From IMG/VR virus record IMGVR_UViG_3300009095_000037, positions 1-35,679 of that record: a DNA stretch of 35,679 nt; one strand, given 5' to 3'. This DNA is from a virus. Taxonomy: Duplodnaviria > Caudoviricetes. Under the pieces are notes generated by a model. The model saw only the letters and a list, made by a program, of their open reading frames with translations. It ran no database searches and was not told the DNA's origin. Shown here piece by piece: positions 1 to 35,679 of this stretch (positions are counted from its first letter, which is position 1; every line of letters begins with the position of its first letter). The position numbers and the translations under genes are program-made.

Positions 1-3000
1 ACCGAGCCGGGCGACATCGTCGTCGGCATGCTCGGCGTGATCGGTACCGAACACGAAGGGGACCCAGACCCGCAATCGGATCAGACGGTCGCGCTCGCCA
101 ACTTCCGCCACAATTTTCACGCGATCTCGATCTCGTGGAAGCCGGCGAGCGAGGGTTCGACAACCGTATTCTATGGATCTGGCGATCCGGATGAGCCATT
201 CCCCGGCGTCTCGCTCGCGGCGATCGCCTTGCGTCCCAGGTCAGGGACGCCCATCGAGGTCACGCGCGCGATGGTGCTGGAGGCGCTCGCCGGCCTTGCG
301 ACGGAGCGCGCGATGCCCGTCGAAGTGCTCGCCCGTCTCGAGCTCGAGAGGTCGGCGCCGTTCGAGGCCCTCGCGGGGAAGATCGGAGGCGCCGGTACCG
401 GAGCTGCCGCAGCCACTATCGGAGAAGGCGCTGGGGCTGTTCTTGCGGAGGCGGAGGGCGCCGGCGCTATTGGAGCCGCTACGGGTACAGGCGGAAGTTC
501 TGTACAAGTAACAGCCGCAGGTAAAGCTGCTTCTAGTGTAGATGCCATCGGTACCGGTTCGGTACCGATTGTTGGTATTGGTGCCGCTACCGCTAGCATT
601 GATACGACTGGCGCCGGGTCAACAATCGTATCAGGTGTGGGGGTAGCCGCTACAGCCGCGGCTATCGGTGAAGGGGTAGGACAAGCAGGTTCTCTTGTTA
701 TTGGTGTTGGTACAGGTGGGGTCGCTTCAGCATTCGGTGAAGGCTCTGGTTCAGCACAGGTAACGGCAGCAAGCGCTACTGAGCTCCCAGCAGGTGTTGG
801 TGAAGGTTCTGGTTCCGTCCAAGTGACCGGAGCTGGCGTTGCCGGTTTGGGCAGCGTTTCATCAGGGGCTGGGCAGACAATAATTTCAGGAGCAGGCTCC
901 GCTTCTACTGCGACCATAGAAGGTATAGGCGGAGCAGTTGTGTCTGATGGCATTATTACATTAGTCGGCGCTGGCAATAGAAGCGGTACCAGCGGTGCCT
1001 CCGCCGCTTCACCAACCGTAAACATCATTGAAGGAATTCAAGCTGGTGATTTAATAATAATTAGTATTTCTGTAAAGCCGTCAAATCCAGACAGGAATCC
1101 TTTCCCGCCTGTTGTTTCCGGCTTCTCAAGAGTCGCTTATAGGTATGGGTCTAACCAGCCTGGCGATATCGGTACCGATAATGATACTGGCGGGTACGGC
1201 ACTACTACTGGCTCAGACCTTGGTAATGTCAGCGTTGCCTTTTACGCAAAAATAGCAGAGGGCGACGAACCTACTTCTATACCGTTCCCTCTTGATTTCG
1301 ATACTTTTCCAGAAGCTCCTGCTGGGGGCGTATCGTCCCACAAGCTGCTGGTTTTCAGAAAAACTTCTGGGGCTTGGTTCCTCAATGGTACTGCGGCCAA
1401 CGACAAAATTGGCGGTGATATATCTTTAGTTTTTGACAGCGATCCGGGTGTAGAGGCCGGCGATGTTGTTGTAGTAGCTGTAGCTGTAGCGTCTTTCGAT
1501 TTTGATTCAATAGGTTCCTACGCGTTATCACAAAATGGAGTAACGTTTGACACAATCACCGAGATAGACCAATTTAAGAATCCATTAGGGTGGCATATAG
1601 GCGGCTTTCTAATAACTGCACCCGTACTGGCCGGTGCTTCTTCGGGTGCGCCTACCTTAACTGCTTCTGTTACTGGTACCTCCACTGACGTAAGGGGCCC
1701 AGGTCTTTTCCTTCGTATAGCTGCTAACAACGGCGGAGCTGGGTCTGGTGCTGCGCTAACCACTGCCACTGGTGCCGGCTCGGTTCTTGTACAAGCGGAT
1801 GGTGCTGGGCAGTCCTCGCAAATAGGTACCTCTAGCGGACAGGTAACTGTCAGCGGCGGAGGTGGGGGCGCAGCCTCGTTCACTTCTGTTGGTTTAGCGT
1901 TCGTTAACCCAGCTATTGGCAGGGGCGGTGGGGCCTCAGATGCTTTTGCTGGAGTCGGGGCGGCAGCCACTATTACTTCCGGCGCTGGTAAAGGTGAGGC
2001 AGCATTTCAGGCTTTGGGAGGAGCTGAGCTTCTTGGTCATCCTTCGCTCGCTCCCAGTTTAGGCGGCTTCGGTTATGGTTGGGGGGCAGTCCCTTGGGGA
2101 TTCAGTTTCTTCGCGGCCACTGAGGCGCCGCCGCCACCAGACGAATTTGATATTTTCTGCTTCTTCGCCTCCTCTATGGTCAATGTTTTGGTGTCCTCGG
2201 ACGCCAATGTCATCGATGCGGGAGGTCAGTTCTCACCCGGACAGCTAGGCGATCTTGTGGTGGGGAGCGGTGGTGGCAGCTACTCGACCGCCAACGCCAT
2301 CCTTGAAATCAACACCAGCGTCCCCGAGTCCTGGACGCTTCAATTTGCTGTAAAAGCAGTGTCGCTGCCCAACGACTTCAGTTCGTTGGTCAGCAACCAT
2401 GTTTTCGTTGGCACCACTGATGGGGCAGGCGCCTGTGCTGGCGTTTTCATTTCTAAAGTCGGGGTGGTGTACACCGGCGGCGTCAGCCACAGCGTCTCTG
2501 GGGACCTGCAAATAGACGGTCCACTGGCACTGCTGCCCGATAGCATTAACTACGTACAGACCGACGACTACGTTGTTTTCAGAATAGCTGCTGATTACCA
2601 GGCTGGTGTTGTTTACATTTACATAACGGCCGCCTCTGACATTCCTTTTATGGGGCAACAGCTGCGTTATGTTATGCCCGTTATAAAAGCTGAGGACCTA
2701 GCGAACCCTCCTTTCGATAGGACTTTAATAAGTGTTCGTGGCTCCATAGTTGACGCTTCCGTTGTTAACTTCGATCAGCTTTGCCTGGCTGATGGGCTGC
2801 TCATCCCTAACCTGGCGCCGGTAGCTGACGCCGGCCGCGACCAAGCAGCGAGGCTGTGCTCCCTCGTCAGGCTTGATGGGTCTGGAAGCGCAGACCCTGA
2901 GGGGCAGCCGCTCTTTTACTCTTGGCGCCTCGTAGACGCCCCGCTGACGAGCTCCTTCGCCTTTGCTGGGTACGATGGGGCGACCGTCCCCACTGCGCCG

Positions 3001-5958
3001 CCTACGGGGCTCGCTGAGAAGTTTTATTCGGTGGAGGCGGCAGCAGCCCACGCCCAAGACCCGTTTGAGAACGGTGACGTCCTACTCGTGGACGAGCAGC
3101 CCTACTCCATAACCGGTACGGGGGTAGATGGTACGGGGTTCCACTTCATACTGACCAGCCCCATTCTGCCTGACAATCTTTCCTCTAAATCGTTTAAATT
3201 GCTTAGGCAGCGCAGCATCTCTGGAAAGACGACTGCAAAACCGACATTCTTTCCGGACATCCCCGGTATCTACAAGTTCGATCTGATCGTAAGCGATGGT
3301 TTAGCGCTGAGCCCGCTTAGTACGACCATCGTCAACGTTCTAGAATCGCCGATCCCTAGGGGCTGCGCGCCCGACCTATCCTTCATCTGGAGCTACCTGT
3401 CTGACTTCTGGGGACTGGTAGAGGACCGGGAAAGACTAGGCGTATTTTTCGAATCGATGGCGCAGGTCGCGGCCAGCGAGCTTCTCACTCTATGGCAAAT
3501 CGATTATTCAAAGAGCCTGCGAGACGTTCAGCGTACCATTCAGCGCCGCTGGCTACACTACGACCTGCTGCTGGCAGAGCCATTACCTGAGCTGACCAGG
3601 ATTCGACAAATTCGCGGTGGGGTGGAGAGCGTCTTCTTCCCAGGCGGGCAGCTCGCCGGCATTGCCGGTACCAAACTGGTTGTATCGTCGCCAGCTCTAG
3701 AAAAAGACCTGACCGTTGTCTTCGCAAGCCCCAACCCCTATACCGCGCAACAATTTAGCGAAGAACTGAACAGACGTATTTCATTCCTGGACGCCAGGTT
3801 CAGAACGCAGCTGATCCAAGGGCATGCCTCTGGCGACATCGTTCGTTTGGACGCATCTATCCCCTTCACGATTTCTTCTGAAACTACCTGCCCGGTATTC
3901 GTGAACGGTAGCTCTAACCAGCATCTGCATGGCGCTGGCATACGAGTTGGGACGCGGTCTTACAAGGTAGATAGAAGCCTCGTCGGTTTGGGTCTGAAAG
4001 AAGGCGATGTTATTACTATTGATGGGGAAGGGTACTCAATTCTTCGTATAGCCGACGACCCCGCTGACGAGTATCGATTCCAACGGGTACTTGTTAAGCG
4101 TGACGTGCCGCTACTGCTGGGCAGCACCTGGAGCATTTCAGCTTATGTCGATAGCCGTCTGCTTAATTTCTATGCGGGCCTGGTCACGGAGGGGGACATC
4201 GCAACGTTCGAAGTTACCGAGGTCAATGCCCGCTCTTCGCAATTGTTGCCAGCGCCAGTGAAGGGCGTGCCTTCGTCCGCACCCAGTCGGCTCGCAGTAG
4301 ATTTAGACGCCATCGACGTCTACGTATCCCAACCTGAGCGGTACACGGTCCGCCTGGCCAAAGTCAATCGAAAAAATTACGTGCCAGTCGATGCTTTGGT
4401 CGTTGATGTTCCTTGCCTTCAAGAGTTTATTAAGCCGGCGTCTGACGCCGAGGTTTTACGGCGTAACGTAGACTATTACATTGATACGTTCAGAGGCCAA
4501 CCCTGCATCAAATTCGTATCCGAGGCAGGTGGCCCTGATGTGTGGGAAGGCAACCTGCCGCCAGACCGGCTTTGGGCTGAGACTACATACATCGACAATA
4601 GCCTAGCTATAGAAGCCAATTTTGGTACACCAGTTGAGTTCACGCTGGAGGATGCGGCTCAGGTCAGCCACAACTTCGATTATCTGTCGGCGGTCAAGGG
4701 TCTTTGGTACGCCTACTTGAACGGGCCTACCATCAGTAACCTGCGTATCGGCACTCAAATACTTTTGGGCCTACCCTTCGCAGAAGAAGCTGGCGTCATA
4801 GAAGAGATACGTCACGAATTTTCCCCGTCTCAGGGTAGGATTCTGATCAGAGACAAGGCCAGCTCTGCTGTCGTTCGTTCTTATAGTTATCCGCGAACGC
4901 TTTCTCTAGAGACAAATCCAGAGACTGGGCGGCCTTACCAGGTAGGGGACGAGGTCTCTCAGTTCGCCCCGCTCGTTCGTGGTGCGGAGGTTTTGGATTG
5001 GGTGAACACTCCAGATTGGTTTGAGGGGTATCTCAATCAGGGGTCGTTCTTAGAAATCGAAAAGTTTTTTAAGTTCCTGGTTAGAATAGACAGCGAAGCG
5101 TTTAGTCTTACCGCCTTGTCGTTCGTTCAAAGCTTAATCTTAAGAATAAAGCCAACCATAACCTATCCGCTATTTGTTATTCGGCAGGCTGTAGCCGCGG
5201 CTGAGGTAAGCGTAGACGACCAGGTCTCCATACAGGGTACTCTCTACCTTTTTGATGGTGGGTGCACCGACTTCGTTAAGCAGGGCACCGGCTCTACGAT
5301 GTTCGACGACCCCAACCCTTCCGGTGGCGGTTGGTTTAATCAGTTCGATGGCAATAATGATCCGCACGACGCGCCAGTTGTAGATCAGTACCCCGTTCCA
5401 CAACCAGTGTCCTGGGGTTTTGACAAAAATTATTTGTGCCCGGAGGATTCGATAACGGGTTGGATACTGGCGGAACACCTGGGTGGCGTTCCTGAGGACG
5501 CGAACCCGCCCATCAACGCTAACTTCGACAACGGCGCCCACCCGGTCTTTGTTGGCGAGGACACCAACGTAACAGCACTGAGCACTACTCAGACGATTTT
5601 TCATTCTACTGTCAGCAGCTCCGTTGCCGGGGTCATAGAAGCTGTGTGGCTAGTTATTCATGGCGACCCGGGCGGAGACCCAACGGATTACGAGCTTTGC
5701 CTCAACGTTAACGGAGTCACGGCAGAGGTAATTCCGTTCAACGTCACCGATACTGGTATAGTTGCGCTACTGCCCACCTCTGGTCTTACCTCGGTGGTAG
5801 CAACCCAGCCTTTTTCTGTAGGCATAAGGACTACTTCTGGCTCCAGAAACCCCAACTGGGCGTCAGTTTATGTGATGGCGGTTTTGGAGTCGGTGCCGTT
5901 CACTTACGACCAGTCCATGCCTAGTGCTATTTACGCTGTGCCTTTTACCTTCCAGTGA
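1..5958 (+). CDS. Giant mosaic virion protein (tail fibre-like N-terminus, PKD/Ig-like domain, putative baseplate-like C-terminus), 5'-truncated
   Basis: The frame is open from position 1 (TEPGDIVVG before the listed Met at 28). It has Gly/Ala/Ser/Thr-rich repeats, repeated beta-rich modules starting xxGD-hydrophobic, and the PKD-like motif APVADAGRDQ...LDGSGSADPEG...YSW. It is followed by tail-like genes. Confidence 0.7.
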   Translation, partial: TEPGDIVVGMLGVIGTEHEGDPDPQSDQTVALANFRHNFHAISISWKPASEGSTTVFYGSGDPDEPFPGVSLAAIALRPRSGTPIEVTRAMVLEALAGLATERAMPVEVLARLELERSAPFEALAGKIGGAGTGAAAATIGEGAGAVLAEAEGAGAIGAATGTGGSSVQVTAAGKAASSVDAIGTGSVPIVGIGAATASIDTTGAGSTIVSGVGVAATAAAIGEGVGQAGSLVIGVGTGGVASAFGEGSGSAQVTAASATELPAGVGEGSGSVQVTGAGVAGLGSVSSGAGQTIISGAGSASTATIEGIGGAVVSDGIITLVGAGNRSGTSGASAASPTVNIIEGIQAGDLIIISISVKPSNPDRNPFPPVVSGFSRVAYRYGSNQPGDIGTDNDTGGYGTTTGSDLGNVSVAFYAKIAEGDEPTSIPFPLDFDTFPEAPAGGVSSHKLLVFRKTSGAWFLNGTAANDKIGGDISLVFDSDPGVEAGDVVVVAVAVASFDFDSIGSYALSQNGVTFDTITEIDQFKNPLGWHIGGFLITAPVLAGASSGAPTLTASVTGTSTDVRGPGLFLRIAANNGGAGSGAALTTATGAGSVLVQADGAGQSSQIGTSSGQVTVSGGGGGAASFTSVGLAFVNPAIGRGGGASDAFAGVGAAATITSGAGKGEAAFQALGGAELLGHPSLAPSLGGFGYGWGAVPWGFSFFAATEAPPPPDEFDIFCFFASSMVNVLVSSDANVIDAGGQFSPGQLGDLVVGSGGGSYSTANAILEINTSVPESWTLQFAVKAVSLPNDFSSLVSNHVFVGTTDGAGACAGVFISKVGVVYTGGVSHSVSGDLQIDGPLALLPDSINYVQTDDYVVFRIAADYQAGVVYIYITAASDIPFMGQQLRYVMPVIKAEDLANPPFDRTLISVRGSIVDASVVNFDQLCLADGLLIPNLAPVADAGRDQAARLCSLVRLDGSGSADPEGQPLFYSWRLVDAPLTSSFAFAGYDGATVPTAPPTGLAEKFYSVEAAAAHAQDPFENGDVLLVDEQPYSITGTGVDGTGFHFILTSPILPDNLSSKSFKLLRQRSISGKTTAKPTFFPDIPGIYKFDLIVSDGLALSPLSTTIVNVLESPIPRGCAPDLSFIWSYLSDFWGLVEDRERLGVFFESMAQVAASELLTLWQIDYSKSLRDVQRTIQRRWLHYDLLLAEPLPELTRIRQIRGGVESVFFPGGQLAGIAGTKLVVSSPALEKDLTVVFASPNPYTAQQFSEELNRRISFLDARFRTQLIQGHASGDIVRLDASIPFTISSETTCPVFVNGSSNQHLHGAGIRVGTRSYKVDRSLVGLGLKEGDVITIDGEGYSILRIADDPADEYRFQRVLVKRDVPLLLGSTWSISAYVDSRLLNFYAGLVTEGDIATFEVTEVNARSSQLLPAPVKGVPSSAPSRLAVDLDAIDVYVSQPERYTVRLAKVNRKNYVPVDALVVDVPCLQEFIKPASDAEVLRRNVDYYIDTFRGQPCIKFVSEAGGPDVWEGNLPPDRLWAETTYIDNSLAIEANFGTPVEFTLEDAAQVSHNFDYLSAVKGLWYAYLNGPTISNLRIGTQILLGLPFAEEAGVIEEIRHEFSPSQGRILIRDKASSAVVRSYSYPRTLSLETNPETGRPYQVGDEVSQFAPLVRGAEVLDWVNTPDWFEGYLNQGSFLEIEKFFKFLVRIDSEAFSLTALSFVQSLILRIKPTITYPLFVIRQAVAAAEVSVDDQVSIQGTLYLFDGGCTDFVKQGTGSTMFDDPNPSGGGWFNQFDGNNDPHDAPVVDQYPVPQPVSWGFDKNYLCPEDSITGWILAEHLGGVPEDANPPINANFDNGAHPVFVGEDTNVTALSTTQTIFHSTVSSSVAGVIEAVWLVIHGDPGGDPTDYELCLNVNGVTAEVIPFNVTDTGIVALLPTSGLTSVVATQPFSVGIRTTSGSRNPNWASVYVMAVLESVPFTYDQSMPSAIYAVPFTFQ
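265..378 (+). repeat. Three degenerate 42-nt (14-aa) coding repeats
   Basis: RAMVLEALAGLATE / RAMPVEVLARLELE / RSAPFEALAG, starting at 265, 307 and 349. Confidence 0.7.
385..945 (+). repeat. Degenerate ~21-aa Gly/Ala-rich coding repeats
   Basis: ggtgaaggctctggttcagcacaggtaac at 736 and ggtgaaggttctggttccgtccaagtgac at 799 (63-nt period). A similar tract recurs at about 1730-2030. Confidence 0.7.
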
Positions 5959-5967
5959 TGCCCCGAG

Positions 5968-5976
5968 TGCTATTAT
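5968..5976 (+). promoter_or_regulatory. Candidate extended -10 promoter (TG-c-TATTAT)
   Basis: Lies in the short intergenic gap, 12 nt before ATG 5989, followed by a GAGG Shine-Dalgarno. Confidence 0.35.
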
Positions 5977-5988
5977 TTTGAGGATTCT

Positions 5989-6615
5989 ATGCTGCGCTTA
6001 AAAGAGACAGTCGAGGTGAAGAACAACCTCAAAATAACGATCCGCAATGACCGTGGAAAGTTGGTTGGCAAACGTGAGGGTCACAATATCTGGCTCAATA
6101 TAGGTCGAGAGTACCTAGCGTCTTTAATTGCTTACTCTTCGTATACGCCGTTGGCTCCTGAGCGGAACGACCGCATCCGTTATATGGGGTTAGGCATAGG
6201 TGGTACGCGTCAGTTGCTACTTTCTCTAGCCAATTCCCCTCCGTTAGACACGGCTTACCCAGGCACTAACACGCAGACAGATCAAGATCCGACCGTGACT
6301 CAACTGGAGCGACCGGTCCGTCTTGCTGGTTCTGTTTCTGACCCGCCCTATGACCCCAGTGATGTGTGGCTGGGGCAGGTTCAGGCACCGGCGATACACA
6401 CTACGCCGACCGAGGTTACCTTCCGTCGATTGTTTTCTCAGACAGACCTGAGCTACGGGGCATATCTGTCCGTTCCCCTGTCGGAGATAGGACTGTTCAC
6501 TGCTGCGGCGGATGTAAATTCGCCTAATAATAGTCCTGTGGCCTACGACACTTTCGATTCGTTCCCCAAGACGGCGGCTTTTAGCTTCGAGGTTGTGTGG
6601 ACCGTAAGGTTCTAA
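5989..6615 (+). CDS. Putative baseplate/tail-fibre attachment protein
   Basis: 208 aa with GAGGA RBS. The pattern HN...GREYLA...MGLGIG...SEIGLF...F...K...VVWTVRF resembles phage tail-collar/baseplate proteins. Tail-gene context. Confidence 0.6.
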   Translation: MLRLKETVEVKNNLKITIRNDRGKLVGKREGHNIWLNIGREYLASLIAYSSYTPLAPERNDRIRYMGLGIGGTRQLLLSLANSPPLDTAYPGTNTQTDQDPTVTQLERPVRLAGSVSDPPYDPSDVWLGQVQAPAIHTTPTEVTFRRLFSQTDLSYGAYLSVPLSEIGLFTAAADVNSPNNSPVAYDTFDSFPKTAAFSFEVVWTVRF

Positions 6616-6625
6616 GGAGCGCAGC

Positions 6626-8725
6626 ATGGCCCCTTTTCATCGGCTTACCCCTCCTAGTTATCACGGCGGACTTCCTGCAGAGTATGACTACATAAACGAC
6701 CCGTCAGCCAATGGTGATTCTGGAGCTCCGGCACTTGCTGACGATAAAAAGGTGGGCGGGCCCAATGCCGGCACGTTCTTCGTTGCGTTCGGTGAGGATG
6801 CTAGGTCTTCGTTTGCCAATCGTGGTCTCAAGGCTCTAGCCCAGAACACAGACGCCATAGACGACATTTTGCGGCGCAGTATTGCGTTGACGGTGCGGAC
6901 CAGCAGCGTTACTTCTTCTGGCGACACCGCCGTGCTGATAACCGGCGACGTGTTCATCGGCGCCTTAGGCACGGCTAATACGCAGGATCAGAGAAACCGC
7001 CTCATCTCCATTTTGGACGCCGACGACAATGAGATAATAGACGCCGTCGGAAATACTATCAGGGCCAGCTTGATCCATGACGGTTCCAACAACAATGTCG
7101 TGGGCACGACCGCCGATGGTTTTTACACGAACCCCACGGTCACATTTACGTCGGCCATCCCTAACGGGGTGAACTACCGGGTCTATTATGGCGAGCGGTC
7201 ATCGCTTGCCGAGCTGCCTCCCGATGCGTTCACGGATATCCGCATCCGTGGGGCGCAGGAGGTGTCTGGTGGGGTTGAGAAGCAGCTTCGAGATCTGCAT
7301 GCGCCCTTGGCTGCTCAGGCCTGGGATGACCCGTGGGACGCCAGCATCAGGGCTTTGGCCAGGGCCGGTCTTAACGAGCGCTATCGGCGCAGCACCCAGG
7401 TCGTGCCTGGTAGCTACGATACGCCCGGGGACGGTGCGGTTATAGTCAGGGATGGCCGCGCCGTAGAGTTTTCCAACCCGCTGACGAATAGAAGGTTAAG
7501 TCCGTTTTCCGATCCTTGGCCAGATCCTATCCTGGCCGACCTTCGCGTATCCGGACCTGCCGATCTCACCAGTGGGGAACCCAACTTTACGGGGGTAGGT
7601 GGAGACATCGGTCTATTTCAAGAGCTGAACGCATACACTTCTGATGCCGACCTCTCCGAGTTTTACCGAGCCAGATTTTCTGGACCATTAGTTCTTGAAG
7701 CAATCCCTCGGGATATCCGTGACGATACTCTCTCTTCCGGAACTACCCTTACGAAAATATCCCCAGTCGATAATGCCATCATAAATCCAGGTAGTGTCGA
7801 TAACTCGAATGGTTGGCGTACTATTAGTTGTGCTCTCGGGCAGTATTTTAGAAATAGCAACGGCAAAACTGCCGTTCGGTTGAATTTGGACATGCTGGAG
7901 GTTCAGGATGACTCCGGCAACCCACTGGGTACTTACGTAATAGAGGATTTTATTAATGATACAACCGTAAGGGTTTTGACGTTAACGGGGGAGCGGCCAG
8001 CCCTCAGCACGGTGCGGAGGGAAGACGTTCGGATACGGTTGCTGCAGCCTACGGTCTCGATTGGCGGAGACCCGTTCATGGTGGGCTCTGATACCGCTGG
8101 TCATGCTAGAACCCTGCTCGTTACCGGCATGCCCCCGGTTTCAGAAAGTGAAGAAAACAACAGGTGCAGACCGCCTGCCCAGTTTTTTTCATCCGTGTGG
8201 GCGCAGAGTGATGGCGTAGACCCTTACACAAGCGTTAACCGCAAGAGAACGATCTGTCTTAGCTGGGGTGGCTGGGATAGTTCCGGTAACGCGACCGTTA
8301 ACGGCGAGCTGCTCGGAGATGGCGGGTTAGTTGCTTACAGAGGCCGGCAACAACTCTGCACGCAGGCCAGACGTATAACTTCTAGGACAGTGCACGTTGG
8401 CAACGCAACCATACGCTGGAACCCTCTGGTGCAAGGCTGCCACCTAGGCATAAGAGCCGGATCTACGATCACTGTTCCTAGCACGTACACTATAAATTTT
8501 GATTATCCTTTCGAGGCGTACACACCGTTAGAGGGTGACGAGCTGGTCATCACCATTGAGATCCTTAGCGAGTATAACCCTATTAATGCTGCTTTTAGTT
8601 TCCCAAGTACCTTTGTCTTTTCAGGCAACGACCACATAATTTCCAATGGTAATGCCGCCGTTTTGACCAAGTTAGTGTGTACCTTCTGGTCGTCGAGGTG
8701 GCTAGTCTCTAGAACAGATTACTAA
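6626..8725 (+). CDS. Putative tail fibre / tail-associated protein
   Basis: 699 aa with AAGGAG RBS, beta-rich and Thr/Asn/Gly-rich. The C-terminal ...W..SRTDY end resembles fibre tips. Tail-gene context. Confidence 0.55.
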   Translation: MAPFHRLTPPSYHGGLPAEYDYINDPSANGDSGAPALADDKKVGGPNAGTFFVAFGEDARSSFANRGLKALAQNTDAIDDILRRSIALTVRTSSVTSSGDTAVLITGDVFIGALGTANTQDQRNRLISILDADDNEIIDAVGNTIRASLIHDGSNNNVVGTTADGFYTNPTVTFTSAIPNGVNYRVYYGERSSLAELPPDAFTDIRIRGAQEVSGGVEKQLRDLHAPLAAQAWDDPWDASIRALARAGLNERYRRSTQVVPGSYDTPGDGAVIVRDGRAVEFSNPLTNRRLSPFSDPWPDPILADLRVSGPADLTSGEPNFTGVGGDIGLFQELNAYTSDADLSEFYRARFSGPLVLEAIPRDIRDDTLSSGTTLTKISPVDNAIINPGSVDNSNGWRTISCALGQYFRNSNGKTAVRLNLDMLEVQDDSGNPLGTYVIEDFINDTTVRVLTLTGERPALSTVRREDVRIRLLQPTVSIGGDPFMVGSDTAGHARTLLVTGMPPVSESEENNRCRPPAQFFSSVWAQSDGVDPYTSVNRKRTICLSWGGWDSSGNATVNGELLGDGGLVAYRGRQQLCTQARRITSRTVHVGNATIRWNPLVQGCHLGIRAGSTITVPSTYTINFDYPFEAYTPLEGDELVITIEILSEYNPINAAFSFPSTFVFSGNDHIISNGNAAVLTKLVCTFWSSRWLVSRTDY

Positions 8726-8740
8726 CGAAGGTGTTGCGCC

Positions 8741-9838
8741 ATGCCCGCATTTTCTTCAGATGTAATAGCGCTTAAGGGGTTGCACTCCGTATCTGATTTT
8801 CTGAGCTTTGATTTATTGGGTGATACGTCAGCTTGGGATACTGTGTATGACTACACAAATAATTTTAGATTTGCAGTAGGTACGATTCGTATTGGTGTAA
8901 ATCCCGATTTCGCCTATCCCCCCTGTATTTATACTACTCTAAGCGCGAACAGTGGTACGAGCATTATTTCGTCTATGGATGGGCTTAATTGGACGGCTGG
9001 AGGGGCAGCCACACCGGGGGTGCGTACCGCCCTGGCTTCAGATCTGTTTGGTCACTGTGGCATTTTAGATAGTAATAGCGGCACTGTCCGTTTCGCTACC
9101 GACGGGGAGACTTTTAGCACTAGTTCTAGTTTAACTACTGCCAACGACTGGGTTGGGTTGGGTTGGGCGCCGAACATTTCTGTTGAGCGTTGGATTGCTT
9201 TTGGCACTAACAAGATCAACACAGCAGTTACGGCAGGTGGGTCTTGGGCCAATAGAAGCGTGCCGACAGCGTGGTCTGGCGTTACCCCGTTAAAACTGAT
9301 TGTACCTCCTTATAATTCGACAGCTGTCGGGGTTATTCTGATCGGTGATGGGGAACTTGATACTATTGTATATAGTACCAATGGCCTCGTGTGGACGGCA
9401 GAAGACTTGGGGGGTAACTATGAGTTAGTCTCTGGGTGCTTTTCTAGGCACTACAATCGGTGGTTTCTTTTGACAAAAAAAGGCGAGGTCCTTGTGTCAG
9501 AAACCAACCAAGCTAGTTCAGACTGGACGAAAATAGCTGATTTTAGCGGTGTGGCGTCTGAAGAGCACCTAGATATTATTGCTAGTGGTCCTTGTGTTCT
9601 TATATTAACTACTTGGTTTTCACAGATCGACGGCAGCCCAGGATCTGGAAATCTCATTGCTACGGTTGACCTGAAAAATTGGTATGTAGCGAGCGCTTAC
9701 GCTGGGTTCAACCAAACATTGACTAAATTAGCTTTATTCAATGGAAGAATCCTGGCGGTCGGTCTTAATGATGATTTGCTCATTACTGCTCAAAGCAAGA
9801 TAAACCCTCACGAGCTACTGTTGGTCAGAAGACTTTAA
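8741..9838 (+). CDS. Putative beta-propeller (Asp-box/BNR-like) receptor-binding or tail protein
   Basis: Repeated S/T-x-D/N-G-x-x-W/F motifs (SMDGLNW, ATDGETF, STNGLVW, TVDLKNW). Visibly more AT-rich than its neighbours. Confidence 0.6.
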   Translation: MPAFSSDVIALKGLHSVSDFLSFDLLGDTSAWDTVYDYTNNFRFAVGTIRIGVNPDFAYPPCIYTTLSANSGTSIISSMDGLNWTAGGAATPGVRTALASDLFGHCGILDSNSGTVRFATDGETFSTSSSLTTANDWVGLGWAPNISVERWIAFGTNKINTAVTAGGSWANRSVPTAWSGVTPLKLIVPPYNSTAVGVILIGDGELDTIVYSTNGLVWTAEDLGGNYELVSGCFSRHYNRWFLLTKKGEVLVSETNQASSDWTKIADFSGVASEEHLDIIASGPCVLILTTWFSQIDGSPGSGNLIATVDLKNWYVASAYAGFNQTLTKLALFNGRILAVGLNDDLLITAQSKINPHELLLVRRL

Positions 9839-9883
9839 ACAAATAGTTCGTTTTTGGTTCCATACTGTGTACAATATATTTCT

Positions 9884-10303
9884 ATGGACCAAGCATGGAA
9901 AGATTTCATTGGAGTACATACACTGGTATTCGCCTCCGTGTGCTGGATAGGAACCTTCTTCATCCGGCGCATCGTTGAGACCATTTGGCCCTCGCTGAAA
10001 AAGCAGGCTGACGAGAAGAGTTCCAACCCTGCCTATAGTTCCACCATGTCTCAGTGGTGGAACAAGGTCATTCTTTACGCCATTCCGGTAGTAGTTGGCG
10101 TTCTGTCCGCAGTTTTAGCGACTGCGTATCCATTCCCTGCAGGGATGCAGTCTCTTTCGTCTAGGGTGTTCTTCGGGGTGTTCCTGGGCTTCTTCTCTAG
10201 CTTTTTCTACAAAGCTGCGAAGCAGATCATCAAGCAGTTTGTAGAGAAGGCCACCGGGACTAAGCTGAGAATGGGGTCTACTCCTCCCCCGCCCGAATTA
10301 TGA
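9884..10303 (+). CDS. Putative holin (three predicted transmembrane segments)
   Basis: Three hydrophobic stretches and a basic C-terminus, placed right after the tail genes. ATG 9884 is preferred to the listed TTG at 9854. Confidence 0.55.
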   Translation: MDQAWKDFIGVHTLVFASVCWIGTFFIRRIVETIWPSLKKQADEKSSNPAYSSTMSQWWNKVILYAIPVVVGVLSAVLATAYPFPAGMQSLSSRVFFGVFLGFFSSFFYKAAKQIIKQFVEKATGTKLRMGSTPPPPEL

Positions 10304-10351
10304 GGCTGATATGGCCACCAAAATAGAAATAGTAAGACAGCGGCAGGCGCC

Positions 10352-10702
10352 ATGGTGCTTCTAACCAAAGCCTGGGCGTGGCTAAAAAAGAGTTGGTACT
10401 GGGTAGCGTTCCCGGTAGGTCTGCTGCTTCTTTTCTTTAGGAAGAGACGCAATTTCAACGTCGTGCCCTCTGAGTTGCAGGGGGCTGCCGACAAGCAGAA
10501 GCAGATAGACCAGGAGTATGCGGCTGACGTAGAAAAAGCAGAGCAGAAACGGGAACTGGCAAAAAAGCAAGTAGAAGAGCTGTACCAAAAAGACTTGGAT
10601 GAAATTAAGCAAAGGCAAGAAGAGCTGGCCAGTACCTATAAGGACAAGCCAGAGGCGCTGAATAGATTTCTATTGGACGTCAGTAAAAAAATGAGAGAGT
10701 GA
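10352..10702 (+). CDS. Membrane-anchored coiled-coil protein, possible inner-membrane spanin
   Basis: N-terminal aromatic/hydrophobic anchor followed by a long Q/E/K-rich helix. Directly follows the holin-like gene. Confidence 0.4.
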   Translation: MVLLTKAWAWLKKSWYWVAFPVGLLLLFFRKRRNFNVVPSELQGAADKQKQIDQEYAADVEKAEQKRELAKKQVEELYQKDLDEIKQRQEELASTYKDKPEALNRFLLDVSKKMRE

Positions 10703-10740
10703 CTTATGGTTGGCCACTTTATTTGTTGGAGTAGCTAAAA

Positions 10741-11301
10741 ATGCAAGATCTGATCGCTGAAATAAAAAGGGAGTTTCCTAAGTTCTCCATCGTGAAGAAG
10801 CAAGACAGCAAGCTGATGCGTACCATCGCTGTCTTTCTGCGCATCCTCACGTTTGGGCAGGCTACCGATTTCATGTCGCGTTTTCATACGACTATCGGCT
10901 ACACGCTTTATGTGAGCTCTAGTTGGGACAGCATGCCCAACCAAGGCAAGATGGTCGTGTTGAGGCATGAGCGGGTGCATATGCGCCAGGCCGCTGCGTA
11001 TGGGCTTTTGCTCTTTTCGTTTTTGTACTTGTTCTTTCCTCTGCCCTTCATTCTGGCGTACTTTCGCATGAAGTTCGAGCGCGAGGCCTACGAAGAGTCT
11101 ATGCGCGCTACCCTTGAACTTTATCCTGGGGGCATTTCGATTCTGACCAGGCCTTTCTACAAGGAGCGGATGGTTCGCCATTTCACGTCTGCGGAGTACT
11201 TTTGGATGTGGCCCTTCAAGCGCAGCGTAGAGAAATGGTTTGATGGCTACTTGCTCCACTTGAAGACGAAGGTAGTCCCGTTGCAGACCGAATCTTGGTA
11301 G
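10741..11301 (+). CDS. HEXXH zinc metallopeptidase-like protein
   Basis: TTIG...LRHERVHMRQ...FEREAY zincin pattern (HExxH plus downstream E), with a GGAG RBS. Confidence 0.7.
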   Translation: MQDLIAEIKREFPKFSIVKKQDSKLMRTIAVFLRILTFGQATDFMSRFHTTIGYTLYVSSSWDSMPNQGKMVVLRHERVHMRQAAAYGLLLFSFLYLFFPLPFILAYFRMKFEREAYEESMRATLELYPGGISILTRPFYKERMVRHFTSAEYFWMWPFKRSVEKWFDGYLLHLKTKVVPLQTESW

Positions 11302-11311
11302 TCTTTGGCGG

Positions 11312-11803
11312 ATGGCTCAAGGTGATCCTACTGGCGAGTATCGGGGCAAGCCTGCCAGCCCCGATTCCGTAAAGAAGACCATCGAGTACGGTGGGCTTAC
11401 GGTGAAAATAGACCGGCCTAAGGGGTTTGTGATGCGCGGCACGGACTCTTTGGGTAAGCCTTGGCAGCGGGTTTACAAGTATGACTATGGGTTCATCCCC
11501 CACACCGAGGGTGGGGATGGGGATGGCCTCGATGTGTTCATAGGGCCTGTTGAGGACGACCAAGAGGTTTATTGGGCCAAGCAGTTGAAGAACGATGGTT
11601 CGTTCGACGAGTACAAGCTGTTCATCGGATTTGGTAGTCGCCAAGCTGCAGAGAAGGCGTTCAAGGAGCACATTCCGGCCAAGCTATTTGCTGGCATCAC
11701 AACGATGAAAATTGGTTTGATGCGAGCAATGCTAGGATTAATGCCAGCGGAGAAGCTGGCCACGCGGCTTGGTGTATTTTCTGAACTGCGGGTGTTGCTG
11801 TGA
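11312..11803 (+). CDS. Inorganic pyrophosphatase-like (InPase) domain protein
   Basis: PKG..RG....G..W...YDYGFIPHTEGGDGDGLDVFIGP...FDEYKLFIGF matches the family-I PPase-fold variant found in phage/plasmid polyvalent proteins. Confidence 0.8.
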   Translation: MAQGDPTGEYRGKPASPDSVKKTIEYGGLTVKIDRPKGFVMRGTDSLGKPWQRVYKYDYGFIPHTEGGDGDGLDVFIGPVEDDQEVYWAKQLKNDGSFDEYKLFIGFGSRQAAEKAFKEHIPAKLFAGITTMKIGLMRAMLGLMPAEKLATRLGVFSELRVLL

Positions 11804-12267
11804 ACTTGAAGGCCTTCGTTTTTTCGTTGTTGATGCCTGCGTATGCTGCCGCGCAGCAACCGTTGTATACGGTCCCTGGTGAGGACAAGATCGTGGCGCT
11901 CAAGGAAGGGGACAAGGCCCCATTCGAGGGGCAGCTTTTCAGCCCCGATACGGCGCTGCGTTGGGCATCGTGGTTGGAGCAGTACAAGGCCCGGTTGGAG
12001 ATCGAGAAGGAGCGCGCTGAAGACCTGTGCACCGTAGACCTGGACTACCGGGACCAGCTCCTGTTGGCCGAGAAGGCCCGTTACGAGGCCTCCCGTAAGG
12101 ACCTGCTGGAGAGGCTGGCCCGGTCCGAGAAAGCGCGTATAGAGGCCGAGGAGGCGCTCAGGAACCCATCCTGGACCAGCTCCCGGGAGTTCGGCTTGGT
12201 CTTGGGGGTCATGAGCTCGGCCGCCGCGGCCGGAATCGGCCTTTTGGTGGTAAGCGTCGCCAAATAG
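11800..12267 (+). CDS. Exported coiled-coil protein with C-terminal membrane anchor (possible lysis accessory)
   Basis: GTGA overlap with the previous gene, signal-peptide-like start (AYA/AAA), G..APF.G.L motif, coiled coil and C-terminal hydrophobic helix. Confidence 0.55.
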   Translation: MNLKAFVFSLLMPAYAAAQQPLYTVPGEDKIVALKEGDKAPFEGQLFSPDTALRWASWLEQYKARLEIEKERAEDLCTVDLDYRDQLLLAEKARYEASRKDLLERLARSEKARIEAEEALRNPSWTSSREFGLVLGVMSSAAAAGIGLLVVSVAK

Positions 12268-12268
12268 A

Positions 12269-12334
12269 TAGCTAAAAAAGAGCGAGGTGGTCAGGAACGT
12301 GGGTACGTTACCAACCACCTCGTTTTTATTTAGC
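12269..12334. terminator. Bidirectional intrinsic terminator between convergent blocks
   Basis: Perfect stem cgaggtggt (12283-12291) / accacctcg (12314-12322), inner aacgt/acgtt stem, A-tract before and T-tract after. Confidence 0.8.
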
Positions 12335-12488
12335 GCTGTCCCAGTAGGATCAGTAGGCTATCTAAAATGTGCGCCACTTTTGAGCGCAGGGGTTTGTGGT
12401 CAACCCTCCAACTGGAACTGACCATGCCACAGCCTAGGCAGTACCACTGTCCACCTTGGTGCAGTATTCTTCCATTACATTTTTTCAT
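12330..12488 (-). CDS. Small 52-aa Cys-containing protein (not in ORF track)
   Basis: Manual translation MKKCNGRILHQGGQWYCLGCGMVSSSWRVDHKPLRSKVAHILDSLLILLGQR. GAGG upstream, and the ORF ends at the terminator. Confidence 0.6.
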   Translation of the reverse strand: MKKCNGRILHQGGQWYCLGCGMVSSSWRVDHKPLRSKVAHILDSLLILLGQR

Positions 12489-12537
12489 GGGCGCCGCTTC
12501 CTCATTTCGACGCCCAGCTGTAGCCCTGTGCGGTCCG

Positions 12538-12735
12538 TTATAGTCTTATCGCTCCTGCTTCTACTTTTCTTAAAAGCGCCGCCTTCGTGATGGCGTCTTT
12601 AACCTGTAGATTTAGTGTTTGTGCGAACTCGAGGAGCTCCTGGTAGCTCATTTTTTCTAGTTCATCACGGGAGATGGTGATGACGTCCTCGAATGACGGC
12701 CGCACGCACCCAGGCCAAACGGCGGCCGGCGTCAG
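12538..12735 (-). CDS. 65-aa Rho_N/HeH-like segment, probable -1 frameshift extension of the upstream gene (not in ORF track)
   Basis: Manual translation LTPAAVWPGCVRPSFEDVITISRDELEKMSYQELLEFAQTLNLQVKDAITKAALLRKVEAGAIRL, in the -1 frame relative to 12732-13385. No ATG precedes the domain. Confidence 0.65.
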   Translation of the reverse strand: MTPAAVWPGCVRPSFEDVITISRDELEKMSYQELLEFAQTLNLQVKDAITKAALLRKVEAGAIRL

Positions 12736-12755
12736 TTTCCCTCGTCTTCTCCTCC
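12697..12755 (-). promoter_or_regulatory. Candidate programmed -1 ribosomal frameshift signal
   Basis: GGAGG (12755-12751), in-frame G-GGA-AAC heptamer (12741-12735), stop TGA, then a 7-bp GC stem (12728-12722 / 12703-12697). Confidence 0.6.
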
Positions 12756-13385
12756 ACCGGATTTGGGCAGGCGCACGCCGAGTTGTTCGAGCATCTTGAT
12801 TAGGCTATCGGTGTCGTTGACCGCCTCGTTGAGCACGTCCCCTCGGCCTGCGTTAAGGACCTGTTCGGCCAGGAGCAGCGACAGCGCCATTTGGATTACG
12901 ATCAGACGGTTTGTGCCTCGCACGGACAGAAACGCCATGTTTGAGGCGCCGACCAGCTGCTGAAGCGTATTAGTGTTAGCTTCCACGGCCGCGCTCAGTC
13001 GGTTGATAGCGGCCATAGTTTCTGCGCTAAGCTCTGCGGGACCAGCGCTCTTAAGCGTTTCCCTAGCAGCCGGTACAGGCTGCCGAGTTGCTGGGGTCCG
13101 GCCTCCGTTGACGGGGGTGCGCTGGACTGCTTGGGGGGCAGGTTCTGGTTGGTCATCCACCTCCTCCACGGCGCCGCTGGCTGCCGCTTTTTGGTCTCGC
13201 ATTTGCAGCATTGTAAACACTGCCTGAGCCATTTCAGCCGAGGTTCCGTTCATGAACCTCATTTTGGCGGACTCGTCCGGGATCAGCCCGCCCTGTTCGG
13301 CCAACCGCCGCAGCGCAAACCTACCCAAAGTCGTCAGGGCAGCGAGATCGCGGGGGGCACTATCGATGTTGATAACCTCGGGCAT
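12732..13385 (-). CDS. Hypothetical protein (helical N-domain, Pro/Ala-rich linker, coiled coil)
   Basis: 217 aa, TAATG coupling with the upstream gene and AAGGAG RBS. Confidence 0.75.
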   Translation of the reverse strand: MPEVINIDSAPRDLAALTTLGRFALRRLAEQGGLIPDESAKMRFMNGTSAEMAQAVFTMLQMRDQKAAASGAVEEVDDQPEPAPQAVQRTPVNGGRTPATRQPVPAARETLKSAGPAELSAETMAAINRLSAAVEANTNTLQQLVGASNMAFLSVRGTNRLIVIQMALSLLLAEQVLNAGRGDVLNEAVNDTDSLIKMLEQLGVRLPKSGGGEDEGN

Positions 13386-13786
13386 TACTTGGTCTCCTTC
13401 AGTCTCTTGAGCCGATACCTATCGATCAGCGGCTCATTTTCTTGGTTACTCACTAAACAGGTCAGTACTTGTACGTCAATACATTTGAAGCACGGCCGAG
13501 GGTCTGGCTTGGTAGGGTGCTTCAACATTTTCATTGGGCAGACGAGCTGGGTCTCCAGCTCTTTCCAATGGTCGGCTACGAAGTCAATCAGCCCAAGTCG
13601 GTGGATATGAAGCGGGTGGTGTGGTTCCGGTATTTCTGGTGGTTCTGCCTCCCCTTCCAAGTAGGCAATCATTTCTTCGTTCGTCGCGCTCGGCAGCACC
13701 TGGATGCCTACCCGCAGACATGTTTGGTATAACTCTGTGCGATTGAATTTCGCGAAGCTCAGTTCATTGGGCTCTGATTCCTGCAT
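13385..13786 (-). CDS. Hypothetical protein with HeH/Rho_N-like N-terminus and Cys-rich C-terminus
   Basis: FAKFNRTELYQTCLRVGIQVLPSATNEEMIAYL, followed by C...CxxC...C. Confidence 0.65.
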   Translation of the reverse strand: MQESEPNELSFAKFNRTELYQTCLRVGIQVLPSATNEEMIAYLEGEAEPPEIPEPHHPLHIHRLGLIDFVADHWKELETQLVCPMKMLKHPTKPDPRPCFKCIDVQVLTCLVSNQENEPLIDRYRLKRLKETK

Positions 13787-14222
13787 CGAACGGAGTGTCC
13801 TCGTCTTCTAAGTCCCAGATTCGGATGACCGTCCGTTCTGGTCCTAATTTCTTTTGGACAACGACCACCAGGTTGTTGGAATCGTCCACTGCGGAAACTT
13901 CCGCTAGTACATCCTCCAACAACTTGATGCAGTTGGTGGCGTCGAGTTTCTTATACCTAGATTTAGCTTTGTTTGGCCAGCCTTTTACTACTAGGTCTTC
14001 CAGGTAGAGTGTAATGTAGACCAGGTATGGCTTGTTTTTTTCTATTTTATTTAGTTCTTTCGGGTAGTTACGCGCTAAATGTGAGATAGATTCTTCTTTG
14101 TATTTTCGACCTGCGGCGGTGAGGATTCTGACGACTACTCTGCCCCCGCCCTTGCTCATCAAGGTGTGGGTATAGGCTCTGTTGATCGAAATGGGCAGTG
14201 AAGGTAGCTCTAGTTCTATCAT
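13764..14222 (-). CDS. rusA: RusA-like Holliday junction resolvase
   Basis: LPISIN...G..YK...DATNCIKLLEDVL....DDS matches the RusA DxxNxxKxxxD...DD signature. Confidence 0.85.
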   Translation of the reverse strand: MIELELPSLPISINRAYTHTLMSKGGGRVVVRILTAAGRKYKEESISHLARNYPKELNKIEKNKPYLVYITLYLEDLVVKGWPNKAKSRYKKLDATNCIKLLEDVLAEVSAVDDSNNLVVVVQKKLGPERTVIRIWDLEDEDTPFDAGIRAQ

Positions 14223-14806
14223 CTAGACAAGCCGCTTCGACGTATCGCCCCTCGATTGCTGATATTCGACGCTATTTTGTGGCCTTCCAGCTCTATTTTT
14301 CTGATCTCGATGTGGCGTGAGACCGTGCGCAGGTTGGCATCTACGGTGTCCATTCTGCCTTGCAGTAGGTCTTGTAGCTGCTTCCAGCGCTGGTGGGTCA
14401 GCCGCAGCTCCTGATGACGAGGGTCGGTCTCTATCGTCATTCGCATGTACTCAGCGGTCGGTTTTTTACCGGGAGCGTTGAGCATGTTCTTTTTGGTCAT
14501 GACCTCGATGAGTTCCATCTCGTTCGAGGCCTGGAGCACCATGGCCTTTGCGTACGCCAGCCGCTCGGCGAGATATCCGTACCAGTTCAGCAGCCGTTCG
14601 TAGACAATGGTGTATTCCTCTGCCGACAGGTTGAGCAGGCTACCTGGCTCTATCACCGGGCACGGAAAATCTGGTTCTTCTAGCGGGGCGATACCCATAT
14701 CTTCCATTTGTTTCATTGCCCAGCCGATGGTGTCCCATGTTTGGTGTAGATTACTGCTCTCGGTTTCCCCTACTCCATGCACTATAGGTGTTCTCAGCAT
14801 TTTCAT
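14219..14806 (-). CDS. Helical protein, possible UvsY-like recombination mediator
   Basis: All-helical, with a KKPT...IETDP...coiled coil...VSRHIEIR pattern reminiscent of UvsY. Clustered with RecA and a gp32-like SSB. Confidence 0.45.
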   Translation of the reverse strand: MKMLRTPIVHGVGETESSNLHQTWDTIGWAMKQMEDMGIAPLEEPDFPCPVIEPGSLLNLSAEEYTIVYERLLNWYGYLAERLAYAKAMVLQASNEMELIEVMTKKNMLNAPGKKPTAEYMRMTIETDPRHQELRLTHQRWKQLQDLLQGRMDTVDANLRTVSRHIEIRKIELEGHKIASNISNRGAIRRSGLSR

Positions 14807-15705
14807 GTCAACTTTAGCCCGCGTTGTTTCCTGTTAGGGTTTTTGTAGGTTTCCTGCCGCCGTTGCTGCTTATACTTTTCTGTCTTTTCCTTTTGTACCA
14901 GGTAGGCCGGCTTGCAGAAGTGGGCGTAGGAACAGAAGCAGCATTTTATGCCTTCTTTGCGGTCTGGCAACCGCAGTGCTTCTGCGTCCTCCCAGCGTTC
15001 TTTGATGATGGCCTCTAGCTTTTGCCAACGCCGATGGTCGAAGCGAATCAGGAACGGTTCGCTGCTCGGGACCATGTTCTGGTTACCCTTGTTGTAATAG
15101 ACGAACCAGAGCAGAGGGATGTCCAGGCAGGCCATGTAAATGGTCGCCTGGTCCAGGTGGAATTTACTGGGTTCTTTGCGGTTCTCGAATTCCTTGGGCG
15201 AATCGGTTTTGATTTCGGTGGCTACGCGTAGGACTACTGGTCCCGCTGGCTTTTCTCGGAAACTGAAGACCCCGTCGCAGTGTGAGTGGATTCCCAGGCG
15301 CTTTGCTACCTCTTGCCATTGTGGGCTGATGGGGACCTCGGCTTCGTAGCTGAGCAGCCCTCCGGTTTTTTCACTCATCCGCTCGAAGTCATTTTGGAGC
15401 ATGGCGTGGATGGCGTGCCCGACACGGAACCGTTTCTTCCAAAACGGGTCTATTTTTTGTTGCTTCTCGACGCCAATCATCGAGTAGACCACCTGCCTTG
15501 GGCAGCCATCCAGGCTTATCTCCGAAGCGTGCGCTCCTTCTGCGCGGTGTATCGAGCTTCTAAATTGTACTTCGAATGACGCGTCGTCATCGTCATTTCT
15601 GATGAATTCATCGTAGTCGCCCTTTAGCCTTCTGGCCAGCGACGTGTAGTAAAGAATCATCTCGGGAGATTCATTGGTCAGATCAGCTATCGTCGTCAGG
15701 GCCAT
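14803..15705 (-). CDS. Cas4-like PD-(D/E)XK exonuclease
   Basis: ASEI..GCPR, G.AIH, CDG...EIKT, Q...YM, and C-terminal CCFCSYAHFC (Fe-S ligand pattern). Confidence 0.85.
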   Translation of the reverse strand: MALTTIADLTNESPEMILYYTSLARRLKGDYDEFIRNDDDDASFEVQFRSSIHRAEGAHASEISLDGCPRQVVYSMIGVEKQQKIDPFWKKRFRVGHAIHAMLQNDFERMSEKTGGLLSYEAEVPISPQWQEVAKRLGIHSHCDGVFSFREKPAGPVVLRVATEIKTDSPKEFENRKEPSKFHLDQATIYMACLDIPLLWFVYYNKGNQNMVPSSEPFLIRFDHRRWQKLEAIIKERWEDAEALRLPDRKEGIKCCFCSYAHFCKPAYLVQKEKTEKYKQQRRQETYKNPNRKQRGLKLT

Positions 15706-16024
15706 ATTGCGCTCTCCAAACGTCGTAGGGGATTACAACCCAGCGCTCATCCGTACGCCCGTACTGGTCCAAGAATGCAATGTCCAGCACTGGGGTTTCC
15801 CCTACGTAGCACTCCCCTCTGATTTTTATTAGTTCTTCTTTAGTGAGACGGTAGGATTTATTTCTTGTGTACTTGCACTCGGCTCTGAACACACCCTTTT
15901 TTCTTACGTCTCCCTTCAGCCCCGGCAGGCAACCGGAGCCCTTTTGTTGGCGAGCTCCGGTTGCCCCTGCTAGCTCATGCTCTTGGCGCATAGCACGGCG
16001 CCTACGCTTTTTTGCGTTGAGCAT
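15683..16024 (-). CDS. Small PD-(D/E)XK nuclease (Holliday-junction-resolvase-like)
   Basis: RQE..LA...GSG....KGDV......AECKYT. Confidence 0.7.
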   Translation of the reverse strand: MLNAKKRRRRAMRQEHELAGATGARQQKGSGCLPGLKGDVRKKGVFRAECKYTRNKSYRLTKEELIKIRGECYVGETPVLDIAFLDQYGRTDERWVVIPYDVWRAQYGPDDDS

Positions 16025-16026
16025 GG

Positions 16027-17361
16027 CTAGCGATAGCTGCAGTGTTTGCCGGCGGCGTGGAGAATTTGTTCGCGGACTCGGAGCTCCACCTCGAAATCTT
16101 TGGCCATTTCTTCTATGAACATTTCTTTGTTCGGCACTTCTTCTAGCAGTTCATCGGGCTTTGCCACGGACGTACCGACGTTATTGATGAGGGTGAGCAT
16201 CCCGTTTCTTTCTACGATGGCTCCGTAGCGCAGACCAGTCACGATGATGTCTTCTAGGTCTCTGGTGTGCGTGGGCTCGTCGTAGTAGAACGAGACCTCC
16301 CCCGTTATCCCGTCGTGGGTATCGCCTTTGCCTTTGGTAATTTCCCAACGAATTCCCTTGCCGATCTGCTCCTTGGTCTTGGAATCCTTTATCTTTTCGC
16401 CGGGCTTGAGGGTGATGTCTATCTGCCGCCAGTGCTTTACCGAGCGCACGTTCGTGCCGGTGTAGTCGGGCATGTACTTGGCTAGGTACGATTGCACCTC
16501 AGCCTTCTTTCGGTTCGCTCTTACCTGGCAGGTTCCGATCAGGGTTGTTATCCCCGGGGCCATTTGGTTGTGGGTGATGGGGGCATAGCGTTGGAAGAAG
16601 CGGGTTAGGTTCCGAGCGTGAGCGGCCTGCATCGGATTGTCCTCGAGCGAGTCCAGTTGCGCCTCCGCATCTGGGATCATGGCCTCCAGCGAATCTATCC
16701 AAATAATGCCGTAGATGTTCTGCCTTAGCAGCTCCTCCACGGCCAGGAGCACCTCCTCCTGCGTGCCTGGGGCTATCTGGACGTTCTGGCCGATGCCCGT
16801 GCGCAGGTCCGCCACCTCCTCATCGGTGAGCAGAGGCAGACCCAAGCGGTGGCGTCGCTGCTGCGACGCCTCTATCAGGGTTTTAGGCACGGCCACGACC
16901 CAACCCATCCTGCGGGCCCTCCAGTAGTCGATCCCCCCGTCCTCCGCCGGATGGAAGGCAATACAGGCATCGTTGCCGTACAGCCGCTGGTGCATCGCAC
17001 AGTACTTGTAAAGTAATGTCGATTTACCAACGTTGTCCGGCCCCGTTATGGTGTTGAACGTGCCCGCTTGAAACCCACCACCACAGTCGATGTCTAACTG
17101 CAAGATGCCTGATGGCCGACGGATATGGTGCATATTGACCATATCGTCCGCCAGGTTCAGCATCGGCCTTTTGAACTTGGCGTTCAATTTATTTACCACC
17201 CCCATCACCTCTCGTCGCCGCTCCTGAGAAGGCATGCTGGGTTTGGTGGTAACAGGCGTTCGTACTATTTTCGGAAAAGGGTCGGCCTTACTAGCCGACA
17301 CCTTGACTGTGCGCTTCGTTTCCTTGGTCGTGCTCTTTTCTGCTTTCTTTCTAGTCGCCAT
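16027..17361 (-). CDS. recA: RecA/UvsX-like recombinase
   Basis: PSGILQLDIDCGGGF, Walker A GPDNVGKS, Walker B IIWIDS, QVR motif. Confidence 0.9.
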   Translation of the reverse strand: MATRKKAEKSTTKETKRTVKVSASKADPFPKIVRTPVTTKPSMPSQERRREVMGVVNKLNAKFKRPMLNLADDMVNMHHIRRPSGILQLDIDCGGGFQAGTFNTITGPDNVGKSTLLYKYCAMHQRLYGNDACIAFHPAEDGGIDYWRARRMGWVVAVPKTLIEASQQRRHRLGLPLLTDEEVADLRTGIGQNVQIAPGTQEEVLLAVEELLRQNIYGIIWIDSLEAMIPDAEAQLDSLEDNPMQAAHARNLTRFFQRYAPITHNQMAPGITTLIGTCQVRANRKKAEVQSYLAKYMPDYTGTNVRSVKHWRQIDITLKPGEKIKDSKTKEQIGKGIRWEITKGKGDTHDGITGEVSFYYDEPTHTRDLEDIIVTGLRYGAIVERNGMLTLINNVGTSVAKPDELLEEVPNKEMFIEEMAKDFEVELRVREQILHAAGKHCSYR

Positions 17362-17519
17362 TATTTCCTTTTCCCTTCAAATGGTTCGGTGCCGCACTTT
17401 GGACAGACTAAAATATCCCCGTACTTTTTCACCTCCGAGCCGCACGCTGGGCAGCCCTCATTCGCTGCTTTCACTAACACGTCTTGGTTTACCGTTTCGT
17501 CCACCCCGTATTTCTCCAT
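17361..17519 (-). CDS. 52-aa zinc-ribbon protein (not in ORF track)
   Basis: Manual translation MEKYGVDETVNQDVLVKAANEGCPACGSEVKKYGDILVCPKCGTEPFEGKRK. GGAGG 6 nt upstream and TAATG coupling into recA. Confidence 0.8.
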   Translation of the reverse strand: MEKYGVDETVNQDVLVKAANEGCPACGSEVKKYGDILVCPKCGTEPFEGKRK

Positions 17520-17859
17520 TTCCATCCTCCTCGTATTTGCCAGCCTTTATCAATGCCCGCCGGAATGGCGGCGCTTTTCTGAAGTTTACAATGAATTGAG
17601 GTCTATTTATCAGAGATACTTCCATCATCTCAGTTTTGCTCTTTCTGGAGATTAGGTTAACTTCTTCTCTACGCCGTTTGAAGATGGTTAAATCGCCGAA
17701 GCCATCTAGGCATACTGCTTCGCCCCTGATCAGGGCGTTGCGCACCTCCAACAGAAATTCCGATGTGATTCTGTTTATTTCTTCTTTTCTGATACCCAGT
17801 TTCCTGGATACCTTGGCGTCTATGGTGCCTTTTCTGGTTCGTCTGTGTGTGTATGCCAT
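17458..17859 (-). CDS. HU/IHF-family DNA-binding protein
   Basis: VSRKLGIRKEEI...FL..V..AL..GEAV.LDGFG.L....R...V.FRKAPPFRRAL. Confidence 0.85.
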   Translation of the reverse strand: MAYTHRRTRKGTIDAKVSRKLGIRKEEINRITSEFLLEVRNALIRGEAVCLDGFGDLTIFKRRREEVNLISRKSKTEMMEVSLINRPQFIVNFRKAPPFRRALIKAGKYEEDGNGEIRGGRNGKPRRVSESSE

Positions 17860-19940
17860 TACTTAGCTCTTCCCCAAGTGTCGCCGACACCAATTTCTAC
17901 GGTTAGGTCTACAGCAAGGTCGGTTGGGAAAGGATGTTCCATCCATTCCTTGATTATCGGCTTTGCGATATCCACGTTTTCGCTTGGGCATTGAAAGACT
18001 AGTTCGTCATGCACCTGTAACTGCATCCTACAGTCGTATTTTTCCTGCAGGTTGTCTTCGTGGATGAGGGTCATGGCCATCTTGCAAACGTCTGCGGCCG
18101 ACCCCTGAATCGGCATGTTCACGGCCTGGCGCTCCGCCTGGTTTCGCTCTGCACGATTGGTGGACCAGATTTCGGTGAGCCGGCGCCGGCGGCCCAAAAT
18201 AGTGAAGGCAAAGCCGGTCAGCCTAGCTTCCTGTACCGCCTCCTCGAAGAATTGGCGAACAGCCGGGTAGCGTGCCATGTACTGCTCCATTTTTGCCTTG
18301 GCTTCTTCTACGGAGCAGCCCATGCGCGTAGCCAACGTGTGTTCCTTCATGCCGTAGTTAAGCCCGAAGCCGATTGTCTTAACGTCGGAACGAGCACGCA
18401 AGCAAGCTTTAACTAGCTTGCAGAGCTCCGTGACCGTTCTGGTGTCGTCGGCACCGAACACTTCGGCGACCGCATCTTCCATGGACAAGTTTTGCTCTTT
18501 TATGAACTTGTCCACTTTTTTAGAGCGTTCCATGTCGCCATATTCGTAACCGAACACCAGCGACGCGTTACCCATGTGGATGTCGAGGTTCTTTCGGAAG
18601 ATGTCGCACATCTCTTGTTCCAGAGAAGCTGCAGCCAAAAGGCGCATTTCTAGCTGGGAGTAGTCGCCGCAGATTATTTTCGTGCCAGCGTCGGCGATGA
18701 AGGCATTTCTAAGTTCGAAGATGTCCTTCTCACCGCCGGTCACGTTTTGCATGTTAGGTTCCGAAGAGCTCAAACGGCCTGTCCTTGCTACGTCCTGGTT
18801 TAGGCGCATGTGGACCCTGTCGTTCGGGTCGAGCTTCTTCGGCATGTCCACGATGTAAGTACTGAACTGCTTTTCTACGGCGTTCAGTTCTAGGATGAGC
18901 TTGGCGATTGGGATCTTGTGCGCGATACTTTCTAAGAATTTGCTGTCTACCGATGGCTGCTTGATCCCGGTTTTGCCGCCCTTAGTCCAGCGGGTAGGGG
19001 TCAGTTTTAACTTTTCGAAGAAGTATTCTCGTAGCTGCTGGTCGCTGTTCGGATTGATTAAATAGCCGGCCTCCTCGACGATCCGTTTCTTTAGGTCGTT
19101 TATTTGCTGTTGAATTTTAGGGGTGATGTCTAGCAGATACTGCCGATTTACCTTCATGCCGTTGCGCTCACAGGCGTAGAGCACCTTGGTGAACGGCATC
19201 TCGATTTTGTAGAAGTAATCCGCCATCGTATTGATGTGCGGATACATCTTGTCGTAAAGACTGTACGTTGGCTCTTTATTTAGCTCAGCGTCCAGCTTTT
19301 TGTACACGTGCCAGGTGCCGTAGGCATCATTGGCCGCGTACTCCACTAAAAGATCGTGGTTCTCTCGCTCTGCTCGGTGCAGTACGTCTAGCGGCCCAAT
19401 TTGCCTGAAGCTATTGCAAGCAGTCTTTTGGCAGTAACCACCGTTCTTGTGGCTGGCTTTCGTGGCACCACAGACGCAATAACCTGAGCGGATTTTGCCA
19501 AACGTCTCGCTGAAGTCTGTCCAGCGCCAGCCAAGGAGCTGCTTGGCCATATCTTTAAGGCCATGCGGCATCTCCTCGTACAGCAGGGAGTGCATCACCT
19601 GGGTATCAATGACGTGCCCTTTGACCTGAACGCCTACGTTGGCGAGCATGTGCAGGTCGAACTTGGCGTTGGCGAAAATCCATTTCTTTTCTATGTCATT
19701 GAAAGCAGCAGAGAATTTATGAATCGTTTGGATGGGCAGGGTGACTCGCCGGTCCCGGCCCTGGCTACCCCAGCTCAATGACCAGTAATAAGGCAGTGAC
19801 TTCCATAGGTTAAGGCCATCCGTCTCGGTATCTATTGCAACGGCTGGCTGTTGTACTATTTCATTTATTAGTAGTTCTAGCTCGTATCCGCTTTCCAGAG
19901 AATAGTACTCTGCCGGCGGTAGTTGTACGTTCCAACCCAT
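17859..19940 (-). CDS. polA: Family A DNA polymerase with 3'-5' exonuclease domain
   Basis: Exo motifs IDTET, NAKFD, YAAND. Polymerase motifs TGRLSSSEPNMQN, DYSQLEMR, KTIGFGLNYG, NMPIQGSAAD, VHDEL. No 5'-3' exonuclease domain. Confidence 0.97.
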   Translation of the reverse strand: MGWNVQLPPAEYYSLESGYELELLINEIVQQPAVAIDTETDGLNLWKSLPYYWSLSWGSQGRDRRVTLPIQTIHKFSAAFNDIEKKWIFANAKFDLHMLANVGVQVKGHVIDTQVMHSLLYEEMPHGLKDMAKQLLGWRWTDFSETFGKIRSGYCVCGATKASHKNGGYCQKTACNSFRQIGPLDVLHRAERENHDLLVEYAANDAYGTWHVYKKLDAELNKEPTYSLYDKMYPHINTMADYFYKIEMPFTKVLYACERNGMKVNRQYLLDITPKIQQQINDLKKRIVEEAGYLINPNSDQQLREYFFEKLKLTPTRWTKGGKTGIKQPSVDSKFLESIAHKIPIAKLILELNAVEKQFSTYIVDMPKKLDPNDRVHMRLNQDVARTGRLSSSEPNMQNVTGGEKDIFELRNAFIADAGTKIICGDYSQLEMRLLAAASLEQEMCDIFRKNLDIHMGNASLVFGYEYGDMERSKKVDKFIKEQNLSMEDAVAEVFGADDTRTVTELCKLVKACLRARSDVKTIGFGLNYGMKEHTLATRMGCSVEEAKAKMEQYMARYPAVRQFFEEAVQEARLTGFAFTILGRRRRLTEIWSTNRAERNQAERQAVNMPIQGSAADVCKMAMTLIHEDNLQEKYDCRMQLQVHDELVFQCPSENVDIAKPIIKEWMEHPFPTDLAVDLTVEIGVGDTWGRAK

Positions 19941-19950
19941 GCTACTACCG

Positions 19951-19981
19951 AAAAAAATAAGGGGCCTCTGATGAGGCCCCT
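19951..19981 (-). terminator. Intrinsic terminator between the SSB-like gene and the polymerase gene
   Basis: aggggcctc-tgat-gaggcccct 9-bp stem, followed on the minus strand by a T-rich tract. Confidence 0.8.
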
Positions 19982-19998
19982 GAGTTTATGGTTGCCGA

Positions 19999-21189
19999 TC
20001 AGGTCTGATAGCGCCTGGCTGCGAGAACGACCGGTGTGCGCCGTAGCTTGTTGTCTTCCAGCTCATCGTTTTCTGGAGTCTGATCCTTGGCCGAGCCAAA
20101 GATGAGCAGCTGGCGGTCCAGCGGCGTCGGCATGTAGATTTTGGACAGGTTAAGGGGCTTCACCTCCCCGTACTTAGGGTCGATGGGGGTAGGCTCGCTG
20201 CTACGAACGATGCTGAGGGAGGTTTGGTTGCCTCCGTTTGGGTCCTCCACGCGCTTCACGTGCAGGTTCACGTCGAATAGCGTGGCTCGTTTGCCGGCCA
20301 GTCCTTGGCTCCTGCAGTTTACGCATTCGTACATATCGTTCAGGTAGTCTACTTCATTGCACCGGGGGCAGTGCGCCGGCTCGTCCGTTATTCTGCGGAT
20401 TTCCTCGTTTGATAAGCGAGTGGTGCTCAGGTCGATAACTGCTTCGCCGCAGTCTGGGTTTTGGCAAACCCAGGCAATCTCCTCGATGCAGTCCATCTTA
20501 CCGCATTTGCTGCAGTGCTGACCGACTTCGGCGGCGTATGAGACCAGCGTATTGAAATGGTTCTTGCCCATTGGCCAGTGTTGGATGTGCCCGTCCTTGG
20601 TCTCTTTGCCTGCTGCGCAGTGGGGGCAGCCCCTGCCTTCGCAACGAGTCCATACGTAGAACGGCTGGCCCGTGGTGTCGTTGATCTTTACTTGGTTGTT
20701 CTTGTCTAAGGCCTCCACTTTGTGGAATGGATGCATCACCAACACTGTAAAGACCCACATGTCTCGGCGGCTGATGGTGTTCGGGTGGTTCGCGCCGGTC
20801 TCTTGGCGTTGCATCCATTCTTTCCAGTATCCATCACAGGCGTGACAGGGTTCTGCTTTGCCTTTGATGTGCCCCAAGGGTCCGCTGCTGCAGATCGAGG
20901 ACATCTTCTTTTTGGCATGGTAGTGCTCCACGTACTTGTAATACGTGGAGGGCTCCATAAGCGGCTGGTTGTTCTCGTCGAGTACCAAGCAGCCGTTTTC
21001 ATAATCGATGACTGGCAGTAAATAATCTCCAGGAATGAGGCGGACGATGTCCGTGGAGATCGTCGGTGGCTTATACCGATTACCGAAGTAACCGCCTCCG
21101 CCTCCGCTTCTCGTCGGGCGCTTCATAGATCTACTAGCGCTCTGACGAAAGTTAGCGTGTAGTGCAGCTTTGTTCTTTCCGTATGCCAT
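19999..21189 (-). CDS. Putative gp32-like ssDNA-binding protein with multiple zinc ribbons
   Basis: VRLIP...EHY...C.....CHAC pattern as in gp32-like SSBs, with extra CPHC, CSKC, CQNPDC, CPRC and CVNC. Sits between primase and polymerase. Confidence 0.6.
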   Translation of the reverse strand: MAYGKNKAALHANFRQSASRSMKRPTRSGGGGGYFGNRYKPPTISTDIVRLIPGDYLLPVIDYENGCLVLDENNQPLMEPSTYYKYVEHYHAKKKMSSICSSGPLGHIKGKAEPCHACDGYWKEWMQRQETGANHPNTISRRDMWVFTVLVMHPFHKVEALDKNNQVKINDTTGQPFYVWTRCEGRGCPHCAAGKETKDGHIQHWPMGKNHFNTLVSYAAEVGQHCSKCGKMDCIEEIAWVCQNPDCGEAVIDLSTTRLSNEEIRRITDEPAHCPRCNEVDYLNDMYECVNCRSQGLAGKRATLFDVNLHVKRVEDPNGGNQTSLSIVRSSEPTPIDPKYGEVKPLNLSKIYMPTPLDRQLLIFGSAKDQTPENDELEDNKLRRTPVVLAARRYQT

Positions 21190-21192
21190 ATC

Positions 21193-22155
21193 TTAACCGT
21201 AAATCTCTCTCTTCATTCGGTGGAATGATTTAGCCGATTGAACTGCTTCTCTAACTGATTCTAGAGGCAACCCATCAGGCTGTTCAGCGTCGTATTCTAC
21301 GATATATGCCGGCAAACTCCTAGAAATTACCGATCCGACGCGAGCCATGCCGGACCAGCCAGCCGCGTCGTTATCAAACATCAGGTACACCGGGCCGTTT
21401 ATTTTCTGAAGGATCCATTTTTGTTCCTGGCTCAGGGACGTGCCCATGGTAGCCATCACGTTAGGGATCCCAGCTTGGTGGACCCACATGCAGGCCTTGT
21501 ACCCTTCTACCAGCACCACCAGCTCCGGGGTCTGGCAGAACTGAATGTAGGGATACAAGTTGTGTGCATTCCACAGCATCGAGCTTTTTTGGACTACTTC
21601 TCTCTCCTGTAGCCCCCAGACTGCGTACTCATGCGTATATACCTTATATCTAGGGGCGCTCCCATCCTCCTCGACCGTTCTTCCGTTTATGCCTAGCAGC
21701 TGCCCTGTCAGATCACGCATTGGGTACGTGATCCGCATGTGCCACTTGTCGAAGCCTACCTCAAAGTACTGAAGAGTCTCCTCAGTAAAGCCGGCGTCGA
21801 GCAGAGCAAGAGGGCAGAGGTTGAAAAGACCCAATATTTCTTCGGGCAGCGGGTCCTTCGTGGCTAGTGGCTTGGTCGGATCTGGTCTGGGCGGGCGCTG
21901 CTGCTGGAGCTTGCTGAGTGTGGCACCGTACTTTACCTGAATGGCCTGGTCGTTAAGCCCAAGCCCTTTCAGTAGCTGCCTTAGATTGCCCTTGGCACCA
22001 CAGGCATAGCAAATCCATAACCCGGAAGAGAGACTCAGTGCAAACGACGGCGTGCTGTCAGCGTGGAACGGACAAAGTGCCGTTATGTTGTTGTTTCCTG
22101 TCGGCCTGACTCTTTCTAGGTATTTGCTAGCTATTTCGATGATGGGGGTCGTCAT
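21193..22155 (-). CDS. dnaG: DNA primase (CHC2 zinc finger plus TOPRIM)
   Basis: CPFHADSTPSF...CYACG, GRT, KY, LVEGY, FDNDAAG. Confidence 0.93.
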   Translation of the reverse strand: MTTPIIEIASKYLERVRPTGNNNITALCPFHADSTPSFALSLSSGLWICYACGAKGNLRQLLKGLGLNDQAIQVKYGATLSKLQQQRPPRPDPTKPLATKDPLPEEILGLFNLCPLALLDAGFTEETLQYFEVGFDKWHMRITYPMRDLTGQLLGINGRTVEEDGSAPRYKVYTHEYAVWGLQEREVVQKSSMLWNAHNLYPYIQFCQTPELVVLVEGYKACMWVHQAGIPNVMATMGTSLSQEQKWILQKINGPVYLMFDNDAAGWSGMARVGSVISRSLPAYIVEYDAEQPDGLPLESVREAVQSAKSFHRMKREIYG

Positions 22156-23558
22156 AGCCCATTGGCTTTTAATTGCTGCATGATCAGTTGCTCCTGTCTG
22201 CTCCTCGCCTCTCTTTGAATGTTGGCTGCTCCGTTCCTTTCTTTTGCATGCGCTGCTGCTTTCTCTTCTTCGCCATCGCCTTTATCTTTCTCTTTTGCCT
22301 TGTTGATTTCTTTTTCTGTCATAATCTCCTTGAATTCGAAATTGGTCGCCGGTACGCCGTATATTCTAAACCCATGGAGCTCGAATTCTCTCGAGCCGCC
22401 GATGACCATAGCAATAGTGGGCGAAGTCTTCTCGTTGATTACTCTAATGATGACCGTGGCGTCCTGACCAATAGCGTCGGAAAAAGCAATTTCGTCTAAT
22501 TCTGCGTTCTGGTTTTTCGCGGCTTGTCTATTTGCTTGTAGGGTGCAGATGACGGGGGTGCCGGTGTTGAATATCATTTGGCGCAAGGACCGAGAGATAT
22601 TGCGTACTCTATCATGGTCCTTTTGTCTAGCGCTGCCGACGCTGTCCGACATTAAGTACATGCCGTCGATGAAGACCAGATCTGGCTTGTGCCGATCTAT
22701 TTTCGCCTCCAGCCAATCTACTGTGTCTTTTCCCCCTGGAGCATCCCGACCTGAGAGGCAGATCATGTCGTTGCCGATGCTCAGCTCGTGAGCCATGTTC
22801 CGTAAATCGTAAATCAGCTTTTTTTCGTCTGCCGTCAGCTTCCCCTGCCTGAACTCTCTGTATGGTATGCCAGCTATACAGGCAGCCACGCGCATGAAGA
22901 TGTTATCGGGGTGCATCTCCTTCGTGTAGATTAGCGCTTTTTGCCCATTGATGTAGGTGTGGGCTATGTGTTTTGCTAGTACCCAAGACTTCATTGATTT
23001 GGGCCGCCCGTAGTAGACGATGTAGTCGTCTTTTTGGATGCCCATAGTTTCGTCTTGGATGGCCGTCCAAGGCCAGCTAGCTATAGAGAGATCTACCCCC
23101 TGCTCAATCAGCTCCATTCGTTGGAGCGTCCTGTCGATGGACTCGGCAAACCTGACGTCAGTCTTTTTGCTGTACCCTAGCTCGTAGACTCCTTTTAGTA
23201 TTCGTTCGCCCTGTGCTGCCGCTGCGATTGGGTCTGTCTCTGCTAAATCTAAGATTCTATCGATTGCTGATTTACATTCTACTGATAGCCGTCGTTTTCT
23301 TACCTCTTTGCAGAGAGCCTCCAACGGTGTGATGTCATCGTCTACGAATTGGAAATTTGGGTAGAGCTGAGCGAATGCGTAGGCACCTAATTGACCCCCC
23401 TTAGCTTCCGGATCCTGAAGGTAGGTCATCATGTGCGAAAAGTAATGCCTGCCTTCGTCGGTCAGGAAGTCGTCTACCGTGATCCCCCATTCAATCACGT
23501 CTTTTAGCTGCCCATTTCTAATTATCCTCGAAATAAGTTGCAGTTCCATGCTTGCCAT
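22152..23558 (-). CDS. dnaB: DnaB-like replicative helicase
   Basis: Walker A variant GRPKSMKS, KEM, VFIDGMYL, QANR, SDAIGQDA. AAGGAGGAG RBS. Confidence 0.9.
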   Translation of the reverse strand: MASMELQLISRIIRNGQLKDVIEWGITVDDFLTDEGRHYFSHMMTYLQDPEAKGGQLGAYAFAQLYPNFQFVDDDITPLEALCKEVRKRRLSVECKSAIDRILDLAETDPIAAAAQGERILKGVYELGYSKKTDVRFAESIDRTLQRMELIEQGVDLSIASWPWTAIQDETMGIQKDDYIVYYGRPKSMKSWVLAKHIAHTYINGQKALIYTKEMHPDNIFMRVAACIAGIPYREFRQGKLTADEKKLIYDLRNMAHELSIGNDMICLSGRDAPGGKDTVDWLEAKIDRHKPDLVFIDGMYLMSDSVGSARQKDHDRVRNISRSLRQMIFNTGTPVICTLQANRQAAKNQNAELDEIAFSDAIGQDATVIIRVINEKTSPTIAMVIGGSREFELHGFRIYGVPATNFEFKEIMTEKEINKAKEKDKGDGEEEKAAAHAKERNGAANIQREARSRQEQLIMQQLKANGL

Positions 23559-23612
23559 AGGCGCGCGTTACTCCTCCTTGTAGGCATGCTAGTCCGCAAT
23601 GCCCTTATTCCA

Positions 23613-23728
23613 AGGTTTGGTTGGGTCTTGACGGACGGGGTTGGCCATACTGTGGAAGGTGGCGCTAGTCCGTCAAGACCCACAACCTATTGGGCAGGTT
23701 ATGTTTGCCCCCCACAAGCGATTGTGGG
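23613..23728. other. Intergenic cluster of three tandem hairpins
   Basis: Perfect 15-bp inverted repeat (23622-23636 / 23668-23682), then gggcagg/tttgccc (23692-23710), then cccacaa-gcga-ttgtggg (23711-23728). Confidence 0.75.
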
Positions 23729-24049
23729 TTAAATTGATGGGGTGTCGTTCAGGTGCTCGCCCAGTCCTGATACCTGAGCTTCTGTTTCCCTGATCGTAGT
23801 TGTAGGGGATGAGTCTTGAACGAAGACTAGGTTTGCCACGTCTTGTTCCATCGCCTGCCTTAGTTCCTCCAATTTTGCTAGAGTTTCTTTGGACCAGTGA
23901 CGGCAGGTTGTCTGGCCATAGGTTTTGCCGTTCGCTGTGTTAACAAAAGCGGCATGGGCGACCAGGGCGGGGTAGCCCGCCCTGTAATCGACCGCCTCGA
24001 TTTGCAACACCGCCACGGCATTGAAGGCAGGGGTACCTTCAACCGGCAT
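23729..24049 (-). CDS. Hypothetical protein
   Basis: 106 aa, GAGGAG RBS, tightly packed in the operon. Confidence 0.75.
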   Translation of the reverse strand: MPVEGTPAFNAVAVLQIEAVDYRAGYPALVAHAAFVNTANGKTYGQTTCRHWSKETLAKLEELRQAMEQDVANLVFVQDSSPTTTIRETEAQVSGLGEHLNDTPSI

Positions 24050-24053
24050 GGTT

Positions 24054-24359
24054 TTACTCCTCTTCTGCGGGGCCCGCGATCATACCGTACCGAGCGAAGC
24101 CCTTTTTCAGTAACTCCATGGCTTTCTCAGTGGCTAGCCTGCCGGCCGTGTTGATGGTTTTTTCGTTCTGGTCGCAGGCTAGCGTTACGCTAGCCGAAAT
24201 TTTTATCTCTCCGTACCCATAGGATTCACTGAGGGTAACATTGACGCGTGCTTCAGGCCCATCGCTGACGCGCAGGCCCGTGTACTGATCACCCGATAGC
24301 GGGCCACTAGCATGTGACACTGCCCCGTCCTTTCTTTTTTCCATTATCGCCCAGTTCAT
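24054..24359 (-). CDS. Hypothetical protein
   Basis: 101 aa, ATGA overlap with the upstream gene. Confidence 0.75.
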   Translation of the reverse strand: MNWAIMEKRKDGAVSHASGPLSGDQYTGLRVSDGPEARVNVTLSESYGYGEIKISASVTLACDQNEKTINTAGRLATEKAMELLKKGFARYGMIAGPAEEE

Positions 24360-24820
24360 GGAATTACGAACTTCTTTGGTTTGTGGTACTTGCGCTGGAC
24401 AGTTCGAAATTGCTCCAGAGACTCCTCTGGAATTTTGTTGGCTGCAATATTTGCTTCCAACACTTCTTTCTCCACGCCGTAGACGGATTTGACCTCGTAG
24501 GTGCCTCCGTACTTGTAAAAGTCTTCATGGCCAAGCTCGTCGATCATGGCTTCGGCGTTGTACACAACCACTGTAGAGAAGTTGTCGAACGGGCCACAGG
24601 ATACGTTCCTGGCGCGCACTACCTTCTCGGCTGCTTCCAGGAGCGTATTGTACCTGTCAACGAGCTCTTCTAGTTTGGAGAAGACCTCTGGGTTGTCTGT
24701 TTTCAATTGATCGATCTGCGCCTTTATTTCCAGCAGGTCCTTCACTTCTTGGACCTCACTGACCGTAACCTTAGGCGCATTTTCTACCCCTACGGCTTTG
24801 ACTTTTTTACTCGCTGCCAT
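24356..24820 (-). CDS. Hypothetical protein (N-terminal coiled coil)
   Basis: 154 aa, AAGGAG RBS, overlaps the UDG gene end. Confidence 0.75.
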   Translation of the reverse strand: MAASKKVKAVGVENAPKVTVSEVQEVKDLLEIKAQIDQLKTDNPEVFSKLEELVDRYNTLLEAAEKVVRARNVSCGPFDNFSTVVVYNAEAMIDELGHEDFYKYGGTYEVKSVYGVEKEVLEANIAANKIPEESLEQFRTVQRKYHKPKKFVIP

Positions 24821-25751
24821 GCCCTGCTCCTTCCTCTTCTGCCAACAATCCTGCGTAGTCTATCTCTTCGTCGTTTGTTAACGGTTGAATTCTGTTGATG
24901 AAAGCTGCTTCTCCGAACACCTCCAGCAGGTATCTATGATAGATGGTGACCGCGAAGCGGATATCGTTGACGAACCGTTTGAACGGATTGTCTTCTGAAA
25001 AGTCCCCGCTCTTTCTAAGTACGAAGGCTGGGTGGTAGGCAGGGATCAGCGTGTAGGCAACTCGGTTTTGCTCAGTAGGCATAACGATGGAGTCGCCCAT
25101 TTTCCTAGCCCAAGCTTTCCTCTTCTCGGTGATGACGGGACGGACCCCAGCCCCAGGGATGGTGATTTCTTCGGGCATGCCCCGGTCTTTTTGAATAGAT
25201 ACGGCATGCCCGGTCAGCGCCTCGGTAGCTATGGCTCCGAGGGACACGATGACGATCGGGTCCACCAGGTAAATTTCTTCCTGTAGCCTTGGCAAGCAGG
25301 CCCCCACCTGGATTTTGTTGGGGGCCTTATCCGCGTACAAAATTTCTTCCTGCCCGGTCTTGAAGTTCTTTCTTACTACTGTTTCGCCCCGGGCGTTTAC
25401 TGCTGCTTCACAAGACCTGCAAGCTACGGCATTGGAGATGTAGTAGTCCTCCAGGTGCAGCGCTTGTATTACTTTTCGTAGCAGCCGCCCAGAGTTGCCG
25501 ATGAATGGGCGCCCCTCTTCCTCTTCCTCCCAACCCGGACCTTCGCCAACGAACATGACCCCGCCCAAGGCGGTGCCCTCGCCAAAGACGGCGACCTTCC
25601 CACGCTGGTCACGGAGTGTGCCCAAGTTGCATTTAGTGCAGTCTTTCCATTCTTCTTTGAAAATCTTCAGTGATTTTCTAGCATCAGGGTTTACTGTCAT
25701 CGGGTTATCACCCACTAGCTTTAAAATAGGTAGGGTTGCGTTTTTCGCCAT
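24807..25751 (-). CDS. Family 4 uracil-DNA glycosylase-like protein
   Basis: CTKC, FVGEGPG..E...GRPFIG.SG.LL, SNAVAC, C..RL.EEI, YHPAFVLR. The true start may be the later Met (MTVNP). Confidence 0.9.
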   Translation of the reverse strand: MAKNATLPILKLVGDNPMTVNPDARKSLKIFKEEWKDCTKCNLGTLRDQRGKVAVFGEGTALGGVMFVGEGPGWEEEEEGRPFIGNSGRLLRKVIQALHLEDYYISNAVACRSCEAAVNARGETVVRKNFKTGQEEILYADKAPNKIQVGACLPRLQEEIYLVDPIVIVSLGAIATEALTGHAVSIQKDRGMPEEITIPGAGVRPVITEKRKAWARKMGDSIVMPTEQNRVAYTLIPAYHPAFVLRKSGDFSEDNPFKRFVNDIRFAVTIYHRYLLEVFGEAAFINRIQPLTNDEEIDYAGLLAEEEGAGHGSE

Positions 25752-27486
25752 AGCGGCGACGGCGCAGTGCCGCTGGGTGGCCTAGCAGGTCGTAGCGGAA
25801 GGGACCACCTTCTTCGACTGGCCAATGCCGAAAGTGTTTTCTCAAGGTGCGGCATTGGTTTATCAAAGGCTCGACGTTGTCTTCCAAGATGGTCAGCACT
25901 GGTTTTTTACCAGCTTTAGGGCGAGTCGGCCTGCCCATGATCTGCTGGATGATGTTCTTGTCCGATACCGGCTCGCAAAGGATTACGGTATCTAGGTCTT
26001 TGTCGTCCAGGCCTTCCTTGCCGTACTTCATGATGGCAAAAATGACTCTGCGCTCCTTTAGCATTTTGTAGCGCAGTTCTGGGGGGACCATCTCCGTGAA
26101 GAGGCCAGCCGTGCTTTCTTTTGTCAGCAGGTGTTCTAAGAACGCCTTTTGTCGTTTGCGCAGTTCCTTCATGACAAGTTTGTGCGCGTCGTCTTTTTGC
26201 AATGCCAGTTTATGGTCGTAAAGTTTGTCTTCGAAGCGTTTGACGTGACCTGGGGGCAAGCGCTGTCTATTCTTGGCCAAGTTGACGGTTATTTCTTTTA
26301 CGGCTTTCTCTACGAGACGTCGTTTACGGGGGTCGAGGCCTTCCGGATCTACAGCTAGATTAAGCTCTTCTTTGGTTGGTATCGGGATTTCCGAAAAGAG
26401 CATGGCGTTCGGGTCGCCTTCCGTCCACAACGTCATCAGGTTGACGACTTCGTTTACCGAATTGGACAGGACCAAAATCTTCCTGCCTTTTTGGTAGGCG
26501 GCGTCTACTTCCGGAAGAACGACTTGAGTTAGCCGTTTACGCCAACCACCGAAATAGACAGCGAGTTTGCCTAGATGGATTTCCCCGTTCACGTCTCGGG
26601 TTTCTAGCAACACCTGCGGGTTTTCGTTGTCCAGTTCCAGGGCTGTCCATCGGAAGTAGATGGCCGGAGTCAGGTCCTGCTTTACGTCTTTGTAGACGAC
26701 GGGGCCGATATGGTGGTGGCAAATGACATGGAGACCGTCTTGGCGGTCTGGGGTGGCGCTGAGCGCTATGCGTTTGCCATAGAACAGGGGCGCGGACTTA
26801 GAAAAAACCGGTGCGTTTACGTGGTGGCCCTCGTCCCAGATGGTGAGCCCGAACCAGCGCCTCACTTCTTCTGGGATCTCGTCGGCCCAGCTTGCTAGCG
26901 TTTGGTAGGTAGCTAGGACGATGTTCTTTTTCCAGATTCTTACGTCACCTTTGATGAGGCCGACCCCGCCTGGAACCTCTAGGTGACGGGCGACTTCCTT
27001 GTTCCATTGCTCTAGTAGGTGCGTGTTGTCTACGACGATCAGGGTCGGGACTTGTAGCTGGGCCGCTAACTCTAGCGCTACTACTGATTTTCCTTTTCCA
27101 CAGCCCAACTGAAGCGTTCCCCCCTCTGCTTTCAATAGAGCTTGCAGCGCCTCACGCTGCAGAGTCTTGCCGGTGGGAACGAGCTGATCGTTCTCTCGTA
27201 TGTGATCAAGCTTTATTCTACTTTTTACATTGGTCTTTTTGTAGTATTGAGGCCGGCAGTCTACTACCTCACATTCGAAATCGTCAGACTTCCAGAAGGC
27301 TCTGGGGACTTTAATGTGATGCTCTGTTTCCTCCCAGAGCAGCAGGTAGCGCACCGACTCCTTGTTAAATAGTTCGAACGTGAGGGAGTTTTTAACTCCC
27401 TCAACGTTCACTAAGCTTTTTGGGATCCACAGATGCGCATCGAGGTACCCTTTCTGTGGATCCCTTTTAATAAATTCCATGGGCAC
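25708..27486 (-). CDS. Superfamily 2 DExH helicase (UvsW/XPB-like)
   Basis: GCGKGKS, ATYQT, DEGHH, SATPDR.DG, EGLD, QIMGR. Confidence 0.9.
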   Translation of the reverse strand: MPMEFIKRDPQKGYLDAHLWIPKSLVNVEGVKNSLTFELFNKESVRYLLLWEETEHHIKVPRAFWKSDDFECEVVDCRPQYYKKTNVKSRIKLDHIRENDQLVPTGKTLQREALQALLKAEGGTLQLGCGKGKSVVALELAAQLQVPTLIVVDNTHLLEQWNKEVARHLEVPGGVGLIKGDVRIWKKNIVLATYQTLASWADEIPEEVRRWFGLTIWDEGHHVNAPVFSKSAPLFYGKRIALSATPDRQDGLHVICHHHIGPVVYKDVKQDLTPAIYFRWTALELDNENPQVLLETRDVNGEIHLGKLAVYFGGWRKRLTQVVLPEVDAAYQKGRKILVLSNSVNEVVNLMTLWTEGDPNAMLFSEIPIPTKEELNLAVDPEGLDPRKRRLVEKAVKEITVNLAKNRQRLPPGHVKRFEDKLYDHKLALQKDDAHKLVMKELRKRQKAFLEHLLTKESTAGLFTEMVPPELRYKMLKERRVIFAIMKYGKEGLDDKDLDTVILCEPVSDKNIIQQIMGRPTRPKAGKKPVLTILEDNVEPLINQCRTLRKHFRHWPVEEGGPFRYDLLGHPAALRRRRYGEKRNPTYFKASG

Positions 27487-27492
27487 TCTTCC

Positions 27493-27978
27493 TTACTTCG
27501 TGAAACTCTCCGTGTCTACGAAATTACTAATTGTATGGCCGAACGCTTTTACGATCGACCGCAATATTTCTATACCCAACCGCCTTGCCACCGGTTGGGT
27601 TGTGGGCTCACGGACGCTCAGATATTGCGGAATATGGAAACTGTTTGAATGCTGCGGCCCGGGAACCCCGGGAACCGCAGGCTCCATTGGATGCCGGTAC
27701 GGCACCGGCTGCTGTGGCCAAATGGGCCTTATTGGTGGAGGGGGCGCTGGCGCTGCGTAGGCCGGTTTTTGTGCATTACGGGTCAGATTTGTTGCCGGTA
27801 CCGTGACCGTGTGGTTGTTTCTTATGGTCGCGGCACAGGCATCTTTGTAGTGACATGGTTCTCTTACATGCTGACCTCTCTCATTTGTGTATGTTGGGTC
27901 TAATCCACCTGTACATTCTTTTGCGTTCGGGCTCCACAACCTTCCGAAGCAACTAGGCGGACTGTCTTGTCTTACCAA
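27493..27978 (-). CDS. Hypothetical protein with N-terminal four-Cys motif and Pro-rich linker
   Basis: CFG..W......C...C....C. GGAGG RBS before a TTG start. First gene of the leftward operon. Confidence 0.7.
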   Translation of the reverse strand: MVRQDSPPSCFGRLWSPNAKECTGGLDPTYTNERGQHVREPCHYKDACAATIRNNHTVTVPATNLTRNAQKPAYAAPAPPPPIRPIWPQQPVPYRHPMEPAVPGVPGPQHSNSFHIPQYLSVREPTTQPVARRLGIEILRSIVKAFGHTISNFVDTESFTK

Positions 27979-28103
27979 TATTGCCTCCTGAGCTAGGCAG
28001 GACCTGGCTCACATTCTTCTTATCCCTCCCTATTTGCCCGGTTTGCAGCGTTTTACCAATAGATAGACGGGCAGGGTAGAATGACTTGGTTACAGGAGTA
28101 CTA
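27979..28103. promoter_or_regulatory. Divergent promoter region
   Basis: Lies between head-to-head operons. The + strand has TTACCA-18-TAGAAT (28053-28082). The - strand has GGGATAAG (28026-28019). Inverted repeat tgcccg/cgggca. Confidence 0.55.
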
Positions 28104-29456
28104 ATGCGACTCAGCGGTCTCATTCTGGATTTGTACGATGATCCTTCTAGCATCAAGGAGATCTATCCAGATCTTAAATCGGTGCCAGAGGAAGTTAAGG
28201 TTGCTCATGGCTTGAGTAGTGCTGAGCTAGACCGCCTGCCGGATGACGTGTTCGCTCTGGTGATGCTTGAACCAGAGGGCCGTTTTAGAAAGTACGCGTG
28301 TGTCGATAAAGGCAACACGTTGATCAACATTGAGTACTTTTTGAAGCACGCGCACAAGCTCCCCGCTCAAGCGCAAAAGGTGGCCGCCCAAAATCTGGTC
28401 ACGGCTTGTGGTTGGTACGATTTGGAGCCGCCCGAGCAACTGCAAAAAATTGCCATCGGGCTTGTGCAGGCAGCAAACCTGGCTTTGGCTGGCCCCTCTG
28501 TCATAAAAGGGACGGCCAATCAAGTTAGGGCCAACCTGGCCGCGGTCAACGCTGCGGAAAGCCCGCCGGGTCAGCTAGGGGGGAGGGTGGTCACCCCAGC
28601 AATGACCGAGGCCATTCTTAAAAAGGCCGAGGCGACTGGTAGCCAGCTAATGCCTTTGCAGCCGCCCGGCAAGCTGCGGCGGGGTGCAGAGCCGTTGGCT
28701 GCAGCCGCTTCCACTTCTGCTGAGAAAAGCGCTGCTTACTTGCAGCCGTATGTGGACACCGCGGCGGCAAAAGTTGCCAGCCCCAAGGTAGAAAAGCGCG
28801 CTAGTAGCTATGCCCTTGGTGAGAGCTATGGTTATAAGTATCCCTTGGACAGCTACGCCCAAGTGAAGACCGCCGCGCAGTATTTTGACGAGTACTGCAA
28901 TGTTTTTTCCCCTGAGCAGCGGCGAGAGTATTGCGAAAACTTATTGAAGAGAGCCAGCGAGCTTGGTATTGCGGTCAGCGATACGGTTCGTAAGTACGGC
29001 TCTGACAGGTATGCCCCCGCCGAAGAGTTGAAGGTAGCTCTGGATATTCGCGCGCAGTACATGGACGGTGAGCAGCGCAGTATGTTGGAAGCCCTGCTGG
29101 AGAAGCGTGCTGCGATCCCGCCCGAGGTTTTCTGCGAAGCACTTTCTGAGCTAGATAAGTTAGCGAAGATCGATTGGATGTACGACAGCGGCATTTACGA
29201 CCCGTATTTTTCTACCTACGGGTTCGAGAAGAAGGCCGAGGAAGACGTCTGGTTGAACGGCAACGACTACGTGACCAAGGAGCAGCTAGAAGCCTTTGGC
29301 CTCACCAACTACTCCAGCCTGAAGCAAAGTTACGGTGAAGACTTCGCTTCGGAGTTTAGGAAAGACCCGTGGGGTGTTTTCTCTTCGTTACCAGTAGACC
29401 AACAGCGCCGGCTGGCGCGCATGGCTACTGACAACGCACCGACTCATAGCAAATAA
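28104..29456 (+). CDS. Putative head-associated protein with two DUF6582-like motifs and many K-x-A sites
   Basis: AGGAG RBS before ATG 28104. Motifs LDRLPDDVFAL...RKYA and YAL....KYPLDSYAQVKTAAQYF...LLKRASELGI. Co-transcribed with the portal gene. Confidence 0.55.
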   Translation: MRLSGLILDLYDDPSSIKEIYPDLKSVPEEVKVAHGLSSAELDRLPDDVFALVMLEPEGRFRKYACVDKGNTLINIEYFLKHAHKLPAQAQKVAAQNLVTACGWYDLEPPEQLQKIAIGLVQAANLALAGPSVIKGTANQVRANLAAVNAAESPPGQLGGRVVTPAMTEAILKKAEATGSQLMPLQPPGKLRRGAEPLAAAASTSAEKSAAYLQPYVDTAAAKVASPKVEKRASSYALGESYGYKYPLDSYAQVKTAAQYFDEYCNVFSPEQRREYCENLLKRASELGIAVSDTVRKYGSDRYAPAEELKVALDIRAQYMDGEQRSMLEALLEKRAAIPPEVFCEALSELDKLAKIDWMYDSGIYDPYFSTYGFEKKAEEDVWLNGNDYVTKEQLEAFGLTNYSSLKQSYGEDFASEFRKDPWGVFSSLPVDQQRRLARMATDNAPTHSK

Positions 29457-30241
29457 TGTCCAATGAAGAGTTGTTCGATTCCATCTTCGAGAAGGCCTCT
29501 GCTGCCCCCGTCGAAGACGACCTAGAACCGACGATCGTCGTAGAGACGGTCGATGGCGAAGAAGCCGAGGTACAACCCGAACTCAAAATTGAAAAGACCT
29601 CCAGCGTTACTGCCATAAACCTATTCAGAAATCCTGAGGCCCACCCCCTGGTTTTAGATCTAGCTCTGCTCCGTAAGTACGGGCTCGATTGGTTGGGCTG
29701 GGAGCTAGAGACCCTGGAGTTTCGCATCCCTCAGGACTTCAAGACCCCGACAGTAAGCGACCTAAACATAGAAAAGGTGCAGGCCTGTAAAGCCATGCAC
29801 CTAGTAGATTCATTTTGGTTGCAGTGGGAGGTGTTTCAGCCTTGTGTCATTGCACTCAACGGGTTGCTCGCAGACTTCGAGGTGATGCAGATCCCAACGG
29901 TTGCTCAATGCTTGGTTGCCGTAGACATCGCCAACAGAATCCGTCAAGACGTACCCTGGTCCTTGGAGGTAAAACGCTACCTAGGGGTAGTCCATCGCTA
30001 CAATGACATTCTGTGCGTGCAGCCCCCTTTGGACTTCGTAGAAATAGATGTCGAAGGTCTGCCCTTAGATTGCAACAAAGTGGCGGAGCTCTGGCCCCTG
30101 GCTAGAAAATTGGGCAAGCCTCCACCCGGTGCTGGATTCATAGAAGCTGAGCAGATTAGACGGATGCTAGAAGCGCGGGCTTACTTGGAAGAGAGCCGCG
30201 AGAAACTTCGCTCACAATTGATGGTGTTGCAGCATGTCTAA
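29456..30241 (+). CDS. Hypothetical protein (head module)
   Basis: 261 aa, TAATG coupling, acidic N-terminal extension. Confidence 0.75.
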   Translation: MSNEELFDSIFEKASAAPVEDDLEPTIVVETVDGEEAEVQPELKIEKTSSVTAINLFRNPEAHPLVLDLALLRKYGLDWLGWELETLEFRIPQDFKTPTVSDLNIEKVQACKAMHLVDSFWLQWEVFQPCVIALNGLLADFEVMQIPTVAQCLVAVDIANRIRQDVPWSLEVKRYLGVVHRYNDILCVQPPLDFVEIDVEGLPLDCNKVAELWPLARKLGKPPPGAGFIEAEQIRRMLEARAYLEESREKLRSQLMVLQHV

Positions 30242-31274
30242 TATCGGAGCTGTCACTTTGCGCTCTTTTCAGAAAGAGCTAGAGAAAAATGCGGCGGGTA
30301 TCGCTGACCTGATTTCTCATTTGGGCAGACGCGGCCTTAGGCACAATGTGCAAGCCGGGTTGGGCACTGGTCTTGGTTTAGGCGCGCTTGGCGGTGCGAC
30401 CTTGGGCGGGGCTGCGCAGGCCTATCAAGGTTACAATGCGGCTCGTGAGGCTGGGCTCGGGACTGGGTCGAGTTTGCTCTACGGCCTTAGTGGTGGCGCC
30501 GCTGGCGCCTTACAGGGTGCTGCCGTCGGCGGGGCCTCAGGCGGACTGGCGGGGGGCCTGATGAGCGCGTACCTGACGGGCGCGTACGGGCCGCGGCAAG
30601 TCCTGAGGGCTCACAGGTACCTGGCGGGTCGAAAAGGCGTTATAGGGGCTGCTACGCGCTTTGGGCAGCGGCAGGTCCATGGCTTCACTGGGTGGCGGCC
30701 TGGTGGGTCCCGTCATTCTTTAGAAAAGATTCGTGGTGGGGCTTACTCAGCTCGAAGTGGGTTGGCTCGGGCGGCTCAGCAGGATAACCCACGAGCGTTG
30801 GCTACCGCCTTGCAACAGTTCAAGGCGATGGAGGAGGCTCAGGCGAAGGGACTTACCAGTATTCCGGGGCTGCTTGCTGCTGGGGTAAGGCGGCCGTTAG
30901 ACACAGCAAAAACCGTGGCCAAGAGTCAGTGGCAAGGCAGCAGCCCAGTTGAGAAAGCATTTACAGTTGGTTTGCCTGCGGCGGCGGTGGCGTCCTCTCT
31001 GGCTTCTGGCGATGAGCCGGGCGGTCCAGGACGTGGAGAAAATCTTTTGAGGGCAGTGGGCACGCTTGGGTACATGACGCCGTTGCCGCTCGGCGCCTCG
31101 GTTGCTTTAGGTTCTGCCACCGAGAGTTTGGGTGGCGGGGTTGGTAGGCTGATCGACAAGCTCAGGCGTGCTCGGGGAGCTGAGCCCGACCAGCCTGGCG
31201 ATACTGAACGGGCGACAGCGGATTACGTTTACGGTCCTGGGTACACGGGCCAAGTTCCAGAGATGGCAGGTTGA
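30234..31274 (+). CDS. Gly/Ala-rich glycine-zipper protein, possible internal virion protein
   Basis: FQKELEKNA N-terminus and long GxxxG arrays. Directly upstream of the portal gene. Confidence 0.5.
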   Translation: MSNIGAVTLRSFQKELEKNAAGIADLISHLGRRGLRHNVQAGLGTGLGLGALGGATLGGAAQAYQGYNAAREAGLGTGSSLLYGLSGGAAGALQGAAVGGASGGLAGGLMSAYLTGAYGPRQVLRAHRYLAGRKGVIGAATRFGQRQVHGFTGWRPGGSRHSLEKIRGGAYSARSGLARAAQQDNPRALATALQQFKAMEEAQAKGLTSIPGLLAAGVRRPLDTAKTVAKSQWQGSSPVEKAFTVGLPAAAVASSLASGDEPGGPGRGENLLRAVGTLGYMTPLPLGASVALGSATESLGGGVGRLIDKLRRARGAEPDQPGDTERATADYVYGPGYTGQVPEMAG

Positions 31275-31277
31275 GCT

Positions 31278-34200
31278 ATGAGTTTCATTGGTGGCGGGCT
31301 AAGTTTAAACGCTGGTTTAGGTGGTACTGCCCGTTTCAGTCAAACTCGTGGGCGTATAGGTGGTTCCGTCCAAGGGGTTAACTATCCGTCGCCATTTTTT
31401 GATATTGCTCATACGTACCTTCCGATCACCATCAAGGCGATGTTTCGGTGGTGCAGGTATTACTTCCTGACCAACCCGATCATCAATGCGGTGGTCTTCA
31501 AGATGAGCGAGTACCCGATTACGGATTTTGTAATCGACCACCCTGACAAAGAAATCGTCAATCGCTGGACGGAATATTTCAACGACCATCTACGCTACAG
31601 GTCGTTTCAAGTAGAATGTGGGCTGGATTACCATACTTACGGCAATGCCCTGACAGCGTTGAGCTTTCCGTTTCAGAAGTTCGTCATTTGCCCCCAGTGT
31701 AAGTTCAGCGCTGAGGCCAGGAAGATTAGGCCTTATTGGACCTTCACTAATTACGAGTTTAGGCTGGCTTGTCCCAAGTGTTTGCATACGGGTCCGGCGC
31801 AAGCCAAAGACTTTTACTTCAAGAATGCCTCTGGGGTTCGCCTGATGCGCTGGAACCCAGAGGACGTTGAAATCTTCTATTCTGACGTCACTGGCGACTA
31901 CACCTACTTCTACAACATTCCAAATACTGTTCGTAACGACGCCCTGATTGGCAAGAAAGAGGCCATCGAAAATATCCCGCAGATTTTCATTCAGGCGCTG
32001 AAGCAGCAGAAGGGTGTGACCTTTAACAAGGACATGCTCTTTCATTTGAAGCGACCGACGCTGGCCGACCAAGATCGGGGTTGGGGCATCCCGTTGTTGC
32101 TGCCGGTGCTGAAGGACGTTTTTTACCTGCAAATAATGAAAAAAGCTCAAGAATGTGTGGCCCCAGATACACTGCTAGAAACAGATCGTGGTCTTGTAAT
32201 AGCTGCTGAGATCAGGGTTGGGGATTTGGTTCGTACGCATCTAGGGAGATTCAAACGTATTTCCCAGTTGCGGGTGCGGCCAATGATAGAAGAGCGCGGT
32301 GACCACGCAGTTAAAATCTCAGTCACCGGGCTTCGCCATCTGCCCTCAGTTTTCTCCAACAACCATCCGTTGTGGGTCCTTAGTCGGAAGGATACAAAGG
32401 AGCACCAACGTTCGTCTGCGCCCCTTAGCTCCTCCGATCTACACGAGTTCAAATGGGTGGACGCTGGGAACGTTAAGGTTGGTGATTACATCGGCTACCC
32501 GATTCGACGCTGCCGCGAAACCAGAGGCGTCGCTATCGCGAAATATGTCGATGGGGAGAAGAGACTTCCTCAGTATTTAGAACTGGACGAGGATTTGGCT
32601 TACATAGCCGGTTGGTACGCCGGTGATGGGAGCATAGAGGCAGGGCGCGTCGATTTCTCATTGGGCCCGGACGCCGATGGCGTAGAGCTGCAAGAAGCAA
32701 TCGAGCGAGTATTTGGCGGTACTTTTTCTGTGTACCACAGCGCTGCTTCTAAGGGCTGGACGCTGTGTGCCTCCGATACCCTCATGTCCGAATTTTTAGC
32801 CAGGTGGATTCCTGGCGATGCAAGTAGCAAGCGCATCCCAGAGGAGATTGCGACCGCACCGGACAACGTCGTTCTGGCATTCCTTCGTGGCTACCTAGAA
32901 GCGAACGGCTACGTAAAAGATAAGGGGTACACGGAAGAGACCGTAGCTATTTGCTGCTCTAATAAGCAGCTCAGCTATCAGGTCTGGTCTCTGCTCATTT
33001 CTTTGGGTTGTATTGCCACTATATCTGAGCGGACGAGTTACGATACGGTTATAACAAAGACCGACGACTCCAAGCAGTTCATAAAGGGTGGCCGTCCTAA
33101 TTTCCATATTACGGTTAAATCGCGCTCGGCCCGACGCCTATTGGCTTTAATGCGCGGTGAAGATGCCGTAGTTGTGACCTCCGGGAATAGCGGCTTCTTC
33201 ATTAATGATTATTTCGCTGCTCGAGTTAGCGAAGTGGAAGTCGTGCCTTGCCCGGAAGTAATAAGTTTTGAGGTTGAGGACGATCACACTTTCTGTGTGC
33301 CTGGGATGGCCACGCACAATAGCATTTTGCTTGAGCATATCGTGCCACTCAGGATTCTGTTCCCGCAGCCGGGGTCAGGTACGTCCGACCCCTATACTTC
33401 TATTCATTTAGATCAGTGGCGGGACCACGTGGCTATGGAAATAGCGCGGTGGCGGTTAGACCCCAATTACATTCCGATTCTTCCGTTGCCCGTTGGTAAT
33501 CAGACGCTTGGCGGAGATGGGCGCGCCCTTCTTCTAGTGCAGGAGATGATCGCGATGGGGGAGCAGATCATCAACGGGATGCAGGTGCCGCTCGAATTCA
33601 TCAAAGGCGGCATGTCTTACGCGGGCACCAACGTGTCCATGCGCATGCTAGAGAACCAGTTCATAGGTTATTTGAGCCGTCACAAGCAGATGGCCAACTG
33701 GGTGCTAAAAAAGATCGCTGCGTATATGGATTGGCCAACGGCCACGGTTCGTTTCAAGCCGTTCAAGATGGCCGATGATATTCAGCGTAAGGCTTATCTC
33801 TTCCAGCTCAATCAAGCTGGTAAGGTCAGCGATACGACACTTCTGGCAGATTCCGATCTAAATCAGGAAGACGAGAACGAAACTATGAAGCGCGAGACTG
33901 CGTCTCGCATCTCCGCAATGGAAGAACAGCAGCTTGCTCTAGCCGAGCTTCAGGGTAAGCAGCAGGTCATCTCCATGAAGATGACCGCCAAGGCGCAGCA
34001 AGAGCTTGCCGAATCGATGGCCGCTCCCGCCGCCCCAGGCGAGCCTGGTGGGCCCAAAGACGCGATTAGTGCCGGACCCATGCAGGCTATGCAGAGCCCG
34101 TTAAACGACGGTCAGGACATGGGAATGGCCAACGGCCCCGCCCCTGGCCAGGAGGCGATGATGGGCGGCTCCAGTATCATTGCCGTCGCTAGCAGTATTG

Positions 34201-34442
34201 CTGCCCAGCTACTGCCTTTGGATGCCCAGTCTCAGCACCTTGCTGTCCAGGATTTGCGCAAGCAAAGCCCGGAGCTCGCCGATCTAGTCGTTCAATTCTT
34301 GGTCAGCATGGCGGGTCAGCAGCATCAGGAGCAACAGCAAGCGACCAACCAGCTTGGCGCAGCCGGGCAAGCGGCTCAGCAGGTGGACATGACCCCACTG
34401 CCCGAGCAAAGAGCCCCCCGAAGAGCCGCTGGGACTGTTTAA
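31278..34442 (+). CDS. Putative portal protein, intein-containing
   Basis: Extein motifs NPIINAVV, LDY..YGNA, RWNPEDV and LFHLKR.....RGWGIP.L..VL are typical of portals. Gln-rich C-terminal tail. Confidence 0.75.
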   Translation: MSFIGGGLSLNAGLGGTARFSQTRGRIGGSVQGVNYPSPFFDIAHTYLPITIKAMFRWCRYYFLTNPIINAVVFKMSEYPITDFVIDHPDKEIVNRWTEYFNDHLRYRSFQVECGLDYHTYGNALTALSFPFQKFVICPQCKFSAEARKIRPYWTFTNYEFRLACPKCLHTGPAQAKDFYFKNASGVRLMRWNPEDVEIFYSDVTGDYTYFYNIPNTVRNDALIGKKEAIENIPQIFIQALKQQKGVTFNKDMLFHLKRPTLADQDRGWGIPLLLPVLKDVFYLQIMKKAQECVAPDTLLETDRGLVIAAEIRVGDLVRTHLGRFKRISQLRVRPMIEERGDHAVKISVTGLRHLPSVFSNNHPLWVLSRKDTKEHQRSSAPLSSSDLHEFKWVDAGNVKVGDYIGYPIRRCRETRGVAIAKYVDGEKRLPQYLELDEDLAYIAGWYAGDGSIEAGRVDFSLGPDADGVELQEAIERVFGGTFSVYHSAASKGWTLCASDTLMSEFLARWIPGDASSKRIPEEIATAPDNVVLAFLRGYLEANGYVKDKGYTEETVAICCSNKQLSYQVWSLLISLGCIATISERTSYDTVITKTDDSKQFIKGGRPNFHITVKSRSARRLLALMRGEDAVVVTSGNSGFFINDYFAARVSEVEVVPCPEVISFEVEDDHTFCVPGMATHNSILLEHIVPLRILFPQPGSGTSDPYTSIHLDQWRDHVAMEIARWRLDPNYIPILPLPVGNQTLGGDGRALLLVQEMIAMGEQIINGMQVPLEFIKGGMSYAGTNVSMRMLENQFIGYLSRHKQMANWVLKKIAAYMDWPTATVRFKPFKMADDIQRKAYLFQLNQAGKVSDTTLLADSDLNQEDENETMKRETASRISAMEEQQLALAELQGKQQVISMKMTAKAQQELAESMAAPAAPGEPGGPKDAISAGPMQAMQSPLNDGQDMGMANGPAPGQEAMMGGSSIIAVASSIAAQLLPLDAQSQHLAVQDLRKQSPELADLVVQFLVSMAGQQHQEQQQATNQLGAAGQAAQQVDMTPLPEQRAPRRAAGTV
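32154..33320 (+). mobile_element. Intein (389 aa) with LAGLIDADG homing-endonuclease domain
   Basis: N-splice QE|CVAPDT, block B SNNHP, IAGWYAGDG and FLRGYLEANG, block F/G FEVEDDHTF...ATHN|S. Confidence 0.95.
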
Positions 34443-34456
34443 GTTTTTCTAGCGCA

Positions 34457-34490
34457 TAGCTAAAAGAAAAGGGGCCAGCCCTTTTCTTAG
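34457..34490. terminator. Bidirectional intrinsic terminator between convergent genes
   Basis: aagaaaaggg (34464-34473) / cccttttctt (34479-34488) perfect 10-bp stem. Confidence 0.8.
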
Positions 34491-34685
34491 TCATTCGCGG
34501 CGGAGGGAGACCGCCGCTTCGGTGGTGAGCAGCACCACCTGATCCGGGTCGTACCCCGCCTCTATGTACTTAGTACATATGTCTTTGAGTGCCTGCAGCA
34601 CTTCTTTTGTGAGTACTGCAGCCTCGGGGGCCGACAGCTTGGCCCGACAAAGCGGGCCAAGCGTGTCAAGCGTATTGCGCGTCAT
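34491..34685 (-). CDS. Hypothetical protein
   Basis: 64 aa, ATGA overlap, AAGGA RBS, ends at the terminator. Confidence 0.65.
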   Translation of the reverse strand: MTRNTLDTLGPLCRAKLSAPEAAVLTKEVLQALKDICTKYIEAGYDPDQVVLLTTEAAVSLRRE

Positions 34686-35679
34686 AGCGGTTCCTTCTCC
34701 CCGGGCCTCCCACTGGCCAGCCCGGGCACGCGGAAGACCTGGCCCCCCTCGAACACGTACCCTACTCCGTTATCTAGGAGCAGGGGCGTGTCCTGGGTCA
34801 CGAAGGCGATGACCACCGATCGGGTCTGCCCGCCACCATTGGACATGCCCATAGCAGCCACGGCCAGGGCCTGGTTGTGCTTGGCTGGAGCGATGTCTTC
34901 CCCGCTCCAGCCATGCCGCCCGTGGCTGGCCCTCCCTCCTGTGACCTGGATGAGGGCCCCCTCCGGACCCTGCCCGGCGGCGATGTGCAGCCTCCCCGCC
35001 TTGGTCTTCCTGACCGAGGCCTGCAACCAGTACGCCTTTTCGGGGACGTACTGGCGGTGTTGTCGGTACACCCGCTCCAGGGCATCGAGCTGCGCGCTCA
35101 GCTCGTCATCTATCCCCACTAGCAAGGGGGTTTTCCAGGCTCTGGTGTAGAGCCTGGGCCAGCGTTGGGTCTCGTGTCGGCCATAGATGCCGATCACGTG
35201 CCGGATATCGAGCCATCCCTTCTCTGCTTTTTGCAGAGTCTGGATGGCCGCGTACTCGGCCCCCGAGGCCTGCCAATACGAGTTGGTGCCACCCGTGTAC
35301 ACCCACCCGTCAGGGTGAGGTTCGGTGGCCGCAACCAGCGGCAGTTCTTTTTCTCGTACGTTGGCGGGTACCAGCTTTCCCTCGTGGGTGACGGCAAACG
35401 TCGTATAGGCATGGCGGTCCCGAACGATGTAGACGTGCTTGTCCGAAGGGAGCCTGCGGGCAAGCTCCCGTCGTACCGCCTCCGATCTGGACACCATATC
35501 CCCCAGAATCTCTACGCTCAGAGAGCGCAGGTCCACCCCTTCGGGCGGGTTCCCTGCCCCCCGCCCTTCCAGCCAAGCTCTCCGCGTACTGCGAAGAGCT
35601 TCCACCCCGGTCTGTCCGGCTGAGGACCCTATATACTGGGCCTTGGAATAGGCCTCCTCGAAGCCTATTCTCCCCGCCA
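34682..35679 (-). CDS. Hypothetical protein, probably 5'-truncated by the window edge
   Basis: The frame stays open upstream of the listed GTG 35605 to the window end (AGRIGFEEAYSKAQYIGSSAGQTG-VEALR). GC-rich. Confidence 0.7.
   Translation of the reverse strand, partial: AGRIGFEEAYSKAQYIGSSAGQTGVEALRSTRRAWLEGRGAGNPPEGVDLRSLSVEILGDMVSRSEAVRRELARRLPSDKHVYIVRDRHAYTTFAVTHEGKLVPANVREKELPLVAATEPHPDGWVYTGGTNSYWQASGAEYAAIQTLQKAEKGWLDIRHVIGIYGRHETQRWPRLYTRAWKTPLLVGIDDELSAQLDALERVYRQHRQYVPEKAYWLQASVRKTKAGRLHIAAGQGPEGALIQVTGGRASHGRHGWSGEDIAPAKHNQALAVAAMGMSNGGGQTRSVVIAFVTQDTPLLLDNGVGYVFEGGQVFRVPGLASGRPGEKEPL

Follow-up and report, generated by a model that had tools for sequence, protein, structure and literature searches.

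To our knowledge, lineage-wide conserved frameshifts in tailed phages have been documented almost only for virion assembly, in tail chaperones and in capsid or tail extensions. In phage lambda, a heptamer of the G GGA AAN type toward the 3' end of the first ORF yields a shorter, major protein and a longer, minor one with a common N-terminus, at a gpG:gpGT ratio of 30:1, and the signal is kept despite low protein identity (PMC5009743). The same account gives G_GGA_AAC and G_GGA_AAG as shift sites of haloviral g-t genes, states that a Shine-Dalgarno (SD) sequence 9-14 nt upstream stimulates -1 shifts, and describes T3/T7 gene 10, Lactobacillus A2 and Listeria A118/A500/PSA, in which a shift near the stop places a small domain on a fraction of the subunits. 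An AAC-ending heptamer shifts at 1-2% in an E. coli example quoted in PMC6787027. Among non-structural phage genes, frameshifts have been reported for A2 cro (PMC5009743) and are listed in PMC10885494.

The gene analyzed here lies on a 35,679-nt metagenomic phage contig (the window; features are collected in Table 1) and shares with gpG/gpGT the heptamer class near the end of the first ORF, the predicted pairing of a short major with a long minor product of common N-terminus, and a signal that is kept despite low protein identity. Like the T3/T7, A2 and A118/A500/PSA genes, it would attach a small domain to a fraction of its product by a shift near the stop; unlike those virion proteins, whose extensions are often Ig-like, the carrier appears non-structural and the added domain is HeH-like. 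The window also has the elements of the E. coli dnaX and IS3 signals at plausible spacing, with an SD 9 nt upstream of the heptamer and a stem 6 nt downstream. Unlike in those systems, the heptamer is G GGA AAC or G GGA AAA rather than A AAA AAG, and the SD and stem are not conserved in the family; moreover, the shift would make for a longer product here, and for a shorter one in E. coli dnaX.

Table 1. Positions of the frameshift locus and its upstream neighbors in the window.
Feature	Position	Strand	Remark
Recombination cluster: RecA-like, Holliday-junction resolvase, Cas4-like nuclease, 195-aa protein, RusA	13764..17361	-	upstream
133-aa gene: HeH-like N-terminus, conserved cysteines	13385..13786	-	upstream; adjacent in relatives
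0-frame gene, 217 aa (short isoform)	12732..13385	-	without Pfam name
N-terminal four-helix domain, residues 14-69, Rho_N/SAP (HeH)-like, in both isoforms	13179..13346	-	AF2 pLDDT > 90
60-residue helix (residues 118-177) and helix 181-201, predicted coiled-coil/oligomerization region	12783..13034	-	AF2
SD-like GGAGG, 9 nt 5' of heptamer	12751..12755	-	possible stimulator here
Slippery heptamer G GGA AAC; Gly and Asn are the final codons	12735..12741	-	X XXY YYZ phase
0-frame stop TGA, overlapping CTG (first -1-frame codon)	12732..12734	-	
7-bp GC stem, arms 12728-12722 and 12703-12697	12697..12728	-	possible local stimulator
-1-frame extension, 65 aa (P0001)	12538..12735	-	open to TAA 12540-12538
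W-P-G-C motif of extension, its most conserved element	12706..12717	-	retained where HeH lost
HeH (Rho_N/SAP/LEM-like) helices of extension, residues 23-60	12556..12669	-	AF2 pLDDT 89

The 217-aa ORF (13385-12732, minus strand) terminates GAG GGA AAC TGA. A sequence-only reading of this DNA had called an in-phase G GGA AAC directly 5' of the TGA, flanked by a GGAGG at 9 nt on the upstream side and by a GC stem of 7 bp at 6 nt on the downstream side, as well as a -1 frame open for 65 codons with no ATG ahead of its domain; all of these are present in the window, the heptamer exactly at 12741-12735. The SD lies in a longer duplex of -9.3 kcal/mol, and the stem has seven G-C pairs and an 18-nt loop. 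The -1 frame begins with CTG, its 11th codon is a GTG at 12705, and its first ATG is the 29th codon, within the helical domain. The 80 nt 3' of the heptamer fold with a z of 0.17, and 108/200 shuffles are as stable. Judged from the window by itself, the stem does not exceed chance expectation, and only the position of the heptamer is striking. Two other routes into a downstream frame were rejected: read-through of the TGA, as the 0 frame closes after 24 codons and the conserved peptide lies in the -1 frame, and the +1/-2 frame, which is short and lacks a shared motif. RNA holders were not among the entries listed.

Because the window is a metagenomic contig, the apparent break might be an artifact of assembly, or mark a decaying gene in which a single-base change disrupted the frame. 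Nothing more specific speaks for this explanation, and we give it practically no chance: contigs of 4/4 runs (three studies; one of the contigs may be the source of the window) span the heptamer without an indel, which rules out assembly error, and the same break recurs in 33/35 loci.

The heptamer leaves a footprint in the proteins of the family, which comprises at least 263 clusters at 50% identity (profile search, 263 clusters at E <= 0.001). Within a sample of 154 proteins, made up of the best 150 and further matches with two near-copies of the query excluded, G-K or G-N stands within the last six residues of 116 and is absent in 38, compared with a background of 0.6% per position elsewhere. 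The residue before this Gly, scored in the 119 proteins with the pair at most five residues from the end (the first pair where there are two), is D, N, H, Y, F, C or I in 0/119 cases, against a background of ~20%. Codons for these residues cannot end in G, and their exclusion thus matches the prediction of NNG GGN AAN. None of the 154 proteins is an in-frame fusion of the 0-frame gene with the extension, and a weak search for longer proteins also found none.

At the DNA level, our set comprised 101 viral or metagenome loci as well as 25 motif matches in genome contigs, all of the latter non-homologous. The family profile was matched by 68/101 loci, which gave 35 distinct complete loci including the window once two truncated loci had been dropped. 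An in-phase G GGA AA[A/C] stands at the gene end in 31/35 of these distinct homologous loci; by type, 22 have G GGA AAA, nine G GGA AAC, one A AAA AAA and one G GGG GAA, and the two without a site are L082, which lacks a canonical heptamer and keeps the W-P-G/HeH frame, and L083, a weak match that has neither. Such retention occurs among proteins that are mostly 20-40% identical, and only one pair of the distinct loci reaches 50% identity over at least 120 aa. By comparison, the same in-phase motif is found within the last 15 codons of 3/1,335 other ORF ends (both strands, shadow frames included), and in the complete genome G001 any slippery heptamer ends 5/271 ORFs. Both codons at the site are minority choices in these genes (GGA in 124/661 Gly codons, AAA in 81/444 Lys codons) that are nonetheless fixed there. 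The distance from heptamer to stop ranges from 0 to 12 codons with constant phase, and in L006 and L056 the 0-frame stop has been lost, the frame continuing for 97 and 53 codons, respectively, with the -1 frame intact. Two of the three control matches, incidentally, are probably L052 and L091, later recognized as family members.

The extension also occurs beyond the reach of the family profile. Among the 33 loci without a family match, it was found in eight distinct ones, and about 23 had neither part. It lies in the -1 frame in 7/8 of these distant loci, with G GGA AAA, G GGA AAC, G GGA AAG, C CCT TTG and G GGT TCC as sites and two sites unclear; in the remaining locus, L087, it stands in frame behind a TGA. 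A last scan added four further loci, all -1, of which two have G GGA AAC, one G GGG GAA and one G GGT TCC. Single-protein scans of viral contigs and a first alignment scan gave no usable relatives, a metagenome scan recovered a single truncated locus besides the contig of the window itself, and neither the 217-aa protein nor the RecA-like protein had a match in cultured phages.

Several observations indicate that the -1 frame is coding. A W-P-G-like motif occurs at codon 6-11 of the extension in 27/33 loci, and the corresponding TGGCC, 14-29 nt past the heptamer, is in -1 phase in 23/23 loci with third positions that vary synonymously. The stretch from heptamer to motif changes in length by multiples of three only, and identity by codon position in this frame is 0.49/0.58/0.37 (25 loci). 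The varying third positions and the spacing in steps of three led us to reject TGGCC as a conserved RNA element. Judged by these patterns, the -1 frame is under coding constraint, and across the loci compared the joint conservation of heptamer and -1 frame is far beyond chance. The extension is not uniform in length: in 4/33 loci it is 19-28 aa long, W-P-G followed by acidic sequence and without HeH, and in two it measures 47-49 aa. In a RusA tree of 43 loci, L006 with L009 was the one grouping resolved among the four loci with short extensions.

A coding -1 frame could also be a separate small ORF, with coupled initiation at the CTG (CTGA in the manner of ATGA) or at an internal GTG or ATG, and the G-rich gene end could then be its ribosome-binding site. 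Neighboring genes of the operon do overlap as ATGA or TAATG, where the window has CTGA, and L123 has an ATGA overlap. An ATG or GTG precedes the conserved W in L054, L074, L004 and L076, and ATG, GTG or TTG falls within the first 20 -1-frame codons in 13/33 loci, the window among them; since, in addition, the heptamer-stop junction frequently spells ATA, some independent initiation is possible. Against separate initiation as the general explanation, 23/27 loci have no ATG, GTG or TTG ahead of the W; such a codon at or before it occurs in 4/27, CTG in three more including the window, and neither in 20/27. GGGAAA, moreover, is not an SD consensus. Nor would an independent start account for a heptamer whose phase does not change while its distance to the stop does, or for a spacer to the W that changes only in steps of three. 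We therefore regard a separately started ORF without any frameshift as highly improbable.

The same pair of isoforms could be made during transcription, if a multisubunit phage RNA polymerase inserted one base at the G3A3-4 run. The complete relatives encode RNA polymerase beta (PF00562, 3/3) and beta-prime (PF00623, 5/5) domains, and slippage of this kind makes such a pair in Thermus dnaX (PMC5009743). The runs are short, however, at three G and three to four A, and the X XXY YYZ phase, for which a polymerase has no need, is found in 31/31 sites, although it may be partly inherited. The variants A AAA AAA, G GGG GAA, G GGA AAG and C CCT TTG are, in addition, heptamers of the ribosomal type. 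Transcriptional slippage is in our judgment very improbable indeed.

A conserved heptamer joined to a coding-constrained -1 frame that lacks a start in most loci makes a programmed -1 ribosomal frameshift at the end of the 217-aa gene very likely. The proposal that a -1 shift yields isoforms of 217 and about 282 aa, which the sequence-only reading had made, is thus supported: the pattern that it had named as refuting, loss of the slippery site with a conserved start, is not seen, since the heptamer persists in homologues and the small ORF in most of them lacks a start codon. With high probability the shift would proceed by tandem slippage, in which Gly-tRNA leaves GGA for GGG and Asn- or Lys-tRNA leaves AAC or AAA for AAA. 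A minority of ribosomes would back up one base and so produce, beside the common 217-aa protein, a rarer 282-aa protein that gains the W-P-G motif and a second predicted HeH domain. The adjacent stop and a locus-specific SD or hairpin would keep the shift low, probably at a few per cent; a low yield is likely given the 30:1 ratio of gpG to gpGT and the 1-2% for an AAC-ending heptamer in the literature (PMC5009743, PMC6787027).

How far the stimulators share in this conservation was assessed across loci. An SD-like duplex of <= -6 kcal/mol lies 5-19 nt upstream in 13/33 loci and in 11% of 759 control windows; synonymous resampling, however, predicts 9.4/33 loci (p about 0.04), a high expectation that arises because the gene tails are rich in Glu and Gly. 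Downstream folding is slightly above controls (mean z -1.0 vs -0.25), and stems starting 4-10 nt away average -11.4 vs -9.1 kcal/mol, with 0/25 resamples as low. RNAalifold on 23 loci found no consensus pair in folds free of pseudoknots, and a stem of the window type is 52% paired across loci vs 45% in shuffles. SD and stem are thus, in these alignments, weakly enriched and not conserved in register, which makes the heptamer the conserved core and the stimulators local. A conserved dnaX/IS3-type signal of three parts, as first suggested for this site, is therefore not supported for the family, in which the heptamer only is conserved; likewise, of the features whose presence in homologues had been put forward as a check, the heptamer was borne out, and neither a consensus stem nor an in-frame fusion was found.

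We next consider what the two isoforms would contain. The AF2 model of the 217-aa protein runs from the four-helix domain through a disordered linker to the 60-residue helix and a short helix, and VIA matches to the whole model are generic coiled coils only (Z <= 6.7). The coiled coil that had been expected from the sequence is thus predicted here as a long coiled-coil-like helix. Residues 5-70 resemble Atlas structures, mostly of Rho_N/SAP clusters, with TM 0.61-0.73, which is below the Atlas bar for naming; the extension profile, in turn, weakly matches the N-termini of the 217-aa family (E 7e-4) and of the upstream 133-aa gene. This resemblance suggests that the short form already has a HeH-like head and contradicts the earlier view that only the longer form carries a HeH module.

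The extension itself is modeled with helices at 23-28, 31-40 and 51-60, two to three helices with an extended segment between, as in the HeH fold of the Rho N-terminal domain, SAP, LEM and the T4 endonuclease VII C-terminus. Its best fold match is the Rho N-terminal domain 1a62 (Z 5.1, rmsd 1.9, 45 residues), and matches to Rho_N, SAP, LEM and T4 endonuclease VII fall at Z 4.1-5.1, at which these families are not separated. A HeH/Rho_N-like character, proposed earlier from the letters, accordingly agrees with the model and its top matches. Unlike known HeH domains, the extension reaches no Pfam cut-off (Rho_N, PF07498: E 0.048, 14.1 bits, under the gathering cut-off of 24.9; 2/27 members at E <= 0.1), its Z does not exceed 5.1 and its charge is neutral to acidic; Foldseek returned nothing at E <= 0.001 for either model. 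The mean net charge of -2.7 (27 loci), which is not basic, argues against simple electrostatic binding of nucleic acid as far as composition can tell. Because the extension is mostly acidic and is reduced to a W-P-G peptide in the four loci that lack the HeH, the nucleic-acid-binding role first assigned to it is unsupported.

The 217-aa gene is the second last in a long minus-strand block in which Pfam and PHROGs name HU-like, RecA-like, Holliday-junction resolvase, Cas4-like nuclease and RusA proteins, and tblastn finds a family A DNA polymerase; putative helicase, primase and uracil-DNA glycosylase genes further upstream are labels read from translations. The order 195-aa gene, RusA, 133-aa gene, 217-aa gene is preserved in relatives, and in some of them, for example P0049, P0090, P0121 and P0148, the 133-aa gene is fused in frame to the 0-frame gene. 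This placement in a recombination cluster whose order is kept agrees with the initial assignment of the gene as non-structural.

The window is a fragment without a polymerase, and RNA polymerase was found in the relatives only. Its portal is 63-71% identical to the portals of three complete genomes of 190-196 kb; the complete relatives as a whole measure 179-196 kb, and in G001-G003 the beta and beta-prime domains share one frame of 2,147-2,165 codons. By their beta and beta-prime domains, these relatives appear to fit the mReC group (multisubunit-RNAP-encoding Caudovirales) as described in PMC7481178.

The complete genomes contain a further -1 site. In G001 a long -1 frame follows only two of the slippery-ended ORFs, namely the member of this family and a minus-strand ORF of 468 aa at 98134-96728 (98134-96312 for the whole frameshifted gene), and the second site is conserved in 5/5 complete genomes, with G GGA AAT in four, A AAA AAT in one and extensions of 139-146 codons. 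This second frameshifted gene has no name in Pfam or PHROGs; it looks like a G/GT pair. The second site bears on whether the frameshift, though real, is an ordinary case, as it would be if the 217-aa gene were a tail assembly chaperone (G/GT) that had moved or had some other part in virion assembly. The heptamer class is indeed that of tail chaperones (PMC5009743), and the tail module of these phages was not located, tail sheath PF04984 being absent in 5/5 genomes. Yet in the window and in relatives the gene lies behind RecA, Hjc, Cas4-like and RusA genes and not, as in lambda, in the interval between tail tube and tape measure; its fold is HeH, linker and long helix; its extension is about 65 aa with W-P-G and HeH; and chaperone families are missing from the 24 Pfam families matched by 133 members, as well as from the PHROGs and fold-search matches listed. 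With the second site, separate from this gene, as the better G/GT candidate, a virion-assembly origin seems to us a slim prospect.

For the function of the very likely frameshift product we tentatively favor, at somewhat worse than even odds, a scaffold for phage recombination or replication that is built as an oligomer and gains a partner-binding hook from its rare long subunits, a model that draws on gene neighborhood and on low-Z fold matches (Z <= 5.1). The long helix would mediate oligomerization, the HeH head at the N-terminus would serve to bind DNA or a partner, and a few long subunits would use the C-terminal hook, W-P-G with or without HeH, to recruit a partner at fixed low stoichiometry, a logic that can be likened to that of lambda gpG/gpGT. 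W-P-G is the best candidate for the hook among the conserved elements of the extension because it is retained even where the HeH is lost. Alternatively, the same frameshift could serve transcription, the HeH modules acting as Rho_N-like binders of RNA or RNA polymerase and the long form assisting the phage polymerase as an accessory factor. For both domains, Rho N-terminal domains come out as the top structural matches, and the lineage has its own RNA polymerase. The low Z-scores, though, cannot separate Rho_N from SAP, LEM or EndoVII, the neighborhood is one of recombination, and Vibrio phage D69 and Salmonella phage Arash, the nearest cultured portal/RNAP relatives, matched neither part, which is a weak null; we consider a role in transcription unlikely.

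Extended to the lineage, the scaffold model would have ~190-kb RNA-polymerase-encoding phages set the stoichiometry of a recombination or replication scaffold by recoding, a lineage-wide switch of the gpG/gpGT kind outside virion assembly, which we put forward as a doubtful though conceivable reading. Most subunits would then be a coiled coil topped by a single HeH head, and a small number would bear a second HeH/W-P-G hook at the opposite end as a bridge to a partner. Selection would have preserved the two-isoform outcome through changes of signal among G GGA AAA/AAC/AAG, G GGG GAA, A AAA AAA and G GGT TCC, and possibly a change to read-through of the in-frame TGA in L087, and the switch would stand alongside the second conserved -1 site of the same genomes.

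The mechanism of frameshifting is already known, and the conserved site in this family is new to the literature searched: we found no report of this site or family in a search of mostly open-access papers, and the word frameshift is absent from the main text of PMC7481178. A site in a DNA-recombination cluster, conserved across proteins as divergent as these, goes beyond the usual virion-assembly cases. Since the hidden domain cannot be started alone in most relatives, gene callers will miss it; the footprint of G-K or G-N at the end of the protein nevertheless suggests that phage recoding sites can be found from protein databases alone. For a single bacterial -1 signal, the loci also provide more than 30 natural variants, some that have an SD or stem and others that lack it, which are open to comparison in reporters, and among them the site prefers AAA or AAC over the shiftier AAG.

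At the end of the 217-aa family gene, we found that relatives with altered slippery heptamers nonetheless keep the extension in the -1 frame. Two distinct loci (L113/L154 and L153) end the gene with G GGT TCC TGA, and three further loci (L107, L109 and L082) carry C CCT TAA in one case and no clear heptamer in the other two; the -1 arrangement is retained in all of these. In L087/L088, where the HeH-like (helix-extension-helix) domain instead follows the TGA in frame, no start codon lies ahead of this domain. These loci are candidates for stop-codon read-through in place of the frameshift, although TGA serves as the terminator of other ORFs there. Two loci, L006 and L056, have lost the stop of the family gene's own (0) frame. 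The 0 frame of L006 continues across a hairpin that, with its T tract, resembles a terminator, and unshifted ribosomes may therefore reach a stopless mRNA end.

Features of the window and of related loci
Feature	Location	Strand	Remarks
133-aa gene, upstream of 217-aa gene	window 13385-13786	minus	HeH-like N-terminus, conserved cysteines
52-aa CxxC gene, 3' of extension	window 12330-12488	minus	
Gene with InPase (PF18823) domain, end of opposite-strand block	window 11312-11803	plus	
Portal protein gene with insertion	window 31278-34442	plus	Hint and LAGLIDADG matches
468-aa gene and -1 extension, second -1 candidate	G001:C1:98134-96312	minus	L140; also L146-L149
tRNA-Phe(GAA) and tRNA-Val(AAC)	L135 11993-12189 (G001)		only two tRNA genes in G001
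HeH-like extension in frame behind TGA	L087/L088 5095-5304		
0-frame stop lost, -1 frame intact	L006 3513-3813		
0-frame stop lost, -1 frame intact	L056 4976-5144		

The neighbouring 133-aa gene is fused in frame with the family gene in several relatives (P0049, P0090, P0110, P0121, P0139, P0148 and P0149), and its own HeH-like N-terminus means that the locus holds three HeH-like modules. The position of the 52-aa CxxC gene is conserved in L003 and L010.

The 468-aa gene of the five complete related genomes (G001-G005), which received no name from Pfam or PHROGs, ends G GGA AAT GGC TAG, with A AAA AAT as the heptamer in one of the five; its -1 extension, of 139-146 codons, is kept in all five. 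This gene possibly encodes the tail assembly chaperone. The two tRNA genes of the complete genome G001 include none that reads the Gly, Lys or Asn codons at the slippery site of the 217-aa family gene.

RNA polymerase domains occupy open frames of 2,147-2,477 codons in the complete genomes (G001-G005; loci L132-L134), with beta and beta-prime domains sharing one frame in G001-G003, whose polymerase is, as predicted from sequence, a fused cellular-type RNA polymerase. In the window, the portal insertion spans ~390 aa (residues 295-681), contains both domain matches and is missing from the portals of close relatives; by these features, it is a putative intein-like element.
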